Program-made: the position numbers and the translations under genes
Virus record (IMG/VR): IMGVR_UViG_3300011254_000489
Coordinates: 1-64,000 of that record
Direction: 5' to 3' (one strand)
DNA length: 64,000 bases
Source: a virus
Part shown: positions 1-64,000 of the stretch, piece after piece
Position numbering within the stretch: position 1 is the first letter of the stretch
Layout of the letters: the number at the start of each line of letters is the position of its first letter
Notes under the pieces: generated by a model
Told to the model about the DNA's origin: nothing
The model's input: only the letters and a program-made list of their open reading frames with translations
Database searches by the model: none

Positions 1-1
1 T

Positions 2-136
2 TGTCAATCATGTGAAGATGATAAAGAAGGGACAAAACCCTGTGGCCGTAAAGATGCTACTAAAGGAACTAAACAAAGATGTAGGGCGACATGTGCGGCT
101 TGCAAAACCTACAAAAGAAGGAAGGGAACAAAATGA
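2..136 (+). CDS. 3' end of a Cys-rich basic small protein (truncated at window edge)
   Basis: Open frame CQSCEDDKEGTKPCGRKDATKGTKQRCRATCAACKTYKRRKGTK*, read manually; its TGA overlaps the next ATG (ATGA at 133-136). Confidence 0.6.
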   Translation, partial: CQSCEDDKEGTKPCGRKDATKGTKQRCRATCAACKTYKRRKGTK

Positions 137-519
137 TTTGGAAAAAAATATTGAAAGCGCACTGCAATACAGAAAAAGCCGGTTCCGGTTGTAGTTGTAG
201 TGCATGTGAAGAAAAAATGGAAAAGAAACTTGTCGGTGGTCAAAGAAAATTAGACCGAGACAAAGATGGAAAAATTACAGGTAAGGATTTTTCCATGTTA
301 AGAGATAGTGCTAAGAAGGCTGACCCAACAGAAACAATCGTTTCTACTCTAGAAGAAGAGGGTGGGGCATCCGGTTTAGAACCTCTAGAAGAGTCTACTA
401 AAATGTCTAAAGATGAATTAAAAGATATGCTAGAGAACATGGAGAATGTTGTTCAGCACAAAAAGGGAGACTATATTTTGTTAGATGGTTTGCCTTTACC
501 TACAGATGAAGAGGAATAA
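133..519 (+). CDS. Small acidic head-module protein with EF-hand-like loop
   Basis: Likely start MIWKKILKA at 133 (ATGA overlap); CSCSAC cluster; DRDKDGKITGKDF matches the EF-hand DxDxDG loop. Confidence 0.6.
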   Translation: MIWKKILKAHCNTEKAGSGCSCSACEEKMEKKLVGGQRKLDRDKDGKITGKDFSMLRDSAKKADPTETIVSTLEEEGGASGLEPLEESTKMSKDELKDMLENMENVVQHKKGDYILLDGLPLPTDEEE

Positions 520-521
520 GT

Positions 522-923
522 ATGAGTTGGAAAATTCTAGTCAAGGCATTTTCTTGCCCTGTTGCTACTCAAGATTTGGAACTGAATACCAAAAATAGAG
601 ATAGAGCAGTCAAGGAAAAGTACATTCAGTACGGGCCTTTGAATTTAGAAGATGAAGACTATTGGACTAGGTATGCAAAGAAATGGAATACTACTGCCGA
701 TGTTGCTAAGAAGTCTAATTGTAGTAATTGCGTAGCGTTTGATATTTCTCCTAGAATGGATGAATGTATGCCTCTAAATACAGACGAAGATGGGCGTTTA
801 GGTTATTGTTGGATGCACGATTTCAAATGTCATTCTGCTAGAACTTGCTACACTTGGGCTAAAGGTGGCCCAATTGACGACGATAAGACCTCAAAAGAAA
901 ACCAAGAGAGGCGAGAAAAATGA
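522..923 (+). CDS. Small Cys-rich protein, HiPIP-like Cys pattern
   Basis: CSNC..F...GYC....FKC....TCYTW; N-terminus MSWKILVK. Confidence 0.55.
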   Translation: MSWKILVKAFSCPVATQDLELNTKNRDRAVKEKYIQYGPLNLEDEDYWTRYAKKWNTTADVAKKSNCSNCVAFDISPRMDECMPLNTDEDGRLGYCWMHDFKCHSARTCYTWAKGGPIDDDKTSKENQERREK

Positions 924-1207
924 GTTGGAAAACTATTCTAAAAAAGGACAAAAAAGATATGCGGGTTGGGACTGTATATCCTAGTGATAGAAGCGGTAAG
1001 AAAATCATGATGCTCACCCATGAAGATAAGAAAATCCATGCCGGTGCTAAGGGATATGGTAACTACAAAGCAAAGGGGAAAAATCGTGGTGGTGGAACCC
1101 ACAAAGACCCTAAAAGAAGAAAGTCATTCAAAGCAAGGCATAAGTGTCACGAATGCAAAGGGAGAATAACAACTCCTAAATGTCTAGCCTGTAAGAAATT
1201 ATGGTGA
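920..1207 (+). CDS. Small basic protein, probable nucleic-acid binding
   Basis: HKDPKRRKSFKARHKC...CLACKKLW; very Lys/Arg-rich; N-terminus MSWKTILKK. Confidence 0.6.
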   Translation: MSWKTILKKDKKDMRVGTVYPSDRSGKKIMMLTHEDKKIHAGAKGYGNYKAKGKNRGGGTHKDPKRRKSFKARHKCHECKGRITTPKCLACKKLW

Positions 1208-1259
1208 TAACAAACATCATTAACGATGGCTATTGAACAGTAATTGGGGAGGATACATT

Positions 1260-2900
1260 ATGGCTGATAAAAGACGCTTTTCGTTCACAAATCTATTCCG
1301 AAGGACTACACCTAAACCCAATGATAGAAAGGTCTTCAATGTAGGTATTCAAGAGAAAGAACAATCCTACATGATGACAGGGCCATTGGTCTACAATGTC
1401 GTGGGGCAATCAGTTATTGTTAGAACTTGTATTACTCAACTTAAACAAGAAATTTTTCGCAGAGGCTATGTTTGGGAAAAGGCGTTTGAGTCCCGTTGTT
1501 TATCTTGTCAAAAAACACACAAGATGCCGGTACAGGAATGTGCTAGATGTGGCTCTACAGACTTAGAAAAACCCAACCCAAAACAATTAGAATATGCTGA
1601 AAGTTTCATAGAAGGATATGTAAATAAGTCCGAGCAAAAATTCATTGATGTGTTTAAAGAATTAGAAGATGATTTGAATATCATGGATGATGCTTATATT
1701 GTTCTTGTCAAAGAATATTACTTGGATGGTAACGGCAAAATCCGTATGCACCGAATCAAGGAATTGTTTAGAGGCGACCCTGTAACTATGACTATCTATG
1801 CTGATGAAGTAGGTATTAGAGGAACAAAGGGTTTTACTTGTATCAACCATAGAAGCCATCTTGCCCATGAACCACATGAAAGTTGTGAAGAATGCGGTAG
1901 TCCTCTTTATCCGGTACACTATGTTAATCGTGCTAATGGGGAGCATCAGTACTTTTTACAGGGAGAAGTTTTGCACTTTAGTAAATACAGTCCTAGTAGA
2001 ATGTATGGGCAGTCTCCAATCCTAACTTTATTCAATAACATAATGACCCTCATTGCTATGGAAAACTATGTCAATTCTTCTTACACTAAGAGTAGAATGC
2101 CTAGAGGTTTGTTAGCAGTACAAACTAGAAATATGGATTCAATGGCCGCATTTTGGAGAGGTGTAAAAGAACGAATGGAACAAGACCCTCACTATATTCC
2201 TGTTATGGGAATTGAAGCCGAGAATGGTAAGGGTTCTGTTGAATGGATTAAATTCATGGACAGTCTAAAAGAAATGGAATATGTTGCAGTAAAGGACGAT
2301 TTGCGAGATAGGATTTCAGCGTTCTATGGAGTTAGTAAAGTCTTCATGGCTGACAACACTACTAGCGGTGGACTTAACAATGAAGGTATGCAAATCTTAG
2401 TCACTAACAGAGCAGTACAAATGGCTCAAAATGTTTACAATGATTATGTGTTCCCGTTCTTAACTAAAGAGTTTGGAATTACAGATTGGGTTCTAAAACT
2501 ACCTCCTAGCGAAGAAGAGGATGAAATAGCAGTACTTCGTAAAAGAGAGATTGAAGTTAATATTGCGGCTTCTACTAAGAATCTAGGATTTGAAGTAGAT
2601 ATGGATGAAGACGGACAGTTTACTTTTAGTAAGCCGGAACCAAAAGAAACACCTAACCAAGAAGGAGAAGAAGATTCTAGCGTTGATATTGACCCTTATG
2701 CGGGAACAAATATTGATGCTTCGCAAATGGGACAGATGCAAGAACAGATGATGCAAGGCGGAAGTAAGCCACAAGAGAACCCACCGGCCACAAGAAATAA
2801 AGCGAGGATGAGCGTAGGGCCGGATAAGCGTATGACAGGATTACCCAAAGAAGCGGGCAATCAAAATGTTGATTCAAGAAGTGAAAGGAGAATACCATAA
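1260..2900 (+). CDS. Portal protein with Zn-finger insertions
   Basis: Position at start of head block; portal-like segments (EVLHF..YSPSRMYGQSPI; ISAFYGVS); acidic/disordered C-tail; CxxC pairs; GGAGG SD before ATG 1260. Confidence 0.85.
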   Translation: MADKRRFSFTNLFRRTTPKPNDRKVFNVGIQEKEQSYMMTGPLVYNVVGQSVIVRTCITQLKQEIFRRGYVWEKAFESRCLSCQKTHKMPVQECARCGSTDLEKPNPKQLEYAESFIEGYVNKSEQKFIDVFKELEDDLNIMDDAYIVLVKEYYLDGNGKIRMHRIKELFRGDPVTMTIYADEVGIRGTKGFTCINHRSHLAHEPHESCEECGSPLYPVHYVNRANGEHQYFLQGEVLHFSKYSPSRMYGQSPILTLFNNIMTLIAMENYVNSSYTKSRMPRGLLAVQTRNMDSMAAFWRGVKERMEQDPHYIPVMGIEAENGKGSVEWIKFMDSLKEMEYVAVKDDLRDRISAFYGVSKVFMADNTTSGGLNNEGMQILVTNRAVQMAQNVYNDYVFPFLTKEFGITDWVLKLPPSEEEDEIAVLRKREIEVNIAASTKNLGFEVDMDEDGQFTFSKPEPKETPNQEGEEDSSVDIDPYAGTNIDASQMGQMQEQMMQGGSKPQENPPATRNKARMSVGPDKRMTGLPKEAGNQNVDSRSERRIP

Positions 2901-3121
2901 TGACAGACATAGCAAGAAAAGAAGCACAGTTAGCAAGAGAGTTAGCAAAGGTTCGCTCACAAAGAGCCGCCGAAGATAGAGCAGTAAAAAAGAATAGAGA
3001 TTTTTCTTTGGGTGGTTTACCTCCCGATACTACTCATACTCCTAAGCGGGGTTCAGCAGATACTCCCGATGCGGTTCAACTTCCCGTAAAAAGAAGAAAC
3101 AGGACAGAAAATAAGTGGTGA
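2900..3121 (+). CDS. Hypothetical protein (head module)
   Basis: 73-aa ORF, coupled to portal stop. Confidence 0.6.
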   Translation: MTDIARKEAQLARELAKVRSQRAAEDRAVKKNRDFSLGGLPPDTTHTPKRGSADTPDAVQLPVKRRNRTENKW

Positions 3122-3126
3122 TTTTA

Positions 3127-4752
3127 ATGTCTTTTATGGATATTCTAAAGGTTCAATTTCCTACCGAAGAGGATAAGGAAGAAGAATTGAATGAAGTAAA
3201 AGAAGAGATGGAGGTACTAGAACCTCAAACATTATCGTCACTAAAAACTAATTCCGAATTGATGGGATATTATAAGAAAATAAAGAATTCTTTATCGGAA
3301 ACAATAAGTGAGCAAATAAAATATAATAAGGATAAAGAAGAGGCTAGGGAAAAGACTAATAACGGCAGAAAGGAACAGGGTAGAAAGCCTTTGGTAGTTA
3401 GGAATTCTGTTGAACTAGACTTACAAGACCCTCTAAATCCTAAAGAAAGAATGTCTTTTGATATTCCACTAAAAGGAATTACTGAGGCAAAGATAGGAAA
3501 AATCGTTTTGGGAGAATTATTAGAATCTATCAAAGCGAAAGTTAAGCGTTACTCCGAAGGAACAGTAATGCAACCTAAAGAAAAAGAAGTTGTGGCGGAA
3601 GAACCTAAAATCCCTAGAGCGAAGGAAATAAATGATTTCGTTAATTCGGGAGAAGACAGAGAAAATACTTCTTTTGATATTGAAAAATTAAGTGCGGTAT
3701 TACTAGATATAGAAAAAACAATACAAGAAACCTCTTCCTCAAGTCAAGACTTATCTATGCTTCTAGACTTACAAAAACTACTTTCTGCAATAGATTCTGC
3801 TAAATCTATTGTTGATAAAGTAGAAGGTAAAAATACTGATATTATGGACAACTTGAGAATACTACTGCAAGATATTAGACAGTCGGATTTAGTAAAGGTT
3901 CCCTATAAAAGAAAATTAACCCCTCATATTAAGTCCCTTGAAGAATTAAAAAATCTGGTTCTTTCTATTAAGGGACATACAGTGCAACCTGCAACCCTAA
4001 CCAAAGTAAAAGAACTACGGGATATGTTAGTGCAACTGAATAAAAAAAGAAACACAAATTACGATGTTGTAAAAGTAATGGGTAGAGGGGCTACGGGAAA
4101 AAACAATTATAGTTTCTTAAAGACTGTTGGTAAAAACACCGAATCTATTTTCTATAATTATGTTAAAGCAGGAACAGATTTTTTAAGTCCTTTGCGACAA
4201 AAAAATAATGCTAATAAGTATCGCAAAAATAACGCTAATACCGATACAGAAAACCAACGCTATGATGAATTAGAAAAAGTGGGTAAGGAGATACATAGTT
4301 TGTTGAATTTGAAAGACAGTTGGACTAGCCTAAATGAAGAATATTTAAAGAAGTTTAACTCTGCTATGAAAGAAGGTAAAAGTAGTTTTACTATTACTGA
4401 TGGTGTAGAACCTCTAGAAGTGATAATAGAGGGATTGGAAACAAAAGATATTAAAGACTACATTTTACTTATTGCGAAGGAAAATGGAAACGATACTCTC
4501 TTAGAAGAGTTGATGCAGACTTACCAATCTTTAACAGGTATAGTAATAGATGTTGCAGAAAACAAAAAGATGCGAAAAGAACTTGCTAAACTAAGAAAGG
4601 AAGTTTTAGCAGGTATTAATAATCCTTACAGGGATGAAGGCCAAGAATTAGCGGCTAGGCGTATAGGGGATTTAGAAGATACCGGCTCATTGGGGTATTA
4701 TGATTCACCACCGAAAGAGAAACCGCAAGATAAAAAAGAAGAAGAGGAATAA
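3127..4752 (+). CDS. Large charged coiled-coil-like protein, possible internal virion protein
   Basis: GGTGA SD before ATG 3127; starts MSFMDILK; K/E-rich, helical. Confidence 0.55.
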   Translation: MSFMDILKVQFPTEEDKEEELNEVKEEMEVLEPQTLSSLKTNSELMGYYKKIKNSLSETISEQIKYNKDKEEAREKTNNGRKEQGRKPLVVRNSVELDLQDPLNPKERMSFDIPLKGITEAKIGKIVLGELLESIKAKVKRYSEGTVMQPKEKEVVAEEPKIPRAKEINDFVNSGEDRENTSFDIEKLSAVLLDIEKTIQETSSSSQDLSMLLDLQKLLSAIDSAKSIVDKVEGKNTDIMDNLRILLQDIRQSDLVKVPYKRKLTPHIKSLEELKNLVLSIKGHTVQPATLTKVKELRDMLVQLNKKRNTNYDVVKVMGRGATGKNNYSFLKTVGKNTESIFYNYVKAGTDFLSPLRQKNNANKYRKNNANTDTENQRYDELEKVGKEIHSLLNLKDSWTSLNEEYLKKFNSAMKEGKSSFTITDGVEPLEVIIEGLETKDIKDYILLIAKENGNDTLLEELMQTYQSLTGIVIDVAENKKMRKELAKLRKEVLAGINNPYRDEGQELAARRIGDLEDTGSLGYYDSPPKEKPQDKKEEEE

Positions 4753-4754
4753 TT

Positions 4755-5102
4755 ATGTGGGAACATGTACTAAAAGAAACAATAGAAAAAGAAAACAGTC
4801 CGATTTTACAATCGTTAGACGATAAGAAGAAAAAGAGATTGAAGAAAACTCTACAATCAACAGAACCTACAGAGTACTTCGGCCAAGATTTTACTCGCTT
4901 AGGTGAATTGATTGATATGCTCAAAGAGTTAGAGTTAATCAAATCCGATGAAAAAATGACAAAGAAGTTTAAATCCATAGATGAAAGGAACATTGATATG
5001 TTAGCCCTATCTAGCAAACTTCGTAAGGAGTATGAATTACTGTACCGACAACTTCGGGAAGTCATTTATCCAAGTAGAAAGGGGGATTTAAGAGATGAGT
5101 GA
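4755..5102 (+). CDS. Hypothetical head-module protein
   Basis: 115-aa ORF starting MWEHVLKE. Confidence 0.65.
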   Translation: MWEHVLKETIEKENSPILQSLDDKKKKRLKKTLQSTEPTEYFGQDFTRLGELIDMLKELELIKSDEKMTKKFKSIDERNIDMLALSSKLRKEYELLYRQLREVIYPSRKGDLRDE

Positions 5103-5319
5103 AACAGACGAAGAAGTTTTAGAAATCCTAAAGGCTCTAGTGGGTAGAATCAAGACTCTAGAACAAGCAGTCTACAACAAAGACAATATTCTAATGAAGT
5201 CGGGATTTGTTGTTGCTCAATCCCCTACTCCTTCAATTACTAACTCAACCATGCCGACAGATGATGCAATTCATAAAATGTCTTGGGATGATATAGAAAA
5301 ATTCGTAGGTGGACGGTGA
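5095..5319 (+). CDS. Small coiled-coil protein with scaffold-like C-terminal motif
   Basis: Ends IHKMSWDDIEKFVGGR, similar to the protease C-terminus MDWSDIHKM. Confidence 0.6.
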   Translation: MSETDEEVLEILKALVGRIKTLEQAVYNKDNILMKSGFVVAQSPTPSITNSTMPTDDAIHKMSWDDIEKFVGGR

Positions 5320-5840
5320 AACTTATGCCCGAAAAAATGACTAAAGAAGAAGTTAGAGTTGCACAAGCAATTGAGCAAGTTAGGATTGTTAAAGAATTAG
5401 TACAACAGGCTAGTGCTGAAAGGATTGCTTACGATGATGAATCGGAAGAAGTTAAAGTAAAGCGACCTAAAAAGACAGGCGAAAAAGACAAGACCAAGAT
5501 TGAGAACAACAAAGGTACTCATTCGGGATATGGATTAGCCGGTGAGGAAACTCATTTTAAAAAAGAAGACCTCAATGAAGTAGATTATGATGCTATTCTT
5601 AGGAAAAATTTTCAAGGTATTAAGGGACTTGATGTAGAAACAGCCGTGAGTTGGATACACGACACAGGCCGTAAAAGAATAACGAAAGAGAACTTGAGAA
5701 AAGTTGAGCGAGAATTTGCGGGAATGACCGAAGAATCAAAAAGAGAGATTCACACTAGATTTGCACTATCTAAGGCTTTAGGCAAACCTCTATTTCCTCC
5801 TAAATTCATTGACCGAGAAACATACGAACTATCACCTTAA
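5316..5840 (+). CDS. Hypothetical protein
   Basis: 174-aa ORF in operon context. Confidence 0.6.
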   Translation: MKLMPEKMTKEEVRVAQAIEQVRIVKELVQQASAERIAYDDESEEVKVKRPKKTGEKDKTKIENNKGTHSGYGLAGEETHFKKEDLNEVDYDAILRKNFQGIKGLDVETAVSWIHDTGRKRITKENLRKVEREFAGMTEESKREIHTRFALSKALGKPLFPPKFIDRETYELSP

Positions 5841-8319
5841 GTTGATTAAGATGCCCTCTACAGGTTTAACTATCGGGAAAGTCAAAGCCCCCGTTTCCGA
5901 TGAAATACTACATCTGTTTGAGAAGGTTAGAGTATCTTATCTATCCGCAAAGGAAGATAAGAAAGAATACGGTGGTCGTTGGAGAAACACACTAGAAGAA
6001 ATAAGCGAAGCATTTGATTCAATTTCTCCTTTGGGTAAAGAAATTAATGTTTTCTTAGATGAAAGACATTTGGAAGATAATGATTCTAAAGACCCCGAAA
6101 GCACTACTGCTAGAATTATTTACGAAGCCATTAAGGATATGCGTTTCAAATCGGAAGAAGTAGAAGACCCCTTCGCTGACCGATTCAAAGGTAATGTGTT
6201 AGAAGCATTACTATCCGATGTTGGTACAATGGTCAAATTTATTCATTATGCTATTCGTTCCGATGAAAAAGCCTTACCTGCTGATTTCTACACATCTAAA
6301 GAATTACAAGAAGATGAAATTACTGATGGATTAGAAGGACTTGATTTAGTAGTTGATGATGTTCCTTTGTTTATCATTGAGCATTATGGTGACGATAAGG
6401 ATTCTAAGAAAGTTGAATCACAATTCAAAAAAGCAAATAAGATACTAGAAGAAATGATGTTATCAAATTCTTCCGAAGAAGACCTAGAAGAATTAGTAGA
6501 GGTTGATTTAGAAAAGGCCGAGAAAACTGAAAAGGCTTCTTCTCAATTTATTGTTCCTAACAAACCTATGTACCGAATCTTTGACATTGATGACATGAAT
6601 GAATTGAAAGGGTTTAGTGGAGAATATGTTGTCCAAGAAAAATATGATGGTATGCGAATACAGATTCATAAGATAGATGACAAAATCAATATCTACTCCT
6701 ATAATGAAAAGGACATTACAGACAAGTGTTCCGAACAAGTCAAGGAACTACAGAAAAAAGCATACGGTGATTGTATCCTTGATGCTGAGTTAATTTTGTT
6801 TGATGGTGAGAAAGCCCTGCATAGGGCAGATACAATAGCCCATGTTTTCAAGAATAAGTACAAAGAGGCTAGACTAAGAGCGCATGTTTTTGATATTATG
6901 AGACATGAGGCTCAAAACCTTACAGAAGAACCCCTAAGAGACAGAATCAACATACTGTTCAACAATTATTCTTCCAAGTCTTCTTCGGATTTGGTTTACC
7001 CTTCAAAGAAAGATACTCGCATTGCTGACTCTCTAAAAGATATAGCAGAATACGCAGAAGAGATTATGGAAATGCCTACTTCGGAAGGAGTAGTCATTAA
7101 AGATATTGAATCCACTTACTTTATTGGTACGAAGAAAAACCCTAAGTGGGTTAAGTGGAAGAAGTTTGTAGATTTGGATATGGTCGTTCTAGAAAAGAAA
7201 TCTACTAAGTCCGGTCTTTACTCTTACACTTTAGGAGCAGGGCCAGTTGATGATGAGGACGAAGGAAAACACATTGTTGAACAGAACGATAGAAAATACA
7301 TGAATGTTGGTAAGGCACTTAATACTAAGATTAATGCAAAGGTCGGTCAAATTATTAGAGTCAAAGTGGATGAGGTAAGAGAGGATAATGGTAGGTTTAC
7401 TCTTTACTCCGCTAAGGTTATTGAGATACCCGAAGTTGAATTACCCGACAAAATAGTAACTTTACAAATGCTTTCTCAAGATACTAAGCCTAGTATTAAA
7501 TACAAAACTATGGCTTTGAAGAAAGGAATAACAATCAGTGATGGAATTCACGGAACCGCTACTTTAATTGCTAAAAGCATGGATGGTTTTACTTTATATG
7601 GATTTAAAGAAACTAATCTTATGGCTAAGAATGCAATTCATGATTTAGATATGTGGAAGAAGGAAGCAGAAGAAACCATGAAAAGTCTACAATCGGAAAT
7701 ATATGTAGGGGTTATCAATCTAATAAAAAGAAAGGGGCCACAACCAATAACAGAGGTACATGACTTCTTGATTAGGAATTATGGTAACCAATACGAAACG
7801 GTATTAGAAAGCGATAAGAAAGAATTACCCGATTGGTTGAACCGTAGAGAAGATATATCAATATCCAACGGTAAAGTTTCAATTGATGATTCTAAAATAA
7901 TAAAGGAGAAGCCTTCTCAATTTAAAATTTATTTGAGAAAGGACGGCAATCTTAATTTTTCAGTACAACACAAAGAAGAATTATTGATGTGGACTATTGA
8001 TTTACAAACTGATGATGATATATTCGCTTTGTTTGGTAAAGCAGTAAAGTATCCTGCTGAAATATCCGAACAACAAGACACTCATAAATTGTTAGATGAA
8101 GGAGATGTAGAAGTAGGCGTTCAAAGACATGGATACCATGAGTACATTCTAAATGGTAATAAGTTTGAAACTAAATTACATTTCCGAGTAGTAGATATTA
8201 AAGATAAGAAAGGTTGGGTTGCTTGGACAGGATATGAGCAAAAACCTGTAGATAAAGATACAGACGAAGGCGTTTGGAATATCTATGAAGATAAGTACAA
8301 AACCCTAAAATTAGAATAA
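5809..8319 (+). CDS. Multidomain ATP-dependent DNA ligase-family protein in head module
   Basis: Motif I EKYDGMR, motif III ILDAEL, IIIa FDI, IV EGVVIKD, V KWVKWK, then OB-like domain; extra N- and C-terminal domains; true start may be ATG 5851. Confidence 0.85.
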   Translation: MTEKHTNYHLKLIKMPSTGLTIGKVKAPVSDEILHLFEKVRVSYLSAKEDKKEYGGRWRNTLEEISEAFDSISPLGKEINVFLDERHLEDNDSKDPESTTARIIYEAIKDMRFKSEEVEDPFADRFKGNVLEALLSDVGTMVKFIHYAIRSDEKALPADFYTSKELQEDEITDGLEGLDLVVDDVPLFIIEHYGDDKDSKKVESQFKKANKILEEMMLSNSSEEDLEELVEVDLEKAEKTEKASSQFIVPNKPMYRIFDIDDMNELKGFSGEYVVQEKYDGMRIQIHKIDDKINIYSYNEKDITDKCSEQVKELQKKAYGDCILDAELILFDGEKALHRADTIAHVFKNKYKEARLRAHVFDIMRHEAQNLTEEPLRDRINILFNNYSSKSSSDLVYPSKKDTRIADSLKDIAEYAEEIMEMPTSEGVVIKDIESTYFIGTKKNPKWVKWKKFVDLDMVVLEKKSTKSGLYSYTLGAGPVDDEDEGKHIVEQNDRKYMNVGKALNTKINAKVGQIIRVKVDEVREDNGRFTLYSAKVIEIPEVELPDKIVTLQMLSQDTKPSIKYKTMALKKGITISDGIHGTATLIAKSMDGFTLYGFKETNLMAKNAIHDLDMWKKEAEETMKSLQSEIYVGVINLIKRKGPQPITEVHDFLIRNYGNQYETVLESDKKELPDWLNRREDISISNGKVSIDDSKIIKEKPSQFKIYLRKDGNLNFSVQHKEELLMWTIDLQTDDDIFALFGKAVKYPAEISEQQDTHKLLDEGDVEVGVQRHGYHEYILNGNKFETKLHFRVVDIKDKKGWVAWTGYEQKPVDKDTDEGVWNIYEDKYKTLKLE

Positions 8320-8325
8320 AAATCC

Positions 8326-8340
8326 GATAAGGCTATATAG
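8326..8340 (+). promoter_or_regulatory. Putative archaeal BRE/TATA promoter of protease-MCP operon
   Basis: GATAAGGCTATATAG about 20-27 nt upstream of TTG 8360, which fits leaderless archaeal transcript spacing. Confidence 0.4.
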
Positions 8341-8359
8341 TCAATTATAGAACGAAGGT

Positions 8360-9538
8360 TTGAGTATTATGTCGCCAATCATTAAGGCGCAACGATTTGA
8401 TGACTTTCAAATAATCAAAAGCGACGAATTAATGATAGGTGGATATGCTTCTATTGAAATGGTAGATAAACAAAATGATTTGATTACCTTAAAATCACTC
8501 AAAGAAGCAGTAAACAAATTTATGGAACAAAAAAACTTCCGAAATGTAATGACAAACCACTCAAATGTCCAAGTAGGAGAAGTAGTAGAAAATTACCGAG
8601 ACTCAAATGGAAGACTATGGAAAACCGAAGTAGATGATGTAGGATTTTTTGTAGTAATTAAATTAAGGGACGACATAGAAAAAGCCAAAGAAATAGGCAG
8701 AGGAATTCGCAAGGGAACATTAAGGTCTTTTAGCATTGGAGGACAAGCATTACAGAAAGTAAAAAAGCGCAGTGAAGAGTTAGGCGAATTTAGTGAAATT
8801 AGCAAACTTGAATTGCACGAAGTAACAATCTGTGAAAAAGGAATAAATCCCGAAGCGAAATTTGACATACTCAAACAAGAGGTGACTAACATGAATAAAT
8901 TAGAAAAAGCATTGGCGGAACTGGACACTCTTCTAGAAGAAGTGAACACTCTGCGTAAAGAAGAAGAAGAAGCCCCCGAAATGGAAAACATGGCGGGAGA
9001 AGAAGAAGAAATGATGGGCGGAGAATATATGGATGATACCCGTAAGTCTCCTACTGCTACGCTTGATGGCGGCTCTGTAGAAACAGGTGAACCTGCTGAA
9101 AGAGTTGTTGTAAGCGGTGGAAAACCAACAGGTTCTTCCCAAGCAGAAGAAGAAGGTAAAGTCTCAAAAGCATTCGGTAACGGAGAATTTGATACTCTAA
9201 ACCTTTCCCCCGAAAACATTGAGAAGGCTTATGCTCAGTTTAGAGCAGAGCAAATGGAAAAACTTGCATACGATAACTTGCAAGATACCTTCGCTAAGAG
9301 ATTTGAGAACGAAGTTTCTCACCGAGAACATTTGGTTGCAAAGTCCGAGTACGATGCACAAGATGAAATCTCTGCTCTACGACAACAATTTAGTGAACTC
9401 CGTAAGTCTTTGGATAACGGAAACGCAGAAATTCGCAAGGCCAATGAAGCCGCACAAGAAGTTAAGGTACTTTCCCTAGAGGAAGTTGCTGAGATGGATT
9501 GGAGCGACATTCACAAGATGGTTAGCGGAAATATTTGA
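8360..9538 (+). CDS. HK97-type prohead protease fused to C-terminal scaffold
   Basis: IGGYAS..MVDKQND, catalytic His (MTNHS), RSFSIGG catalytic Ser, LHEVTIC....NPEA; acidic coiled-coil C-half; directly upstream of MCP. Confidence 0.9.
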   Translation: MSIMSPIIKAQRFDDFQIIKSDELMIGGYASIEMVDKQNDLITLKSLKEAVNKFMEQKNFRNVMTNHSNVQVGEVVENYRDSNGRLWKTEVDDVGFFVVIKLRDDIEKAKEIGRGIRKGTLRSFSIGGQALQKVKKRSEELGEFSEISKLELHEVTICEKGINPEAKFDILKQEVTNMNKLEKALAELDTLLEEVNTLRKEEEEAPEMENMAGEEEEMMGGEYMDDTRKSPTATLDGGSVETGEPAERVVVSGGKPTGSSQAEEEGKVSKAFGNGEFDTLNLSPENIEKAYAQFRAEQMEKLAYDNLQDTFAKRFENEVSHREHLVAKSEYDAQDEISALRQQFSELRKSLDNGNAEIRKANEAAQEVKVLSLEEVAEMDWSDIHKMVSGNI

Positions 9539-9549
9539 GGTGATTTAGC

Positions 9550-10884
9550 ATGACATATATTAACACAATTAGAGATTTAGAGGCGGCAACATACGGAGTA
9601 CCTGCATTTGGAGGAAATTCCCTCCTTAAGCAAGCAGGAGTCGTACAAGGATTACACACGGCACACGATACAGCCGCTACAGGCGCAAGCGGAGTTAGCG
9701 CAATTGGTAGTGCTACAGGAATGTATAATGTACTATACGGACAGAAAGTTTGGTCAATGCTTAACAGAGAAGTTAATGCTTTGGCTATGCTATCAAAGCG
9801 TCCTTACACCTCAAGCGGTTGGAGAATTCTTAAGAGCCGACCCTTCGGTGGTAGTGGTTCTACTCTTACTTTGCAAAGTGACGGTAGCGGTGGCGGAATT
9901 GGTTCCGACGACCCACAAGCAGATGAAATCGGTGGCGTTCCCGAAAATGCAGGACTTTCTACTGCGGCTGACGGTCTAGGAAGCATGGCTCCTACCTACG
10001 CTCAACTCTTTATGAGTCCTAAGACAGTTGCTCACCAATTTGACATATCGGAATTGGCTATGGAAATGGCTCAAATTGACGATGGTTTGGGAGACATTCG
10101 GGCTATTATTCGTGAAGACATGGGTAAGGCACACGCAGAAGCACAAAACAAGATGCTAGTTATGCCTCTTGAATTCTACGGTGAAAACTCTGCTCTTGGA
10201 GACATTGAGCGAAACTATACTTCGCTCCTTAAGATTGTTACTAACAGAACCGAATTACTCGCTCTAGACGGTGGAGTACTTGCTACTGACACTGCTAGTG
10301 CTACTAATAATCTAGGTAAAATTTACGGTGATGAGAGATTCTCTGCCGCTTCTTTCTTAGATGCAGAAGTAGACTTCAACGGTAGTTATGCGGCCTCTTC
10401 GGTTCGCCCACTAACTTTGACTTTGCTTAACGCTATGATTAGAAACTTGCGTGTTGCCGGTGGTTCACCAAAGGTTATCCTAACAGGATACGATACCATC
10501 CAAGCAATTGCTGACTTGCTACAATCCCAAGAGCGATTCATGGACAGAAAGGAAATTATTCCTACTGTCAATGGTGTTCGTGGAATTAAGGGAGCAGAAG
10601 TTGGATTCCGTGTTGCAACATACTACGACATTCCTCTCATCCCTGTTAAGGAAATGACCGGAACCCGTAATGCGGCTGATACAGGAATTAGTGACCTATT
10701 GTTCCTTGATACTGACCATCTATGGCTCTCTGTTATGAAGCCTACTCAGTACTTTGAAGATGGTATCTCCAATGGAAACCCATTCGGTGTCGGTCGTCTA
10801 GGAAACCAAGCCCTTTACCGAACCATCGGTGAAACAGGTTGTTCCTTCTTCCGTGGACAAGGTAAGATTACGAATGTGGCTTGA
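9550..10884 (+). CDS. Major capsid protein (HK97 fold)
   Basis: 444 aa after the protease; strong SD GAGGTGA; GGVPEN, PKVILTG and YYDIPLIP-type segments; ends QGKITNVA. Confidence 0.85.
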   Translation: MTYINTIRDLEAATYGVPAFGGNSLLKQAGVVQGLHTAHDTAATGASGVSAIGSATGMYNVLYGQKVWSMLNREVNALAMLSKRPYTSSGWRILKSRPFGGSGSTLTLQSDGSGGGIGSDDPQADEIGGVPENAGLSTAADGLGSMAPTYAQLFMSPKTVAHQFDISELAMEMAQIDDGLGDIRAIIREDMGKAHAEAQNKMLVMPLEFYGENSALGDIERNYTSLLKIVTNRTELLALDGGVLATDTASATNNLGKIYGDERFSAASFLDAEVDFNGSYAASSVRPLTLTLLNAMIRNLRVAGGSPKVILTGYDTIQAIADLLQSQERFMDRKEIIPTVNGVRGIKGAEVGFRVATYYDIPLIPVKEMTGTRNAADTGISDLLFLDTDHLWLSVMKPTQYFEDGISNGNPFGVGRLGNQALYRTIGETGCSFFRGQGKITNVA

Positions 10885-10895
10885 GGTGATTAAGG

Positions 10896-11174
10896 ATGGC
10901 TTTTACATCTACAATCACAGAAACAAGCGTTTTTGGAAATAAAAGGGTTGCTTACGGAACCTTTACCAACACAAGCGGTTCTACCGGCGGTGACATTGAT
11001 ACGGGATTAAACCGTGTAGATATTATGCACCTACAAACAACGGGTTCACCGGCTCCGGCTAGCAGTAGCCCGTCTATTAACGAAACATTCCCACTTGCTA
11101 GTGCTATCGCATCAGCAGTAACAATAGTTACTGTTGCCGATGCAGTAGGCGTTTGGATTGCTTACGGTGCTTAA
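10896..11174 (+). CDS. Probable capsid decoration/cement protein
   Basis: Small Thr/Ser/Gly-rich beta protein immediately after MCP. Confidence 0.55.
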   Translation: MAFTSTITETSVFGNKRVAYGTFTNTSGSTGGDIDTGLNRVDIMHLQTTGSPAPASSSPSINETFPLASAIASAVTIVTVADAVGVWIAYGA

Positions 11175-11186
11175 GGAGGGTCTTAA

Positions 11187-11525
11187 TTGGCTACTCTCCA
11201 ACTAAGTGAAATTTGTTGGGCTGATTCTCTAAAACTACAAGGAGAAGAAGGAAAATTTGAAGTGACAAAGGCTGAGTCTGTAGAAGTCTCAGCCTTTGTT
11301 GCCTCTCATTATTACGGAGGTAACAATGTTACAGTCACTTTTTCCGAATCCGATAGATTGCAATTAGAATCTTTGCCCGAAAGAGAACTACAAATGTTGT
11401 CTAAAGCACTTGAATGTTCACCTAATGAAGTCGTTGCTGTTCTTCTACCTAAGAAAAAATCTAAGCCTAAGAAAACAACAAGGGCTAAGAAGACTTCTGC
11501 TAAGAAAGAAGAATCTGCTGAATGA
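11187..11525 (+). CDS. Hypothetical protein with Lys-rich tail
   Basis: TTG start after AGGAGG; KKKSKPKKTTRAKK tail. Confidence 0.6.
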   Translation: MATLQLSEICWADSLKLQGEEGKFEVTKAESVEVSAFVASHYYGGNNVTVTFSESDRLQLESLPERELQMLSKALECSPNEVVAVLLPKKKSKPKKTTRAKKTSAKKEESAE

Positions 11526-11576
11526 AGGCCAAAACCTTCATTAAGACATGGACTCTAGCAATAGATAAGTGATACT

Positions 11577-11900
11577 ATGCCCGATGCTTCAAGGTCAAGC
11601 GGTGTTCTCTCCGCAACTACAACAATTTGTAAAAACGCATGTAATTTGAAAAGTATTCATGTTACTTGTACTACAGGTGGTTCCGACGAATACATCTTGA
11701 AGATTTTTGATTCGGGAGATGCTACTCTAACAGGAAACACAGAATTAGCGAGAATGGTTTTTAACGCTCATACTTCTTCTGCTAATATAGAATATGACAT
11801 GCATGGTGTTTTGGCTAGAGAAGGTCTTCATGCGCAATTGACTGCGCCTCCTTCACCTCATAGTGATTCGCAATGTGCTTTCTCAGTGGAGTATAACTGA
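11577..11900 (+). CDS. Small beta-rich virion protein
   Basis: 107-aa beta-strand-rich ORF in structural block. Confidence 0.5.
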   Translation: MPDASRSSGVLSATTTICKNACNLKSIHVTCTTGGSDEYILKIFDSGDATLTGNTELARMVFNAHTSSANIEYDMHGVLAREGLHAQLTAPPSPHSDSQCAFSVEYN

Positions 11901-11909
11901 GGCGATACA

Positions 11910-12311
11910 ATGGCGGCACTAAACACTGACACTAGATTAATCATGACTATTCTTTTCGTTGGAGTAGTTAGTGGTGCAAATGTTTTCTTTTACGCACAAT
12001 ATGGTACTAACTTCCCATATACGCATTTAGCGCATGGGGTTCTATTTGGACTTATTACAGTGGGTGCTATTCTAATTATGAAGGCTCTCAATGATTTATT
12101 TTTAAATGATTACATAGAGCAAGGACTTCTAGATAGAAGAATTGAGGCTTATTGGAAACTAAAAAACAAGGAAGAACAACAAAGGAAGAGAATGCAAGAC
12201 TCTCTAAAAACATTCCAAACCGACTTCAACACTTCTAGAGTACCCGAAATTGCTCCTGCTTACAACGCAGAAGACGGCATAGGAAATGAATTTTTAGCCA
12301 CCTTACAGTGA
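11910..12311 (+). CDS. Membrane protein, 2 TM helices + coiled coil
   Basis: Hydrophobic LIMTILFVGVVSGANVFFY and GVLFGLITVGAILIM; charged C-terminal coil. Confidence 0.75.
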   Translation: MAALNTDTRLIMTILFVGVVSGANVFFYAQYGTNFPYTHLAHGVLFGLITVGAILIMKALNDLFLNDYIEQGLLDRRIEAYWKLKNKEEQQRKRMQDSLKTFQTDFNTSRVPEIAPAYNAEDGIGNEFLATLQ

Positions 12312-12320
12312 GGTGGTTAA

Positions 12321-12539
12321 ATGGTCTTAAGCGACTTAATGGGATTTTCCGACTCCGATTATGCGTACAATCAACAGAGAGCGCATTCTGCTGATATGTT
12401 CTTCATGAGAATGAGAGCATGGTTTTGGGGTTCTTGTGTTGGCTTGTCTTGTTTATTAATAGGAAACATTATGGGTGTTTTTGACATTAATATTATGGGA
12501 TGGTTAATAGATAAAGTAACAGGTATTTGGGGACATTGA
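12321..12539 (+). CDS. Small membrane protein
   Basis: Hydrophobic AWFWGSCVGLSCLLIGNIMGVF plus amphipathic C-terminal helix. Confidence 0.7.
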   Translation: MVLSDLMGFSDSDYAYNQQRAHSADMFFMRMRAWFWGSCVGLSCLLIGNIMGVFDINIMGWLIDKVTGIWGH

Positions 12540-12540
12540 T

Positions 12541-13203
12541 ATGTCGGTAATGACAGGCTTTGCTATTCTTATTGGTGAAGCAATAATAGGTTTTTACAAA
12601 AAAATACATGCAATTAATTTTGGTGTGTATGGGGCAACAATGGTAGGTAAAACTACTTTACATCATCAGTTAAGGACTAGAGGGGAAGTGCCTCAAATAA
12701 AAGAAAGGACTGTAGGGGTGCATAGACCCACTAGAAAAACAGTAAAAATAGACGGTGATGTTCACACACTAAAGACTGCGGATATGGGCGGTGAGTCTAT
12801 CTATTGGCGGCAATGGCTTAATGATATACAGAAGAGAAAGGTAAAATACATTATTTTTCTTATTGACCATAGGCATTTAGATAGTCAAGCAAATTTAGAC
12901 CATCAACTAGCATGGAAGTTTTTAGTAGATGGTATTTGTTCAAGTACTTGGCCTAGTGGTAAAAAGAAAAAAACAGAAGAATATCCTTTGGCGATAGGTC
13001 TTTGGGCTAATAAGTATGATATGTGGGGTAAAAAATACAAACATGGTGGTGATATAGAAGACCATCCTATCTTTGAGCCATTTCATTATGGTATGCAAAA
13101 ACTAAATGAACGAGGGATTCCCACATTTAAATACATAGTATCCGCTAAGTCGCAACCGGAGATGGTTTATCGTGGCGTTACAACAATGATAAAGGATTAT
13201 TGA
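12541..13203 (+). CDS. Ras-superfamily small GTPase, Arf/Sar1-like
   Basis: G1 GATMVGKT, G2 RTVG, G3 DMGG(E), IIFLID, G4 NKYD, G5 SAK; N-terminal hydrophobic/amphipathic helix. Confidence 0.9.
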   Translation: MSVMTGFAILIGEAIIGFYKKIHAINFGVYGATMVGKTTLHHQLRTRGEVPQIKERTVGVHRPTRKTVKIDGDVHTLKTADMGGESIYWRQWLNDIQKRKVKYIIFLIDHRHLDSQANLDHQLAWKFLVDGICSSTWPSGKKKKTEEYPLAIGLWANKYDMWGKKYKHGGDIEDHPIFEPFHYGMQKLNERGIPTFKYIVSAKSQPEMVYRGVTTMIKDY

Positions 13204-13841
13204 TTAATATGTACCAACAACCGAATTTAATAGGAGCGCAATCACCACAAACAGGTAACTTGTTTTTGTCGCCTTTGATGCAAGCAAGAGCAAGTGGCCC
13301 TGTAGAAGAATACAAGTTTAAGAATATTAAACCTAAAAAGAAGTTAAAGGAAATCAAGCAAGTATTAATGGCCGAAAAAAAGAAATTTTTGTTTATTAGA
13401 TATGGCTTTAAATTTAATTTAAAGGAACGGTGTGTTGTTTGCGGAACCCATCAAGTGTGGGAAGCGGGGGACTACATGCGCCCTCCTATTCCTTTAACTC
13501 ATGTAGAAAAGGGTCGGCCCATGAGAGGAACATATTGTTCTAAGCATTCAGCAACACATAAACAAATGGAAATGCTACAACAACAAATACTAGCAGAAGA
13601 ACACGGTCTTGATTTTAAAGCATTTATCCCTAGACCAAGAATGCCCCAAGTTTTATCTAAGGGGCCGCTTACCACACTATCACAGGCAGATGTGGTTTCG
13701 CTAACTTCGGCAGGATGGATACTAAAACCCCCGACTAACAATACCGAAGAAACACCTCCCGAAGAAGTAGTTAGACTATCACAAGAAATGCGTACATCAT
13801 TAGAAAGAATGCAGTTTTTAATAGAAGGAAAAGGTGAATGA
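13200..13841 (+). CDS. Zn-binding hypothetical protein in GTPase cluster
   Basis: CVVC...YCSKH; basic segment; start likely ATG 13209. Confidence 0.65.
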   Translation: MINMYQQPNLIGAQSPQTGNLFLSPLMQARASGPVEEYKFKNIKPKKKLKEIKQVLMAEKKKFLFIRYGFKFNLKERCVVCGTHQVWEAGDYMRPPIPLTHVEKGRPMRGTYCSKHSATHKQMEMLQQQILAEEHGLDFKAFIPRPRMPQVLSKGPLTTLSQADVVSLTSAGWILKPPTNNTEETPPEEVVRLSQEMRTSLERMQFLIEGKGE

Positions 13842-14514
13842 TATGGTATTTGGAACAAGTAATGGAACAGTATTAAGTGCGGTAAACGCTCAAAACGACC
13901 AACAATTCAAGAATGTAAATAATCTACTATCTTTACAAGATAACCATGTGGAAGAATTTTTTCAGTATCACGGAGCGCAATTTTTAGGAGCATTGGAAAA
14001 ATTAATGGAAGATGTTACAGAAAGAGTAGTAAGTCAAATGTTGGCTAAATTAGAATTCGTTCAAGATTCTACTACAGGTAAAACCACCGTTCATCCCGAT
14101 TGTATGAGAGAGTACGAAAAGATTACTGCTGAAAATATTCAATTAGACATTAATGCAATTCTTCACTCTGCGGTTGATACAGAAGTAATCAACCAAAGAA
14201 AGATGGCTAAGAAGCAATATTTAGAATCTCAAGGATTTACTTCCCCCCAACAAGGATACCAACAAGTAGCGGCCCCATCAGCAGGTATGGCGGTAGCAGG
14301 TATTACAGGACAAACTCAACAATATAACCAAATGCAAGGAGCAGTAAGTAATGGTAGTGGCTATCCAATACCACCAAGCGGCACAGATGGATACGGTAGG
14401 CCGTTTTGGGTAGACCCACAAACAGGACAAACTAGTTACGAGCCTCCTAAAAGTGGATTGCATTTAGGCTCCGCTATCCAAAAGGGTGCGGCATGGGCAA
14501 AGTGGTTAATGTGA
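13834..14514 (+). CDS. Helical protein with Gln/Gly/Pro-rich tail and C-terminal amphipathic helix
   Basis: Q-rich low-complexity segment; RPFWVDPQTGQTSYEPP resembles a WW-like motif; ends AIQKGAAWAKWLM. Confidence 0.65.
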   Translation: MNDMVFGTSNGTVLSAVNAQNDQQFKNVNNLLSLQDNHVEEFFQYHGAQFLGALEKLMEDVTERVVSQMLAKLEFVQDSTTGKTTVHPDCMREYEKITAENIQLDINAILHSAVDTEVINQRKMAKKQYLESQGFTSPQQGYQQVAAPSAGMAVAGITGQTQQYNQMQGAVSNGSGYPIPPSGTDGYGRPFWVDPQTGQTSYEPPKSGLHLGSAIQKGAAWAKWLM

Positions 14515-14517
14515 GGA

Positions 14518-15849
14518 TTGACAATGAAATTCATTCCAAAACTTGACATCGCAATTCATTTAAACAATACAGGTCAAGTTTTTGATGTTGTGAAATATGG
14601 CGAATTGTCGCTATTGAAAAAATTGTTTTACGATAATACAGAGGTTTCTTCTGTTCCTTCGGATGAAGAATTGGATGAGAAGATTGAGGATTTAGAAGAT
14701 TTGAATAGGGGTTCGGAATACGAGTTTAATGTTGATGATGCTAAAAAACAATTTAGAGAACAGTTAGTAATTTTAAAAAATAAGACATTTTCGGAGTTAG
14801 ATAAAATAGTACAGATTGACAGAAAGATACCAGTACTTATTGATAAGATGAATTTTACAATTAAAGATATTGCTAATACTGATAAGAGAAATAAATTACT
14901 ATCTATGGGTGAAGAAACTGTTGCATACGAAAGACTAACAACTCCTAGCGAAGAAATATCACTAGATGAGTTAGAAGACGCAATTAAGGAAACAGGCTTT
15001 AACACTCAATTTGATGAATTGTATGATACTGTTTTAGATGACATGGAAGTAGATAACAATACAATATCTTTCAGCGATATACCATTTACAAGAAGAGTAT
15101 TAGAAAGATACAAACCTAGTAAACTATGGATTGATGACTATTTAAATCAACATAAACAATTATCCCCGAATAAATTTGAAGACACAGTAGTTCTTGCTAC
15201 CTTAAAAGTAATCAATGGTAAACTTGTAGTTGAAGGTAATCTAGATGAAGACCAAATTGAGGAATACTTTGATTATGAACAAATAGAAGAGGGCGAAGAA
15301 GAAGTAGTAGCAACACTAAAGGAAAACTTAAACAGAAAAGCATGGGCTGATTTATTTTTAAGTGCTATATTTGACAACCAAAAAAATAATTTCATAGATT
15401 ATCTAACCGATTTTACTAAACTGATGCAGGTTGAATGTACTATTATTCCTAAATCGGATAGAGGACAAATTTTAGCCGATTTAGTATTTACTGAATATGG
15501 TAGAATTAGATTTACTAAGCCTCCTTTGCCTAGACTTGCGGGTGCAACTAAGAAAGACAATTTACTTAAACCTAGAGTATCAACGAATATTCCTTTTCCA
15601 GATTTTCTAGATAAAGACAAAATTAATCTAATACAGTCGGAGGATTGGAAAGATGAATTAAGTGAGGCTGATAGGGTCAAATACCAAGACCTTACTCCCC
15701 AAAAAAAGCAAAAAAAAGAAGAAGACTTGAAAGATAAAATATTCAATCAAAACCAAAGAAAAATTGCAGAAACTAGAGAAAGGGTACTCGCTTTCTTTTA
15801 TGAAATCATTTCTAATCTTAGTGATTTAGAAGACGCATTGGAGGTCTAA
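14518..15849 (+). CDS. Acidic hypothetical protein
   Basis: 443-aa D/E-rich ORF, no recognisable motif. Confidence 0.6.
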   Translation: MTMKFIPKLDIAIHLNNTGQVFDVVKYGELSLLKKLFYDNTEVSSVPSDEELDEKIEDLEDLNRGSEYEFNVDDAKKQFREQLVILKNKTFSELDKIVQIDRKIPVLIDKMNFTIKDIANTDKRNKLLSMGEETVAYERLTTPSEEISLDELEDAIKETGFNTQFDELYDTVLDDMEVDNNTISFSDIPFTRRVLERYKPSKLWIDDYLNQHKQLSPNKFEDTVVLATLKVINGKLVVEGNLDEDQIEEYFDYEQIEEGEEEVVATLKENLNRKAWADLFLSAIFDNQKNNFIDYLTDFTKLMQVECTIIPKSDRGQILADLVFTEYGRIRFTKPPLPRLAGATKKDNLLKPRVSTNIPFPDFLDKDKINLIQSEDWKDELSEADRVKYQDLTPQKKQKKEEDLKDKIFNQNQRKIAETRERVLAFFYEIISNLSDLEDALEV

Positions 15850-15851
15850 TT

Positions 15852-16970
15852 ATGCCTGTATCATCATCCCCTAGTGACTATACTAACATAAATGTAGATT
15901 ACTCTCAAGGCCGTGGGTTTTATACTGATAAAACATCAGTCTCGGATTTACTACAGATACCTGCTTTTACTTCTGTAACCAATCCTACTGACGCACAAAT
16001 AGGTTCTATTATTAAAAGAACAGAAGGGATTATTGATGATAAAATAAACCGTTCCTTTAGACCTATTATTTGGAAGGATGAGTTTCGTGATTTTGAATTT
16101 ACTCATCACCCAATAAACTCTTACTATAGTGGCTATGTAGGGTTTGTTCAATTAAACCAAATGAAAGTTAGAAAGATTATCAGTCTTCAAGTTTGGGAAG
16201 GAACCAATTATAGAGAGTTGGCTTCTGCTCAAGCGAGTATTAGTTTGGACACTTCCAAATACAATAAGATAAGAAAACTAACCTTAACTCTACCTAATTC
16301 AGTAGATTCTTGGGATTTGTTTTATAGTGGGGAAGGCGGTAAGTCGGCCACACAGACATTCAATTTAAATTTTGGAGCAAAGACCACGGCAAAGGAAATT
16401 GTTGCTTTGATTAACGAACAGTTTCCTGCTAGGACTGCACAGTTTACGGGAGCCACTGCTGAAAAGGCAAACACTTCTTTGACTAATGGATATTCTATTT
16501 CCGATTTTTTCTATGCTTACACTGATAGCCAAGATGGAACCTTAGTCCATATTTCTAGTCTGTTAGAAGGCGAGGATGGTTCGGATTGTACTCTTACAGT
16601 CACAGACCAAGCGGGGCAAACTTCCGATAGTGTAGTGGTTAATTTTACTGACAAGCAGGAAATGAAAAGACTAGGAGACTTTTGGATGATGGGTAGTGAT
16701 GGTCGTATTTTCTTCAATAAGAAGTATCCTTACCACAGAAAAAATTCAGTTATTGTTAGTTTCGTTGCAGGTGATGGAAGAGTACCTTCTGCAATTCATG
16801 AAGCCGCTACTAAATTGGTTGCGGCAGAAATACTACGGCACGATGACCAAACTATTCTTATTGCTGAAACAGGTGCTAATATTTCCACTAAGGAAAAGTA
16901 CGATATTCTAAGAAAAGAAGGTATGGAAATCTTAGACGGTAAGAAAGACTTAGTATATTTGATTGATTGA
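15852..16970 (+). CDS. Head-tail adaptor (neck) protein with internal insertion
   Basis: N-terminal 'TEGIIDDKINRSF' and C-terminal 'VIVSFVAG...VPSAIHEAATKLVA' are typical of gp6/gp15-like adaptors; position fits. Confidence 0.65.
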   Translation: MPVSSSPSDYTNINVDYSQGRGFYTDKTSVSDLLQIPAFTSVTNPTDAQIGSIIKRTEGIIDDKINRSFRPIIWKDEFRDFEFTHHPINSYYSGYVGFVQLNQMKVRKIISLQVWEGTNYRELASAQASISLDTSKYNKIRKLTLTLPNSVDSWDLFYSGEGGKSATQTFNLNFGAKTTAKEIVALINEQFPARTAQFTGATAEKANTSLTNGYSISDFFYAYTDSQDGTLVHISSLLEGEDGSDCTLTVTDQAGQTSDSVVVNFTDKQEMKRLGDFWMMGSDGRIFFNKKYPYHRKNSVIVSFVAGDGRVPSAIHEAATKLVAAEILRHDDQTILIAETGANISTKEKYDILRKEGMEILDGKKDLVYLID

Positions 16971-17178
16971 TATGTCATTTAGAAAGGCAACTGAGGTTTT
17001 TAATGATTTTCTAGCGAGAGAAAAACAAAGAAACATACAGATGTTAGAAGTTTCAAGATTATTAGGAGTAGATTTAACCTTTACAAATGACGAACTTATC
17101 AAAAATGCAGAAGAAGCCTACATTCAGTACATGGAAAAACTAATAGTAGAACAAGCGGAGGCAGTAATTAATGGATGA
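16963..17178 (+). CDS. Hypothetical neck-region protein
   Basis: 71-aa ORF. Confidence 0.55.
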   Translation: MIDMSFRKATEVFNDFLAREKQRNIQMLEVSRLLGVDLTFTNDELIKNAEEAYIQYMEKLIVEQAEAVING

Positions 17179-17680
17179 AGTTAGTTTAGTGATTGATTTA
17201 TTAGACAACCAATGGTCTACTTCTGCAACAACTTTAGTTAGTGCAGGTACAATAAATGTTTCTCATTCGGGAAAGCCTAGTTTAATTGATGTTCGTTCTA
17301 TTGAGAAGAATAAGGGTGTTAGATATGACCTCTCTTCTAAAGATGTAATTATTGTTTTTGAGGATTCTAATACAATGGATTATCCTACGGTATTTTATGA
17401 TGTACGAAATGAAACCTATTCTTTTACTCTACATATTAGAACGGTTCATGATGAAAGAGCCGGTACAGATGCAGATTTCGGCAAAGATAGGCTAAGGGCT
17501 TTATACTTGATAACCCGTCACGCAATTGAGAGCAAGCGTAGGGGGTACGAATCTTCGGATAATTCATGTTTTAATCAACTATTTTTAGGGGCGAGAAGCG
17601 AATCTAATGATAGGGCAAAACGATTATTCGGATATAAATTGAATTTAGAAGCGAAAAGATTTGCTCAAACAGTCCCTTAG
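17171..17680 (+). CDS. Probable tail terminator/completion protein
   Basis: Size, beta-rich pattern and position immediately before the tail tube gene. Confidence 0.55.
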   Translation: MDEVSLVIDLLDNQWSTSATTLVSAGTINVSHSGKPSLIDVRSIEKNKGVRYDLSSKDVIIVFEDSNTMDYPTVFYDVRNETYSFTLHIRTVHDERAGTDADFGKDRLRALYLITRHAIESKRRGYESSDNSCFNQLFLGARSESNDRAKRLFGYKLNLEAKRFAQTVP

Positions 17681-17703
17681 TTTGTAAGTAAGGAAGTGGG
17701 ATT

Positions 17704-19314
17704 ATGACCAACAACAATATATTTTTAGGAAGCGGCACATCGGTAACTTTTGTTCCCGAAGTAGATATTTATTTGAAACCTCACCAAACGGCGGGTACGG
17801 CTTTAACCGATACAAACGGCGTACTTCCTTCGGGACAAGGAAATAAATTAACTCTGCATGGTGATTTTACAGGCAATTTTGATTTGGTCAATGACCTTTA
17901 TGTTGGTTGTGTTTTGGAGTTTTATGATGGCGGTACTTTCAGTTCTTCTCATAGAGTAACAACTAATGATGCTACAACCATTACTTTTCACCCTGCTATA
18001 ACTGGCGGTACTTTCGTAACTATTGTTCCTGCTGATGACTTTTTCCGCCTAAAAGGATATGGCGCACCTTGTCCTGCTACTAGTGGTACTTCAAATCTAA
18101 AAAATCTAAATGCTGACAATTGGTTGGGTATTGTAGAGTCCCTAACTTTCCCTTCTGTTGATGTAGAATTTAAACAACAGAATTTGTTTGTGGGTGGAAG
18201 CAGAAACTTTACCCACCAATACAAAGGAATAGAAACGGCAGGTAACGCAAGCATTGGTATTGTTGCTAATCATGGTGCTTGGTTGTACTATTTCTTTGGT
18301 AAGTGTTCTTCTATTAGTGCTACTCTTGCATCGGGTACTAACCCTGCTAGTGACTTCGCAGGTAACACAGGTTCCGAAAATAAATATTATTTGGAAAACA
18401 CTACCCTTACTGACACAGGGCCGTTGTTTTACAGAAGTATAAACAATGTAATGACACCTCCTGTTTTGGAAGGGCAAGATGCCTTCGGAGATTTAGACCA
18501 ATTAACAGAATCTACAGTTGGTGGTGACGGATTTATTGATGACCCTATTACCTACACCTTTGCAGAGCAGGATGGCGATGATTTGCCTTCTTTTGCTATG
18601 GAACAAGTCTTTTCTAAATTACCATCTTCAAACCCTTACAGTACAAGGATTACTCCTAGTGGTGCTGATGAAGATACTAACTTTGTTCTTATTGCTACAG
18701 GCAACAGAGTAAACACTCTTACAATGACTGCTAACGAAAACGAAGAGTTGAAAATGACTATGGATTGTATGCCTCGTAAGGTTCACAGTCTAGAAAAAGA
18801 TGAAAAGTATGCGGCTAGAAGGTCTGTTACTGACGAAACTACTTTCAAGAATTTCTCTTCCGATGATAAACTATTGGAACCTTTCTTCTTTTCAAGTGGT
18901 TCTATTAGTTTATTCGGACAGAACTTTTTGCGAATTACCCAATTCTCCTTAACAATGAACAATACTCTTACTGATAAGAGATTTATTGGTATTGGTAGTA
19001 GGAATGTTAAGGATGCTATTCCTGCACAAAGAACCTACGAATTGACATTTAGTGCTTTAGTTACTGATGATAAATTATTCAATGAGTTGAAAAACAACGA
19101 TGAAAACCAATTGGCTGATAGTGGAGCCTTGATTGATTTAATCTTTGATAAACCAAACCAAGAACAAATCCGTTTGAAGTTTGATAACTATTATTTGACT
19201 ACAAACTCTTGGCCTATTCCCGAAGACAAGGGAGCAGTAACCGTAGATGCTACAATCATCCCACGCTCCCTAAGCAGTTGCACCGTCAAAACCCATTGGG
19301 TCTTGCAGGGGTGA
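17704..19314 (+). CDS. Major tail tube protein with inserted domains
   Basis: DLPSFAMEQ..., RVNTLTMTA, FSLTMNNTL, RTYELTF segments typical of archaeal siphovirus tail tubes; precedes chaperones and TMP. Confidence 0.75.
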   Translation: MTNNNIFLGSGTSVTFVPEVDIYLKPHQTAGTALTDTNGVLPSGQGNKLTLHGDFTGNFDLVNDLYVGCVLEFYDGGTFSSSHRVTTNDATTITFHPAITGGTFVTIVPADDFFRLKGYGAPCPATSGTSNLKNLNADNWLGIVESLTFPSVDVEFKQQNLFVGGSRNFTHQYKGIETAGNASIGIVANHGAWLYYFFGKCSSISATLASGTNPASDFAGNTGSENKYYLENTTLTDTGPLFYRSINNVMTPPVLEGQDAFGDLDQLTESTVGGDGFIDDPITYTFAEQDGDDLPSFAMEQVFSKLPSSNPYSTRITPSGADEDTNFVLIATGNRVNTLTMTANENEELKMTMDCMPRKVHSLEKDEKYAARRSVTDETTFKNFSSDDKLLEPFFFSSGSISLFGQNFLRITQFSLTMNNTLTDKRFIGIGSRNVKDAIPAQRTYELTFSALVTDDKLFNELKNNDENQLADSGALIDLIFDKPNQEQIRLKFDNYYLTTNSWPIPEDKGAVTVDATIIPRSLSSCTVKTHWVLQG

Positions 19315-19318
19315 GCAA

Positions 19319-19498
19319 GTGGTTGAAGTAAAAGGTGTAGACCGCTACACAAAAAGGAAACAATACCGTGAGCGTCTTCTAGAGGAACAGGAGAAAGCAA
19401 AATCAAAACCTGCCCCTAAGAAGAGGGGTAGGAAGCCAAAGACAGTGAAGGAAACTCCACCGTCAAAGGAGGAAGTCTCTAAGACGGAAGAAGAATAA
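19319..19498 (+). CDS. Small basic/charged protein (not in ORF track)
   Basis: GTG start, 59 aa MVEVKGVDRYTKRKQYRERLLEEQEKAKSKPAPKKRGRKPK...; AT-hook-like KRGRKP. Confidence 0.6.
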   Translation: MVEVKGVDRYTKRKQYRERLLEEQEKAKSKPAPKKRGRKPKTVKETPPSKEEVSKTEEE

Positions 19499-19533
19499 AT
19501 ACTCCACTAACATTATTTGTTTGTTAGTTTTTT

Positions 19534-19908
19534 ATGAAGGTGGATAAAATGAATACAGTAAAAGATAAATCAGTGCTTTTTGCACATACAGAAGAGAAGT
19601 GTCACTCATTGAAAGTGTCACCGACAAGTGAAGAATGCCTCAAGGTTTGGGTTAGAGAACCCACTTGGTTAGAAGTAGAAAAAGCCTTGACTACCCTTAT
19701 GAAGATAGATGCGAAGAGTCAAGGCGTAGACATTGACTTGAATGGTATGTACCGATATTTGGTAGAGAAATTTGTAGTTAGAACAGAACCAAGTTTGACC
19801 ACAATTGAATTAATCCGTTTGAATCCGTATATCGGAAATCAACTAAAAGAAATACTCCCTAATCCATTGGATGCCTTTTCGGAGGATGGAGAAAAAAACG
19901 AAGAATGA
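19534..19908 (+). CDS. Tail assembly chaperone (gpG-like)
   Basis: Between tail tube and TMP; ends with slippery heptamer A AAA AAC. Confidence 0.75.
   Translation: MKVDKMNTVKDKSVLFAHTEEKCHSLKVSPTSEECLKVWVREPTWLEVEKALTTLMKIDAKSQGVDIDLNGMYRYLVEKFVVRTEPSLTTIELIRLNPYIGNQLKEILPNPLDAFSEDGEKNEE
19893..19899 (+). other. -1 programmed ribosomal frameshift slippery site
   Basis: AAAAAAC in X XXY YYZ phase (gaA AAA AAC); the -1 frame reads CGA AGA ATG AGA into ORF 19905. Confidence 0.75.
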
Positions 19909-20123
19909 GAGATGCAATTAGGCAAGGCCCAAAAGACCTTCCTACTGCCTCTCTCTTAATCACATACACGCTCAGTAAAGCCTTATCAATAAGCCCGCTA
20001 GAAATAATGAAGATGCCCGCTAATATGGTAATGGACTTTTTATACATACATAGAAACTTTGAAGAACTCAAGTCCGATACAATAGAACAAGAAATGAAGA
20101 AGGTGAAGAACAGTGGCGGGTGA
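19905..20123 (+). CDS. Tail assembly chaperone C-terminal part (gpT-like)
   Basis: In -1 frame of upstream chaperone; SPLEIMKMP helical motif. Confidence 0.7.
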   Translation: MRDAIRQGPKDLPTASLLITYTLSKALSISPLEIMKMPANMVMDFLYIHRNFEELKSDTIEQEMKKVKNSGG

Positions 20124-21519
20124 AGATGTTAGGCAATTGACTAGGCAAATAAACCGTTTAGTTAAGGCTTATGCTCCTTTAATGGAAGCACAAGCCCAAG
20201 TAGCAGAGGCACAAGAAGAAGTTAATGATTCTGTAGATAAAGCAAAAAGCGTTTTTACTAGATTTGCTAACTCATTAAATAACCCTCAAGGCAAAATGAG
20301 AACTTTTCTTAAGTTGGGTTATGCCTTTGTTCCTATGTTTTTCCGTGTGAAGAATGGAGTTGAAATTGTTTCGGGGGCTATTGGTAGATTAATGGATTCC
20401 GTAGGCGACCCCAATAAAGGAGGCCCACTACTTAGTTTACTTAGAGGATTAAAAGGAGATTATAAATCTGCTAAGAATCTTATATCGGGAGTAGATAGTG
20501 AAGGAAATAAAGTTAGTAGGAAGGATGCGGCTAAGGATTTCTTCGGAATTACTGCTATGGGAAAACTAGGCAAGGGCTTTCTAAAAATGTTCAAGAGAAA
20601 CGAAGAACAGTCCGATAAAATAAAAAAGTTCGGTGTTCTTAAATCTTTGAAAAGCGTTGGAGCAGTAGCATTAATGCTAAGTAAATATTTATTCTTGGGT
20701 ACTTTGCTTGTTCCTCTATTGTTAATGTTTTTCAAATCAAAGGCTTTTAAAGAAGGATTAAGTGCTGTTATTAGCACTTTAAAAACAGCATTCAAAATTG
20801 CTTCAAAGGGATTCTCTCTTATTAAAGATGGAGTTTTGCGATTAATTGGTGTTTTTAGAGGTGAGGGTGGTTTCTTTGAGAACATGAAAGAAGTATTTTT
20901 TGCTATCTTAGAGATTGCCGGAGGTATTTTATCAGTATTGTTTTCTTTACTTCTAGCAACATTAGGTTCTGTTATAGCGGGAGTATTAGGGACTATTCTC
21001 TCTTTTTTAACTTTAAAATTTAATAAAGTTGTAGAGCAATTAGGCGAGTTAAAGAAAAAAGCAGAAGATAATGCAGTGTATGTTGCGGGTGTTGCAATTG
21101 TTATTGGCGCACTTTTTGTAATAATAAAGGTTGGATTGATGTATTTAGCGGCTACTATAGCACCAATGGTTGCTCTAATTGCAGTTGGGATTGCCTCCAC
21201 AGTTGCTCTTGTGGCTTTGCTTGTGATGGGTATTAAGAAATTCAAAATTTTCGGTAGCGGAGGAGTTACAGGTTCCGGTCTTTCTATTGTGGGAGACAAA
21301 GGGCCGGAGTTAGTAAAATTACCACAAGGCTCTAGAGTACATTCTAACAAAGACTCAAGAAAGATGCTTTCGGGTGGGGCTACTAACAACATTACAGTCA
21401 ATGTTCAAGGAAGAATAGGAGCCTCCGACACAGAACTAAGACAGATTGCTACTAAGGTTGGTCAAATGATTAACAAAGAAGTGAATAGAACAACCTCTTC
21501 AAGAGGAACATTAGGGTGA
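20113..21519 (+). CDS. Tape measure protein (short)
   Basis: Helical Ala/Gly/Leu-rich with hydrophobic stretches; C-terminal FGSGG...IVGDKGPELVKLP...VHSN motif typical of TMPs. Confidence 0.85.
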   Translation: MAGEDVRQLTRQINRLVKAYAPLMEAQAQVAEAQEEVNDSVDKAKSVFTRFANSLNNPQGKMRTFLKLGYAFVPMFFRVKNGVEIVSGAIGRLMDSVGDPNKGGPLLSLLRGLKGDYKSAKNLISGVDSEGNKVSRKDAAKDFFGITAMGKLGKGFLKMFKRNEEQSDKIKKFGVLKSLKSVGAVALMLSKYLFLGTLLVPLLLMFFKSKAFKEGLSAVISTLKTAFKIASKGFSLIKDGVLRLIGVFRGEGGFFENMKEVFFAILEIAGGILSVLFSLLLATLGSVIAGVLGTILSFLTLKFNKVVEQLGELKKKAEDNAVYVAGVAIVIGALFVIIKVGLMYLAATIAPMVALIAVGIASTVALVALLVMGIKKFKIFGSGGVTGSGLSIVGDKGPELVKLPQGSRVHSNKDSRKMLSGGATNNITVNVQGRIGASDTELRQIATKVGQMINKEVNRTTSSRGTLG

Positions 21520-21523
21520 TTAA

Positions 21524-22207
21524 ATGCCTGACCACTATGTATTTTTAAAATTGGGCGCAGGTAGCGCAAACGGTAACGACTTGACTACGAACATTATTCC
21601 TCTAAAGGCTACTAGTGTAGATATTTCAACAACTAAAACAATCCCTTCAATAGATGTTCCTTTGGGTGGTCTATTACAAGGAGAGTCTGTAACTGCGGCA
21701 TTAGATTTAGGTATGGCTTCTAAAACAGTAAGCGTTAATGGGTATATTTTAGAAGATACTATAGTGAAAAAGTTTAGTGATGATGCGGCTTCAATTAGTA
21801 GAACCTTCACTGCTATTGAAATTGCTCAATTAATTCATTCTAGTATTGATTCTACAGGACTTCAACCCTACCAAGCCATTAATGAATTAGTATTTCTTTA
21901 CGATTCTAAGGTAGATTCTTCTTATACTCAAAGAACACCCGCAGGAGCAACGCAATTAATCCCATTCACCTTTGCATCTAGAGGGGAAGGAGGATTAACT
22001 ACAGGTACTCTAGACAATCAAGGAGTAGTAAAACCCAATACATTCCCTACCAATGAATATTCTAATGGACTAAAGGGCTTTGTTCGTAGTTTTAATAGTA
22101 CCATTGATTCTACTACTATTGATATTTCCTTTTCATTGTCCTTTGAGATAGCCACAGTATTCCCTTCGGGCAACATATTAACCACAATAGAAGAAGCATT
22201 GGAGTGA
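21524..22207 (+). CDS. Distal tail/hub-like protein
   Basis: Directly after TMP; ALDLGMASKTVSVNG pattern. Confidence 0.55.
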   Translation: MPDHYVFLKLGAGSANGNDLTTNIIPLKATSVDISTTKTIPSIDVPLGGLLQGESVTAALDLGMASKTVSVNGYILEDTIVKKFSDDAASISRTFTAIEIAQLIHSSIDSTGLQPYQAINELVFLYDSKVDSSYTQRTPAGATQLIPFTFASRGEGGLTTGTLDNQGVVKPNTFPTNEYSNGLKGFVRSFNSTIDSTTIDISFSLSFEIATVFPSGNILTTIEEALE

Positions 22208-22211
22208 TACA

Positions 22212-23345
22212 ATGTACCGTCTTTTAACAGGAAAGCAGAGAAGTTTAGTATTTCCTGTTATGTGTAATGCTCATGTTAAAATAGATTATAGCGATAATAT
22301 TCCTAAAGGGGTAGATGGTTCAAGAGGTTCTAGTGATGATATTACTTATGGTATTTGGAACCATACAGACTCATTTACTATTGAATCTACTTTTACGCCT
22401 TATGATATTAACGGATATGCTTTGAAGACTAGTGTACCTTCAACTACTTCTTCCGAAAGGTCAATGAGTGGAATTAGTAAATCAATTGCTGATAGTAGTT
22501 CTACTAGAAATAATTATACTTCTTTCAAATACCTAGCGTATAATGATAAAGAAAACTATGAAATGAGAATATTCCATAGTACTAAGGCTAAACTTTCTCT
22601 ATTAAATGTTACAGACCATGCGTTAAACAACCCTTCACAATACAAAATACGGTTTGCTTTGACTCTAAATAGCACCACTATTACTTTAGATAGTCCTATT
22701 GTTATTGCTCCTGTTTTTGGTAAGCCTATTGCTTGGGCTTCCTTTGTCGCAAAAAGTGTCTTTGATGCTGATAGTGTAGTGACTTATGCTCCCGCTACGA
22801 CAGTCGCTATATCGGGCAACTCCGGCACGACAGTAACCTTTGCTTCAACCGTTACAAATGATTTTCATGTAGACCAATTACTTTACATTCAAAGTGGCTT
22901 TGATGTTGCTTTGGTAGGTAAAATAGCGGCGGTAGGTACTACCACCATCACTTTAGATAGCGCATACTCTCCCGATTTGACCGGCAGTACTCTTGTAGTG
23001 CCTACGACCAAGAACCCATTATACGCAAATGAAGTACATCATGTGGCGGCTACATACAACCAATTCAATAAGAAAATGACAATCTACTATGGCGGGGTAG
23101 AAGTTGCTAGTACCTTTCACACTCAAAGCACTGACTTTTCTTTTGATAGAGAAGACTTTTATTTAGGGGCTAACGGTTCAGCAAATACAGGAGCAGATTC
23201 GGCCAAACTCAACAATCAATTCATGGGTGAGTTGCATGAATTTGCGTTTGTTAATGGGGCTAGAGAACAGTTTGATGTGACTTCATTAAACCCAAGATTT
23301 ACGGATGCGTTGCTTTATTTTAGATTTGAGGAAGTGGACGAATGA
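22212..23345 (+). CDS. Tail protein with LamG/ConA-like domain
   Basis: HHVAATYN...IYYGGVEV...FYLGA...FMGELHEFAF LamG signature, split by an inserted beta module. Confidence 0.7.
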   Translation: MYRLLTGKQRSLVFPVMCNAHVKIDYSDNIPKGVDGSRGSSDDITYGIWNHTDSFTIESTFTPYDINGYALKTSVPSTTSSERSMSGISKSIADSSSTRNNYTSFKYLAYNDKENYEMRIFHSTKAKLSLLNVTDHALNNPSQYKIRFALTLNSTTITLDSPIVIAPVFGKPIAWASFVAKSVFDADSVVTYAPATTVAISGNSGTTVTFASTVTNDFHVDQLLYIQSGFDVALVGKIAAVGTTTITLDSAYSPDLTGSTLVVPTTKNPLYANEVHHVAATYNQFNKKMTIYYGGVEVASTFHTQSTDFSFDREDFYLGANGSANTGADSAKLNNQFMGELHEFAFVNGAREQFDVTSLNPRFTDALLYFRFEEVDE

Positions 23346-26300
23346 CTGTTTATGCTATGAGAAAGGGTACATCACCAAACCCTACCGTAGTTACTACGGT
23401 TAATGATGCTACAAACAACATCAATTTCAATTGCCCTACTAATCCTCTTCTTGTAGACTCGGCTACTGTAGCCACTACAAACAGACTCTTTGCCTATATC
23501 TGCACAGAAGATGACCCCGTTTCAAAAACTTTCGTACAGAGATTGCAAAGTGGCGATTCCGCAGGGCATCAATATTCTAATTTGAGCAATACAGAAGGAT
23601 ACAAAATTCATTGCTATGACAATAATTCCGAAACGGGACTAAGGCTCAATGGTATAGCCCCCATATCTAGCCAAGCAAATGAATGGTTTGTTTTAGTTTA
23701 TTCCGATGATGCACTAACCCACCATTTTGCTAGAATAACTGAGATAAATACAGATGATGTTTCGGGCGATAGTTTTGATTTTGAACCGAGACTTGGTACT
23801 AAAATTCCTAGAGATACTAAGTTTATGGTTTTTCAAGGGCCGACTAAAACTGATACATCGGTTATTGCAGTTTCAGCAGGTATTTTGAATAGTGAAATAA
23901 CAGGCGGATATAGGTACAATAAAGCCTACATTACTGCAAGACCTATCTTTTATTTCTTTGATGATAGGCTAGATAAGAAAAATGAATTAGACCACAATAA
24001 AAAATATTATCTTAAATACGATGATAGTAATATGGGTTCTGCTACTGTTACGCCTTCTCAAACAAACTGTTTTGTTACTGTAGAGGACTTTAGTACTAGA
24101 ATATTAGATTATAGTAAATACACAATGAAGGCTAGCGTTATAGATAATTTAAGGGATTTAGATGACCCGACTAAAAACGCAGTTACTTCCAACGAAGGTA
24201 ATACTTTACCCACAAATGATTTTACAGATTACGATGAATGTTTTTTTAACTCTAGAAGAGATACCGATAATTATTTTTCGTCTAGTGCCGCTACCTTAGA
24301 ATTAAAAGGGCCGTACAGATATATTCACTATAATTATTCTCCCGAAAAAGCAAATACTAATTTTTCTTTAGTGGACTTTACAGTATTAGAATCAATAGGG
24401 GATAAAGGAGGCTACGCAGATGCTAAGTTATACGATACTCAAAGAATCTTACCAACTAAAATTAAAGAATTTGACTTGATGAGACTAAGACACCGAGTAC
24501 ATACTGCTAACATACACGAATTGTTTGCATTAAAGGCTAAGGTTAATTCTTTAACTTCGGGCCAAACTTATGTTTTTGACACGGAGTATGATTTATCTTC
24601 TCTACTAACTGTAGGTGATGAAGTGAAAGTAGGTAACAGAATGGTGATTGTAAAAACAATTGCTTCGTTTTCTGCTCAACAACAAACAATAACCTTTGAA
24701 ACAAGCAGTAGATTAGAGACAGAATCTTCCTTTAGTACTTCTTCCTACACTTTAACTGCGGGAGATAGATTATATCGTAGGGCTTGGAGTCAATCAAAAG
24801 GTAATCTTTTGACAACTTTCAAGATAATAGATAATAGAAGTAGTAACCTAAAGGTAGTTTTCAATAATCTATTAGAGGCAACAGTAACGGGTTCAAGTGC
24901 GGAAACTAAAACACTTACAGTTTCTTATGACAATTCATTGTATGAAGCATCTTCCTCTGTGGGTTTCTTTAAGGGAGCCTACACTATTGAGATAGAGAGA
25001 TTTGAAGGAGATATTGAACAGATAGATTCTGTTAGAGAGCATGGACAAAACTTCACTACAATATCGGGTCGTAGCAATTATTCAAAATTAATTTCTCCTT
25101 TAGTAAATAAAAACTATTCTTTCAGTAAGGATATTATCTATTCTAGTAATAGCCCTTACAATTCTATGGAGAAGGTTGGTACTGCTCCTGTTTTGTTTAG
25201 TAGTACTGCGTTTACTTTAGCGTCCACCACTGTAGACCCTGTAGCGAATGACCACCTGTTTGTTAAATACACAAATAAGAATATGGCCTACATAGGTCAA
25301 GTACAGGCATTCAATACCTCAACAGAATTAGTCACATTAACTTCTGCTTCCTTTACTTCTACTATTGATTCGGGAGGGGTGCAAGTAGAAGAGATTTGGA
25401 AAATCTCAAACAAGAATTATATATTATCCAAAGCATTATCGTCGGACAATAGAAATTCTATCTTCCCTACTTCTCTAACAGGTGCAACTGAAAAGGGATT
25501 GTTCTTTGAAAGCGGTGTAGATACTTCCAATAGTAATTCGGATTTAGTAGGTAGTTCTGCTTCTACGGACACTAGAGCGATTGGATACCACTTTAACAAT
25601 CCTACAAACATAAGAAAGGATGAAGCATTCCAAGCGGTATTATCCGATGGAGGGACTACTTATTCATCAGTTGAGCCTGTAAATACCTTGATGGATTTCA
25701 CAGTTGTTTCTTCTAGTACTAAAGACGGAAAGACTACACTTGAGTTAGCACCTTATGTTCCTTTGACATTAGGAAGATTGGAATACAATGATGCTGATGC
25801 TTCGGATACCACCTTTGACACAGTAGGAAATTCTGTTGGCGTTGTTGTTTTTGGTGACAATAAAAAGTACATAGAAGTTGATGGTCTAGCGAATAGCCCT
25901 GCGGAAAAAGACTCTGTTTACATAGCGGGTATTTTTGCAGGATATATTACTCAGTTAGTCAAGCCTAGTACTAGCACCAATTGGAGGATATATACAGATA
26001 GGGTCGTGGAGTATACTGCAAGTCAAGTAGTTAGTATATTGAATACTATTACTAGGGGTACTACAATTATAGAAGAAAAATATACTAGTGATTTGTACTT
26101 TGTTAATGGTGGGCATTTACATGGAGGTAAATTTGTTAGCCTATTGCACCCGTTTTTCGGTAATAATAAGCCGATGATTTTCAACATAGCGGCTACTTAC
26201 ATAACCGGAGTCCAAAGCACTACTTCGGAAATGTTTGGGCAACCACTGTATAGAATTTCCCACATGGAAAAAGGTACTTTTGATTTTGTTTCTCCTGCGG

Positions 26301-29300
26301 TAGTTTCTACTTCTAATAAAGACGCTTCTAATTTTTACTTAGGTGGTAGTAAATTAGGGTATTATGCTTCGGGCTACAAGATAGGTGGTGGTTCATATAT
26401 TGATTCTAGTACTTATTATGATAGCGTTATTGGTAGAAAGGTGGGTTTTCCGCATTTACCAATTGAAATGAGAGGGAACTTTCCTGCTAGTGGTTCCTTA
26501 TTTTTTGATTATGATGTGTATGAAAACGGTCATACTAAACCCACAATTTTTGTTAGTAGTGACCCAACGGATGATTCAGCCGCAATATCGGGTGGTAGTA
26601 GGTATCGTATTAAAGACATTTTAGAACAATTTGATTCTAAAGCAAGTAGACTATTTTTGTTTAGCAACAGTGATTTATTTCCATACACAAGTAATAGAAG
26701 TGACAGTTTGATGAATAGTTCGGTTGTTACTGCTAAGGACGATTTAAAGAAATTCAAATTGATGTTAATGTCAGCACCTACCTCAACTGCCGGTAGTGTA
26801 AAGCAATCTAAAATGGCTACTGAAGGTTCATCACTAGCATTGACAGACGAAAGTTATGAAGATGCCGCTATCATTGATGTTGATAAAAACATTACAGAAT
26901 TGAAAAGAGCAGGAATAATGAGATTGACTGAGGTAGTATTTGATGTGGCGTTCAATCAATTTAACCCCGAAAAACCTCCTGCCGAAAATAGAACCATACC
27001 CGAAGTAACTTATTATTATCATTCGTTTGCTTCTTTAAGTTGCACTGTGAGTTCTTATGGGTCTTCTCAAATAGTAGTCAATACGGCTATTTCAGTAAGT
27101 GATAACGACATTTTAGTAGATTCTAACCGTAATTTTATTGGTACTGTTAATGGTAATCAAAGTTCCGTGACAACTATTTCTTTAGATGCTAACCCTGTGC
27201 CTACTAATGGAGGTTCCGCTTATACGGGGGCTTTATACAAAGTTGATGAACTGTATAGAACGGTTATTAAGGGCCACGGTGGAGAAAGCAGTTTCTTAAA
27301 CTTTGAAAAGGAAATTAATTTCTTGAAAGGAGTTGTGCATAATGATGCTTATGCTCCTACTTCTAGTGAATTCGTTTCTATTTTTGGTACAAGTAATACA
27401 TTAATACGGCCTTCCAATGTTGCAATTGCTTCACAACAATATTCCAATCTAATTCTACCTTTAAGTTTTAATGATGGAATAGATGCTACTACTTCTATTG
27501 ATGGGGGAATTGGAAACTCAACAAGCGCACAACACTCTAGTACTTGGTTGAGTAAGGTAGATGCTTTACCTAATTCTAATAGTTCTAGTGTTGATACCAT
27601 ATTTCAAAATCAATTACATGGCGTTTTCTTGGGTAGATTTTCTGTAGAGGATGGTATTACTGATGCTGATGAAATGATGACTAAAGGGACTACTTTCCCT
27701 GCTAATAATAATACTCACTTAAGGAAGTACACAGAAGATATTACTACTATGAATATGGGATTAAGTAGTGCTAGCAATTTTATGTCATTCAAAAATAGTA
27801 TTGCTACAGAAAGAACGGCTCAATCTAATGACGCTGATGGAGTATTTATTGGGTTTAAGTTTAGACTTAATTTAGATAGTACTCTAGGCACAGTTACTAA
27901 AACCACAATAAATATGCCTAATGGTGATAGTGCCTATCAATACAAAATAACAGGTACAGAAATTCTAGATTTAGTAAAGGATTTAACAGGGTGCTATTTA
28001 GCCTCCGAATATGTGGCTGAATATTCTACAGGTTTTGGACAAAATGCTAGTTATCCGGCAAATCCGAAGGGAATAAATAACTCAATGCCTGTAGAGTTAG
28101 CCTATGTTTTGAGCCATGCAATAGATAGAAATGCCTCAACTCTTACTCATATCATAACAGTAGATAAAAATTTAACAGGAAAATATTATAGAGTCATGCA
28201 ACCTAACGAAACTACATTTTACAACTTTACCCCCAACAGAATTAAACTAAATACTCTATCTAGTGAATATACCAAAATACCATTTGAAGACAAAACCTAT
28301 CAAGGCACAAAGGATTACTTGCTTCTCAAAGGTTCGGGTAGTAGAGGTAATTTAGTAGGTTCAACTTATACTTACAGTAACGAAGGACACAACGAAGCGG
28401 TACTATCTATGTATGTTCTAGTAGACCCCGATATGCAAGCATTAGGTGGAAGTAGAGATGAAATAGTACCGAGAACCCATACTGCTTCTTATAATGTATT
28501 TGCTGATTCGGCTAATTACTATGAAAAGAATTATTCTTTATGCTTATCCGATGGGGATACAACCTACAAAACCTCGGCTGAATTTCAATACATAGGTGCT
28601 AGTGGCGGTGCATATGTAGAGTTTGGTGAAATGAAAACTATGAAAGGTATAGTTTCCATGTCCGAAACTTTCTCCGTAACCACATCAAAGAATGTTAAGA
28701 TACGACCAAAGAGAGCCATGATTGGTTCCGTGGTCAATGTTTGCAGTGAGGCAGAAAGTATCCTAAACGATTTATTAGAAACTAATGACATAGAATATTC
28801 TTTCTCGGATACTAATGACTATCCTCTTTTCTTAGCACCAAATTACAAAAGCACTGATTTGTTTTCTTCAATAAATTATGTATTGGAAAGAAAGGATAAG
28901 GCTTTAATTTACGAAAATGATGCGTTCTCAATTAGAAATAAAACTAATTCTACTCTCAATCCAAAGGTATTCATAACAGATAGAAACGACAAGTTCCAAA
29001 TCGGTGACTTTGGTAAGTCCGATGTGTTGTTTGATTTCTTCAATGAGATAATTGTTTATGGGGATTCACATGTTTCTACTAAAAGAAACTTAAGAAGTAT
29101 TAAGGCTAGAGGTAAGAAAACTTTAGAAATAGATGAGCCTACTATTTTTACACAACAAGATGCAGATAAAAGAGCAACTGAATTACTAAGACTACATTCA
29201 AGATTGAATCAAAAGGTAACTATTGAAATAGGGCAGAAGGGAATTTCTCACCTAAGAGCAGGGGACATTATTTCTTTAGAGTTAGTTAGAGAAAACATAG

Positions 29301-29656
29301 AGAAAAACCAATACATAATTTTGGAGATGGAGCATGGATTTAGCGGCTTCGTTAAATTGCAATTAGGAAGATTCTCTAAAGGGCTAGAAGATAGATTCGC
29401 TGAATTGTTAATTAGTACTAGAAAGAATAAGACTTTGCTTAGACCTAAAGAATTAGCAGAAGCAAATGAAAATGCTTCCTTCTTGGATAGTATCAAAATC
29501 AATGAACGCCGTTTGGTAATACAGACAAGAGTTTCTTCGGGCGGAAGTTCTTTTAGTATAGGGTTCGTGGAAGAAATTGGGTTCGGATTAGAAATGGGAT
29601 TCGGCACATCGGGTAGCACAATAACAACCACAACAGTAAGGGAGGTAGAGTATTGA
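23342..29656 (+). CDS. Giant (2104 aa) tail tip/baseplate hub protein
   Basis: Ser/Thr-rich beta protein; C-terminal hub-like region (FFNEIIVYG...ADKRATELL...LRAGDIISL). Confidence 0.7.
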   Translation: MTVYAMRKGTSPNPTVVTTVNDATNNINFNCPTNPLLVDSATVATTNRLFAYICTEDDPVSKTFVQRLQSGDSAGHQYSNLSNTEGYKIHCYDNNSETGLRLNGIAPISSQANEWFVLVYSDDALTHHFARITEINTDDVSGDSFDFEPRLGTKIPRDTKFMVFQGPTKTDTSVIAVSAGILNSEITGGYRYNKAYITARPIFYFFDDRLDKKNELDHNKKYYLKYDDSNMGSATVTPSQTNCFVTVEDFSTRILDYSKYTMKASVIDNLRDLDDPTKNAVTSNEGNTLPTNDFTDYDECFFNSRRDTDNYFSSSAATLELKGPYRYIHYNYSPEKANTNFSLVDFTVLESIGDKGGYADAKLYDTQRILPTKIKEFDLMRLRHRVHTANIHELFALKAKVNSLTSGQTYVFDTEYDLSSLLTVGDEVKVGNRMVIVKTIASFSAQQQTITFETSSRLETESSFSTSSYTLTAGDRLYRRAWSQSKGNLLTTFKIIDNRSSNLKVVFNNLLEATVTGSSAETKTLTVSYDNSLYEASSSVGFFKGAYTIEIERFEGDIEQIDSVREHGQNFTTISGRSNYSKLISPLVNKNYSFSKDIIYSSNSPYNSMEKVGTAPVLFSSTAFTLASTTVDPVANDHLFVKYTNKNMAYIGQVQAFNTSTELVTLTSASFTSTIDSGGVQVEEIWKISNKNYILSKALSSDNRNSIFPTSLTGATEKGLFFESGVDTSNSNSDLVGSSASTDTRAIGYHFNNPTNIRKDEAFQAVLSDGGTTYSSVEPVNTLMDFTVVSSSTKDGKTTLELAPYVPLTLGRLEYNDADASDTTFDTVGNSVGVVVFGDNKKYIEVDGLANSPAEKDSVYIAGIFAGYITQLVKPSTSTNWRIYTDRVVEYTASQVVSILNTITRGTTIIEEKYTSDLYFVNGGHLHGGKFVSLLHPFFGNNKPMIFNIAATYITGVQSTTSEMFGQPLYRISHMEKGTFDFVSPAVVSTSNKDASNFYLGGSKLGYYASGYKIGGGSYIDSSTYYDSVIGRKVGFPHLPIEMRGNFPASGSLFFDYDVYENGHTKPTIFVSSDPTDDSAAISGGSRYRIKDILEQFDSKASRLFLFSNSDLFPYTSNRSDSLMNSSVVTAKDDLKKFKLMLMSAPTSTAGSVKQSKMATEGSSLALTDESYEDAAIIDVDKNITELKRAGIMRLTEVVFDVAFNQFNPEKPPAENRTIPEVTYYYHSFASLSCTVSSYGSSQIVVNTAISVSDNDILVDSNRNFIGTVNGNQSSVTTISLDANPVPTNGGSAYTGALYKVDELYRTVIKGHGGESSFLNFEKEINFLKGVVHNDAYAPTSSEFVSIFGTSNTLIRPSNVAIASQQYSNLILPLSFNDGIDATTSIDGGIGNSTSAQHSSTWLSKVDALPNSNSSSVDTIFQNQLHGVFLGRFSVEDGITDADEMMTKGTTFPANNNTHLRKYTEDITTMNMGLSSASNFMSFKNSIATERTAQSNDADGVFIGFKFRLNLDSTLGTVTKTTINMPNGDSAYQYKITGTEILDLVKDLTGCYLASEYVAEYSTGFGQNASYPANPKGINNSMPVELAYVLSHAIDRNASTLTHIITVDKNLTGKYYRVMQPNETTFYNFTPNRIKLNTLSSEYTKIPFEDKTYQGTKDYLLLKGSGSRGNLVGSTYTYSNEGHNEAVLSMYVLVDPDMQALGGSRDEIVPRTHTASYNVFADSANYYEKNYSLCLSDGDTTYKTSAEFQYIGASGGAYVEFGEMKTMKGIVSMSETFSVTTSKNVKIRPKRAMIGSVVNVCSEAESILNDLLETNDIEYSFSDTNDYPLFLAPNYKSTDLFSSINYVLERKDKALIYENDAFSIRNKTNSTLNPKVFITDRNDKFQIGDFGKSDVLFDFFNEIIVYGDSHVSTKRNLRSIKARGKKTLEIDEPTIFTQQDADKRATELLRLHSRLNQKVTIEIGQKGISHLRAGDIISLELVRENIEKNQYIILEMEHGFSGFVKLQLGRFSKGLEDRFAELLISTRKNKTLLRPKELAEANENASFLDSIKINERRLVIQTRVSSGGSSFSIGFVEEIGFGLEMGFGTSGSTITTTTVREVEY

Positions 29657-29991
29657 TTACAGATTCAACAAGACAGGCTATAGCCACGCACCTCAAAGAC
29701 ACCTACACGAAGGCTAGAATAGGCTTAGGAGGCAATTCTACAAGTCCCGTTGCTACAAACTTAGATGTACCCTTGTCAAATGTTATTGCTACAGTTAATT
29801 CTTTGTCCGATTTGAATGTCGTTGATTTCAAATTTACTGTGGCGGGTTCTTCAATTTCGGGTCTAACTATTAGAGAGGTTGCTATTTTTAATGCGGGCTA
29901 TACAGAAATGCTAACAAGAATAAACTTTGAAGGCATTGGGCCTTTCTCTTCGGGAGACTTAGACTTTTTCGTAACTATTGAGGTGGAATAA
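29653..29991 (+). CDS. Small tail/baseplate protein
   Basis: IGLGG...IREVAIFNA...MLTR pattern of tail-collar-like proteins. Confidence 0.55.
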   Translation: MITDSTRQAIATHLKDTYTKARIGLGGNSTSPVATNLDVPLSNVIATVNSLSDLNVVDFKFTVAGSSISGLTIREVAIFNAGYTEMLTRINFEGIGPFSSGDLDFFVTIEVE

Positions 29992-29992
29992 C

Positions 29993-31882
29993 ATGGCGGC
30001 AAGTAATAACAACGGCGGATTTTCAAGAATGGGAGCAGACCCTACAGTTAGTGGTCTAAGAGATGGAACAGATTTTCCTCATAGTGGAATTTACCATGCT
30101 TTGAATTCTGCTACTCAAGGAAATTATGCAATCATTGATGGTAATAATTTCAACATTACACAAACAGATGTTGCTTCCAATAGTAGATTTGTTGTAGCGG
30201 CAGGTAGGGTTTTTAGAGATGGGGCATTAGTAGCGGAAATTGCTACTGCTACTTTCAATCAAGGCACACCTTCTACATTTGATGAACCCACTAGCGGGAA
30301 TGCTTACTTTTTACTAGTAGTTAATTCTTCAAATGCTTTAGCAATTTTAGGAGATAAGGCTACTACTGATTTAGTTCCTAATTTAACAAATAGGGACGAG
30401 ATACCTATTGCAGTTATTAGACTGACTAGTGGGGAAAACTATGACGCTAGACATATTCAATTTTTAACTACTTCTAAGGATGAAAATTCATTAAGTATTG
30501 GGCATAATGATAGCGGTTATACTGAATCGGGAAATATTACAGGGGATGCTAATAGCATAGATATTGTTTCAACTCCTAGTAATGCAGATATTAACTTAGT
30601 ACCAAACGGTACGGGGAAGGTGGGCGTTGGTACTGCTTCTCCTGCTACTAAATTACATGTGGTAGGAGGGGCGACTCCTATTGTTAGAGTAGATGGGGGT
30701 ACTAATCATGCTACTACTACCGTAGATAATAACATTCAAGGAGTTGAAATAAGTAAAAATGGAATGAATACGACAAATAAATACAACGGCGGATATAAAT
30801 TTACTTCTACGGATACTGCTTTTACTACTCATAGTCCTAAGATGTTAGCGGCTATGGTACATAGAGCATTACAGACTTATGATGCTGATTCTAAAGGTAA
30901 TTCAGCAATTGATTTCTTTATCCATGATGGTACTACTACTGACGGAACCGGCCCTGCATCTGTTAAACACACACTGACTTCTAGTGCTTTAGGTATTGGG
31001 ACTGATGACCCCGCCGCAGAAGTGCATATAATGGGAGCAAATGCCCCCGAATTAAGGCTACAAGAAAACGGTAATGATGGATATACTTCTGTTGTCGCTT
31101 ACTCGGATAGTTACGGAGGATTGGCGGTAAGAGATAATGCAGGAAGCGATTCCACCATTTTAGACATAGATGTGGAGTCGGCAGGAACAGGCGCACAAAC
31201 ACTTCGCTTATTTAGGACTAGTAATGCTAGTGCTAGTTCTACTAAATTCCAAATATTATCAGCAGGAACTACAACCGAGGTTTTCCGAGTGGCGGCTGAT
31301 GACGGAGATACCACTATTGCCCAATCCTTAAAATTATCAGTGACTAGCCAAGATGGTTATATTGATAACATAATTGACGATAAAGATATAATCTTTAGAG
31401 CAAGTACCTCTAGTGCAACAAATGAAATTATGCGTGTTGATAGTACTCAACAGGCAGTCTCTATTGGAACTGTTACCTCTAATGCTAAATTAACTGTTGA
31501 TGGGGATATTTCTAGAAAGGGATTAGTTAGAAATGTAACTATTGCTTTAGGTACGCCCTTACCTTCAGGGGATACTTATGTTATTGTGGATACTGATGAT
31601 TATATCCAAGCCTCTGCCCCTGTGGGTTTACCTTTAGAGTTGCAGTTGCCCGATGCAGGAGCAGACGATTTAGGAAGAACATTCCGTAGTGTTGCTAGAG
31701 AAGTTACTGGCGGATTGACTTTAACGAGAACAGGTTCAAGTGATAACCTCTTTGACCCCGCAGGTACTCCTATTACCGAAGCCATTACAGGAACAAGCAA
31801 TATTTTAACTATGGTTGCGGGAAAGGTATATGATGTCACATGTAATGATGCAGACCAATGGACTGTAATAACACTAAACTGA
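29993..31882 (+). CDS. Tail fibre / receptor-binding protein
   Basis: Repeats GKVGVGTASPATKLHVVG, LGIGTDDPAAEVHIMG and VSIGTVTSNAKLTVDG are typical fibre repeats; start MAASN after GAGGTGG. Confidence 0.75.
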   Translation: MAASNNNGGFSRMGADPTVSGLRDGTDFPHSGIYHALNSATQGNYAIIDGNNFNITQTDVASNSRFVVAAGRVFRDGALVAEIATATFNQGTPSTFDEPTSGNAYFLLVVNSSNALAILGDKATTDLVPNLTNRDEIPIAVIRLTSGENYDARHIQFLTTSKDENSLSIGHNDSGYTESGNITGDANSIDIVSTPSNADINLVPNGTGKVGVGTASPATKLHVVGGATPIVRVDGGTNHATTTVDNNIQGVEISKNGMNTTNKYNGGYKFTSTDTAFTTHSPKMLAAMVHRALQTYDADSKGNSAIDFFIHDGTTTDGTGPASVKHTLTSSALGIGTDDPAAEVHIMGANAPELRLQENGNDGYTSVVAYSDSYGGLAVRDNAGSDSTILDIDVESAGTGAQTLRLFRTSNASASSTKFQILSAGTTTEVFRVAADDGDTTIAQSLKLSVTSQDGYIDNIIDDKDIIFRASTSSATNEIMRVDSTQQAVSIGTVTSNAKLTVDGDISRKGLVRNVTIALGTPLPSGDTYVIVDTDDYIQASAPVGLPLELQLPDAGADDLGRTFRSVAREVTGGLTLTRTGSSDNLFDPAGTPITEAITGTSNILTMVAGKVYDVTCNDADQWTVITLN

Positions 31883-31919
31883 TAGCAAAGTTTATTTTCT
31901 ACACCACCCTCCTTTGCTT

Positions 31920-32075
31920 GTGAGCCTATTAGTTTATTTTTTTGCCGCCTTTATTTTGGGATTTGTTACTGTTTGGTTGGCTACTCCGCCATCAAAAGAC
32001 ACTTTCATAATCTTTGAAAGCGGTGAAGAATTAGATGAAATGTGTTGGGGCGGTCTAAGGAGAGGCCACCAATGA
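31920..32075 (+). CDS. Small single-TM membrane protein (not in ORF track)
   Basis: GTG start, MSLLVYFFAAFILGFVTVWLATPP..., 51 aa; stop overlaps the lyase ATG. Confidence 0.55.
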   Translation: MSLLVYFFAAFILGFVTVWLATPPSKDTFIIFESGEELDEMCWGGLRRGHQ

Positions 32076-32920
32076 AAATTAGAATTGTAGAGGTTTCTCC
32101 TAGAGACGGTCTACAATCGCTAGAAGAATTTGTTCCTACAGAAGTCAAAAGAGATTTGATTAACTCTCTTTACGGTGCAGGTTTCTCTCATGTAGAAGAA
32201 ACAAGTTTTGCTCATCCTAAATTTGTGCCGCAAATGGCTGACGCAGAGCAAGTGTACCAGAAAGGTTCCGTTTTAGTTATGAATAATAGAGGTTTTATTA
32301 GGGCTAAAAAAATAGGAGTAGAGAAAATTAATATTGTTTTTTCTCCTTGTGAAACTTTTAACTTAAATAATATGGGCAAAACTAGAAACGAAATAGTATT
32401 GATGTATAAAACATTCATGGATAGAGTACCAAAAGAAAATGTTAGAGTCTATTTATCTATGGCTTTTGGTAGTCCTTACAGTGGTTCTTTTTCTCCAACT
32501 ACGATTCGTTCTTGTATTAGGGATGCTAAGATGTTTGGAAACACTGTAGTATTTTCCGATACTGTGGGGGTAGGAACTAGAAACGAAGTTGGCTTATTTG
32601 CTGAAATGGCTTTAGAAGAAGGGGTCATCCCCGCCTTACATTTACACCATAAGGGAGAAGAAGAAAGGGCTATATCTTTAGTTAGAGCAGGATTATTTTC
32701 GGGGATAAAAGAATTTGATAGTAGTATAGGTGGCTTAGGTGGCTGTCCTTTCGTTGAAGATAGTGGCGGTAATTTATCTACGGAAGCCCTCGTAGGACAT
32801 TTAGAAGCATGGGGTTTTGATTGTGGAGTAAAAATAGATGATTTGACCCCTGCTAAAAAAATCGCACAATCCATAAAAAATGCCCAAAATGAAAAAATGG
32901 GCCGCATGACTCACCCCTAA
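32072..32920 (+). CDS. hmgL: Hydroxymethylglutaryl-CoA lyase (DRE-TIM metallolyase), auxiliary metabolic gene
   Basis: EVSPRDGLQS, SFAHPKFVPQMAD, DTVG, HLHH, GGLGGCPF...GNLSTE. Confidence 0.9.
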   Translation: MKIRIVEVSPRDGLQSLEEFVPTEVKRDLINSLYGAGFSHVEETSFAHPKFVPQMADAEQVYQKGSVLVMNNRGFIRAKKIGVEKINIVFSPCETFNLNNMGKTRNEIVLMYKTFMDRVPKENVRVYLSMAFGSPYSGSFSPTTIRSCIRDAKMFGNTVVFSDTVGVGTRNEVGLFAEMALEEGVIPALHLHHKGEEERAISLVRAGLFSGIKEFDSSIGGLGGCPFVEDSGGNLSTEALVGHLEAWGFDCGVKIDDLTPAKKIAQSIKNAQNEKMGRMTHP

Positions 32921-32942
32921 AGGTAAGCCATACGACCCTAAT

Positions 32943-33074
32943 TTATTTCCATATGCCGCCGCAACTGCGACATTCCCAAAGTTTAACCTTCTTATCCGAA
33001 CCAATGTAAAATCCTTGAATCCTTATTGCGATTGTTTTTTCTTCGCAATAAATACAAGTTTGTTTTAGACTCAT
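32943..33074 (-). CDS. Small Zn-ribbon protein (not in ORF track)
   Basis: MSLKQTCIYC...LWECRSCGGIWK, 43 aa. Confidence 0.6.
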   Translation of the reverse strand: MSLKQTCIYCEEKTIAIRIQGFYIGSDKKVKLWECRSCGGIWK

Positions 33075-33223
33075 TTCTTATCGGAATGGTTTTCTTTCAT
33101 CAGTCTTTTCATGTAGTCCTCTACTGATTGTTCAGTTAAATTAGACCCACCAAACGCCGCAAAAAACAACAAAATAGTAGTCAAACCAAACAACAATGCT
33201 CCAAACCATTCCCAAGTACTCAT
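33071..33223 (-). CDS. Small single-TM membrane protein (not in ORF track)
   Basis: MSTWEWFGALLFGLTTILLFFAAFGG..., 50 aa, overlaps both neighbours. Confidence 0.6.
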   Translation of the reverse strand: MSTWEWFGALLFGLTTILLFFAAFGGSNLTEQSVEDYMKRLMKENHSDKK

Positions 33224-33816
33224 CACCAATCAACCTCCAAATCTACAAATTCTTCTTTTTCTATTGAGAAGGCTTTGACAAAACCATTCTCTTGACCATA
33301 CTTCCAAATATCATATACGATTTTAGTATCCTTCATACAATATTCTACTACTCTATCATACTCTCCTTGTTTCCAAAGTTTGGGAGCATCTGCACTTTCC
33401 ATTAACTTACTTTCATTAAGAGTATTAACTCCTAAGTTTTGCAGTTGAAATCTTTCTCCGTGATTCTTAGTTAGGATTCTACTTGTATCAATGTACTTTT
33501 TATCCTTTAGGTACTTGTTAATGCAGTAAATATCCATTGAATCTTTAAGGATAGCCAAGTCAAAAGAAGCAATATTATGTCCTAGTAGTACTCCACCTTT
33601 CTGTAGGTGTTCATCTAAGTCGTATTTTAAATCTCTTAGTGTTTTTATAATGTGTCCCGATTTAGCGAAGGTGTCTACTGCTTCATCAACATATACAGTG
33701 CCTACTGAACCATCCCAAGTAGCAACAGTTGAGACTTGAAACATATGAGTATTACCAAACCCACCAATTTCATGAGACATATTTTTTGTCTCTATGTCTA
33801 GTGCTAGAACTGACAT
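33223..33816 (-). CDS. DEDD/RNase H-like 3'-5' exonuclease
   Basis: LDIET (ExoI), GHNIASFD (ExoII), YCMKD (ExoIII); start MSVLALD at 33816. Confidence 0.85.
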   Translation of the reverse strand: MSVLALDIETKNMSHEIGGFGNTHMFQVSTVATWDGSVGTVYVDEAVDTFAKSGHIIKTLRDLKYDLDEHLQKGGVLLGHNIASFDLAILKDSMDIYCINKYLKDKKYIDTSRILTKNHGERFQLQNLGVNTLNESKLMESADAPKLWKQGEYDRVVEYCMKDTKIVYDIWKYGQENGFVKAFSIEKEEFVDLEVDW

Positions 33817-33820
33817 ATTC

Positions 33821-34060
33821 TCACTTCTTGGAATTACCCGACCACGCTTGTTTAATCTTTTGTTGAGTTTCATCAACTGCTTCAACTGGCTCATCTGTTC
33901 GTCGCTTTAAGAAAGCAACAATGTTAGTGTTGGCTACAGTTAGCATAGAACAACATTCCCATCCTTCTTCGCCATAAGTGTTCAGCGATTCAATAATTAC
34001 CTTCGGCCCTTTTGTTACATCAAAAACAATAAATGTGTTTTCCCAATTCATCTTATTCAC
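33821..34060 (-). CDS. DUF4177-like small protein
   Basis: WE....LNTYGEEGWE....AFLKR pattern. Confidence 0.6.
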   Translation of the reverse strand: MNKMNWENTFIVFDVTKGPKVIIESLNTYGEEGWECCSMLTVANTNIVAFLKRRTDEPVEAVDETQQKIKQAWSGNSKK

Positions 34061-35558
34061 CCTTTAATTTTATGAAAGTCTGCCTTCCTTTTTTCTTTAT
34101 TGAGAAGTTGTTTTTTATTTTGTCAAAGTCACGGTACACTTGGGGTTGGCTTTTTCCTGTACGCTTCTGTATTTCCTTCAATAAGTCCGACTTAGAAATG
34201 AATCCTTCTTCATCTTTCTCCATTTCTTGATATTGTTTTAGAAACGCTCCATTTGCCCTGTGTTTCAACTCGTCCTTGTTGGCCGACTTGAGGCTCATTT
34301 CTAACCACTCTATCAATGATTTATAGCAGTTTCGTACAATAAACGCCGCTTGATTAACATTTCTTCCATTGACGATGAACCGCTTTTCATCATCACGGAT
34401 TGAATTAGCCTCTGCTACACAACAAAGAATTGCAATTTTACCTAGCAAACCTAACCATCTAGTTTGGAAATTCTTCACAATGTCCCGAATATCGCCCACT
34501 ACAGAATCACTCCAAGAATCCATATCTGTCAATCTCATGAGTAGAGTATCATTAAATTCCGGTGCAAATCGTATTGTCAAATTAGCATCGGGTTTTCCCG
34601 TTTTGTTATTAGGATGATTTACAGTACCTTCGTATTGTTTCTTAGTCAATTCGTAGACCTTAAACAAAGCATTAGCGAATCTTTCTACGGGCATATTACT
34701 CTCTTCAATAACACCAAAATTGGCTACAATTGTTTCACGAATGCTTCTTTGTATGTCTTCCGGTACATGCTTTACTAATACCAAAGCCCTTTGAAATAAA
34801 CCTGTTTCAACAATCGCTCTATCAAGATTTGATGGAGGGAAGGTAGTTGCTAGAATAGAACGCTGAGAACGACATTCAACTTTTGGCCCTTCCTTTAACT
34901 TCTTAGTAATGACCCAAGAAGACCCACAAAGACTGTTACATAGAGTATTCAAGTAAGTGACAATTCCTTCTTTGTGTTGTGTTTGCTTGAAGATACCGGA
35001 GTTGGAAAATTCATCCCAACGGGCTAGCCCATGTCCGTCTAATTCTCCTTTGATGTGGTTCCATCTGTTATTACCGTCATCGTCAATGTACTGCTCTTGG
35101 TATCCAATCAAAGCGGCATCAGTATATTCTACAATGTCAAAATTATCGTATTGTTCTAGAGGTTTACTCGTAGGTTCTTCGTAATCATCCAATCCTTGAT
35201 TTTCTGCTCTTTGTTCGCTAGCGATAACTTCTCTAGGTCTTAGATTTTGTGACTTGTTAATCTTAGCCCAAAGTATATTGGATACAGGCAATACGAAATC
35301 CATAATTGCCGTCTTACCTGTACCGGAGTTTTGAATCCAAACAAAGTGTAGTCGGGAATCGTCGCTACCCTTTCCTCTAGGGATATGCACAAAATCCTTT
35401 ACTGCTTGTCCTAACAAAACCAAACAAGTTAATGCGGCGGGAACATCGTTGTATTTAGAATACTTCAACGCTTCTTTCATCCATTCACTAACCAATGTTG
35501 GTAGTTTTTCTCCGATAACTTCGGTTTCTTCTTCTTCGTATATTTCATCTTCATTCAT
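34053..35558 (-). CDS. Divergent MCM-like AAA+ helicase with C-terminal winged helix
   Basis: Walker A SGTGKT, Walker B WDEF, ILAT sensor, LFQR; C-terminal HTH. Confidence 0.6.
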   Translation of the reverse strand: MNEDEIYEEEETEVIGEKLPTLVSEWMKEALKYSKYNDVPAALTCLVLLGQAVKDFVHIPRGKGSDDSRLHFVWIQNSGTGKTAIMDFVLPVSNILWAKINKSQNLRPREVIASEQRAENQGLDDYEEPTSKPLEQYDNFDIVEYTDAALIGYQEQYIDDDGNNRWNHIKGELDGHGLARWDEFSNSGIFKQTQHKEGIVTYLNTLCNSLCGSSWVITKKLKEGPKVECRSQRSILATTFPPSNLDRAIVETGLFQRALVLVKHVPEDIQRSIRETIVANFGVIEESNMPVERFANALFKVYELTKKQYEGTVNHPNNKTGKPDANLTIRFAPEFNDTLLMRLTDMDSWSDSVVGDIRDIVKNFQTRWLGLLGKIAILCCVAEANSIRDDEKRFIVNGRNVNQAAFIVRNCYKSLIEWLEMSLKSANKDELKHRANGAFLKQYQEMEKDEEGFISKSDLLKEIQKRTGKSQPQVYRDFDKIKNNFSIKKKGRQTFIKLKGE

Positions 35559-36250
35559 ATTTTCACCTTCTTTTCACTAAATAATACATCTAATATTCTA
35601 GATGCAGTTTTTTCTCCTATGCCGTCAAGTTTAGTGAGGTCTTGTACGGTGTGGAGTCCTATTTCTTGTATGGAACCAAATTGCTTTAAGAGCATTTTGG
35701 CTTTCTTGACTGATACTCCCTTTATTGTAGAGAGTACATCAATACGCAAATCTTCTGTTGTAACTCTTTTGATTACTTCGGGTCTTATGGCCTCCCTGTT
35801 TAGAGGCTTAACTTTACAGAAAGCGGTAATTAAAAGGGCCGCTTCCTTCTCGCTTTCTACCCAAAGAGGTTTGGTATCAGTGTCTAAAGCAATTCTAGAA
35901 ATCCCTCCTAAGAATTTATTCTTGAGCATTAAGGCTCTTGTGCCGTGAGGCATTTTACTTTTAGAATTACTAATTACTGACTCTACGGCTTCGTTTAAGG
36001 AACCATAAATTATGACAAAGTTATGCTTGTAGTGCCTATCCATGTTATCTATTTGATTCCACATTCTTTTATTCATCAAAGAACCTAAGAAATCTACAGT
36101 AGATTTTGCTTCAAAACACATATCATCAAAGACATAATCTCCAACTTCTATCCATTTCTTCTCCATCTCAATTGACAAGTACTTGGCGTGATACTCAACC
36201 AATTCAACCAATTTTGAACCGGCTCTTTCTCTGCTATCAATAACCAACAT
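35555..36250 (-). CDS. ERCC4/XPF (Hef-like) structure-specific nuclease with HhH motifs
   Basis: IDSRE, GDY, EAKS..DF; two HhH (IKGVSVKKA, LDGIGEKTA). Confidence 0.9.
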   Translation of the reverse strand: MLVIDSRERAGSKLVELVEYHAKYLSIEMEKKWIEVGDYVFDDMCFEAKSTVDFLGSLMNKRMWNQIDNMDRHYKHNFVIIYGSLNEAVESVISNSKSKMPHGTRALMLKNKFLGGISRIALDTDTKPLWVESEKEAALLITAFCKVKPLNREAIRPEVIKRVTTEDLRIDVLSTIKGVSVKKAKMLLKQFGSIQEIGLHTVQDLTKLDGIGEKTASRILDVLFSEKKVKI

Positions 36251-36251
36251 C

Positions 36252-36629
36252 TCAATCAGTCCATTGTAAAAGTGTCCGGTATTTAAGCGAAGTGAGGATT
36301 TTGGGTTGGTCTTTTCTGTAGCCTCGCATTGTTTCTAAGAAAAGGAAGACTAGCCATTCATCCCATTCTTCGGGAAACTCACTTCCTTCATTAGAGAAGG
36401 ACTTTGCTTGATAGTAGAAATCGCCCATGTGTAGTGGGTGCTTCCAAAAGACTCTATCTCCTTCCATGTAAACTTCCCAACCGTCTTTACGAATTATCAA
36501 TTCGGGTTGAGGATATTCTCCATCGGGGTCATCATCAAAATATGTTGGTGATTTAGTTAATTTCATCCATTTCTTTAAGTTAAATTTCAATTTAATTCCT
36601 CCATTGTTTTTCGTACTTTTTTTACGCAA
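36252..36629 (-). CDS. Hypothetical protein
   Basis: ORF track; start uncertain. Confidence 0.45.
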   Translation of the reverse strand: MRKKSTKNNGGIKLKFNLKKWMKLTKSPTYFDDDPDGEYPQPELIIRKDGWEVYMEGDRVFWKHPLHMGDFYYQAKSFSNEGSEFPEEWDEWLVFLFLETMRGYRKDQPKILTSLKYRTLLQWTD

Positions 36630-36880
36630 TCATCACAAATGCCTCCGGCATCAAAACAATTAACGCAACCGTGTTTATCTTCTACAGATTTACTAATTTG
36701 TTTAAAGGACTTGTACTCTTGTGGCCCCACCATATCTACTAGTAATTTCAATATTATTCCATTCATGTAAACCATCTTACCCATATTTTCTTGGAGGGCT
36801 TCATGTATTGCTACATTACCTCCTAGTATTAGCAGGAACAATCCTACTAATGATACTCCTACAATTATTTCAATTATCAT
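36587..36880 (-). CDS. Membrane-anchored protein with CxxC..CxxC
   Basis: N-terminal TM; CVNC...CDDC. Confidence 0.55.
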   Translation of the reverse strand: MIIEIIVGVSLVGLFLLILGGNVAIHEALQENMGKMVYMNGIILKLLVDMVGPQEYKSFKQISKSVEDKHGCVNCFDAGGICDDCVKKVRKTMEELN

Positions 36881-37935
36881 TTTTTCACCTCATCTAAGTA
36901 ATTTGGATACCTCCAACATCTTCCGACGCAATATCCTTCGGGGATTAATTTAGTTTTACAGTTAGGCGTTTTATAATTACCATGTACTGTAAACTTAGCG
37001 TGTCTTTTTGTGGTTGATTTATCCCAATCTAACCACACACCGTCTATGGATGCAATCTTTTCTATTTCTTCAATGATTAAATCTAAGACTTCGTTTTTCT
37101 GTTCTGTAGAAATTAACTTTGTTCTCTGTGTTAGTAAGTCCCGATACCAAGAAACAAGATACGCTCTAGCCATATGACTAGGATTTTCCACCATGATAGC
37201 ATTATGCAAACAAGGAAGTAGAGGCAAATTACCCTCAATCTTGCTAACTTTGACTTCTCCTTCTACCATTTCAATAGGAGGCAAATCGGGCCAAATTACA
37301 GGTGAATTATTTGTCACTTTTCTTGCAATTAGTCTAGGCTCGGAGGCCAATGTTTGCAATTCTTGAATGCCCGTTTTTAGGTCGTTTTCAAAGATTGGGA
37401 TACAATAGTAAGGAACTCCGTTTTCATCGGAAGAAGACAGGTTTACTGTGTTTGGAATTCTCCTAAGCCTAGTAGTTTGACCTACTCTATCGTCCAAAGT
37501 AGAATCCGAGCCAAGTAGAGATTTCACCTCTCTGTAAAATGCTTGGATATTTCTAATGTCATCAGTGACTTCCCCGTACACAAACAAGTGAAACCCCTTG
37601 CCGGAGAAAAACATAGTGTGTTGGTAGTCGTGTTTATTGATGTAGTCTAAAACAATAATCAAATCATCAAGTGCTTCCTGTAAATTATCGTCATGGGCAT
37701 CAAAGTCTAAAAAGACTCTATCCAAAATAACAGAAGATTCTACCTTTGCCGTTTCAGCAAAGATAGCGAAATCATATACACTAGTGTAAACATTCGTCCT
37801 ATTGTTAAACTCTTTAACAAAACTTGTGTATTCACTTTTTGATTTCACTATTCTTCTCTTCATCTGTGGTGCGTTCTTGATGTGACTCCCCGCCCACACT
37901 TCCCTCGGAAATTTCATTTTTATTGCCTCCTTCAA
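36877..37935 (-). CDS. priS: Archaeo-eukaryotic primase: PriS catalytic domain fused to PriL Fe-S-like C-terminal domain
   Basis: FLDFD, FSGKGFH, RLRRIPNT; C-terminal PCL..SH.AR...TPNC...GYC...C; start likely MKFPRE. Confidence 0.85.
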   Translation of the reverse strand: MKEAIKMKFPREVWAGSHIKNAPQMKRRIVKSKSEYTSFVKEFNNRTNVYTSVYDFAIFAETAKVESSVILDRVFLDFDAHDDNLQEALDDLIIVLDYINKHDYQHTMFFSGKGFHLFVYGEVTDDIRNIQAFYREVKSLLGSDSTLDDRVGQTTRLRRIPNTVNLSSSDENGVPYYCIPIFENDLKTGIQELQTLASEPRLIARKVTNNSPVIWPDLPPIEMVEGEVKVSKIEGNLPLLPCLHNAIMVENPSHMARAYLVSWYRDLLTQRTKLISTEQKNEVLDLIIEEIEKIASIDGVWLDWDKSTTKRHAKFTVHGNYKTPNCKTKLIPEGYCVGRCWRYPNYLDEVKK

Positions 37936-38209
37936 AACTGATTGTTGCTTGTCCTAACATTTCTCTAATTACTTCTGCTATTTCGCCTCGTAGTTGTATT
38001 TTAACTGCTTCCCTAAAAGCGTCTTCAAAAGAATATCCGACAAAACCTTCGTTTAATTTTAATTCTCTTACTAATTCAAACCTTTCAATTAATTTAGATT
38101 CGTTATAGATTTCTTCACATAGTATTTCTATGGTGTCTTTTAGATTAGAAATCTCTAAGAAAGTCCAAGACCTAGATAATACTTTTAGTTTGATATTATT
38201 TTTATTCAT
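37832..38209 (-). CDS. Hypothetical protein
   Basis: 125-aa ORF overlapping the primase start. Confidence 0.55.
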   Translation of the reverse strand: MNKNNIKLKVLSRSWTFLEISNLKDTIEILCEEIYNESKLIERFELVRELKLNEGFVGYSFEDAFREAVKIQLRGEIAEVIREMLGQATISFEGGNKNEISEGSVGGESHQERTTDEEKNSEIKK

Positions 38210-38331
38210 TATCCCACCCCATAATAGTATTTATTCGTTCTAATAAAATTTTAGAAACATCATTTCTACCCATAGCACTAATAATACTGATTGCATCTGT
38301 GGCTACCGCCATTATACTATCTTTCATAATA

Positions 38332-39231
38332 TCACATCAACCAAGTTTCTTCATCACACAATGGGAAATAACTACAATGGGCGCAAGTCTTGTAGAAGAA
38401 CTTAGTGGGGAAGTTTTTATTCTCATAAGCGTGTATTAGTCTAGCAATAGATTTCATAGCAGAATTCTTAGATTGCTTTTTTACTTTCTCACAATACATA
38501 TGATTGGAAATAGGATAATACCAAGACCAATGAGTAACAGGTACTCCTTCTTCTAGTCCTGCATTTTGCAGAACCGCAGGACTACTATTCTCAATAAGTA
38601 TTTGATAGAACGCCATTTCCTTTCTCATAGGAGAAGTTTTTGTGTCTTTCCACGGCCCTGTTTTAAACTCCATAGGAATGTAGCCTTCCCCTTCTTGAAA
38701 GATTCTGTCAATGATTCCTTGTAAGTGTACCTTGTACGGGCGAGTCAATGGATACTTAGGGTCGGTATTAGCCTCAATAATAATCTCACAATCAAACTTA
38801 CCTTCGTTGCATACAGGCAAAAATTCATGAATTTTACCTTCTTTCTTAGCATCCATAAATCTCTGCGCTTCAAAGATTGCGATTCCTGCATAGTCATCAA
38901 AGTACTCATCTAAAGGAAACAGTGAAGAACAATAGTCAATAACTTCTGTACTGTTCATAGTTTCTGCTTTCTTAATATCAAACGCATTAAAGAAATCCTC
39001 TCTTGCGTTGTGCATAATCGTTCCTTTTCGCATTGCTTCGGATTGGTCTTGAGGTCTTCGTTCAATGTAATTATATTCGTATTTCTTAGGACACCAAATA
39101 TGAGAACCCAAAGAAGACTTTGTAATCTTCAAAATGGGTTCGCTAGGGTCATCGTAATTTTCCGGCAACCACTGATATGTGTAGTCGTCCATCGCTTCTA
39201 TTTCTGCATTATATTTTTCTTCATTATTCAT
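38332..39231 (-). CDS. Cas4-like PD-(D/E)xK exonuclease with 4Fe-4S Cys
   Basis: WCP (N-terminal Cys), GTIMH, GIIDR, EFKTG, CAHCSYFPLC; no CRISPR context. Confidence 0.85.
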   Translation of the reverse strand: MNNEEKYNAEIEAMDDYTYQWLPENYDDPSEPILKITKSSLGSHIWCPKKYEYNYIERRPQDQSEAMRKGTIMHNAREDFFNAFDIKKAETMNSTEVIDYCSSLFPLDEYFDDYAGIAIFEAQRFMDAKKEGKIHEFLPVCNEGKFDCEIIIEANTDPKYPLTRPYKVHLQGIIDRIFQEGEGYIPMEFKTGPWKDTKTSPMRKEMAFYQILIENSSPAVLQNAGLEEGVPVTHWSWYYPISNHMYCEKVKKQSKNSAMKSIARLIHAYENKNFPTKFFYKTCAHCSYFPLCDEETWLM

Positions 39232-39232
39232 A

Positions 39233-40138
39233 TTACCACCAATCCGATAGTTTCTTTTCTTTAGTTTTTATGCTTGCAGTGTCCCATTCCATTGCTTTGT
39301 AAACGGGTTCTGCTTTCTTAATTACTTGGTCTGCATAATGTGACCAATCGGGAGAATACTCTCTTAGTTCGTCAAAGGTTCTTCCTGCAACATAGGTCGC
39401 CTCTACTTGTTTTCCTGTTAGCGGGTTAGTATAATGTCCTGCCGGTTTGCACTTGATGAAAACATAAGAGTCAATATTAGTAGGCAGATTTAGTTTTTCT
39501 ACTCCGAATAATATTGCCGAATTACCTGCTCCGAATACCGGCTTCTTACCTTCTTTAGTAGTGAAGGTTGTAAACTCAGCCGCACACTTAGAACAGAAAT
39601 TTGTTCTCTTACCTTGTGTGAATTTGTGCTTTTTCTGTAAATCAAACACAGAATAGCCCTTACCACAAGAACATTTTACCTTAAAGCGTTCTTCCTTAAA
39701 CCGACTTCTTTTGACAATAGATTCAAAATCTATTTCCCCTTTCAGTACAGTAGAATACTTTTGATGTAGGTATTCGTTTATTTCTTCAAACGAACATTGG
39801 TCTACCCACATTCTAAGAACAGTGCTTTGAATATCTCTAGCAAAACCTGTTTCGGAAATTTTCTTAGCAGTAAATCCTGTCATTACAAACTTGGGTTCGT
39901 CCAACCAAACACCATCTAGCCAAGATACAAGACCTACATTTCGGTTCTTAGTAGTCCCTACTCCTAAACTAGAATAGAATTTCTCAAACTCCAATACTAC
40001 AGGGTGTTGTTCTAGACCAAGTACATTAGGAAAGGATTCTCTAACATGGTCGTTAATTTCTTCTATTGCTACCTTTGCTTTTTCTACTGAATCGCATTTA
40101 ATATAAATAGAATCTGTGTGTCCATATACTACTTTCAT
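39233..40138 (-). CDS. polB: Family B DNA polymerase, C-terminal subunit (motif C, thumb)
   Basis: YGHTDS motif C, LEFEK, KNRN; Zn-finger CSC...CSKC; PIP-like KKLSDWW. Confidence 0.9.
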   Translation of the reverse strand: MKVVYGHTDSIYIKCDSVEKAKVAIEEINDHVRESFPNVLGLEQHPVVLEFEKFYSSLGVGTTKNRNVGLVSWLDGVWLDEPKFVMTGFTAKKISETGFARDIQSTVLRMWVDQCSFEEINEYLHQKYSTVLKGEIDFESIVKRSRFKEERFKVKCSCGKGYSVFDLQKKHKFTQGKRTNFCSKCAAEFTTFTTKEGKKPVFGAGNSAILFGVEKLNLPTNIDSYVFIKCKPAGHYTNPLTGKQVEATYVAGRTFDELREYSPDWSHYADQVIKKAEPVYKAMEWDTASIKTKEKKLSDWW

Positions 40139-40269
40139 TGTTTATCTCTCCCTATTAAAAACATTCTTGCTTCAATAGCCTTAGTAATACAGGGGTCACA
40201 CACTTTGTATTTCCCGCATCTTAGTCCTCTTGATTCAGCATTCTCTTCTCTACACATATCGCACTTCAT
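40135..40269 (-). CDS. Small Zn-finger protein (not in ORF track)
   Basis: MKCDMC...VCDPC, 44 aa; ATGA overlaps on both sides. Confidence 0.6.
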   Translation of the reverse strand: MKCDMCREENAESRGLRCGKYKVCDPCITKAIEARMFLIGRDKQ

Positions 40270-40688
40270 TCAATCACCTCCTGTAAAACTCCTAATGATA
40301 ATATATAATTAATGAACTCATTAGAGCGTTCATTAATGCCTATTGTTGAAATGTAGTTGGCGTTTGTTTGTGCGATTGCAGTTGTGGCGAATCTTTTTCC
40401 TCTTTCGCTTTCACGAATCCATACATGTTCTAGCGCACGGTATTCATCGTGTAGGTATTCCACAGTAAGAAAGCCTATGGTTTCATGCTCACCTTCAAAG
40501 CCGGAATAATGATGTTCTTCATTTTCCCAAGTTTCCTTGTAGATGAAATAAAATTCATTTTCACAGAAATGGTGTATTACTTGTTCCTTATGAAAATCCT
40601 CTTTCCATTCTTCGTATAAGTCAATAAATGATATTAGGTCATCCCCAAACCTACAGTCTGCTTTTCTAATAAAAACTTCTTCAATCAT
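40266..40688 (-). CDS. GNAT-like acetyltransferase
   Basis: LEHVWIRESERGKRFAT resembles GNAT motif A; N...F motif B. Confidence 0.55.
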   Translation of the reverse strand: MIEEVFIRKADCRFGDDLISFIDLYEEWKEDFHKEQVIHHFCENEFYFIYKETWENEEHHYSGFEGEHETIGFLTVEYLHDEYRALEHVWIRESERGKRFATTAIAQTNANYISTIGINERSNEFINYILSLGVLQEVIE

Positions 40689-40858
40689 TCTTTCACCATC
40701 TTTGTAATTCCTAATATTTTCATCGCTTCTCTAATATGATGGTGTGCTGATTGTAGTTCTTCAACGATTACTTGAGGGGTGTCCGTTGATAGTTGCAAGC
40801 AACTGTTCCATAATTCAAATTCCGCCATTCTTAATAATTCTTCTAATTCTAATTTCAT
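40685..40858 (-). CDS. Small helical protein (not in ORF track)
   Basis: MKLELEELLRMAEFELW..., 57 aa; ATGA overlaps on both sides. Confidence 0.55.
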   Translation of the reverse strand: MKLELEELLRMAEFELWNSCLQLSTDTPQVIVEELQSAHHHIREAMKILGITKMVKE

Positions 40859-41682
40859 TGTTTCATCTCCTCAATCTCTTTTTGAAAGTGTATTGTCTTC
40901 AACCTAACCTCTTCTTTAAATTGAATTTCATCAATTTTACCCCAAAGTTTTTCAGCGCATTCATCAATCATTAAAATATTCATTAGGTCATATTTAGTTA
41001 AGTCGCTAAAATAATATAGAGTTATTTCTAATAATTTATTCATAGAAACATGATAATTAGGGTTAAGTATCCTACTATGTGCGCCCGATTCTACTAATTT
41101 AGAATACAGTATTTCATGATGAGGAAAAAATCCCTCTTTAATTTTAAAGTAATTTTTAATTTGCTTTTGTTTGTGTGCGAACTTATATTCAGTTTCATAA
41201 TCTAAAGCATAGAATACATATTTTTTATCGGGATGATTTTCGGGTAAGTGGTATTGTTTAGTATCCTGTTCTGTAGCAGTAAAAAAACCGTGATTGTATA
41301 TTTGGGCTTTATTACTAATCCAACACCAATATTCAAGCCCGTATAGATTTTCGCTTTCTTTATGACAGGTTTTACATAACATATGTAAATTACATATGTC
41401 ATCGGAACCTTCTACCGATTTAGCAAGAATATGCGCTCTCTCTAAGTTGGTGTTTGCACTAACTCCACAAGCCATGCAACCTTGATTTATTCTAACACCT
41501 TTCTTGTCTTTAATAAGGCAATTAAGATAACTTCTATTTAAAATATGACTTAAAGAACAATTTTCCCAATATTGATAAATCGCATGTGGCTTTGGAGCAA
41601 TGTTTTTTCGGTGAGTAGTTACTAGTCTACCCATAATATCAATTTCTCCTTTTTCTAAATGTCTTGTATTCAATTTATTCAT
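40855..41682 (-). CDS. HNH endonuclease
   Basis: CMAC...LERAHI...GSDDICNLHMLCKTCH. Confidence 0.85.
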   Translation of the reverse strand: MNKLNTRHLEKGEIDIMGRLVTTHRKNIAPKPHAIYQYWENCSLSHILNRSYLNCLIKDKKGVRINQGCMACGVSANTNLERAHILAKSVEGSDDICNLHMLCKTCHKESENLYGLEYWCWISNKAQIYNHGFFTATEQDTKQYHLPENHPDKKYVFYALDYETEYKFAHKQKQIKNYFKIKEGFFPHHEILYSKLVESGAHSRILNPNYHVSMNKLLEITLYYFSDLTKYDLMNILMIDECAEKLWGKIDEIQFKEEVRLKTIHFQKEIEEMKQ

Positions 41683-43442
41683 ACTTCCATCTCCCTTGCC
41701 TTAAATGCGGCTAATCTAATTGCCTCTCTTGCGCTCGCAGTAATGCTAGCGGCTAGGTCTTTGTTACTCCAACCGAACCCTCTAAAAGCAAGGATTCCGT
41801 AGAACGAAGCCATCAATCTCTTGACGGCCATTTGGTTGTTATTCCACTTGACATACTCTTCTTTATCGTCACCATCTCTAGCAACCTTCATCTTCTTCTT
41901 GTAGTCGTTTCTCAAGTCCTTGAGAGCCAACAAAGAGCGAGGGAGAAGGCCCAATTCATCAGTCTTGAAGTATAGCATGTTAGGCTCATAGTCCACCGAT
42001 ACAGGGCGTAGATTTTGTGGTGTATTCAAATCAGCACCAAAAGCAGTGGGTATTTCGCTGATGGTTTCAAAACTGATGTTCCTAGCGATAATCATTGAAG
42101 GATAGAGGCCCGCAAAGTCAAACGCCGCCACATTAAGATGTAGTCCATTCGTACCTTCATCCAATGGATTGTAAATCATAGCACCCGAATAAGACAAAGA
42201 TGCACCGCACTTTTTACATTCTTTCAGTTGTTTATCTTTAGGATTTTCGTATCCGCAATCATCACACTTCTTTGTTTTCAATCTAACACCTGTCTTACAT
42301 TTCCAACTAGCATTGTTCATAAAGTAAATACTACCCATGTGGGAAGCATAGAAACAAGACTCAAAAGGAGCCACTAGCAATCTTTGTAAGGATATAATAG
42401 CCTCACTGCAATGGTTTTCCTCGTCTATCTTTCTTAGTAATTCTACATCTATGATAGTGTATTGTAAATAAGAATATTTATCTTCTAACCAAGCCCTTGA
42501 ATAAAACTCATTAGGGTCAGTAAATTTAGTTTCAATATATTTACCTTCACCGAATAGTGTTTTAGAAACATAGTCCAAAGCAAGACTTGGTAGTGTTCCT
42601 CTTTGTGCATCATTCCATTGTCGCTCAAAAGCAACATCAAGATTTAAGTTAATCATACCTTTAACGGGTTGTGCAATAGGAGAATAGCCTCCACTTTTAG
42701 TAAACTTTAGACCGTCTAGACTTTCTTCTATTCCATCAATAACATTCATTGGAGAAATACTTCTAGGGTCAATTTCATTAGCAATACATCGTCCTAATAG
42801 TTTAGGTAGGTCAAACTTAAGACCAAACCAAGCAACCATCATATCGGGTTTTTCTTCCGAAAGAAAAGCAATAAACTTAGTTAGCATTTCCGCTTCGGAA
42901 GTACTGTAATCAAGAACGCTAGTATAACCATCTACTGATGGCTTAGTAACTTTAGCAAACGATTCTTTAGGATACCATACCCACACATGGAAGTTTTTAG
43001 AGAAGTTATCGTAAAGAGCAATAGCAGTAATCTTACCATCATGTACTCCGCCTTGCATCCATTCCATATCCCAATAATACTTCTTTAGGGTGTACGGTTT
43101 CATAACATCTAAAGAATCAACTGCGTAGCGATTAACTAATGAAACATCTGCTTCATATGTCATATCACCTAACTTGGGATGCTTAAATGGCTTCCTAGCA
43201 CTATCTACATGAGATGGCTTCTCGTAGTAAACTCGCTTTAGTTTAGTACCATCAATAGAAAACCATTCGCCCTTTACATAGGAAAAGTCCCTTCTTAGCA
43301 TACCTACACTATATTGAGCAGGTTCTCTGTAAGAATCCGGTACATAAAAATAAGGAGCAAAGTCTACTAGTTCTGTAGACAATTCTCCTTGTTGGTTTCT
43401 ATTAGATGTGTATATTGTATTTTCATAATTAGCAATTATCAT
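41679..43442 (-). CDS. polB: Family B DNA polymerase, N-terminal subunit (exonuclease, motifs A and B)
   Basis: DMEW ExoI, FDLP ExoII, Y...D ExoIII, DFAGLYPS motif A, KRLMASFYG motif B; ends before motif C. Confidence 0.92.
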   Translation of the reverse strand: MIIANYENTIYTSNRNQQGELSTELVDFAPYFYVPDSYREPAQYSVGMLRRDFSYVKGEWFSIDGTKLKRVYYEKPSHVDSARKPFKHPKLGDMTYEADVSLVNRYAVDSLDVMKPYTLKKYYWDMEWMQGGVHDGKITAIALYDNFSKNFHVWVWYPKESFAKVTKPSVDGYTSVLDYSTSEAEMLTKFIAFLSEEKPDMMVAWFGLKFDLPKLLGRCIANEIDPRSISPMNVIDGIEESLDGLKFTKSGGYSPIAQPVKGMINLNLDVAFERQWNDAQRGTLPSLALDYVSKTLFGEGKYIETKFTDPNEFYSRAWLEDKYSYLQYTIIDVELLRKIDEENHCSEAIISLQRLLVAPFESCFYASHMGSIYFMNNASWKCKTGVRLKTKKCDDCGYENPKDKQLKECKKCGASLSYSGAMIYNPLDEGTNGLHLNVAAFDFAGLYPSMIIARNISFETISEIPTAFGADLNTPQNLRPVSVDYEPNMLYFKTDELGLLPRSLLALKDLRNDYKKKMKVARDGDDKEEYVKWNNNQMAVKRLMASFYGILAFRGFGWSNKDLAASITASAREAIRLAAFKAREMEV

Positions 43443-43461
43443 TTATATTCCTCGTATATTA

Positions 43462-44226
43462 TTATTCAATGTGAGGTACTCGTACTAAGAATCTATTTTC
43501 GTTAGAAAGAAATAGTGGGAAGTCGTCTTTCATAAAGAGAAAGAAATCTTCATCAAAGAATTTATGGATTGGTGCAGAAAAGGCTACAGTAGAACCATCT
43601 CCTATTTGTGTTTCCAATTCTAGATTTTTAGCATAGTTCTTAGTAATGTTTCCCGAAGAAATAGTTAGTTGGTTTTCTTTGTGATTCAAAAGGTAAATTC
43701 CTGTGTTGATGTTTTCACACATATTGATTGCTTCACTGAATTCTCTGTGATTAATCAAGATACCCGATTCAAATTGGGTCTTGTTAAAGGAAGGTAACTC
43801 TCCCGAAACAGGTTCAATAGAAGAAGCAAAGGGTAGTTTCATGCCCATAATAGTATTAATGGAACCGAAATTAGGATGCTCGTTTATCAAAGAAAGAGTC
43901 AAAGAAGTATCTTCTGTTTGTATCTGTATTGTGTCGTTCAAATACATGATAACATCTCCATTCATCTTTTTTAAGAAAGGAGACATTTCTTTTGCATTTA
44001 CACAGAACGGTTTTAGAGTTGGGTCTTCAACCGTACAATCTAAAGTTGAACAAGCAATAAAAGACATATCAGCATTCCAAACTTCTAGTCTTTCTTCTCT
44101 GTAAATCATAACTACATGTTTTCCTAGCATATCGGACTTAACACCTGTACCTGTACCATACTTGCCTCTTACCATTAAGTTAGAAAGAGTCTTTTCTAGT
44201 GTCTTTGCATCTACTGTAACTCTCAT
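43462..44226 (-). CDS. pcn: PCNA-like sliding clamp
   Basis: 254 aa two-domain pattern next to PolB; C-terminal FPLFL...FLVRVP. Confidence 0.65.
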   Translation of the reverse strand: MRVTVDAKTLEKTLSNLMVRGKYGTGTGVKSDMLGKHVVMIYREERLEVWNADMSFIACSTLDCTVEDPTLKPFCVNAKEMSPFLKKMNGDVIMYLNDTIQIQTEDTSLTLSLINEHPNFGSINTIMGMKLPFASSIEPVSGELPSFNKTQFESGILINHREFSEAINMCENINTGIYLLNHKENQLTISSGNITKNYAKNLELETQIGDGSTVAFSAPIHKFFDEDFFLFMKDDFPLFLSNENRFLVRVPHIE

Positions 44227-45032
44227 ATCTTCATCTCCTTTACGCTATCAATTCCTACCCAATTTACTGAGCCGTCTCTAGCCACTGTTAGGAAGGTGTA
44301 ATTCTTACCTACTAGGGAAGGGTAGTATTTACTACTTTTAACAGTAGCAACAAACTCTGTTCCTTTAGCAGTGACTCTTTGCTTAGTGCTAATAATAGAA
44401 TACAATCGTGAATCTAATCTATTCCATATTGGTTGGGGTGGGTCATCTCTAAATGGTGGCTTAGTGTGTGTAATGTATATTTGATGACAATTAAGTTTCA
44501 ATGATTCTTTCAAAACTTCTCTGTAAGGTTGGTTTCGCTGAAACCATTCTTGTTGTTTTGTAGCCTTCATTTTACGCATTCGGGAATTCTCCATCCCTGT
44601 CATGTAAAGAGTACAGTAATCTAACCAAGTATCTACTCCATCCCAAACGAATAGAATAGGTTCTTCCGATGAGGCTATTTCATTTTTTACTATAGCAATG
44701 AAAGAACGAATGTTTCCTTGAGTTTGGTAAGGTAGAAACTCACCATCTTCGTCATAGGCCGCAGGATTAAAAATTAGAATTCTATCTGTACTGTTATGAT
44801 TAGCCTTCCAAGTAGGGACTGCTCCTTCATCACAATCTAAGTAGAATGTCTTCATACCTGTATCCATAGTTATGCCGGATTTTCCTGTCTTTGCATCACC
44901 TTCAATACCCAATAGTAAATGGGATTTATTGCTAGTGTTTGTCTTCTTTTGTTCGTTAATTAGCCTTTGAACCAAATCAACATCAATTGCGGTTTGGCTT
45001 TCTTTGCTTACTAAATTTTTATTTTGTATCAT
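44223..45032 (-). CDS. RecA-fold AAA_24/Sak4-like ATPase (recombination)
   Basis: GDAKTGKS Walker A, YLDCDEG, FVWDGVD Walker B, YITH. Confidence 0.75.
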   Translation of the reverse strand: MIQNKNLVSKESQTAIDVDLVQRLINEQKKTNTSNKSHLLLGIEGDAKTGKSGITMDTGMKTFYLDCDEGAVPTWKANHNSTDRILIFNPAAYDEDGEFLPYQTQGNIRSFIAIVKNEIASSEEPILFVWDGVDTWLDYCTLYMTGMENSRMRKMKATKQQEWFQRNQPYREVLKESLKLNCHQIYITHTKPPFRDDPPQPIWNRLDSRLYSIISTKQRVTAKGTEFVATVKSSKYYPSLVGKNYTFLTVARDGSVNWVGIDSVKEMKI

Positions 45033-45039
45033 GTGTATT

Positions 45040-45249
45040 TCACCTCTTATTATCTTTCCAAGTTTCTAGTAACTTGGTAACTTCTTCTTCTTCGTTAAAA
45101 ACTAGTCTAACTTCTTTACCTCCAATGTGCATTTTTACATGGAAGTTATTGTCATCCCAATTCTGTTTCATGGTGATAAAATCTACATCTCGTAAATCAA
45201 CCATCCACTTTCCGTCTTCATAGACAAAGTTTGTACCTTGATATTCAAT
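45040..45249 (-). CDS. Small beta-rich hypothetical protein
   Basis: Start MIEYQG; similar layout to the upstream neighbour. Confidence 0.55.
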   Translation of the reverse strand: MEYQGTNFVYEDGKWMVDLRDVDFITMKQNWDDNNFHVKMHIGGKEVRLVFNEEEEVTKLLETWKDNKR

Positions 45250-45251
45250 CA

Positions 45252-45458
45252 TCAGTATTCCTCTCCTGTCCAACGGCAGTAACTAGACATGAACTCTTCA
45301 AAGAATTTCATAGTAGTTTTCTGTACGATTGTCCCTCCACTTGAGTAGAGTTTCACGGTGACATAATTATCCGGTTCGTGGTTCCAACTAATGTGTTGGA
45401 TATTTTCAAACCTAATAAATGCTAAATCTGTTTTTATTGCTTTTCTGTATAGTTTCAT
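45252..45458 (-). CDS. Small hypothetical protein
   Basis: Start MKLYRK after GAGGAAT SD. Confidence 0.55.
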   Translation of the reverse strand: MKLYRKAIKTDLAFIRFENIQHISWNHEPDNYVTVKLYSSGGTIVQKTTMKFFEEFMSSYCRWTGEEY

Positions 45459-45477
45459 TTTAATTCCTCTAAGGATA

Positions 45478-45502
45478 GGGCTTTGCACCCATCCGAACAT
45501 CA
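45478..45502 (-). repeat. Hairpin/T-loop-like motif, copy 1
   Basis: TGATGTTCGGATGGGTGCAAAGCCC; 19/25 identical to 61632-61656. Confidence 0.5.
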
Positions 45503-45576
45503 GTTTGTACCTTTAGTCTATGTTTACACTAAATTCCACTTAATCTGTTGGTATCATAAATTAGTGGGTTTGGAAA

Positions 45577-46788
45577 TCAAAACCAATCTAGGTCTTCCTC
45601 CGTAGCCTGTTCAATCTCTACTACTTGACCTCGGCGTTCTTTTACAAGAAGCCCTGTAAGGTTGATAGTAACAGGTTGTAGTCCTTCATCTGTTTCCCTT
45701 TGTGAAGTTCTACCAACAACAGTAACGGCGGAGCCAATACCAAAGTCAATGTCCACATTTTCGGGAACCCAACAAGTTACCATACCGTCATTCTCGTAAT
45801 CAAAGTCTGCGGCTAGGTCAGTAATGTTAATGATTCTATTACCGTTACCTGTAGGTGTCATGTTGATATTACAAACAGTACCGTTAGTAATAACAAAGCG
45901 TTTTGGTGATGGTAAATCACGCAACTCATCATGCTTGTCTTGTAGGTTTCCTAGATACACGACATTGTTAGATGCAACATTAGCAATCATGTTAGTCATG
46001 TTTAAGGAAGAAGTGTCACGGTAAAGGTCACTGTTAGGGTCTTGTTCTTCGTTAATTCTCAAACTACCAATGGTCTTATCGGTGAATCCATAGATAAATC
46101 CATCTCTATTAGAATCCTTAATGACAACCATATTCAACCATGAGAATGTCTTAGGAGTAAATTCAATTCCTCCCTTGTTCTTATAGGAGAAGTTGTAAAG
46201 ATTGTACTCTTCGTCATCTCCTACCTTACCAATAAAGACACCACTTCTACGCATTACTGAGTTTAGTGGCTTACCATAGTTTTTGTTTTCGCCACCGTTT
46301 TGATAGCGAGCATTGTTGTCCAAAGGAATGATGATAGAACCATCTTCTAATTCCTGTACGCAGTCGGGTAGATTCTTAACCTTTCTCTCTTGGATTGCAT
46401 CATTGTGGAAACGGGAGACTGAATAAAATCCATTCTCTGCTTCTTCAACAATAGCAACGAATCCCTTTTGATGAGCGTTGTATGGGTCATTCTTCCATTC
46501 TTCTACGGCTCGTCGTCGGTTGTATTCGTTTAAGTCTCTTGGTTCTTCAAGAGCCAAAAAGAATCCAAAGGCTTGCTTTGCAAGTCCCCCTCCCCCTCCG
46601 GTGGTTGTTGTTGTGTTCTGTGACTTTTGGCTTCTAATTTGTTGTGCGGCGTAACTACGCCATAGTGCGATAGCAATTGGGCTATCAGCACCCACACCAT
46701 TTTCGGCACAAATTTCGTCAAATTTCAATTGAGCATCCTCTAGTGGAATACTCAACTTCTCTGCGGCTTTTACAATTTCGTTTTGCAT
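45577..46788 (-). CDS. RPA/SSB-like OB-fold ssDNA-binding protein
   Basis: N-terminal helical cap typical of archaeal RPA; C-terminal OB fold (FGIGSAVTVVGRT); acidic tail EEDLDWF. Confidence 0.65.
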   Translation of the reverse strand: MQNEIVKAAEKLSIPLEDAQLKFDEICAENGVGADSPIAIALWRSYAAQQIRSQKSQNTTTTTGGGGGLAKQAFGFFLALEEPRDLNEYNRRRAVEEWKNDPYNAHQKGFVAIVEEAENGFYSVSRFHNDAIQERKVKNLPDCVQELEDGSIIIPLDNNARYQNGGENKNYGKPLNSVMRRSGVFIGKVGDDEEYNLYNFSYKNKGGIEFTPKTFSWLNMVVIKDSNRDGFIYGFTDKTIGSLRINEEQDPNSDLYRDTSSLNMTNMIANVASNNVVYLGNLQDKHDELRDLPSPKRFVITNGTVCNINMTPTGNGNRIINITDLAADFDYENDGMVTCWVPENVDIDFGIGSAVTVVGRTSQRETDEGLQPVTINLTGLLVKERRGQVVEIEQATEEDLDWF

Positions 46789-46801
46789 TTGTTTTTCCCT
46801 C

Positions 46802-47713
46802 CTATATTAGTTGGCCTACCATCCATGAAGCAAGCAATTTCGGGGTCATGGTGGTAGAACGCCACTCCCCTTCTCCAATTACTCGCAGGAATTTCAATTT
46901 CATTTTAGCCTCCATATCACACTTGATTGTGTAATCGTGGAGTCCAATACAGATTTCCTTTACGGAACGACCTGCGTAAATAGACTGATGAATTTTTTCA
47001 AGTGAACCATTAGCATTTCTATTTACAATTTCATTTATTATTTCTTCGTACTCTTCTAGACCTTTTTCAATTTGTCTCGTTAGTGTTGTACCCGACACGA
47101 TACCGGCCTGTAACTCGGTAAGTGTTCTACGCAAATCACCATGAAGAGAGTATATGAAGGTTCCCAAATCCTCATCCGTTAAGTGAGTATGTGCTTCCTT
47201 CTTCAAAATCATTTTCGTGATTCTCAATACCAAATCATATGGTAAAGGCTTGAATCGGTAGTTTGCACATCTACTTTGAAGTGCGTGAATGATTTTGTTT
47301 TTATCATTGCAAGTAATAATAAATCTAACATTGTTAGAGTATCTTTCCATGATTCTCTTCAATGCGTTTTGAGCATCATTGGTCATCCCATCCATCTCAT
47401 CTAACAAGATGATGCGAAAGGGAACAGTACCAATAGTACCGCTTTGTGCGATTTCTTTAATCCTTGTTCTAACTGTTTCTAGTCTTCTGTCATCGGAGGC
47501 ATTTATTTCAAAGAAGTTTTCTTTGACATGAATACCTAGAATAGCATTAGCAAGAACAAAGGCTACACTAGTTTTACCTGTACCCGATGAACCATAAAGT
47601 AGAACATTGGGCATTACTTGTTCTTTAGCCCAAGACTCTGCATCCATTACAAAGTGTTCTTGTCCTACAATTTCACTTAGTTTAGTTGGTCTGTATTTCT
47701 CTGTCCATAACAT
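46802..47713 (-). CDS. rfcS: Replication factor C small subunit (clamp loader)
   Basis: WTEKYRP, GSSGTGKT, EINASDDR, LDEMD, ALQSRC, GDLR. Confidence 0.95.
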   Translation of the reverse strand: MLWTEKYRPTKLSEIVGQEHFVMDAESWAKEQVMPNVLLYGSSGTGKTSVAFVLANAILGIHVKENFFEINASDDRRLETVRTRIKEIAQSGTIGTVPFRIILLDEMDGMTNDAQNALKRIMERYSNNVRFIITCNDKNKIIHALQSRCANYRFKPLPYDLVLRITKMILKKEAHTHLTDEDLGTFIYSLHGDLRRTLTELQAGIVSGTTLTRQIEKGLEEYEEIINEIVNRNANGSLEKIHQSIYAGRSVKEICIGLHDYTIKCDMEAKMKLKFLRVIGEGEWRSTTMTPKLLASWMVGQLI

Positions 47714-47925
47714 TATATCCTCTCCAATTTATATTTTATATCTACTATCTTACCTTCAACTTCTCTAATTGCTCTAGGTAATTCAATTTCAATATGATGG
47801 GGTTTGCAAATATCTACCCAATTTAAATTGTCATAAATCATTTCTATGTCTATCAATTGTTCTAGTAGTTCGTTGTAGTCTCTTAGATTGTTTTCTATTT
47901 CTTTTACTCTTTCTACTGCGCTCAT
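47713..47925 (-). CDS. Hypothetical coiled-coil protein
   Basis: 70-aa ORF. Confidence 0.5.
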   Translation of the reverse strand: MSAVERVKEIENNLRDYNELLEQLIDIEMIYDNLNWVDICKPHHIEIELPRAIREVEGKIVDIKYKLERI

Positions 47926-47927
47926 TT

Positions 47928-48161
47928 TTATTCCTCCTTAAAGAAATACCTAAGAGCCGAAGGTAATTGCTCAATTATCTTCGCTCGTATTTCATCGTCC
48001 ATTCTAGATTGGTATTCTCTAGACATTTTGTTAATTTGATTGTAGGATTGCACACTGTCAATTTTTGAATTGAGTTTGTTGGTCATGTGCATTAACCTAT
48101 TATTGATAATTTTAATCTCTCTTTCTATATCTTCTATTTTAATTTCTATTTCTGTCTTCAT
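47928..48161 (-). CDS. Hypothetical coiled-coil protein
   Basis: 77-aa ORF. Confidence 0.5.
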   Translation of the reverse strand: MKTEIEIKIEDIEREIKIINNRLMHMTNKLNSKIDSVQSYNQINKMSREYQSRMDDEIRAKIIEQLPSALRYFFKEE

Positions 48162-48163
48162 TT

Positions 48164-48565
48164 TTATTCCTCCATTATCACTCCGTCTTTAACATTAACA
48201 TTTTTTATTAAAATGTTCGGTTGTTGTTGTTCTCTAAAAACAGGAACTTCTTTTATCACTTCTATTTCTCTAAGAACTTCAACTTCTTTTATCACTTCAA
48301 CTTCTTTTACAGTAGTCCTCATCTGCACATACCAAAGTTGAGGATAATAAAATATATGATACATTAAAGGAAAACCTGTTAAATGGATTAACAACAATAA
48401 CATAAACCAATCAACATTTCCATCAGTAATCACATACACATATGCTATTAAAGTACACAGATTTAGTGCGAAAAATCCTGCTAAAGACCTCATTCTTATT
48501 CTATCATAATGAATTAATTTTATTCCGCCTTTACTTGCTATTCGTATTTCATCGTAATCAATCAT
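48164..48565 (-). CDS. Membrane protein with (V/I)KEVE repeats
   Basis: Two TM helices followed by VKEVEVIKEVEVLREIEVIKEVPV. Confidence 0.6.
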   Translation of the reverse strand: MIDYDEIRIASKGGIKLIHYDRIRMRSLAGFFALNLCTLIAYVYVITDGNVDWFMLLLLIHLTGFPLMYHIFYYPQLWYVQMRTTVKEVEVIKEVEVLREIEVIKEVPVFREQQQPNILIKNVNVKDGVIMEE

Positions 48566-48567
48566 TT

Positions 48568-48816
48568 TTATTTCTCCTTTAATTCCCATAGGGATATTTT
48601 GTTTGGTAGATAGGAATGTCTACTAAACTCTTTTTGTCGCATAATCTGTCCTATTCTATTAGAACAAATCCTACTGTTCTTCAACTTAATATTGTTAAGT
48701 AGTCTTTCTTTTAATTCAATAGTACTAAGAGGCGACTCATTATCAAGCACCCGCACTATTTCTTTTTTAATTCGTTTGTAGTTTCCCGATGATTTACTCT
48801 TTCCCATTCTCTTCAT
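48568..48816 (-). CDS. Winged-helix DNA-binding protein
   Basis: PLSTIELKERL...NRIGQIM...W; paralog-like to neighbour. Confidence 0.55.
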   Translation of the reverse strand: MKRMGKSKSSGNYKRIKKEIVRVLDNESPLSTIELKERLLNNIKLKNSRICSNRIGQIMRQKEFSRHSYLPNKISLWELKEK

Positions 48817-49021
48817 CTCCTACTTCCCATTCAGCATTCTTACCTTCTCCTATTTTAGTAAATTTGCTAGATTTTAGAATGGAGCCTAATTGATTAGCAG
48901 TTATGCCCCACTTGGTTTTTCTATTAATATACTCAAAGATTTCTTGAGTTGATTTCTTCCCACTACTGATATATTGTTTTATTTTATCAGCGTGTCTTTC
49001 TGTTTTTTTCTTTTTGCTCAT
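48794..49021 (-). CDS. Winged-helix DNA-binding protein
   Basis: KSTQEIFEYIN...GITANQLGSIL...W. Confidence 0.6.
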   Translation of the reverse strand: MSKKKKTERHADKIKQYISSGKKSTQEIFEYINRKTKWGITANQLGSILKSSKFTKIGEGKNAEWEVGDEENGKE

Positions 49022-49866
49022 AGGAATTCCTCCAATGAAAACTGTTTAGTTTTTTTCTTTCTAATACTGAGTGTTTTTTTCTCGCCTAATCCCATCAATC
49101 TGCATTCTTCGTTGTTGAATTTTGACAGTGCATATTTTCTAAAGTCGTTATCCTGTAGTAGTTGCTTGAATAACTTATGTTCGTGAGGGGCCAAACCGAC
49201 CCTTTTTAATAATCTAGGAACCTTAGAGTACTTTCCCCTCTTAGGCATAGTGGCCCTTCTAAACATTTTACCTTCATGACAATAGGCAAGCATCTCATAA
49301 AAGTAGCGTTGAGGCCAACGGCGTTTAACTACACCATCAACAAAGAGTAATTTGTTTGGGTGTAGGTTTTCATTTAACCAAGAAATGATTTGAGTGTCTG
49401 CGGGTTTGTTAAACAAAAGTAATTCTCTAATTAAATCTCTATTGCCGCTTTTTAGGTATTCATTTATTAGACTAAATACATCTCTTTCGTAGGAAAAAGG
49501 TTCTTCACTTCTAGGTGCTATTTCTTTTAACTGCTCCTGTATGTGTTGTTTAGAACCGACTCTTTTAATTTTGCAAATCTTTTTTATTTCCTTCGGGATA
49601 GATTTTTGATTAATAGAAGTTAATACTACTGTACCTCTATACTTAAGAATAATATCTACTATTTCTTTCGTCATTGGTTTATAGTGTATGTCTTCTATGA
49701 TTATACCTAACTCAATAGGTACGGAGAAAATATCCTTTATGTCAATGACATTAGCATACTGATAAACTGCATTGGGTAGCATTTCTTTTACTGTTGTAGT
49801 CTTACCTGTTCCTGCCTTTCCTACGAAAATTTCTGTTCTGTCTTTATTTATATTCGTTAAACCCAT
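49018..49866 (-). CDS. Divergent RFC large-subunit-like ATPase
   Basis: GKAGTGKT, IIIEDI; C-terminal PIP box QFSLEEFL. Confidence 0.7.
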   Translation of the reverse strand: MGLTNINKDRTEIFVGKAGTGKTTTVKEMLPNAVYQYANVIDIKDIFSVPIELGIIIEDIHYKPMTKEIVDIILKYRGTVVLTSINQKSIPKEIKKICKIKRVGSKQHIQEQLKEIAPRSEEPFSYERDVFSLINEYLKSGNRDLIRELLLFNKPADTQIISWLNENLHPNKLLFVDGVVKRRWPQRYFYEMLAYCHEGKMFRRATMPKRGKYSKVPRLLKRVGLAPHEHKLFKQLLQDNDFRKYALSKFNNEECRLMGLGEKKTLSIRKKKTKQFSLEEFL

Positions 49867-50239
49867 TTAGATTCCCCTTTATTATTAGTATTTGTTCTAG
49901 ACCTTCTAAGGTCAGATGTTTTTTGTGTTGGACTATATCATGTATCCTTCTAAAGTCTGTGAGTTTCTTTGAGAGGGAGTCCAACCCTCTAGGGATTATA
50001 TGTAATAGGTGTTTTACATTGTTTTTGCTTATTACTAATCGGTCACTTTGTAGACTATGAGGAAAATTCCTTTGTGTCAAACTTCTAGACAATGCCGCTA
50101 ATAACTCTTGATTAGAAGACGCTACTATTATTTGAAGAGTACAAGAGTACCCAATGTTCGTACTTTCACTAATTTCTACCTTAGAATAAAAATTACCCTT
50201 TGCTAAAAGAATACCAACTATCATGTCTCTAGATAACAT
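49844..50239 (-). CDS. Single-motif LAGLIDADG-family protein (degenerate)
   Basis: IVGILLAKGNF motif; C-terminal KKHLTLEGLEQILIIK typical of LAGLIDADG endonucleases. Confidence 0.7.
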   Translation of the reverse strand: MLSRDMIVGILLAKGNFYSKVEISESTNIGYSCTLQIIVASSNQELLAALSRSLTQRNFPHSLQSDRLVISKNNVKHLLHIIPRGLDSLSKKLTDFRRIHDIVQHKKHLTLEGLEQILIIKGNLNGFNEYK

Positions 50240-50519
50240 AATCTACAACTCCTAGATAATTATTATTTATTCCTTCATGTTTCAAGAAAAATTGTATATT
50301 AGATACTACAAGGGATTCATCTAAACTAGAAAGATACACTTCTATATTTGTATTAGTATATTTGAAGAATACTCTACTTGTATCTTTTTTATGTCTTAAC
50401 CAATGGGCATTAAACAGTTCTAAAGTCATTCTTTGATTCACCGAAATGTCGTCTTCTAAATAGAAGACTAGTTTCTTCTTGTTTGGTAGTCTGTCAAATT
50501 CCTTCATACAATCCCTCAA
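50229..50519 (-). CDS. Hypothetical protein
   Basis: 96-aa ORF. Confidence 0.5.
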   Translation of the reverse strand: MRDCMKEFDRLPNKKKLVFYLEDDISVNQRMTLELFNAHWLRHKKDTSRVFFKYTNTNIEVYLSSLDESLVVSNIQFFLKHEGINNNYLGVVDYVI

Positions 50520-52045
50520 AATAAGTTTATTACATCTTCAATGGTGTTTATTTGGCTAAGGATTTTATCATCTCTAATTCTATCCTTTCTAGGAAACCTT
50601 AGTCCTAGTTTCCCATTAGTATTTCTAGTAACTGCGTCAGCAGTAACAGAGATAATTATTGAAGGTGTTACGGAATAATTCTCGGAAGAAGAATCATAAT
50701 TAGAAACGAGTCTACGGCATTTAGAAGTCAAAGAAACTAAATCATCATCGCTAAAACCAATACCAACTCTACCTATTGGTTCGTATCCGCTATCGGAAGA
50801 CGAAGATAATACGCTAATTTCAAAACTAGAGAATAGATTTGCGTTAGAATGTTCTCCATACCTTGCTCCGGTAATCACCACATCTAAATCAATTTGAGCC
50901 GGTTTGTACTTAATCCACTTCCTCTTAGAAGGGTGATATTCCTCGCCCATGTCCTTGACCATGATGCCCTCAAAGCCTCCTGCAATCGCTTGATTGTAAA
51001 AGGCGAAAGGGTCGCCATCAACCACCCGTAGGGCTTGATGAGGTAAAGAAGAGAAGGTTTCAAGGCGCACTCTCAAAGGATAGGCCATTATAGACACACC
51101 ATTCATTTTCAAGCAATCAAACACTACCCATTCTACAGGACACTTCAAAATCAAATCCGAATTTATGTTCTTTGAATGAACCCGTTTATTCATTTGCTGA
51201 TGAGCAACAGGATAGCCGCTACCATCTACAGGATATATCTCCCCGTCTAAGATGAAATCGTCCTCTTCATATACTAGTATCTTTTCTATAATATCGGGAA
51301 ATTGATAATTAACTACTTTCCCTTTTCTATTAAAGATAATAACTGAATCCTTCTTCTTATGTATTTGATACCTATTACCATCGTACTTAATATCATAGAT
51401 TGCATCCTCCGGCCATTTCTTGAAAGGTTGGACTTTAGCCAACATTGGTGAAACAAATTTACCATGCACTAAATTTAGTGGTGGGCTTCTATTCATTTCA
51501 TAATAAGAAGTAACTGAAACTATACTGTTTAGAGAACAGTCTCGTTGTACTTCCTGTTGAGTTTTATTGTATTTCTTTGCTAGAACCTTTTGTATGGTTT
51601 TCTCGCCTATCTTGTTGTTGGGGGTTCTAATCCAAAATTTGACAAACCACTTTCTTTCGTAGTCCGACATTGATAGGAAGGCTTCTTGAATTGTGTCAAA
51701 TGAAAGTGTCCTAGAAGAACAGTCTAACTCTAGAAGTTGGATAATTCTCTTGAGACTATATTCTTCTTCCGAATCAAAGGTTTCCATTAAAGATACCGCT
51801 TCTCCAATATCATTAGTAGCGTCATACAATGCGTCTAATTCTTCGTCAAAGACTCCGAAGAAAGAAGATAACCACTTCTTTGCTTTAGTCAAACCTATAT
51901 TATTCTTCTCTAAATCAAGACTTAGAATCTTTACTAAGTCTGTTGGACTAAAATTCTCCATTTCCTTTGTAAGTCGGTTCACTTGTGTTGTCGGCGTTTG
52001 GTAGCAAATCGCTTCCATTAATCGGGATAGTCTTTTCATCGTCAT
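50516..52045 (-). CDS. lig: ATP-dependent DNA ligase (replicative type)
   Basis: N-terminal DNA-binding domain, PMLA, KYDGNR, LDGE, FDCL, EGIMVKD, WIKYK, LRFPR..RIRDDK. Confidence 0.95.
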   Translation of the reverse strand: MTMKRLSRLMEAICYQTPTTQVNRLTKEMENFSPTDLVKILSLDLEKNNIGLTKAKKWLSSFFGVFDEELDALYDATNDIGEAVSLMETFDSEEEYSLKRIIQLLELDCSSRTLSFDTIQEAFLSMSDYERKWFVKFWIRTPNNKIGEKTIQKVLAKKYNKTQQEVQRDCSLNSIVSVTSYYEMNRSPPLNLVHGKFVSPMLAKVQPFKKWPEDAIYDIKYDGNRYQIHKKKDSVIIFNRKGKVVNYQFPDIIEKILVYEEDDFILDGEIYPVDGSGYPVAHQQMNKRVHSKNINSDLILKCPVEWVVFDCLKMNGVSIMAYPLRVRLETFSSLPHQALRVVDGDPFAFYNQAIAGGFEGIMVKDMGEEYHPSKRKWIKYKPAQIDLDVVITGARYGEHSNANLFSSFEISVLSSSSDSGYEPIGRVGIGFSDDDLVSLTSKCRRLVSNYDSSSENYSVTPSIIISVTADAVTRNTNGKLGLRFPRKDRIRDDKILSQINTIEDVINLF

Positions 52046-52158
52046 CTATTATCAACTCTTTATTTTCATTTAATGTTTGGATTATTTCTCTAATGTTGTC
52101 CTTCATTTTTGGTTTTACTTTGGAAACAGACCAAAGATATTTTGCTAATTCAACCCAT

Positions 52159-52524
52159 TCATTCTTCTTCATTAACATCACCTTGATGGGAAGAAATCTC
52201 AGCATTTATTCTAGAAAAGTTCTGCATCATCTTCTGCAAAACTTCGGATAGGTCTAACCTATCTACTGACTCGGCGGCTAATTGCATGTAAGTCATTGTC
52301 CCTATGACAATAGGAAAAGAAATTGTATTGAAAGTGCTACCAACAATAAGTGACCAATGCACTACAAAAGCACCTCTTACTTGTTCATTGGTATTTTGTA
52401 CTTTAGGCCAAACAGAAGAAAAGTCTTCTTTGAATTGTTTGGGTATTTTCTTTTCGTGTCCAATAGCCCACTTTGAAAATTCTTTTGGTTTTTTGGACAA
52501 CAGTTTTAGTTTACTAATCTTCAT
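52159..52524 (-). CDS. Hypothetical protein
   Basis: 121-aa ORF. Confidence 0.5.
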   Translation of the reverse strand: MKISKLKLLSKKPKEFSKWAIGHEKKIPKQFKEDFSSVWPKVQNTNEQVRGAFVVHWSLIVGSTFNTISFPIVIGTMTYMQLAAESVDRLDLSEVLQKMMQNFSRINAEISSHQGDVNEEE

Positions 52525-52736
52525 TATTCTTCCTCTCCTACAAACATATTTGTTAGAATTCTATAAAGGACTTTGGCTTCTATCATATTGAGCCGTATCC
52601 CTTTTCTTGTTGGTTTTTCATCTTTATACCAACGAACATCTAGAACCTCTATTCCATAATAGCGGCCTTGATGTACTTTTACTTCTTGAGTACTATTTCT
52701 AATAACTCTACCTTTGAATTCCATATCGTCATTCAA
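52524..52736 (-). CDS. PC4-like ssDNA-binding protein
   Basis: LDVRWY...KPTRKGIRL PC4 signature. Confidence 0.8.
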   Translation of the reverse strand: MNDDMEFKGRVIRNSTQEVKVHQGRYYGIEVLDVRWYKDEKPTRKGIRLNMIEAKVLYRILTNMFVGEEE

Positions 52737-53130
52737 GCATCCATCCCTCCTTGAATTTCTTTACTTCCTTCCTAGAAAGAAAATATCTAGGCGTATCTAA
52801 TTCATCTAAACGATTAACAACCCAACAGGCTCCGCCTAAACTGGATATTTGTACGATTTCGTACTGGCCTCCGCTAACTTCACAAACTTCTTTTGTGTTT
52901 ATGTCGGGGGTTAGACCATACATTCTAGTAATTTCCGAGGCAACATCGTGTATGTTATCAACTACATACTTGATAATATGCGCCCTTTGGATAGGTATTT
53001 TAGGAGCAACATTGATTTCTAACTTACCACTCAAGTTACAGACTTTGCATTTATTACCTTCGCAAATAGGACAGGTAATCCTAGACTTATGAGGGGCAGG
53101 AAGCGTAACAGTGATTGCTCTTTTTTTCAT
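52729..53130 (-). CDS. Protein with DnaJ-type Zn-finger-like motif
   Basis: CPICEGNKCKVCNLSG; directly downstream of groEL. Confidence 0.5.
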   Translation of the reverse strand: MKKRAITVTLPAPHKSRITCPICEGNKCKVCNLSGKLEINVAPKIPIQRAHIIKYVVDNIHDVASEITRMYGLTPDINTKEVCEVSGGQYEIVQISSLGGACWVVNRLDELDTPRYFLSRKEVKKFKEGWMLE

Positions 53131-53132
53131 TA

Positions 53133-54650
53133 CTATTCCTCTTTAAGTACTGCGACTTCTGTAGATAAGAACATTAGAGCGATTGACATAGCGGCGGATA
53201 GACTGCTCTTAGTTACTTTAACAGGGTCAATGACTCCTTCTTCCCAAAGGTTTTCTACTTCTCCTGTTTTTGCATTGTAGCCTATTAGGTCACTAGGTTT
53301 GATATTGTCCCAAACTTCTTCGCTAGCATCTCCGTTCTGTAATAGAACACTAATTGGAGTCATAAAAACATCAGCAAGATATGGTAGATTAGGAATATCA
53401 ATTTCTTTCTTCATTTCTTGGAAGGCCAATAACAAACCTAGACCTCCGCCAACAATAACTCCTTCTTGTAGTGCGGCCTTCGTAGCGTTTAGAGCGTCAT
53501 CAAGCCTTTCTTTGGTTTCTCTTAATTCAACACTAGAACCGCCACCTACAGTTATTACTGCAATGCCTCCCTTTAATCTAGAAATTCTAGTGGTGAGTCT
53601 TTCCCTAATCCAATCATTGTTAGCAACCTTGTATAATTCAGTTAGTGCTTCTACTCTTTCTTGGGGATTTCCAATACCGCCTATGATTGTTGAATCAACT
53701 TGGTTCAATATGACCTTATCACATTCGCCAAAGGAAGACTCATCAACAATTCGCAAATCATCCTTTGCTTCATCGGAGAATAATTTCCCCCCTACGACAG
53801 AAATAATATCTTTCAATTCATCTAGTCTAGCATCACCATGATTAGGGGCTTGTGTTACACCAATCTGTATTCTTCCTTGAACAACATTCGCTAATACATT
53901 AGATAGAGCAGAACCTCTTAAGTCTCCACAAATCAAATATAATGGGCGACTCTTAGAAGAAGCATACTCTAGCGCAGGAAGAATATCACTAAAGTTAATG
54001 ATTGTCTTATTAGTACAGAACACTAGGGGCTTCTCTAGAATACATTCGCCACTATCTTGATTAGCAAATAAGTGACTAGCATATCCATTATCTAACTCTA
54101 GACCTTCTTTTAATTCAAAATCTGTGCTTAGGCCATGTCCTTCTTCAACAGAAATAACTCCGTCTTTACCTACATGGGAAAATACTTCCGCAATCAATTC
54201 TCCCAAAACAGGGTCATTGTTAGCGGCAATTGTAGCAACATCTAGAATAGAATCATCGGTTACTGGTTCAGCCAAGTTATCTAGGTACAACATCATTTCA
54301 TCCCTAACATACTCTAAATTATTTCTAATAGAATGTAGGTTGTTTAAGGGCATAGCCATGATAGAATTACAAAGAGACTGTGCTAAAACACAGGCCGTTG
54401 TTGTTCCATCACCTGCCTTAGATTGTGCTTTGAATGCTAGATTCTGTACCAATTGGATTCCCATTTGAACATAAGGGTCTTCGTGACTAACATATTTAGC
54501 AATTGTTACACCATCATTGATGACAACAGGCGGAGTACCCTGTAGGATAGCAGTACGGGCTTGTGGGCCTAGTGTTGGTCTAACAGTGTCAGCAACCAAA
54601 TTGATGCCCTGTAGAATTTTTTCCTTTACTTCATTACCAAATAGAATCAT
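53133..54650 (-). CDS. groEL: Group I chaperonin GroEL-like
   Basis: TLGP, NDGVTIA, AGDGTTTA, ATIAAN, LDDALNATKAA, GGG, GVIDPVKV; apical domain is group I-like. Confidence 0.92.
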   Translation of the reverse strand: MILFGNEVKEKILQGINLVADTVRPTLGPQARTAILQGTPPVVINDGVTIAKYVSHEDPYVQMGIQLVQNLAFKAQSKAGDGTTTACVLAQSLCNSIMAMPLNNLHSIRNNLEYVRDEMMLYLDNLAEPVTDDSILDVATIAANNDPVLGELIAEVFSHVGKDGVISVEEGHGLSTDFELKEGLELDNGYASHLFANQDSGECILEKPLVFCTNKTIINFSDILPALEYASSKSRPLYLICGDLRGSALSNVLANVVQGRIQIGVTQAPNHGDARLDELKDIISVVGGKLFSDEAKDDLRIVDESSFGECDKVILNQVDSTIIGGIGNPQERVEALTELYKVANNDWIRERLTTRISRLKGGIAVITVGGGSSVELRETKERLDDALNATKAALQEGVIVGGGLGLLLAFQEMKKEIDIPNLPYLADVFMTPISVLLQNGDASEEVWDNIKPSDLIGYNAKTGEVENLWEEGVIDPVKVTKSSLSAAMSIALMFLSTEVAVLKEE

Positions 54651-54862
54651 TCTTTCACCCCGTAAATGTCACTGTATTGGACAAAGATAAATCCACGATT
54701 CTTCTTTGCTTTCTCTATAGAATAGAAGATTGTTTTTCCTATCAAGGAAGAATCACATTGACAATCAATGACTGTCCCTTTGTTTTCTTCTAAGGAAATG
54801 ATTCCGTGTGTACTCTCTTTCTCTTCGCTTTTAACGACGACCCAATCACCGACTGCTTTCAT
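54647..54862 (-). CDS. groES: GroES-like co-chaperonin
   Basis: MKAVGDWVVVK..E.ESTHGII...DIYGV; coupled to groEL. Confidence 0.8.
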   Translation of the reverse strand: MKAVGDWVVVKSEEKESTHGIISLEENKGTVIDCQCDSSLIGKTIFYSIEKAKKNRGFIFVQYSDIYGVKE

Positions 54863-54881
54863 ATTCTAATCATCACATCAA

Positions 54882-54899
54882 GAGTATATATTGTTTCCC
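54882..54899 (-). promoter_or_regulatory. Putative BRE-TATA promoter for groES-groEL
   Basis: GGGAAACAATATATAC on - strand, TATA about 22-28 nt before ATG 54862 (leaderless spacing). Confidence 0.45.
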
Positions 54900-54902
54900 A
54901 AA

Positions 54903-55127
54903 TTATCTCTTACTTTTCTTTCCATCGTGCATGATGAGATGTGAAGCCGCTTCTAGGTATTGCCTAACCATTGTTGTTTTTTTACCCAACCAAATATGAT
55001 AGGTTGCACTTTTGCAGTCTAGGCAATAATACAAACGGTTCTTTTTCTTAACCTTGATTATCTCAAAGTTTTCACTTTTACAATTAAAACACTTCACGCC
55101 GTCACCTCCACACCACAAGCAATACAT
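54903..55127 (-). CDS. Small Zn-ribbon protein
   Basis: CFNC...CLDC. Confidence 0.5.
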   Translation of the reverse strand: MYCLWCGGDGVKCFNCKSENFEIIKVKKKNRLYYCLDCKSATYHIWLGKKTTMVRQYLEAASHLIMHDGKKSKR

Positions 55128-55188
55128 TTACCATCCACTACTCTGTTCTTATAGAGGGCAATATCGCAGTTAGGACAATTCTTCACAA

Positions 55189-55404
55189 TCAAGCCTCCAT
55201 ACCATTAACACTAACCATGTTAGCAAATTCCCATTGATGGAACATTTCATGTCCACCAATAAAACCACCTGCTTCTCTAATAGGCCCAATAAATTGTGCA
55301 GAACAAATTTGACAATACACCATTACTATTCTTTCATCAATATGTGAACCTACTTTTGTTTCGTAAGAAATTATTTTTCCTATATCTTTTTCTGTATAAG
55401 TCAT
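55189..55404 (-). CDS. C2H2-type Zn-finger small protein
   Basis: CQIC...HEMFH. Confidence 0.55.
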   Translation of the reverse strand: MTYTEKDIGKIISYETKVGSHIDERIVMVYCQICSAQFIGPIREAGGFIGGHEMFHQWEFANMVSVNGMEA

Positions 55405-55946
55405 TCTTCTTCCCCTCCAATAAAACCTTTATTCATGTGTTGAATTCTTGTTGAGAATTCGTCAATACTTTCGTAGGTAATTATCTTTAGTAGTTCGGGT
55501 AGTTTATTACTCCAAACTCCATAATGGTCATACCCACCTAGAACATAGGCGGATTCCATCTTGGCTCCCCAAATTCTAATTGTTCTCCAATCAACCCCAC
55601 TGAAATAAGCACTACCGAAAGGATGCGTATGTATCCAACACTTAATCGGTAACTTCATCCCTACAGGGTTAATTTGAAAATCAACATAGCCCGATGAACC
55701 ACTAGAAATATGTAGATTCCAATTAGCATCAACTACTACCTGTACTTCTAAGTTAGGCAATATCACTGTAGACGCTTCCCAAATCGCTGAATGGAATGTG
55801 GTGTGTTTTATTATTTCTTCACCGTCTTGGTTTATTAACATCTCATCAAAGACTCCTTGAATGTAAGGCTCAACTAAACCTCTTAATTCCTGTAGATGTT
55901 TCGCTTTTAGCAATTCAACTGAATTCATTGTTGTTCTACTACTCAT
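55401..55946 (-). CDS. JAB/JAMM (MPN+) metalloprotease
   Basis: Catalytic E (LEVQ) and HTHP-x4-FSxxD (WIHTHPFGSAYFSGVD) JAMM motif. Confidence 0.88.
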   Translation of the reverse strand: MSSRTTMNSVELLKAKHLQELRGLVEPYIQGVFDEMLINQDGEEIIKHTTFHSAIWEASTVILPNLEVQVVVDANWNLHISSGSSGYVDFQINPVGMKLPIKCWIHTHPFGSAYFSGVDWRTIRIWGAKMESAYVLGGYDHYGVWSNKLPELLKIITYESIDEFSTRIQHMNKGFIGGEEE

Positions 55947-55947
55947 T

Positions 55948-56109
55948 TTAAATTCCTCCATTTAAAAAATAACCAAAATATAGAAGTGAAAGGACTCCTG
56001 CTGAAAACAAAAAACAAGTATAACAAGTGTAAATTAAAAGTATTCCAGTAGTAAATTCCTCTAAAGTTAGTTTTTTATTGTTTTCTGTTTCTATATCATA
56101 TACTCCCAT
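55948..56109 (-). CDS. Small membrane protein (not in ORF track)
   Basis: MGVYDIETENNKKLTLEEFTTGILLIYTCYTCFLFSAGVLSLLYFGYFLNGGI, 53 aa. Confidence 0.5.
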   Translation of the reverse strand: MGVYDIETENNKKLTLEEFTTGILLIYTCYTCFLFSAGVLSLLYFGYFLNGGI

Positions 56110-56118
56110 ATTATCACC

Positions 56119-56694
56119 TCAAACATTTATCACGGCAAAGCCGTTTACTTCTTCATCATTAAACCAACGCTGAATCCATTCAGCACCCATTCCTGCAATA
56201 GCAACCTGTAAGAAATGTACTCCTTCTGTAGAGCCATCCCATGAATCACCTTGACAGGAAAAACTACCATCCGGCCCTGCTAGCATAGTATCATACATTT
56301 TAGGGTCGGCCTTGTAGGATACATAGGCGGCGTTCCTTGCTTGGGAGCGAAGGTCTAGCCACGCTATGTTTGAACGGTATAGCATCCTTCGTGCGGATAG
56401 ATTATCCACACAACATACTACCAAATCATATCCTTGTATTTGCCCGTCTGTTAGGATAGGGAATTTACTTGGACTGATGGGATACCTCTTTTGTAGGGCC
56501 ATCACTTTCAATTCACCCACTTCATCTTCCGTGAAGTTTTGGTAAGGTAGGTTCTTTGTATCTACGGTGTCGGGGTCACTTACGCTAATCGTGTAAAGGC
56601 CCGTCTTATCTAGTAGTGGGATTAGAAAACTTCCAATTCCACCGGCTCCAATTATCAATATTTTTCTATTCATTTTTATTCCTCCAATCTTCAA
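56119..56694 (-). CDS. ThiF/MoeB/E1-like adenylating enzyme
   Basis: ILIIGAGGIGS Rossmann loop, DPDTVDTKNLPYQ, CCVDNLSARR, candidate catalytic Cys in FSCQ; start likely MNRK. Confidence 0.9.
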   Translation of the reverse strand: MKIGGIKMNRKILIIGAGGIGSFLIPLLDKTGLYTISVSDPDTVDTKNLPYQNFTEDEVGELKVMALQKRYPISPSKFPILTDGQIQGYDLVVCCVDNLSARRMLYRSNIAWLDLRSQARNAAYVSYKADPKMYDTMLAGPDGSFSCQGDSWDGSTEGVHFLQVAIAGMGAEWIQRWFNDEEVNGFAVINV

Positions 56695-56932
56695 ATGCTG
56701 ATTGTGATTCTTTCATGGTATATGACATACTTATCATACTAGCAAGTCCTCTGTATAATTCATCTTGAATTGACGCATCAAACTGAGAAAACAGTGGGGC
56801 TAACATCATTCTAGTTGCCGTCACATAACAATTACATTCACGACAAACTCTATCTTCAAACTTAGTTAGAATCGGTTGAGGGTTATTCCCTTCCCAAGTC
56901 TCCATTTCTTTTTCACATATTTTACATTTCAT
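56666..56932 (-). CDS. Small Zn-finger protein
   Basis: CKIC...GNNPQP...VCREC. Confidence 0.6.
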   Translation of the reverse strand: MKCKICEKEMETWEGNNPQPILTKFEDRVCRECNCYVTATRMMLAPLFSQFDASIQDELYRGLASMISMSYTMKESQSAFEDWRNKNE

Positions 56933-56933
56933 A

Positions 56934-57758
56934 TTACCATATCCATTGTGTTCCTTGTCCTTTTATTTCGGACTCTGTTTTACCTACTGTTCGTAGGAGT
57001 TTTTTTGTTGTATCTCTACAAGTGCGACTAGTCACACCTACAACATCACCAACTTCTTTTTGAGTTAGTTGTTTAAATTCGCAAAGATTTGCTATGTAGA
57101 GTATCCCCGCTACTGCGCTTTTATTTAGAGTAAGAGTACGCATTTCGTATTCCCTCTCAAAGAAGGAAAGTAACATACTACAGGTACTAGCAAAATACCT
57201 GTCCCCTAATTGAAGGGAATACTTCTCTACCAAAGAATCAAGAGATTGAATAAAGACTCCACTATTCTTAAAATGCTTTGAAATCTTCTTGGCTACTTTA
57301 GCAACCAACCTTTGGTTAGAGCCGTACTCAGCACAGACTTCTTTTAGAGTGAAGGGCAGATTTCTTTCCCTTAATACATAATACACCAAAGCACTAGCCC
57401 TATCTTCATAAGTAGATTGACTAAATATCCCTGCTCTAAAACAAGTCATGTAGGCGTTTTCTACTCTCTCCATTTGGCTCTTTGAATTAGTCAAAGAAGA
57501 CATTAACATTTTAGAGAAACCCAAACCTACATCAACATGGCTTCGCTTACCCCTTTCGTATCTATGAACGGGCCTAGAGCCTAGAGTTCTATCTCCATGC
57601 CTAATAATTTCTCCATCATGAGTAAATAGAGAAACCGTTTGGTCAAAGGGTTCAGTTACTACAATCAACCCACAGTCTTGACATTCCTTCTCGCCCATGT
57701 ATTCGTTGTACGAAAAAACAGTACTGTTACATTCAGTACAATTAATCAAGGTTCTCAC
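56934..57758 (-). CDS. tfb: Transcription initiation factor B (TFB/TFIIB)
   Basis: Zn ribbon CTEC...CQDCGLIV; two cyclin repeats (TLKEV; AGILYIA..LTQKEVGDVVGVT). Confidence 0.9.
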   Translation of the reverse strand: MRTLINCTECNSTVFSYNEYMGEKECQDCGLIVVTEPFDQTVSLFTHDGEIIRHGDRTLGSRPVHRYERGKRSHVDVGLGFSKMLMSSLTNSKSQMERVENAYMTCFRAGIFSQSTYEDRASALVYYVLRERNLPFTLKEVCAEYGSNQRLVAKVAKKISKHFKNSGVFIQSLDSLVEKYSLQLGDRYFASTCSMLLSFFEREYEMRTLTLNKSAVAGILYIANLCEFKQLTQKEVGDVVGVTSRTCRDTTKKLLRTVGKTESEIKGQGTQWIW

Positions 57759-58959
57759 TCTCTACGGGTTCTACATATCTTTCTATGTGGTTAGCATAAG
57801 CAATTTCCAACCTACTGTTATCATCCACCAATTCAAAATTTATTCTATGTGAAGCAGAAGGAATACTCTTCATGGTAGAGACTCTTTGTTTAGTCATTCT
57901 GTCATTAATACAGACCAACAATCTAGTTACTAGTTGGTCATGTATAGGAGAATTGTTTTGAAGGTTATCAACACAAACTCCGTTCCATTTGTAGTCTCCT
58001 TCAAGAGATAAGAAAGCAGTTGATACCAATTGCCTACCCGACGATTTCCTATTACTATTCCAAGTGAATAACCAATCGTTATCTATTCCTTTGACTAGTA
58101 GATATTGTTCGCTTGTTTCTTTATCGCTCAACATCTTGACTTTATTCTTATACTTAGCAAGCGTTTGCTCTAACAAAATTTCTGCCCTATCTTCTATTAA
58201 TTTAGAAGTCCTATTCTGTTCTAAAAAGGCAATCATAACATCGGAGTCCGATTCAGTTATCTGCTTACCCATCAATAAGAAGTACAATTTTTGCGGCGAA
58301 AGAAATTTCCAAGAACCTCTATTGTGTCCATGTAAATAGTGTCCTAAATACTTAGACAAGTCTTTGAATGAAATAGTACCCCAAACAGAATCACTTATCT
58401 CTATGGCTACTTTATCATCACTTATTTGTTTAGCATTTAGTCTAACATTAACTCTTCTCCCGTTATTAAAGAAGTAATAGGGTACTCTATTTTCAAGAAC
58501 ATGGCTAATCTCGTAAGGAGTATTGCATATCCTGTAGAATAACATCATCGTTTCCGACCTACTCATGTCATTATTTACACGGTAGAGGAATCTAGATAGA
58601 TTGTAGAAAATCTCTCTCTTAGTACCCTTCAAACCATTAATAGAAATTGGTGTTTCGTTGGTTACTATAACTGAGAAGTCGTTTATTACAAATTCTAGAT
58701 AGTCCTTTGGACTATTAGTTATGTCTCTCATCATTCCTTTAATTTTTTCAGCAAAAGAGACTATTAAAGAATCTAGTGAGGTATTTACTTGGTTCGCCCT
58801 ACCATTAAAGTAGTGAGTAACAGTACTTGCATGTCCATTCCGTATAATTTGAACAGTTCCCCGTATAATTTTCTTCTCTCGGTACTGGCCGTCACTGTGT
58901 AAGGGGAGTTCTAGGCTTTTTTTCTCTGTATTATAATTTATAATTGTTGATTCGGTCAT
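57742..58959 (-). CDS. Hypothetical 405-aa protein in Ubl/TFB locus
   Basis: Long ORF; C-terminal GVCVDN....PIHDQLVTRLL..ND. Confidence 0.65.
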   Translation of the reverse strand: MTESTIINYNTEKKSLELPLHSDGQYREKKIIRGTVQIIRNGHASTVTHYFNGRANQVNTSLDSLIVSFAEKIKGMMRDITNSPKDYLEFVINDFSVIVTNETPISINGLKGTKREIFYNLSRFLYRVNNDMSRSETMMLFYRICNTPYEISHVLENRVPYYFFNNGRRVNVRLNAKQISDDKVAIEISDSVWGTISFKDLSKYLGHYLHGHNRGSWKFLSPQKLYFLLMGKQITESDSDVMIAFLEQNRTSKLIEDRAEILLEQTLAKYKNKVKMLSDKETSEQYLLVKGIDNDWLFTWNSNRKSSGRQLVSTAFLSLEGDYKWNGVCVDNLQNNSPIHDQLVTRLLVCINDRMTKQRVSTMKSIPSASHRINFELVDDNSRLEIAYANHIERYVEPVESENLD

Positions 58960-58963
58960 ATTA

Positions 58964-59122
58964 TCACATCATTCTCATTTTTGTTTTGTAATTGTTTACA
59001 CATTCTTCATGTGCTTCTATTTTCATATCTTGTGGAGTTAGTAAAGAGCCTCCACAAACTCTGCATTTTGTCGCTATCTTGCGACCTCTTGAATTGTCTG
59101 TATAGTTTGGATTGTTTGACAT
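58964..59122 (-). CDS. Small C2HC Zn-finger protein (not in ORF track)
   Basis: CRVCGGSL...AHEEC, 52 aa. Confidence 0.55.
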   Translation of the reverse strand: MSNNPNYTDNSRGRKIATKCRVCGGSLLTPQDMKIEAHEECVNNYKTKMRMM

Positions 59123-59124
59123 AT

Positions 59125-59415
59125 TTAACCCTCTAATTTATTTACTTCGTGGTATTTAACATATACATCAAAATCTTTAATGTATTTTGCTAAGTATTGG
59201 TTAAACCCAATAGTCACGGCTTCATCAATATCAAAAAGATAATTCTTTAATTTAGAATTTAAGAAGAAGACTTGTTCTTTTTCGTCGTCAATCAACAACG
59301 AATGTCGTAGTGCCGTCTCAACGAATAATTGCCCCTCCACCGATAACATAGGTAGAAGTGACTTAACTACTGCTCTACAATGAGCAAAGTTACGATAGAG
59401 GGGCATAAGCACCAC
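59125..59415 (-). CDS. Hypothetical protein
   Basis: 96-aa ORF. Confidence 0.45.
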   Translation of the reverse strand: MVLMPLYRNFAHCRAVVKSLLPMLSVEGQLFVETALRHSLLIDDEKEQVFFLNSKLKNYLFDIDEAVTIGFNQYLAKYIKDFDVYVKYHEVNKLEG

Positions 59416-59452
59416 GGTTTAAGGGATGGTTTTATTCATCAACAAGGGGGGT

Positions 59453-59659
59453 TCAACAGGAACCTCCAACAATAGCAGGAGTCAAGTCCACGCTACTAAC
59501 AGTATCCCAATTGATTGTGTTAATGTCTTGGCGGCTTACCATCTCACCATCAACGAAAACCCAATGTGTGGGGTGTGTTTCAATTTGTTCTACAACCTTC
59601 TCTACTGAGAGTTGCAATTCAGTGTGTCCTGTTTCATTTAAAATCGTTAGTGTAATCAT
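59453..59659 (-). CDS. Ubiquitin-like (beta-grasp, ThiS/MoaD/SAMP-like) protein with GG-SC C-terminus
   Basis: 68 aa; beta-beta-alpha-beta pattern, WVFVDGEMV, terminal VDLTPAIVGG followed by SC; GAGGTGA SD. Confidence 0.8.
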   Translation of the reverse strand: MITLTILNETGHTELQLSVEKVVEQIETHPTHWVFVDGEMVSRQDINTINWDTVSSVDLTPAIVGGSC

Positions 59660-59660
59660 T

Positions 59661-60821
59661 TTAATTCACCTCTGTTTTGTTCACCTTGTCATGACTATTT
59701 AAGCCATCCCCTTTGTTAGCGGAAATCCAAACGGTTGCTTGTCTTTTTGTCACTTTTTCGCTACCGTCATATCCTAAGTTTTTCATGTATTGGATTTGGT
59801 TACTTGTTGCCGCTTCCATACATTTAGTTAATGTTTCAATTTGCCTTTGGGATAGAGCATTACCCCAATTAGAATTCTTCAATTTGATTTCTATATCCCG
59901 AAGGAAGTTAGTTGTCCAATCATCAAAGGGAAGATTATTCTTCACTTCGTAGTAATTACTAATCCCAAAGAATTCCATCTTATTAGAAATATTGCGAGAA
60001 TATTTCCTCTCACGAATCCTATCCACTTCGGCCATTTTCTTTTCCATAATAGCATCTTCCTCAGTAATCATAGCAATGGTTTCTCTTGATGAATAATAAA
60101 AATCATCTAAATCCTCTAACAGTTTTTTGTTGGGGTAGCCCTTAGTATTAATTTGTGCTTTGTGGTTATCGGGATGATTCCATCGCCATACAATAGAAGC
60201 CATTTCTCCATCCATAGCCCTTTTACGAATATAGGTCTTAGGACGATGAGTATTTAGTTTCTCATCCCAATAGAACCCTTTACTTCTAACATTGACTCGC
60301 AAATCTAAGTCCTTAATCTTGTTGAATTTAAATTCAAAGATTGAACCATTAGTAGCCCACCAAGCAGTTTTCTTCATGCCTTCAATCCGAACATTAATCC
60401 ATTGGTCAATCATTTCATCAGTAATGTATTCATCCTCAAGACCTGTCGCCTCTTTGATTGCTCTAAGGATTAGATAGGAATTGATGTGGTCGCTACCAAC
60501 ACATTCCTTTCTACCGTTCTCAGTATTCTCTATTTCAAAATGGTAAATAATACGATGGCCGCATAGACAACTACCATATCCCATGCTAGAATTCATAACC
60601 CACAGAGGGGCATCTTCGGCTCTATCGCCACCATATTGTGACCACCAAACATTACCTGTAGCCAACCACTCTAATTTAGCATCGTCGTAATTGTCTGCAT
60701 TAGAAAGGCGTGTAAGAGCCTCTTTCAAAGCCCTATCCCATCGTCCATTTCCTAGTCTTCTTTTAGGTTGAATAGTCTCTCTTTCGTAACTTAATTCAAT
60801 TGCTTCTCTCGGTATATCCAT
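59661..60821 (-). CDS. Hypothetical protein with CxCGH..VGSDH metal-binding motif
   Basis: CLCGHRI...IEN...VGSDHI; C-terminal ATSNQIQYMKNLG. Confidence 0.65.
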   Translation of the reverse strand: MDIPREAIELSYERETIQPKRRLGNGRWDRALKEALTRLSNADNYDDAKLEWLATGNVWWSQYGGDRAEDAPLWVMNSSMGYGSCLCGHRIIYHFEIENTENGRKECVGSDHINSYLILRAIKEATGLEDEYITDEMIDQWINVRIEGMKKTAWWATNGSIFEFKFNKIKDLDLRVNVRSKGFYWDEKLNTHRPKTYIRKRAMDGEMASIVWRWNHPDNHKAQINTKGYPNKKLLEDLDDFYYSSRETIAMITEEDAIMEKKMAEVDRIRERKYSRNISNKMEFFGISNYYEVKNNLPFDDWTTNFLRDIEIKLKNSNWGNALSQRQIETLTKCMEAATSNQIQYMKNLGYDGSEKVTKRQATVWISANKGDGLNSHDKVNKTEVN

Positions 60822-60989
60822 TTTAATTCTCTCCTAATTCGTATTGTTCTTTCTTTGGTAGACATTTGTTATGTTTGACTTTCAAACCGTCTCTGCTAGG
60901 TATAATCCTAGCACATTGTTTACAGGTAGCCAATGTGCAATGGTCGCAATCGGTTACTGTCTTAGTGCTATCACATGCTCCACAAGTAC

Positions 60990-61244
60990 TCATTCCATCA
61001 TCTCCCTGTCTTCTTTTTCAAACTTATGCGCTTCACTAAGATAACTATTCAAGATGAAGTCCATCTTCTCTTGTAGTGCTTCAATGACTCCTGCAATTGT
61101 TCTTCGCTTTAGACTAATCCAAAGTCTATGGTAAGTATTCAATACCACCTTAACTCCATCATCTTCTCCTTGCGTTATAACAATGGGAGGCATATCCTCA
61201 CTGTCTATTATTCTAAATTCTACTTTTTCATTCATGTTTATCAT
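60990..61244 (-). CDS. Hypothetical protein
   Basis: 84-aa ORF. Confidence 0.55.
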   Translation of the reverse strand: MINMNEKVEFRIIDSEDMPPIVITQGEDDGVKVVLNTYHRLWISLKRRTIAGVIEALQEKMDFILNSYLSEAHKFEKEDREMME

Positions 61245-61611
61245 TCCTTATTATTTTATTATTTATATCCATTACTTGGGCTTGTATTTTATCTTGGAAG
61301 AGTTTCAATAGCCCAAGTATATTCTTCAATATTTGTTCTTCCATAGACTTCACTTGTTCTTTTGCTACATTTTCAGCAATATCTCTTGTCATAGATTCAA
61401 CTATAGTATCAAACATGGAAAATTTCTCTTCCATTCTTTCTATTCTAGTTTGTAGAGCAAGATATTCTGTTTGTTTCCTTTTGTTTGCGGATTGAACCGC
61501 ACTACTTTGTTTTCTCATAGAGCGACATTTTGTGCAAATGCTACCCTTTCTTTCTCCTTCAAATTTTAAAGAGGTTGGTTTAAATTCTATTTCACATACT
61601 ATACATTTCAT
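61228..61611 (-). CDS. Zn-finger + coiled-coil protein
   Basis: CIVC...CTKC followed by heptad-like region. Confidence 0.6.
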   Translation of the reverse strand: MKCIVCEIEFKPTSLKFEGERKGSICTKCRSMRKQSSAVQSANKRKQTEYLALQTRIERMEEKFSMFDTIVESMTRDIAENVAKEQVKSMEEQILKNILGLLKLFQDKIQAQVMDINNKIIRNDKHE

Positions 61612-61631
61612 TTTTATTCCTCATTTATATT

Positions 61632-61656
61632 GGGCCTTGCACCCTTTCGGCAATCA
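61632..61656 (-). repeat. Hairpin/T-loop-like motif, copy 2
   Basis: TGATTGCCGAAAGGGTGCAAGGCCC, just upstream of GAGGAAT SD. Confidence 0.5.
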
Positions 61657-61680
61657 TTTAACACTGCTACACTATTTGAA

Positions 61681-61767
61681 TGGTGTCGGAGGCAGGATTT
61701 GAACCTGCGAATCAATATGAACAGGAGTTTAAGCCCTGCGCCTTTGACCAAACTCGGCTACTCCGAC
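61681..61767 (-). tRNA. tRNA-Leu(UAA)
   Basis: GTCGGAG acceptor stem, anticodon arm CAGGG-CTTAAAC-TCCTG, long variable arm, GGTTCAAATCC T-arm, encoded CCA. Confidence 0.92.
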
Positions 61768-61773
61768 TTGAAT

Positions 61774-61848
61774 TGGCGGGCATAACAGGAATTGAACCCG
61801 TATCTTCGGCTTAGAAGGCCAAAATGCTATCCATTACACCATATGCCC
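61774..61848 (-). tRNA. tRNA-Arg(UCU)
   Basis: GGGCATA/TATGCCC acceptor stem, anticodon arm TTGGC-CTTCTAA-GCCGA, GGTTCAATTCC T-arm, encoded CCA. Confidence 0.92.
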
Positions 61849-62085
61849 ATTTGTTATGTTCCAAAGGTTAGTTTGGTAGTTTGCCCCAACGCCCCCCATA
61901 ACAGAGGCTTTTTCTCTTGAAAAGAATTGAGGTCGGGATGAGAGAATATTTCTCACCTTCTGTCTAGTTGGGGCTATTTTATACCAATTACTATTGATAT
62001 AGCCCATGATTTCATTCAATGTCAAATCATCTCCTAGTTCTTTAAAAGCATTTTCAATCATTGTTATGTGGCTTGTTTTTCCCAT
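61834..62085 (-). CDS. Winged-helix protein
   Basis: LTLNEIMGYIN...PTRQKVRNILS..PQF...W; resembles 48568-49021 proteins. Confidence 0.6.
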   Translation of the reverse strand: MGKTSHITMIENAFKELGDDLTLNEIMGYINSNWYKIAPTRQKVRNILSSRPQFFSREKASVMGGVGANYQTNLWNITNGHMV

Positions 62086-62110
62086 ACATTACACGAACCT
62101 TTACTACTAT

Positions 62111-62413
62111 TTAATGTAACCAATTAAGGAGCCAAGCATCGTTTTTAGATTCAACTAATGTTCCTATTTGGAATTTGGAATATTCATCTTTATGTTTAGC
62201 CACAATAACAGAAGCCAAACTAAGAGCCAACTTTTCTTTACTTGTCTTTTCTAGGAAAACAGAAGCAATTCTCTTTGCTAGTTTTTCTTCCTCTCTACGG
62301 TGTTGTAGGACACAATAACATTCTTCTTTGTAGGTTACATCGTGAGTATTATCAATGACGAACATAATACCGCTACCATCACAATGACTACATTTACAAC
62401 ATTCCTGTGACAT
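62111..62413 (-). CDS. Protein with CxxCxGxG motif
   Basis: CSHCDGSG...ECYC. Confidence 0.55.
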   Translation of the reverse strand: MSQECCKCSHCDGSGIMFVIDNTHDVTYKEECYCVLQHRREEEKLAKRIASVFLEKTSKEKLALSLASVIVAKHKDEYSKFQIGTLVESKNDAWLLNWLH

Positions 62414-62522
62414 TAGTACCCCTCCAAGAAAAGGAAACTAGTAGTTATCCCTAAATCATCTATCGCAACATTGTAGTCGCTAATTATTGTCCATTCAATT
62501 ATTTCTTCTATTGTCATTGTAT

Positions 62523-63104
62523 TCACCTGTATTTGTTTAGTATTTTAGTAACTCTCCAAGAGGTAGGAAACCAACTTGGATTGTTTCGCTTTGTCCAAAA
62601 AGCAAACTCCCACTTACCTTCAAGGTAGTAGTGTTGATAGGATTTAATCACAAAATCCCATGTGTGCTTTTCTTCCGGTAGTCTGTATTCATCAGCCATA
62701 GCAATAGATACAGGACTCAATTCATCTTCATCATAAGAGAAGGTAAAACTGTCTCGTATTCTAGATTCAGTTCCGTGTGTCTTACCATAGCGGTAAGAGT
62801 ATTCTTTGCATAGGGCTACTGCATGATTGTATAACCACATGAAGTTGGCCTTGTTTTTCCTAGCCCAAATAGTACTAGGGTGATTTAGCATAGCGGGTTT
62901 CATCATGTAAGAGAAGTGAGATTCTTTGTGGAATCCCTTCAATTCTTTTAGAGAAGGTTCTCTACCATGTGCTTCCCAAAATAAAAAGTAGAGGGAATTA
63001 GTGTGTAGCATTTGACAACTTTCAGTAGGCATTTTTACTACATGTTTGTCCAACATTTGTTGGGCCGATTCTACGGGGCATTTTGATAGTGCAAATATGT
63101 TCAT
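62523..63104 (-). CDS. Pyrimidine-dimer DNA glycosylase (DenV/Pyr_excise)-like protein
   Basis: MNIF....P..SAQ...DKHVVKM..ESCQML, NHPSTIW, LCKEYSYRYGKTH. Confidence 0.75.
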   Translation of the reverse strand: MNIFALSKCPVESAQQMLDKHVVKMPTESCQMLHTNSLYFLFWEAHGREPSLKELKGFHKESHFSYMMKPAMLNHPSTIWARKNKANFMWLYNHAVALCKEYSYRYGKTHGTESRIRDSFTFSYDEDELSPVSIAMADEYRLPEEKHTWDFVIKSYQHYYLEGKWEFAFWTKRNNPSWFPTSWRVTKILNKYR

Positions 63105-63409
63105 TCTTCATCACCTACCATTTCTACCAATGCTTCAATACCAAATCGCTCAACCATTAGGTCAAGGTGGTGGTTCGTTTCTTCAAACAATGCTCGTAGT
63201 CGCTTGACTTCTGCAAGGAGGAGTGGTGCGTCGGCCATGATTCGTAGGTTAGCCTTTTCCTCTTTGGTTATTAGTTGGTCTTTGTTGTAATTCCAACAAG
63301 GGTATTCCGCTATGATTTCATTACCGCCTTTAGCAGTAGCATGAATAGTAGCACTGTCGTATTCCCACGGCCCTTCTGTGTGTCCTTCGTATTTATCTGT
63401 GTCAATCAT
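63101..63409 (-). CDS. Tandem paralog 1 (HTxGPW / DAPLLLAEVKRL family)
   Basis: MIDTDKYEGHTEGPW...ADAPLLLAEVKRL. Confidence 0.7.
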   Translation of the reverse strand: MIDTDKYEGHTEGPWEYDSATIHATAKGGNEIIAEYPCWNYNKDQLITKEEKANLRIMADAPLLLAEVKRLRALFEETNHHLDLMVERFGIEALVEMVGDEE

Positions 63410-63651
63410 TCAATCCTCTCCCACAATTCATCTATGAGTGCTTTCCAAGCGGGGTCTGCGTCAGCCATTTTATACAATCTGTCAAACGCCCGCTTGTATT
63501 TCTGCAACCGCTTGACTTCTGCAAGGAGAAGTGGTGCGTCTTGCATCAAGGTCTTATCAATCCCTTTCAATTCCTCAATGGTAAAGTAACCACTAAGAAT
63601 ACCATCCCACGGCGCAGGTGTGTGTCCTTCGTATTTGTCTATGTCAATCAT
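63406..63651 (-). CDS. Tandem paralog 2
   Basis: MIDIDKYEGHTPAPW...QDAPLLLAEVKRL. Confidence 0.7.
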   Translation of the reverse strand: MIDIDKYEGHTPAPWDGILSGYFTIEELKGIDKTLMQDAPLLLAEVKRLQKYKRAFDRLYKMADADPAWKALIDELWERIE

Positions 63652-64000
63652 TGTTCATCACCCCGACTACCTGCCCAACCGCAAGAATAACAAGAATAGT
63701 AATTCTTATCTTCGTGTTGTTCAGCCATCCCTTGACAACCTTTTCCATTACATTTTATTTTCATATTTTCATTCTCCTTATTGATATTTGGTATGCTTTG
63801 TATGGGCGCATACCTAGACCCGTTAGTTCTTTGTAGATTTCACTACGCTTCTCTTCTTCTTCCGCTTTACGATTCAAAAACACTGACTTGAATAAGTGCA
63901 TAGATTCTTTACGGATTATGTCTTTCATATATTTCATATTATCACCTTAAATTTAAATTCTCTAAGTAGATTAACCTAGAGGGGATGGGGGAAGAGAAGG

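Follow-up and report, generated by a model that had tools for sequence, protein, structure and literature searches.

Introduction

By what means does a tailed virus leave an archaeal cell that has no murein wall? To our knowledge, no exit route of tailed viruses from murein-less archaea is known, and we know of no tailed-virus lysis system that makes use of a GTPase. The question is raised by a 2.6-kb cassette in the window analyzed here, by which we mean the whole stretch of 64,000 nucleotides (positions 1 to 64,000 of IMG/VR record IMGVR_UViG_3300011254_000489), in which an Arf/Sar1-like small GTPase, a molecular switch of a type that serves vesicle budding in eukaryotic cells, is encoded together with two predicted membrane proteins and two further proteins; the searched portions of the literature yielded no description of such a five-gene cassette. 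The explanation that we favor, with a probability of about 0.4, is that the cassette encodes a GTP-switched membrane-remodeling or egress device, the most likely role of which would be the timed release of virions. In the sections below, we discuss the organization, conservation, and protein components of the cassette, followed by the functional readings that they may support.

Source Virus and Gene Organization

The source genome is that of an 87-kb magrovirus, a tailed virus of Poseidoniales, which encodes a caudoviral protease, capsid protein, and tail tube protein, as well as a chaperonin and RFC. That the DNA belongs to an archaeal tailed virus, as the initial annotation had proposed, is borne out by these caudoviral genes, by a homologue named Poseidoniales virus YSH_150918 gp088, and by the presence of a related cassette, of the type referred to below as group X, in a single-cell genome of Poseidoniales, where the contig that bears it is 106 kb long. 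The cassette and its landmarks are as follows:

8360-9538: prohead protease, upstream of the cassette
9550-10884: major capsid protein, upstream of the cassette
11910..12311, + strand: TM1, 133 aa, two hydrophobic helices and a K/R/E/Q-rich tail
12321..12539, + strand: TM2, 72 aa, one hydrophobic helix and a Trp-rich C-terminal end
12541..13203, + strand: small GTPase, 220 aa, G1-G5 intact
13200..13841, + strand: Cys/His (probable Zn-binding) protein, 213 aa, likely start ATG 13209
13834..14514, + strand: Q/G/P-rich protein, 226 aa, likely start ATG 13843
17704-19314: tail tube gene, downstream of the cassette

The open reading frame listing returns the five plus-strand frames between 11910 and 14514 exactly as first described, and for the Zn protein the start at ATG 13209 is favored by the conservation of M4 at 95% or more. 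The tight packing of the genes is likewise upheld, with intergenic gaps of 9, 1, −4, and −8 nt and spacers of at most 9 nt throughout 11900 to 14518; because spacers this short could not hold a promoter of the cassette's own, expression of the cassette in this virus is likely to be late. The RNA runs that were found gave sparse contigs only. Taken as a whole, the initial observations on the sequence are confirmed with respect to reading frames, motifs, and transmembrane (TM) helices, with corrections of detail given below, whereas the interpretation built on them stands as regards the archaeal virus, the Arf/Sar1-like fold, and the co-conserved unit, but not as regards strict Arf membership.

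Conservation and Distribution of the Cassette

The five genes are a co-conserved unit. Among the close loci in which the region is present, TM1 is kept in 77/77, TM2 in 78/78, and the remaining two neighbors of the GTPase in 71/72 and 67/67, while the flanking genes are retained far less often, the one at 10896 in 23/74 close loci, the one at 11187 in 36/74, and the one at 14518 in 8/60. Loss of the neighbors had been named at the outset as grounds for abandoning the proposal; what was found is their retention, both here and in two further virus groups. The order TM-TM-GTPase-Zn-QGP recurs in three groups, the GTPases of which share about 30% identity: that of the window virus; group X, where 69-71 loci have an open reading frame at each cassette position and a protein with two TM helices is added as a sixth gene; and group Y, where the order is the same in the 3 loci examined of the 4 found. 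It is also seen in 6/6 virus-like contigs found in GTDB genomes.

The position of the cassette in the genome is more variable than its content. In the window virus and in 71/71 close loci, it comes after the capsid gene in the operon of structural genes, so that its initial placement inside the morphogenesis block is correct for this lineage; the description does not extend to group X, in which 20-23 kb separate the cassette from the capsid gene, with both on one strand, in 3/3 records that have a capsid match. The unit is therefore autonomous and independent of the capsid genes. Its surroundings in groups X and Y are accessory-type genes with little in common with the structural genes of the window virus. 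One to three unrelated genes separate the GTPase and Zn genes in 33/72 close loci, and tight translational coupling of these two genes is therefore not required. The genes inserted within the cassette bear an N-terminal MWxxILK peptide, as is found on head-block proteins.

The GTPase family is restricted to viruses. Only 60 clusters were matched among 1.84 billion representatives, and the family was detected in 1/151 genomes of the host order, the single match being the viral contig itself; these 151 genomes thus contain no cellular homologue that could be found.

The GTPase and Its Place among Arf-like Proteins

All of the motif strings quoted in the initial annotation, and all five G boxes, are present in the 220-aa protein: GATMVGKTT (G1), RTVG (57-60, with the switch I Thr58), DMGGE (81-85), YWRQW (88-92), IIFLID (104-109), ANKYD (156-160), and SAK (201-203, G5). 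Since 31 viral members, only 29-83% identical, all retain G31, G36, K37, T39, D81, G84, W92, D109, N157, K158, and D160, the motif matches are, judged from the alignment, not due to chance; A202 of G5 is nearly invariant, and the sequence hallmarks of the Ras superfamily (GxxxxGK[ST], DxxG, NKxD, and SAx) are all conserved. The catalytic Gln position is occupied by Glu in the window GTPase and by E, Q, H, A, or D among its relatives, and GTP hydrolysis may therefore be slow or absent.

The AlphaFold2 model of the protein (pLDDT 89.9) adopts a Ras-like fold and, as a single model, resembles GTP-bound forms. All 1000 re-aligned PDB chains scored Z ≥ 8 against it; the top 50 listed (Z 16.8-18.8) are small GTPases, G-alpha, or complexes thereof, and ranks 1-35 are all Arf/Arl entries (Z 18.8-17.5). 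The best of these are the GTP forms of ARF6, ARL1, and ARL3, on which the model superposes with an rmsd of about 2.5 over about 161 residues, the top match being ARF6-GTP (2a5f_A; Z 18.8, rmsd 2.4, 161 aligned). A wide, Foldseek-independent fold search gave 18.3 for Arf6 and 17.5 for both SRbeta and Sar1, which are thus within 1 Z unit of Arf6, with lower scores for Rab (16.1-16.8) and Ras/Rho (14.6-15.5). At the level of sequence, the best true GTPase match of the virus-only profile in the PDB is the Asgard protein GerdArfR1 (8oun_A, E 7.5e-6), the switch II Trp of which aligns with W92, and among the nearest non-viral language-model clusters the commonest Pfam family is Arf. These fold matches, the GerdArfR1 match, and the Arf-like clusters together place the protein, as modeled and aligned, in the Arf/Sar1/SRbeta/G-alpha clade, and it looks both functional and Arf-like.

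The Arf/Sar1-like assignment thus holds for fold, best PDB sequence match, and language-model neighbors, but not for Pfam Arf membership: at E ≤ 1, PF00025 does not match the window GTPase, and the three remote relatives on short contigs that exceed its cut-off (27-57 bits) do so under a threshold that was also exceeded in 13/14 control genomes, so that passing it is not specific. With the Arf family the viral protein has in common a helix before G1, GKTT in G1, and a switch II of the form DxGG-x6-W. It differs in its Glu for the catalytic Gln; in inserts totaling about 37 residues, which include a Lys-rich loop, GKKKK (139-143), ahead of beta5; in being virus-encoded, without a cellular orthologue in the sets searched; and in its G5, since SAK, which had been listed as an Arf-type feature, we take to be of the Ras/Rab type. 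A probable further difference concerns the N-terminal helix, which the model places at residues 3-22. Its presence and hydrophobic nature agree with the initial description, whereas the amphipathic character given there appears not to apply, as residues 1-18 are strongly hydrophobic (mean H 0.72), with a moment of only 0.20 and a hydrophobicity like that of the TM helices of TM1. In the Arf family, the N-terminal helix is amphipathic and is a defining feature, according to the available part of bioRxiv 10.1101/2024.02.28.582541. Given this hydrophobic helix, the two predicted membrane proteins encoded upstream, and the sixth protein with two TM helices in group X, membrane association of the GTPase and of the cassette as a whole is likely.

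The Predicted Membrane Proteins and the Soluble Partners

That two TM-protein genes precede the GTPase is borne out by a Kyte-Doolittle scan, which locates hydrophobic helices at 10-28 and 39-57 of TM1 and at 35-53 of TM2, the hydrophobic helix of which spans about 33-53. TM1 is holin-like in architecture, being a small protein in which TM helices are followed by a charged tail at the C terminus, and the locus resembles phage holin cassettes in having small membrane proteins, here predicted to be late, one of them with two TM helices and such a tail, in a tightly packed late operon. It differs from these cassettes in that neither TM1 nor TM2 matches a holin family at E ≤ 1 in Pfam or PHROGs, in the lack of an endolysin, and in having, as part of the unit, a GTPase together with two more soluble proteins. 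TM1 has no family match in Pfam, PHROG, or PADLOC. Groups X and Y have positional counterparts of both proteins, of the same build for TM1 and of 73-99 aa for TM2, for which the profile matches between the window group and group X are not significant (hhalign E 1.8e-3, 14.6%, for TM1; E 0.017 for TM2). Other small hydrophobic open reading frames elsewhere in the genome are alternative candidates for lysis proteins.

The Zn-binding protein that had been noted after the GTPase has the core C78xxC81 ... V-x-K-G-R-x-M-x-G-T-Y-C113-P/S-x-H116 (full-ORF numbering). C78, G82, G105, T111, C113, and H116 are invariant in 37 sequences from two virus groups, C81 is not, and Zn binding is probable on this pattern. 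No family match was obtained in Pfam, NCBIfam, or PHROG, and AlphaFold2 modeled the protein poorly (pLDDT 57.9). Its homologue in group X is encoded by the gene that follows the GTPase (hhalign 97.6%, E 2.8e-12), and group Y has a homologue at that position too. In the fifth protein, conservation is seen in a helical domain at the N-terminal end (about 25-135) and in a mildly amphipathic C-terminal tail ending in AAWAKWLM; between them lie a linker rich in Q, G, and P and, at 184-205, a degenerate WW-like stretch. Its initial description is accurate as to composition (24% Q+G+P overall, 45% in residues 133-205) and tail, while the WW-like segment is only sub-threshold: a WW domain was rejected at 19.4 bits against a cut-off of 26.9 (E 1.1e-3, model positions 10-31 only), and the stretch is missing from the group X homologues. 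These are encoded by the second gene after the GTPase (hhalign 91.4%, E 9e-7). The HMM of the fifth protein also gave cross-hits in L165, L166, and L170, and the ESM Atlas returned no usable match.

Comparison with ArvABC

As set out in the available part of PMC10927574, the ArvABC system comprises the small GTPase ArvA, ArvB (DUF2073), and the Zn-ribbon protein ArvC (DUF2072), and ArvA drives vesicle formation in Haloferax with the Zn-ribbon protein from its operon. The viral cassette shares with it a small GTPase of the archaeal world with an N-terminal helix, an operon that includes a Zn-binding protein, and a proposed action on membranes. Identity of the two was rejected, as ArvB and ArvC are absent and the similarity to ArvA is limited to G1-G2: against 5 ArvA homologues chosen from beside ArvB genes, the viral profile aligns over 38 columns from G1 to switch I (hhalign 95.3%, E 2.1e-8), after which the similarity ends, and ArvA has DTPG at G3 and its best PDB matches in EngA, Era, and TrmE. 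A six-frame search of the 87-kb genome found no ArvB (DUF2073/OapB, PF09846), with the Haloferax and Methanosarcina controls detected, and ArvC (DUF2072/OapC, PF09845) had no match at E ≤ 1 in the virus genome, the downstream position being taken by the unrelated Cys/His protein. The viral cassette differs further in its two or three TM proteins and its Q/G/P-rich protein. ArvB was found in 0/61 host-order genomes, and the host order appears to have neither ArvABC, as judged by the ArvB marker, nor the viral GTPase family.

Functional Readings of the Cassette

According to the reading that we favor, magroviruses and their kin would possess in the cassette an autonomous unit of five genes, joined by a sixth in some lineages. 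At its center, a GTP-binding switch from the Arf/Sar1/SRbeta clade would be attached to the host cytoplasmic membrane through its hydrophobic N-terminal helix. The switch would be produced along with a pair of small integral membrane proteins, of which one is holin-like in build, and with two soluble partners, namely the Zn-binding protein and the Q/G/P-rich protein with its putative membrane-seeking C-terminal tail. In the window virus, the cassette would be cotranscribed with the late structural genes; the GTP-bound switch would then recruit or arrange the other four proteins at the membrane, and the resulting assembly would deform or breach it, giving timed virion release from a host without a murein wall. 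ArvABC counts as a precedent for such a role, because there a small GTPase and Zn-ribbon operon drives vesicle formation (PMC10927574, in the part available). Counted against an egress device are the missing holin match and the non-significant cross-group homology of TM1 and TM2, the other small hydrophobic frames, the variable catalytic Gln position, the loci with insertions, and the failure of the Pfam Arf model.

An unlikely alternative is a takeover of the host membrane rather than egress, with the anchored GTPase acting like SRbeta or a polarity switch, such that membrane-protein targeting would be re-routed, superinfection blocked, or host envelope physiology altered. SRbeta is anchored by an N-terminal TM helix, and the N-terminal segment of the viral GTPase appears anchor-like rather than amphipathic; SRbeta (2fh5_B; rmsd 2.5, 166 aligned) is of the same clade as Arf, and its score in the wide fold search equals that of Sar1 and is slightly lower than that of Arf6, SRPRB is among the four weak Pfam matches (E 0.0064), and the accessory-type surroundings in groups X and Y would suit such a role. 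The SRPRB score, however, is 16.3 bits where the cut-off stands at 25, the searches revealed no partner resembling SRalpha or a longin, no PADLOC defense family was matched, and the gene context is viral, within a late structural operon in the window lineage.

We consider it rather less probable that the cassette supplies a membrane-associated assembly factor, which would tether procapsid or tail assembly or DNA packaging, or provide virion components for entry. Its place behind the capsid gene in the window virus and all close loci argues for this, as do the conservation of the GTPase, which approaches that of the capsid protein (median identity 75% across 80 loci vs 80%), and the MWxxILK peptide common to the insertion-site genes and head-block proteins. 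The distance from the capsid gene in group X argues against it, as does a tblastn search of 50,697 phage records, among which archaeal tailed viruses may not be included, that returned no relative, so that most tailed viruses assemble without the cassette.

Equally doubtful is a coat-like variant, in which the cassette would be the magroviruses' own minimal machine for vesicle budding or membrane scission: the virus-specific Arf/Sar1-like GTPase would nucleate assembly of the Zn and Q/G/P-rich proteins on membrane patches marked by the TM proteins, and the host membrane would in this way bud, form vesicles, or rupture under control. The genomes sampled from the archaeal order concerned yielded neither the ArvB marker nor a relative of this GTPase. 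That there is no functional module at all, only a decayed pseudo-enzyme with unrelated small neighbors that travel by linkage, is highly improbable, for although the residue at the catalytic Gln position varies, the cassette admits unrelated genes, and the cross-group homology of TM1 and TM2 is not significant, the nucleotide-binding motifs are all invariant at about 30% overall identity, gene order is kept in three groups with completely changed flanks, and flanking genes of the same operon turn over fast (8/60, 23/74) while the cassette genes do not.

Significance

Among the virus groups of the sea, only SAR11 phages and cyanophages are more abundant than magroviruses, according to the available part of PMC5434244. 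With the cassette, Arf-like GTPases become known from archaeal viruses as well, which bears on the origin and spread of membrane-remodeling GTPase systems, and at 2.6 kb it is compact enough for expression in Haloferax or Thermococcus. The coat-like variant, if true, would provide a prokaryotic-virus analogue of the COPII/Arf coats and the first release mechanism known for archaeal tailed viruses. With release by a GTP-switched device as the favored reading, this strongly conserved, virus-restricted, and probably membrane-directed Arf/Sar1-type unit is a concrete candidate for the release step of archaeal tailed viruses.

Organization and genomic setting of the cassette

The element is a magrovirus, because its 87-kb record, which opens with the 64 kb of the window, is rated complete, because marine contigs of 80-105 kb carry homologues of its GTPase, and because one of these, gp088 of Poseidoniales virus YSH_150918, is a named homologue. 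Its caudoviral protease, capsid, and tail tube genes, together with the homologue in YSH_150918, bear out the initial annotation of an archaeal tailed virus. The cassette lies in a late operon of this virus, in the following setting:

8360-9538, caudoviral prohead protease, upstream of the cassette
9550-10884, major capsid protein, upstream of the cassette
11910-12311, + strand, ORF 1 (TM1, 133 aa), two hydrophobic helices and a charged tail
12321-12539, + strand, ORF 2 (TM2, 72 aa), one hydrophobic helix
12541-13203, + strand, ORF 3, small GTPase, from the ORF listing and its G motifs
13200-13841, + strand, ORF 4, Zn protein (Cys/His), from the ORF listing
13834-14514, + strand, ORF 5, Q/G/P-rich protein, from the ORF listing
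17704-19314, tail tube gene, downstream of the cassette
46802-47713, - strand, RFC-like clamp loader
53133-54650, - strand, group II chaperonin-like gene (Cpn60_TCP1, E 1.9e-38)

The five ORFs are consecutive on the + strand, with spacers of 9 and 1 nt followed by overlaps of 4 and 8 nt, so that the tight packing described initially is real, as are the two genes for predicted membrane proteins ahead of the GTPase, TM1 with two hydrophobic helices and TM2 with one. In the Zn protein, C78, C113, and H116 are invariant and lie inside the core V-x-K-G-R-x-M-x-G-T-Y-C-P-x-H. In the fifth protein, a conserved helical domain is followed by a linker of 45% Q/G/P, a WW-like stretch, and a tail that is again conserved; its Q/G/P-rich character and its tail were described correctly at the outset, but the WW-like stretch falls below threshold. 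Searches of Pfam, NCBIfam, PHROGs, and PADLOC matched TM1, TM2, the Zn protein, and the Q/G/P-rich protein to no described family; PADLOC was equally negative for the GTPase, and a search of the ESM Atlas with the fifth protein gave no usable match. The AlphaFold2 model of the Zn protein is poor (pLDDT 57.9), and a complex prediction of the GTPase with the Zn protein gave no answer (score 0.00), which counts neither for nor against binding.

Conservation of the cassette across virus groups

The close set, group W (the window virus and its close relatives), comprises 80 viral contigs with GTPases 73-98% identical to that of the window, and neighbours were counted only where the region is present. 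TM1 is kept in 77/77 of these loci, TM2 in 78/78, the Zn protein in 71/72, and the Q/G/P-rich protein in 67/67, while the flanking genes are kept less: those at 10896 and 11187, two small variable post-capsid genes (10896-11525), in 23/74 and 36/74 loci, and the one at 14518, which encodes a hypervariable acidic protein of 443 aa directly 3' of the cassette (14518-15849), in 8 of the 60 loci that include the region (tblastn). One metagenomic contig has 381 other letters in place of 10888-11187.

Group X, a remoter virus group of 80 contigs found with the protein P0139 (L082-L161), has a GTPase about 30% identical to that of the window, set in the order 2-TM protein with a charged tail, small 1-TM protein, GTPase, Cys protein of ~300 aa, Q/G-rich protein of ~210 aa, and small 2-TM protein. 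Where the GTPase ORF was identified (71 loci), 69-71 loci hold an ORF at each position, within narrow size ranges. The sixth gene, at +3 after the GTPase gene in L082-L161, encodes the small 2-TM protein of ~80 aa, and the gene at +4 a conserved protein of ~236 aa that has a pair of CxxC motifs and weakly matches an ArsR-type HTH. Across the groups, a cassette has two or three small predicted membrane proteins. As many loci carry inserts, the W-X profile pairs were assigned by homology.

Profile comparison of groups W and X by hhalign (probability, E)
GTPase: 100%, 1e-38
Zn protein: 97.6%, 2.8e-12
Q/G/P-rich protein: 91.4%, 9e-7
TM1: 14.6%, 1.8e-3
TM2: 2.7%, 0.017

Given the weak scores of TM1 and TM2, the TM pairs of W and X are regarded as positional analogues of unproven homology. 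Group Y (4 contigs) has the same order in the three examined; profile matches link its TM proteins to those of X (7e-12 to 6e-8) and its Zn protein to those of both W and X, and in one locus its Q/G/P-rich protein likewise matches both. In the group Y loci, a relative of the window's chaperonin-like gene directly precedes the cassette. Co-conservation of the neighbours, set beforehand as the refutation test of the proposed module, is thus what was found: all four are kept in W, and the order, maintained over deep divergence, recurs in X and Y.

Among GTDB genomes seven loci were recovered, six of them virus-like contigs in MAGs or in a Poseidoniales single-cell genome, with the full cassette in 6/6, and the seventh a bacterial multidomain protein of 1105 aa with the cassette absent. 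The GTPase domain of this protein (L172:3479-6796, on a 583-kb contig of a Saprospiraceae MAG) is weakly matched by the viral profile (E 7e-5). The virus-sized contig L171 (106,262 bases), in the single-cell assembly of a Candidatus Poseidoniales archaeon, carries a group X cassette and so ties that group of viruses directly to a host. The cassette contigs L166-L168 and L170 are binned in alphaproteobacterial MAGs (Maricaulis sp., Parvibaculum sp.) that serve as GTDB species representatives, probably by mistake in the binning.

The junction between the GTPase and Zn genes (13200-13210) is an insertion hot spot. In 33/72 close loci, one to three unrelated genes, which are also mutually unrelated, are inserted between the two (loci including L002, L007, L010, L016, L019-L023, L027, L038, L040-L042, L048, L053, L055, L062, L064, L067, L070, L071, L073, and L079), and of the 40 ORFs inserted, 37 share the N-terminal peptide MWxx[ILVM][ILVM]K.

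Affiliation of the GTPase

All motif strings quoted in the initial annotation are found in the GTPase, and in 31 viral relatives, 29-83% identical to it, the residues G31, G36, K37, and T39 (G1), D81 and G84 (G3), W92, D109, and N157, K158, and D160 (G4) are invariant. At the level of sequence, the viral family is isolated. For the window protein, the Pfam matches (MMR_HSR1, Roc, SRPRB, Ras; 16-18 bits) all lie below cut-off, Pfam Arf gives no match even at E<=1, NCBIfam gives a sub-threshold small_GTP match only, phmmer finds nothing in the PDB at E<=10, and tblastn finds nothing in 50,697 phage records; when 1.84 billion cluster representatives were searched exhaustively with HMMER, 60 proteins, many of them fragmentary, reached E<=1e-3. 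In the sets searched, the family is restricted to viruses. Three remote members on short contigs pass Pfam Arf, which is weak evidence because that model exceeds its own cut-off in 13/14 control genomes as well. The most Arf-like remote relative, P0160, has no relatives in a set of 5.8 billion and is therefore of no use as a bridge to named families. Related-locus searches with three other proteins (P0132, P0178, and P0135) found no viral contigs, and a single-protein scan of genome contigs found nothing.

Fold, sequence profile, and language-model features are more informative. The AlphaFold2 model (pLDDT 89.9) was re-aligned to Foldseek's best 1000 PDB chains, among which ranks 1-35 are Arf/Arl entries, two of the 35 being chains from complexes with titles in which the chain goes unnamed; ARF6-GTP (2a5f_A) aligns with Z 18.8 and rmsd 2.4 over 161 residues, and below the Arf/Arl ranks stand a Loki Rag-like GTPase (17.4), HodArfR1 (17.4), G-alpha (~17.1), and a mimivirus Rab (16.8). 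A second search of 48,161 representative chains, independent of Foldseek, gave Arf6 (18.3), SRbeta (17.5), Sar1 (17.5), G-alpha-s (17.1), Rab (16.1-16.8), and Ras/Rho/Rheb (14.6-15.5). A virus-only profile run against PDB sequences had 12 matches at E<=1e-3, but four of these, RecA concatemers and a CFAP protein, are artefacts of the Walker-A motif. Among the genuine GTPases, 8oun_A ranks first (E 7.5e-6), ahead of Arl8-type proteins and Rab33B (3-6e-4); 8OUN is, according to its bioRxiv source (10.1101/2024.02.28.582541), full-length GerdArfR1, an Asgard Arf-related GTPase. The alignment with 8oun_A brings into register the helix preceding G1, G1 itself, and the Trp of switch II. In language-model features the nearest neighbours are 14 viral clusters, followed by bacterial and Asgard G-domain clusters that carry Arf as their commonest Pfam label.

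Several features nevertheless set the viral protein apart from canonical Arf: the catalytic Gln is replaced by Glu85, where relatives vary between E, Q, H, A, and D; G5 is SAK; and inserts are present, a GKKKK loop among them. The N-terminal helix, initially called hydrophobic/amphipathic, is strongly hydrophobic (mean 0.72) with a low moment (0.20), and in this resembles the TM helices of TM1 rather than a surface-seeking amphipathic helix. Weighing the fold, virus-only profile, and language-model lines against these differences, we place the GTPase in a virus-specific new family within the Arf/Sar1/SRbeta/G-alpha clade and do not file it as a member of the Arf family; the original Arf/Sar1-like label thus agrees with the fold, the profile, and the language-model neighbours, but does not extend to Pfam Arf membership.

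Relation to the archaeal ArvABC system

According to PMC10927574, vesicle formation in Haloferax involves the small GTPase ArvA alongside ArvB (DUF2073) and ArvC (DUF2072), a Zn-ribbon protein. Neither PF09846 (ArvB/OapB) nor PF09845 (ArvC/OapC) is found in the virus genome. Five ArvA homologues from the wider phylum, all encoded next to ArvB genes, align with the viral profile over 38 columns only, which span G1 and switch I (95.3%, E 2.1e-8); their G3 reads DTPG, and their best PDB matches are EngA, Era, and TrmE. On these grounds an ArvA ancestry of the viral GTPase was rejected. Because both partner families are absent and the ArvA alignment is partial, the viral system is analogous to ArvABC and not homologous to it as a system. 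In the genomes sampled (G005-G067 and G158-G211), PF09846 occurs in 0/61 of the order that includes the Poseidoniales single-cell genome and in 33/61 from the phylum. The viral GTPase profile matches 1 of 151 sampled genomes of that order, and the match is the viral contig itself.

Possible function

The reading we prefer, at a probability of roughly 40%, is a GTP-switched device for membrane remodelling and egress. The GTPase would sit on the host membrane, where in its GTP state it would organize the other cassette proteins, and the resulting assembly may deform or open the membrane and so release virions. Counted against this reading are the lack of holin family matches, the presence of other small hydrophobic ORFs in the genome, and the variable residue at the catalytic Gln position. 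Use of the cassette for host-membrane takeover or exclusion is also conceivable, if unlikely. We consider an assembly or entry factor slightly less probable still. The claimed placement inside the morphogenesis block holds for the window lineage but not for group X, in which the cassette lies 20-23 kb from the capsid gene, on the same strand, in 3/3 records with a capsid match (42-47% identical to the window capsid protein); given this remote position, placement between the capsid gene and the structural genes on the tail side is a trait of the window lineage. The genes around the group X and Y cassettes have almost nothing in common with the window structural genes. Because the neighbours are co-conserved, the module stands, and it is very improbable that the five genes form no real unit. 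A role as a defence system was also considered, and nothing was found in its support (no PADLOC family).

One RNA run and two presumed RNA runs cover small shares of the stretch (0.05-0.11); their contigs are short and lie mostly on the capsid gene. Just two 150-nt pieces lie at 13061-13357, and they come from a run that is possibly DNA.

In the parts of the literature covered on magroviruses, marine group II viruses, and virus-encoded small GTPases, we found no description of the GTPase or the cassette; the term GTPase is absent from the main-text portions covered of PMC5434244, PMC10160649, PMC11706807, and PMC8651126, whose supplementary gene tables may list one, and the automatic JGI name of some homologues is 'GTPase SAR1 family protein'. 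GTPase-controlled membrane systems are already known; what would be new here is a membrane system under the control of a small GTPase that is encoded by a virus, with new partners.

Follow-up and report, generated by a model that had tools for sequence, protein, structure and literature searches.

A magrovirus encodes a putative three-part ubiquitin-like activation and processing system with homologues in its presumed Poseidoniales hosts

The window, a stretch of 64,000 nucleotides from the virus record IMGVR_UViG_3300011254_000489, carries on its minus strand ORFs for a ubiquitin-like protein (Ubl), a TFB-like transcription factor, an E1-like enzyme and a JAMM protease (JAB). The ORFs come from an ORF listing and their motifs were verified by translation, which confirms the three co-oriented genes that a sequence-only reading had placed at 55401-59659. 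The viral genes sit in a replication/transcription module, beside TFB, chaperonin and ligase. Because homologue lengths favor them, Met8 of the E1 and Met6 of the JAB are taken as probable starts. The features of the locus are as follows.

59453..59659, minus strand: Pro-Ubl, 68 aa (ORF and motif verified by translation)
59467-59462, minus strand: Gly65-Gly66 of PAIVGG in the Ubl, followed by a Ser-Cys tail (59461-59456) and the stop codon
59125..59415, minus strand: 96-aa protein with no assigned function, directly downstream of the Ubl
58964..59122, minus strand: zn52, a 52-aa Cys-rich small protein, between the Ubl and the 405-aa ORF
57742..58959, minus strand: 405-aa protein with no assigned function (ORF), syntenic in viral loci
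56934..57758, minus strand: TFB/TFIIB-like transcription factor, 274 aa, between Ubl and E1 (weak NCBIfam and Pfam TFIIB matches)
56666..56932, minus strand: 88-aa Cys-rich small protein, between TFB and E1
56119..56694, minus strand: E1-like adenylyltransferase of minimal size, ThiF family (Pfam ThiF), 191 aa if started at TTG
56673, minus strand: probable E1 start, Met8, giving 184 aa
56649-56629, minus strand: GAGGIGS motif of the E1
56406-56404, minus strand: Asp97 of the E1 motif CCVDN
56256-56254, minus strand: invariant Cys147 of the E1 (FSCQ; alignment)
55401..55961, minus strand: JAMM/MPN+ metalloprotease (JAB), 186 aa (motif and fold)
55946, minus strand: probable JAB start, Met6, giving 181 aa
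55748-55746, minus strand: Glu72 of the JAB (motif)
55631-55590, minus strand: HxHx7Sx2D motif of the JAB
55189..55404, minus strand: 71-aa protein with conserved CxxC...HxxxH, its ATG overlapping the JAB stop codon (GAATGA)

The Ubl is modeled as a beta-grasp protein with a conserved Gly-Gly close to its C-terminus. The AF2 model (pLDDT 86.9) has the element order b-b-a-b-b-a-b, and Foldseek and VIA-align likewise bear out the beta-grasp expected of the small ORF. All of the top 50 Foldseek rows are chains of the Ub, NEDD8, ISG15 or SUMO type (best E 5.9e-3; TM 0.4-0.5), while the VIA-align matches include a Ub variant (Z 5.5), MoaD (Z 5.3), the bacterial Ubl 8tyz_B (Z 5.2), CysO (4n6e_B, Z 4.7), ThiS and TtuB (Z 4.4 each) and SAMP1 and BubA (Z 4.3 each). 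Since the best values are 5.5 against 5.3 and all lie below 8, ubiquitin-type and MoaD/ThiS-type beta-grasps are inseparable by fold; a Pfam ThiS/MoaD match was not obtained. The ORF ends in PAIVGG-SC-stop. Among the 120 best homologues the GG lies 0-4 residues from the C-terminus in 117, with PAIVGG in 113, and the residues behind it vary (no tail in 18, CY in 23, NY in 11, SL in 6, plus others). In viral Ubls PAIVGG is nearly invariant and is followed by a hypervariable tail of 0-2 residues, 16 of 59 copies ending in a free GG. JAMM-processed sulfur carriers with masked tails are also known (QbsE/QbsD, CysO/Mec+). The earlier argument that a masked GG speaks against a sulfur carrier is weak and non-discriminating because such carriers exist and because many relatives of the Ubl end in a free GG.

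The E1 is a member of the ThiF family, as first proposed from its motifs and Cys, and is unusually reduced. It contains GAGGIGS, DPDTVDTKNLPYQ, CCVDNLSAR and FSCQ, and matches Pfam ThiF above cut-off (1.7e-16, 60.5 bits, cut-off 28.1). GxGxxG, Lys63, Asp97 and Cys147 are invariant, the last in 121/121 aligned sequences. Uba4, ThiF and MoeB are its closest sequence relatives (NCBIfam, PDB sequences), with Uba4 the best PDB match (6e-7) and MccB at 4e-5; every NCBIfam match is far below cut-off, including UbaA with 33.8 vs 450 bits. PADLOC E1-E2 models match at up to 1.3e-10, covering only the Rossmann part (residues 9-106). In the 121-sequence alignment Tyr of NLPYQ replaces the Arg of canonical NLxRQ, a position where the hosts have His, and the viral E1 has neither an N-terminal helix ahead of the Rossmann fold nor a CxxC zinc site. 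Because of these reductions its chemistry could differ from that of canonical E1s.

The JAB combines NLEVQV with HTHPFGSAYFSGVD, corresponding to HxHx7Sx2D, and an alignment of 65 sequences shows no variation at E72, H111, H113, S121 or D124. Pfam Prok-JAB is matched at E<=0.1 by 62 of the 65 family members, the window protein itself reaching only 0.036, and the family profile retrieves AMSH-LP among PDB sequences (0.0013). In the AF2 model (pLDDT 88.3) an N-terminal helical extension (residues 14-67) precedes the JAB core. JAMM proteins head the Foldseek listing, and the best VIA-align match is PfJAMM1 (5ld9, Z 8.8); Cap3 is matched at Z 7.5 and 8tyy_B, a Ubl-deubiquitinase from bacteria, at Z 7.0. 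The original JAMM assignment holds for the fold and the full E..HxHx7Sx2D set, not for its 'HTHP-x4-FS' spacing, as five residues separate P and FS. The 16 viral loci with a free-GG Ubl all keep an intact JAB, which suggests a role beyond tail trimming; its retention there would also be compatible with adduct hydrolysis, as in CysO/Mec+.

The genes for Ubl, E1 and JAB are co-conserved in related viruses, in line with the proposal of a cassette. Viral linkage was assessed in the best 80 of 391 IMG/VR stretches for the viral E1 (61-99% identity). All 79 of these loci that extend 2.5 kb or more downstream of E1 have a JAB with intact motif. The Ubl is present in 50/50 that extend 6.9 kb or more upstream and in 9/10 that extend 4-6.9 kb; TFB lies between, upstream of E1 in the loci extending that far. 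The families comprise 507 (Ubl), 458 (JAB) and 572 (E1) clusters at 90% identity, and these sizes together with the conserved synteny place the gene set beyond chance. The TFB-like protein matches NCBIfam TFIIB at 2.9e-13, below the cut-off, and the Pfam TFIIB repeat at 4e-4; a functional tie to the Ubl system may be surmised. The 405-aa ORF, always located between zn52 and TFB, has no match in Pfam, PHROGs or PADLOC, one chance-level row in NCBIfam and nothing usable in the ESM Atlas. It is a candidate accessory or target, and nothing marks it as an E2. zn52 is found in most of the 80 loci and is 63-100% identical in 5/8 loci, those that reach it. The 96-aa ORF, with no Pfam match, is conserved in 5/5 loci extending to it. 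The 71-aa CxxC...HxxxH protein, likewise with no Pfam match, is 71-96% identical in 8/8 loci, a conservation above that of the JAB, and is a possible accessory; the 88-aa Cys-rich protein is variably conserved (5/8 loci, three at 32-50% identity). MoaE, ThiG, PP-loop ATP_bind_3 and rhodanese are all absent at E<=1 from the whole 87-kb virus record, extending what had been said of thiG and moaE in the window. No E2 or E3 was found by a genome-wide UQ_con search, whose control was uninformative, or by searching the neighboring ORFs against Pfam.

Genomes of Poseidoniales (MGII), the presumed hosts of the virus, hold homologues of Ubl, E1 and JAB in several layouts: adjacent E1 and JAB genes with an unlinked triple-tandem Ubl gene, a 2xUbl-E1 fusion followed by JAB, and a Ubl gene followed by an E1-JAB fusion. 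Ubl-E1 and 2xUbl-E1 fusions occur in four cases (P0401, P0372, L039, L175), and in four others (L171-L174) a Ubl gene immediately precedes an E1-JAB fusion; the Ubl is also found fused to ~300-aa proteins. Host Ubls are encoded as 2-3 head-to-tail units, resembling polyubiquitin. Ubl and E1 occur together in 61 of 121 Poseidoniales genomes (incomplete MAGs) and neither was found in 54, the other 6 being discordant; JAB adjoins E1 in 5/5 host genomes tested. The viral E1 profile matches the JAB-linked host E1 over nearly its full length (1e-25 to 1e-29) and the canonical host E1 over the Rossmann part only (~1e-8). The canonical host E1 combines ThiF with rhodanese, whereas the JAB-linked one has no rhodanese. 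Viral and host proteins share ~27-39% identity, and with canonical E1s as outgroup the viral E1s form a single clade (SH-aLRT 100) nested in host E1 diversity. Host E1-JAB follows TYW1, a gene of tRNA wyosine synthesis, within a single run of same-strand genes, and one tri-Ubl gene has TYW2 nearby. The description of the viral set as 'self-contained' has to be qualified because the presumed hosts carry homologues of all three components.

Folds, motifs, co-conservation, fusions linking all three families and viral-host homology are what the analysis shows. On this basis we consider it probable (roughly 60%) that the magrovirus encodes a three-part Ubl activation and processing system that works without an E2 by SAMP-like conjugation and is related to the chromosomal system of its presumed hosts. 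Archaeal SAMPs attach to lysines without an E2. The Ubl would be translated as a short precursor with 0-2 residues behind PAIVGG, which the JAMM protease would trim to expose Gly-Gly. The minimal E1 would then adenylate the C-terminal Gly with ATP, and the Ubl would probably be loaded onto Cys147 as a thioester, as family chemistry suggests, and joined to lysines of target proteins. The same protease may also undo this attachment. Both protein conjugation and the targets of the viral Ubl are what we infer. We lean to conjugation over sulfur transfer because the virus has no rhodanese, MoaE, ThiG or PP-loop protein, because the JAB-linked host E1 is free of the rhodanese of its canonical counterpart, because host Ubls are tandem units and because JAB stays intact beside free-GG Ubls. 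The lack of an E2 or E3 match in the searches above, the weak fold discrimination, the reduced E1 and the sub-cut-off NCBIfam scores count against a conjugation system.

The archaeal SAMP system (Haloferax SAMP1-3, E1 UbaA, HvJAMM1; Pyrococcus JAMM1 and SAMP2) is similar in its archaeal setting, its GG-ending beta-grasp Ubl and its use of one E1 and a JAMM protease with no E2, and both PfJAMM1 and SAMP1 are among the structural matches above. Unlike UbaA, the viral E1 is only ~185 aa long and lacks rhodanese and C-terminal domains, and the presumed hosts hold a separate canonical ThiF+rhodanese E1; the present Ubls also differ in having no Pfam ThiS/MoaD match, in their tailed, tandem or fused precursors and in being virus-encoded. 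Bacterial Bil/Bub operons and CBASS Cap2/Cap3 similarly unite Ubl, E1 and JAB deubiquitinase in one locus, and the Ubl, JAB and E1 matches to 8tyz_B, BubA, Cap3, 8tyy_B and the PADLOC E1-E2 models point the same way. However, their E2 or E1-E2 fusion was not found here, and they are cellular anti-phage systems whereas this one is virus-carried and also chromosomal in the archaeal host. Themes of Ubl-E1 fusion, triple-tandem Ubl and JAB association recur in two catalogues (Iyer, Burroughs and Aravind 2006, PMC1779556; Makarova and Koonin 2010, PMC2948915), the portions of which used here describe Ubls fused to the ThiF N-terminus, triple-tandem Ubl proteins 'reminiscent of poly-ubiquitin', JAB predicted to cut at the C-terminal Gly and, in some archaea, E1 fused to Jab or to Ubl. 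The organisms mentioned there are bacteria, Thaumarchaeota and methanogen RC1; neither MGII/Poseidoniales nor archaeal viruses are among them, and archaeal Jab genes are said to seldom adjoin Ubl-pathway genes (PMC2948915). Lambdoid/T1-like phages pair a tail Ubl with conserved C-terminal Gly (TAPI) with a JAB + NlpC/P60 peptidase (TAPK), but as far as the source excerpted here goes this tail-assembly module serves morphogenesis and has no E1, in contrast to the E1-containing replication/transcription module described here (PMC1779556). The literature searched contained no published description of this viral Ubl/E1/JAB system.

An alternative that we regard as unlikely is that the JAB-matured, E1-adenylated Ubl is thiocarboxylated and passes sulfur to a tRNA base, cofactor or metabolite via host sulfurtransferases, with no tagging. 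The near-equal fit of the Ubl to MoaD, CysO, ThiS and TtuB and the kinship of the E1 to Uba4, ThiF and MoeB suit this role, and the TYW1 and TYW2 neighbors mean that tRNA or cofactor chemistry would also fit, although to our knowledge wyosine synthesis has no requirement for sulfur transfer. The QbsE/QbsD/QbsC and CysO/Mec+/MoeZ carriers share the small beta-grasp, E1 and JAMM protease. QbsE even ends in GG plus two residues that a JAMM protease removes. The E1s of the QbsE and CysO systems have a rhodanese domain and are located in biosynthetic clusters, whereas the 87-kb virus record holds neither rhodanese nor biosynthetic partner, and a catalytic carrier should need no 2-3 unit polyprotein and no fusion to E1 or ~300-aa proteins. 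In the part of their paper used here, Makarova and Koonin (2010, PMC2948915) argue that archaeal Ubls ancestrally served tRNA modification.

Slightly more doubtful still is interference, in which the viral proteins would act mainly on those of the host. For example, host Ubl conjugates or the host poly-Ubl precursor could be substrates of the viral JAB, or the viral E1 and Ubl could compete with the host pair, for counter-defence or takeover. Host homologues of all three proteins, the nesting of the viral E1 clade among host E1s and the retention of JAB beside Ubls needing no trimming agree with this, and the Helarchaeota virus Nidhogg offers a precedent, its ThiF/E1-like proteins being proposed to harness host ubiquitin; in what its source reports, only E1 homologues and no viral Ubl or JAB are mentioned, and the host system is eukaryote-like with an E2 (10.1101/2021.07.29.454249). 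However, a Ubl kept in every long-enough viral locus would be superfluous for a pure antagonist, the low viral-host identity makes cross-reactivity uncertain, and some hosts may offer no target system, given the 54 incomplete genomes in which Ubl and E1 were not found. Adenylation of a small-protein C-terminus for a modified product akin to RiPPs or microcin C is highly improbable: MccB is among the E1 matches and ThiF-like enzymes work in RiPP pathways, according to the parts of two reports drawn on here (PMC12596934, PMC12250964), but the substrate would be a well-folded 66-aa beta-grasp with conserved GG instead of a short leader-core peptide, Pfam finds no nearby transporter or immunity gene, and poly-Ubl and E1/JAB fusions suit Ubl systems instead.

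The E2-less conjugation system favored here gains a cellular context from the Poseidoniales counterparts of all three viral genes, including a polyubiquitin-like gene, which are new to this analysis. The viral components may act on, or beside, those of the host.

The ubiquitin-like (Ubl) cassette lies in a minus-strand gene block of a complete virus genome with magrovirus hallmarks. The source record comprises 87,023 bases (CheckV 100%), of which the window is a part, and the hallmarks consist of a chaperonin gene (Pfam Cpn60_TCP1, 1.9e-38) and a large ligase-sized ORF. The minus strand carries genes from approximately 33 kb to the window end. In transcription order, the block consists of o386, Ubl, o96, zn52, o405, a TFB-like gene and zn88, followed by E1, a 53-aa ORF, JAB, o71, zn74, a 71-aa ORF and the chaperonin gene, where o designations give ORF length in amino acids and zn designations refer to small proteins, those of zn52 and zn88 being cysteine-rich.

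Cassette genes and the TFB-like gene in the window
59659-59453, minus strand: Ubl, between o386 and o96
57758-56934, minus strand: TFB-like gene, between o405 and zn88
56694-56119, minus strand: E1, between zn88 and the 53-aa ORF
55961-55401, minus strand: JAB, between the 53-aa ORF and o71

Junctions in the block are tight, with a single base separating o386 from Ubl and the JAB stop overlapping the o71 start. The 53-aa ORF between E1 and JAB is without conservation. The translationally coupled o71 (55189-55404, minus strand) has no family match, carries a conserved CxxC...HxxxH pattern and is 71-96% identical among viral loci, higher than the 49-98% of JAB; a role as zinc-binding accessory protein is conceivable. 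This ORF shows no homology by BLASTP or HMM comparison to an 80-97-aa host ORF found at the same place after JAB. Of the 49 ORFs with 70 aa or more on the minus strand at positions 33000-64000 of the window, seven end in EE, ED or EEx (e.g. 55401-55961, 53133-54650 and 52159-52524), and a GEEE terminus is maintained throughout the JAB family. As acidic codons run into the overlapping ATGA at the JAB/o71 junction, such tails may arise as a side effect of the signals for translational coupling. The 71-aa ORF at 54647-54862 (minus strand) overlaps the chaperonin gene start and is conserved in 8/8 loci at 54-99% identity. A groES label for it was dropped for lack of a Pfam match, leaving a co-chaperonin role as a guess from position. 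Roughly 2 kb upstream of the Ubl block are two viral tRNA genes, tRNA-Leu(UAA) (61681-61767, minus strand) and tRNA-Arg(UCU) (61774-61848, minus strand). The o405 product was considered as an E2; it returned no family match in four libraries and no usable ESM Atlas match, which neither shows nor excludes such a role. Six short contigs, 95-99% alike, from the one run labelled RNA-Seq, its RNA nature being a guess, cover E1, the TFB/405-aa junction and zn52-o96-Ubl and constitute no proof of transcription.

The viral Ubl is predicted to adopt a beta-grasp fold, as expected for the 68-aa ORF by the sequence-only reading. At the sequence level, Ubl has no Pfam family at E<=1, no PHROG, PADLOC or NCBIfam match and no match to the curated ThiS, MoaD and ubiquitin family models. 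Searching PDB sequences with the Ubl family profile returned a single chance-level row, and tblastn against 50,697 deposited phage records returned no match. Among the family members is a protein whose name refers to Poseidoniales virus YSH_150918. The AF2 model, based on a 74-sequence alignment, has a pLDDT of 86.9 and the element order b-b-a-b-b-a-b. All top 50 Foldseek rows are ubiquitin, NEDD8, ISG15, SUMO or variants thereof (best E 5.9e-3, TM ca. 0.4-0.5). All-against-all structure alignment yielded Z scores of 5.5 for a ubiquitin variant, 5.3 for MoaD, 5.2 for both Fubi and the Ubl of a bacterial E1-E2-Ubl complex, and 4.2-4.7 for CysO, ThiS, TtuB, BubA, SAMP1 and Urm1. The modelled protein is thus a beta-grasp, at scores too modest to assign it to one branch of the beta-grasp Ubls.

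The Gly-Gly motif is invariant in the Ubl alignment (n = 74) and is followed by a variable tail. Among the best 120 of 507 Ubl homologue clusters, GG lies at most four residues from the end in 117, the outliers being one protein with 33 extra residues and two with GD or RG instead of GG. The ending PAIVGG is found in 113 of these 120 and A-I-(V/I)-GGG in four. Residues behind GG range from none (18 homologues) to CY (23), NY (11), SL, NL, NV, SC and many more. A strictly kept GG combined with a freely varying tail is the pattern of a cleaved precursor, and the 18 tailless homologues indicate that the tail is optional. H12, H29 and H32 are also invariant in the viral family and fall within N-E-T-G-H-T and H-P-T-H-W. 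Host Ubl units share T-G-H and W-x-F-V-D with the viral proteins but not H-P-T-H, which may represent a virus-specific recognition or metal site.

The JAB protein retains the complete JAMM/MPN+ catalytic motif, Glu ... HxHx7Sx2D. All 65 aligned sequences, the window protein included, carry E72, H111, H113, S121 and D124, and the motif is intact in 79/79 viral JAB frames. The window protein scores 14.4 bits against Pfam Prok-JAB (E 0.036) and does not reach the curated cut-off of 25, while 62/65 family members match the same model at E<=0.1 (best 6.8e-5); by its profile scores, the viral JAB is a divergent subfamily. The family profile aligns with AMSH-LP, AMSH, Sst2 and Rpn11 in the PDB along the catalytic segment (best 0.0013). 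The AF2 model (pLDDT 88.3) matches Pyrococcus JAMM1 (PfJAMM1) best, with a Z score of 8.8 and an rmsd of 3.0 over 106 residues (VIA-align), followed by Sst2 (7.9), then RadC, Cap3, a bacterial Ubl-deubiquitinase and Rpn11 (6.6). The top Foldseek rows are likewise JAMM proteins (best E 5.7e-3), and together the model and these matches point to an MPN fold.

The E1 protein combines a clear ThiF Rossmann domain (Pfam 60.5 bits, cut-off 28.1) with several departures from MoeB-type enzymes. GAGGIGS (GxGxxG) and CCVDN, which contains the Asp of the DN motif, are invariant in the family. Further conserved elements across 121 E1 sequences are two Asp residues, NL-x-Y-Q, Lys63, WLDLR and S-C-Q with Cys147. 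MoeB-type E1s possess the Arg of NLxRQ, an ATP phosphate contact in MoeB, as well as an N-terminal helix and CxxC zinc sites, all of which are missing from the viral E1. An invariant Tyr (NLPYQ) occupies the Arg position in the 121 viral-type sequences and a His in host forms (NLGHQ, NLAHQ, NLPHQ). Cys147 is present in 121/121 viral-type sequences, is retained in host forms and may carry Ubl as a thioester or acyl persulfide if it corresponds to the crossover-loop Cys. E1 also falls far below every curated NCBIfam cut-off (33.8 vs 450 bits for UbaA, 24.6 vs 647 for MoeZ), and the rhodanese domain characteristic of MoeZ/UbaA/Uba4-type proteins, which are capable of sulfur transfer, is absent from the E1 protein (Pfam) and from the whole virus. 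The viral E1 is atypical. Co-folding of E1 (alignment A3) with Ubl residues 1-66 (alignment A1) gave a score of 0.25 at a mark of 0.32, which counts neither for nor against binding.

The three genes are co-inherited across related viruses. Scanning IMG/VR with the E1 alignment, we kept the best 80 of 391 stretches, with E1 identities of 61-99%. JAB is present in 79/79 loci extending 2.5 kb or more downstream of E1, and the sole locus without it reaches only 1.3 kb. Ubl is encoded in 50/50 loci extending 6.9 kb or more upstream, in 9/10 with 4-6.9 kb and in 0/20 with less than 4 kb, the last value being expected for a Ubl-E1 distance of 2.5-6.7 kb. Every viral Ubl is a single unit. Wherever viral loci extend to them, the TFB-like gene, o405 and zn52 are located between Ubl and E1; this conserved place of the TFB-like gene is real but only a positional association. 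In the 16 viral loci with a free-GG Ubl, the JAB motif is intact throughout, indicating that JAB is maintained for reasons beyond tail removal. The arrangement described by the sequence-only reading, a Ubl ending in GG-SC with E1 and JAB around a TFB, is therefore confirmed by folds, motifs and gene content, and the co-conservation that it had put forward as a test is observed among the best 80 of 391 stretches.

A homologous system with polyubiquitin-like precursors is found in Poseidoniales (MGII), the presumed hosts. A Ubl profile search of 1.84 billion representatives gave 139 matches at E<=0.001. Host tandem Ubls consist of two or three head-to-tail units, each ending in (L/I)VGG (e.g. 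P0362, P0364 and P0365), and two Ubl-E1 fusions (P0372, P0401) align through their E1 portion with the window E1 (about 1e-15). Ubl also occurs N-terminal to one of two unrelated domains of about 250-320 aa, X1 or X2. The three-unit (tri-Ubl) clusters of 320 and 353 members and the fusions originate from MAGs titled 'Candidatus Poseidoniales / Poseidoniaceae archaeon', with tri-Ubl on contigs of up to 789 kb and Ubl-X1 on contigs of up to 2.0 Mb. Nearly all of the 32 tri-Ubl loci found when scanning one genome per species carry MGII, Poseidoniales or unclassified euryarchaeal MAG titles. Two others (L017, L022), from MAGs titled Salipiger bermudensis and Rhodobiaceae with contigs measuring 15 kb and 2.4 kb, are probably mis-binned archaeal sequence. 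Genes surrounding host loci are cellular and encode transporters including a phosphate transporter, glycosyltransferases, GDP-mannose dehydratase, TYW1, RFC and succinate dehydrogenase.

In 5/5 host genomes examined, E1 directly adjoins JAB, both belonging to the viral families. The viral E1 profile matches this JAB-linked E1, which lacks a rhodanese domain, along almost the entire protein (1e-25 to 1e-29). It matches the host's other E1 at about 1e-8 over the Rossmann part only; that protein, ThiF plus rhodanese, is of the canonical sulfur-transfer type. Three layouts are observed.

Layouts of the host system
[E1][JAB] with tri-Ubl elsewhere in the genome: G001, G002, G004 and G005 (host genomes)
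[2xUbl-E1][JAB]: L039 and L175 (host loci)
[Ubl][E1-JAB fusion of about 400 aa]: L171-L174 (host loci), contigs up to 451 kb

The Ubl-E1 and E1-JAB fusions tie all three families together. Among 121 genomes sampled from the order, Ubl is present in 62 and the JAB-linked type of E1 in 66 (E<=1e-15), so that 61 genomes have both, one has Ubl without E1, five have E1 without Ubl and 54 have neither. This pattern is inflated by kinship and affected by MAG incompleteness, and is best read as one clade owning the system rather than 61 independent events. Identity between viral and host proteins is about 27-39%, and no close relatives of the Ubl-E1 fusion P0401 or the tri-Ubl P0362 were found in IMG/VR.

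Several host loci show additional features. Ubl is fused ahead of X1 in P0369, P0405 and P0374, and ahead of X2 in P0389 and P0404; host loci L061-L064 belong with this observation. X1 also exists as a stand-alone gene of about 300 aa in 4/5 host genomes, and neither domain has a Pfam family or similarity to the window. The fusions may serve expression, in the manner of ubiquitin-ribosomal protein fusions, or the domains may be built-in targets. The two-unit Ubl P0373 carries LQAG and LLAG in place of VGG and may represent an inactive or differently processed variant. TYW1 (radical SAM + Wyosine_form), E1, JAB and the conserved 80-97-aa ORF form a single same-strand run in L057 (6314-8758), L058 (5490-7942), L059 and L060. 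In L039 (9941-12946), TYW1 is adjacent on the opposite strand, and in L034 tri-Ubl and a TYW2-like gene are separated by about 2.4 kb. This proximity may reflect a tie to tRNA wyosine synthesis or plain synteny among relatives.

To place the viral E1, a quick tree was built from every third row of A3 (21 viral rows), the E1s of 24 of the 66 host genomes, fusion forms and four canonical E1s. All 21 viral rows group into a single clade (SH-aLRT 100) whose branch has a length of 5.4, supporting a single origin of the viral gene. With canonical E1s as the outgroup, the viral clade nests inside the host JAB-linked E1s with a support of 82-93 and a long-branch warning. A host-to-virus direction is only suggested by this placement and, given the long viral branch, the support values and the warning, we claim no donor.

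Co-inherited families, fused in hosts, with the folds and catalytic motifs of Ubl, E1 and JAMM proteins are directly observed. From family chemistry, the JAMM protease would cut after Gly-Gly at tails, tandem-unit joins and fusion junctions, E1 would adenylate the exposed Gly and Cys147 may then carry Ubl. For the final step we favour SAMP-like, E2-independent attachment to proteins, which we consider reasonably probable. A sulfur carrier serving tRNA-modification chemistry is the alternative. It is hinted at by the host E1-JAB pairs following TYW1 on one strand and by the tri-Ubl near TYW2, and both Urm1 and SAMP2 are known for such chemistry. The absence of an identified E2 or target, the non-discriminating fold and the atypical E1 also count against conjugation; UQ_con (E2) had no match in the virus, with an uninformative control, and neighbouring ORFs had no Pfam match. 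Protein conjugation is favoured because MoaE, ThiG, PP-loop enzymes and rhodanese produced no match in the 87-kb record at E<=1, with controls positive in 12-14/14 genomes, although host enzymes could still serve as sulfur acceptors or transferases. It is further favoured because hosts already own a canonical rhodanese-bearing E1, because polyprotein and fusion precursors would suit a consumed modifier over a catalytic carrier, and because JAB is kept where no trimming is needed, as a deconjugating enzyme would be.

The boldest reading considered, which we judge somewhat less likely than not, is that magroviruses and MGII hosts share a previously undescribed E2-independent Ubl conjugation system with polyubiquitin-like, tailed or fused precursors, and that the virus would use its diverged but complete copy (pro-Ubl, E1 and JAMM) during infection for tagging proteins of the host or the virus, possibly the adjacent transcription machinery. 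Motifs, folds and co-conserved genes uphold the earlier proposal of a viral tagging system in part, while the tagging of targets and the tie to TFB are inferred only.

In its predicted working the cassette is closest to archaeal SAMP/UbaA/JAMM, but its E1 falls outside UbaA by score and domain content. Its parts resemble those of Bil, Bub and Cap2/Cap3, from which the viral set differs in having no detectable E2. Lambda TAPI/TAPK, with Ubl and JAB in a tail module and no E1 (PMC1779556), and the E1 homologues of the Nidhogg virus (10.1101/2021.07.29.454249) are partial virus-encoded precedents. Two surveys (PMC1779556, PMC2948915) already catalogue the architectural themes in prokaryotes, namely Ubl-E1 fusion, three Ubls in tandem and a JAB whose predicted cleavage site is the terminal Gly, so this is not a new kind of system. 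The main texts of two magrovirus papers (PMC5434244, PMC10160649), whose supplements may hold annotations, do not mention ubiquitin, JAB, E1-like proteins or TFIIB, nor does that of PMC10160649 mention ThiF. Mentions of JAB in 10.1101/2021.07.29.453957 are accession prefixes. In the literature within reach, which excludes subscription papers and supplements, we found none tying magroviruses or Poseidoniales to a Ubl system.

Magroviruses and Poseidoniales rank among the most abundant pairings of virus and host in the surface ocean. To our knowledge, archaeal examples of ubiquitin-like tagging are chiefly the haloarchaeal SAMPs and a small number of eukaryote-like systems, and only fragments have been reported from viruses of prokaryotes, namely lambda TAPI/TAPK and the Nidhogg E1 homologues. 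The virus and its presumed hosts form a matched pair in which both encode Ubl, E1 and JAMM, the host version being polyubiquitin-like and fused and the viral version compact and strictly co-conserved. Even if the Ubl acts as a sulfur carrier, the poly-Ubl and fusion architectures of Poseidoniales are, as far as our searches reach, unreported in this major marine archaeal lineage. If the boldest reading holds, the cassette would be a complete set for Ubl activation, processing and removal from a virus of a prokaryote. Protein conjugation, if true, would make it a concrete case of a prokaryotic virus supplying its own protein-tagging machinery, and a minimal E2-less set of about 66 + 184 + 181 residues that would serve as a model for the working and evolution of Ubl conjugation.
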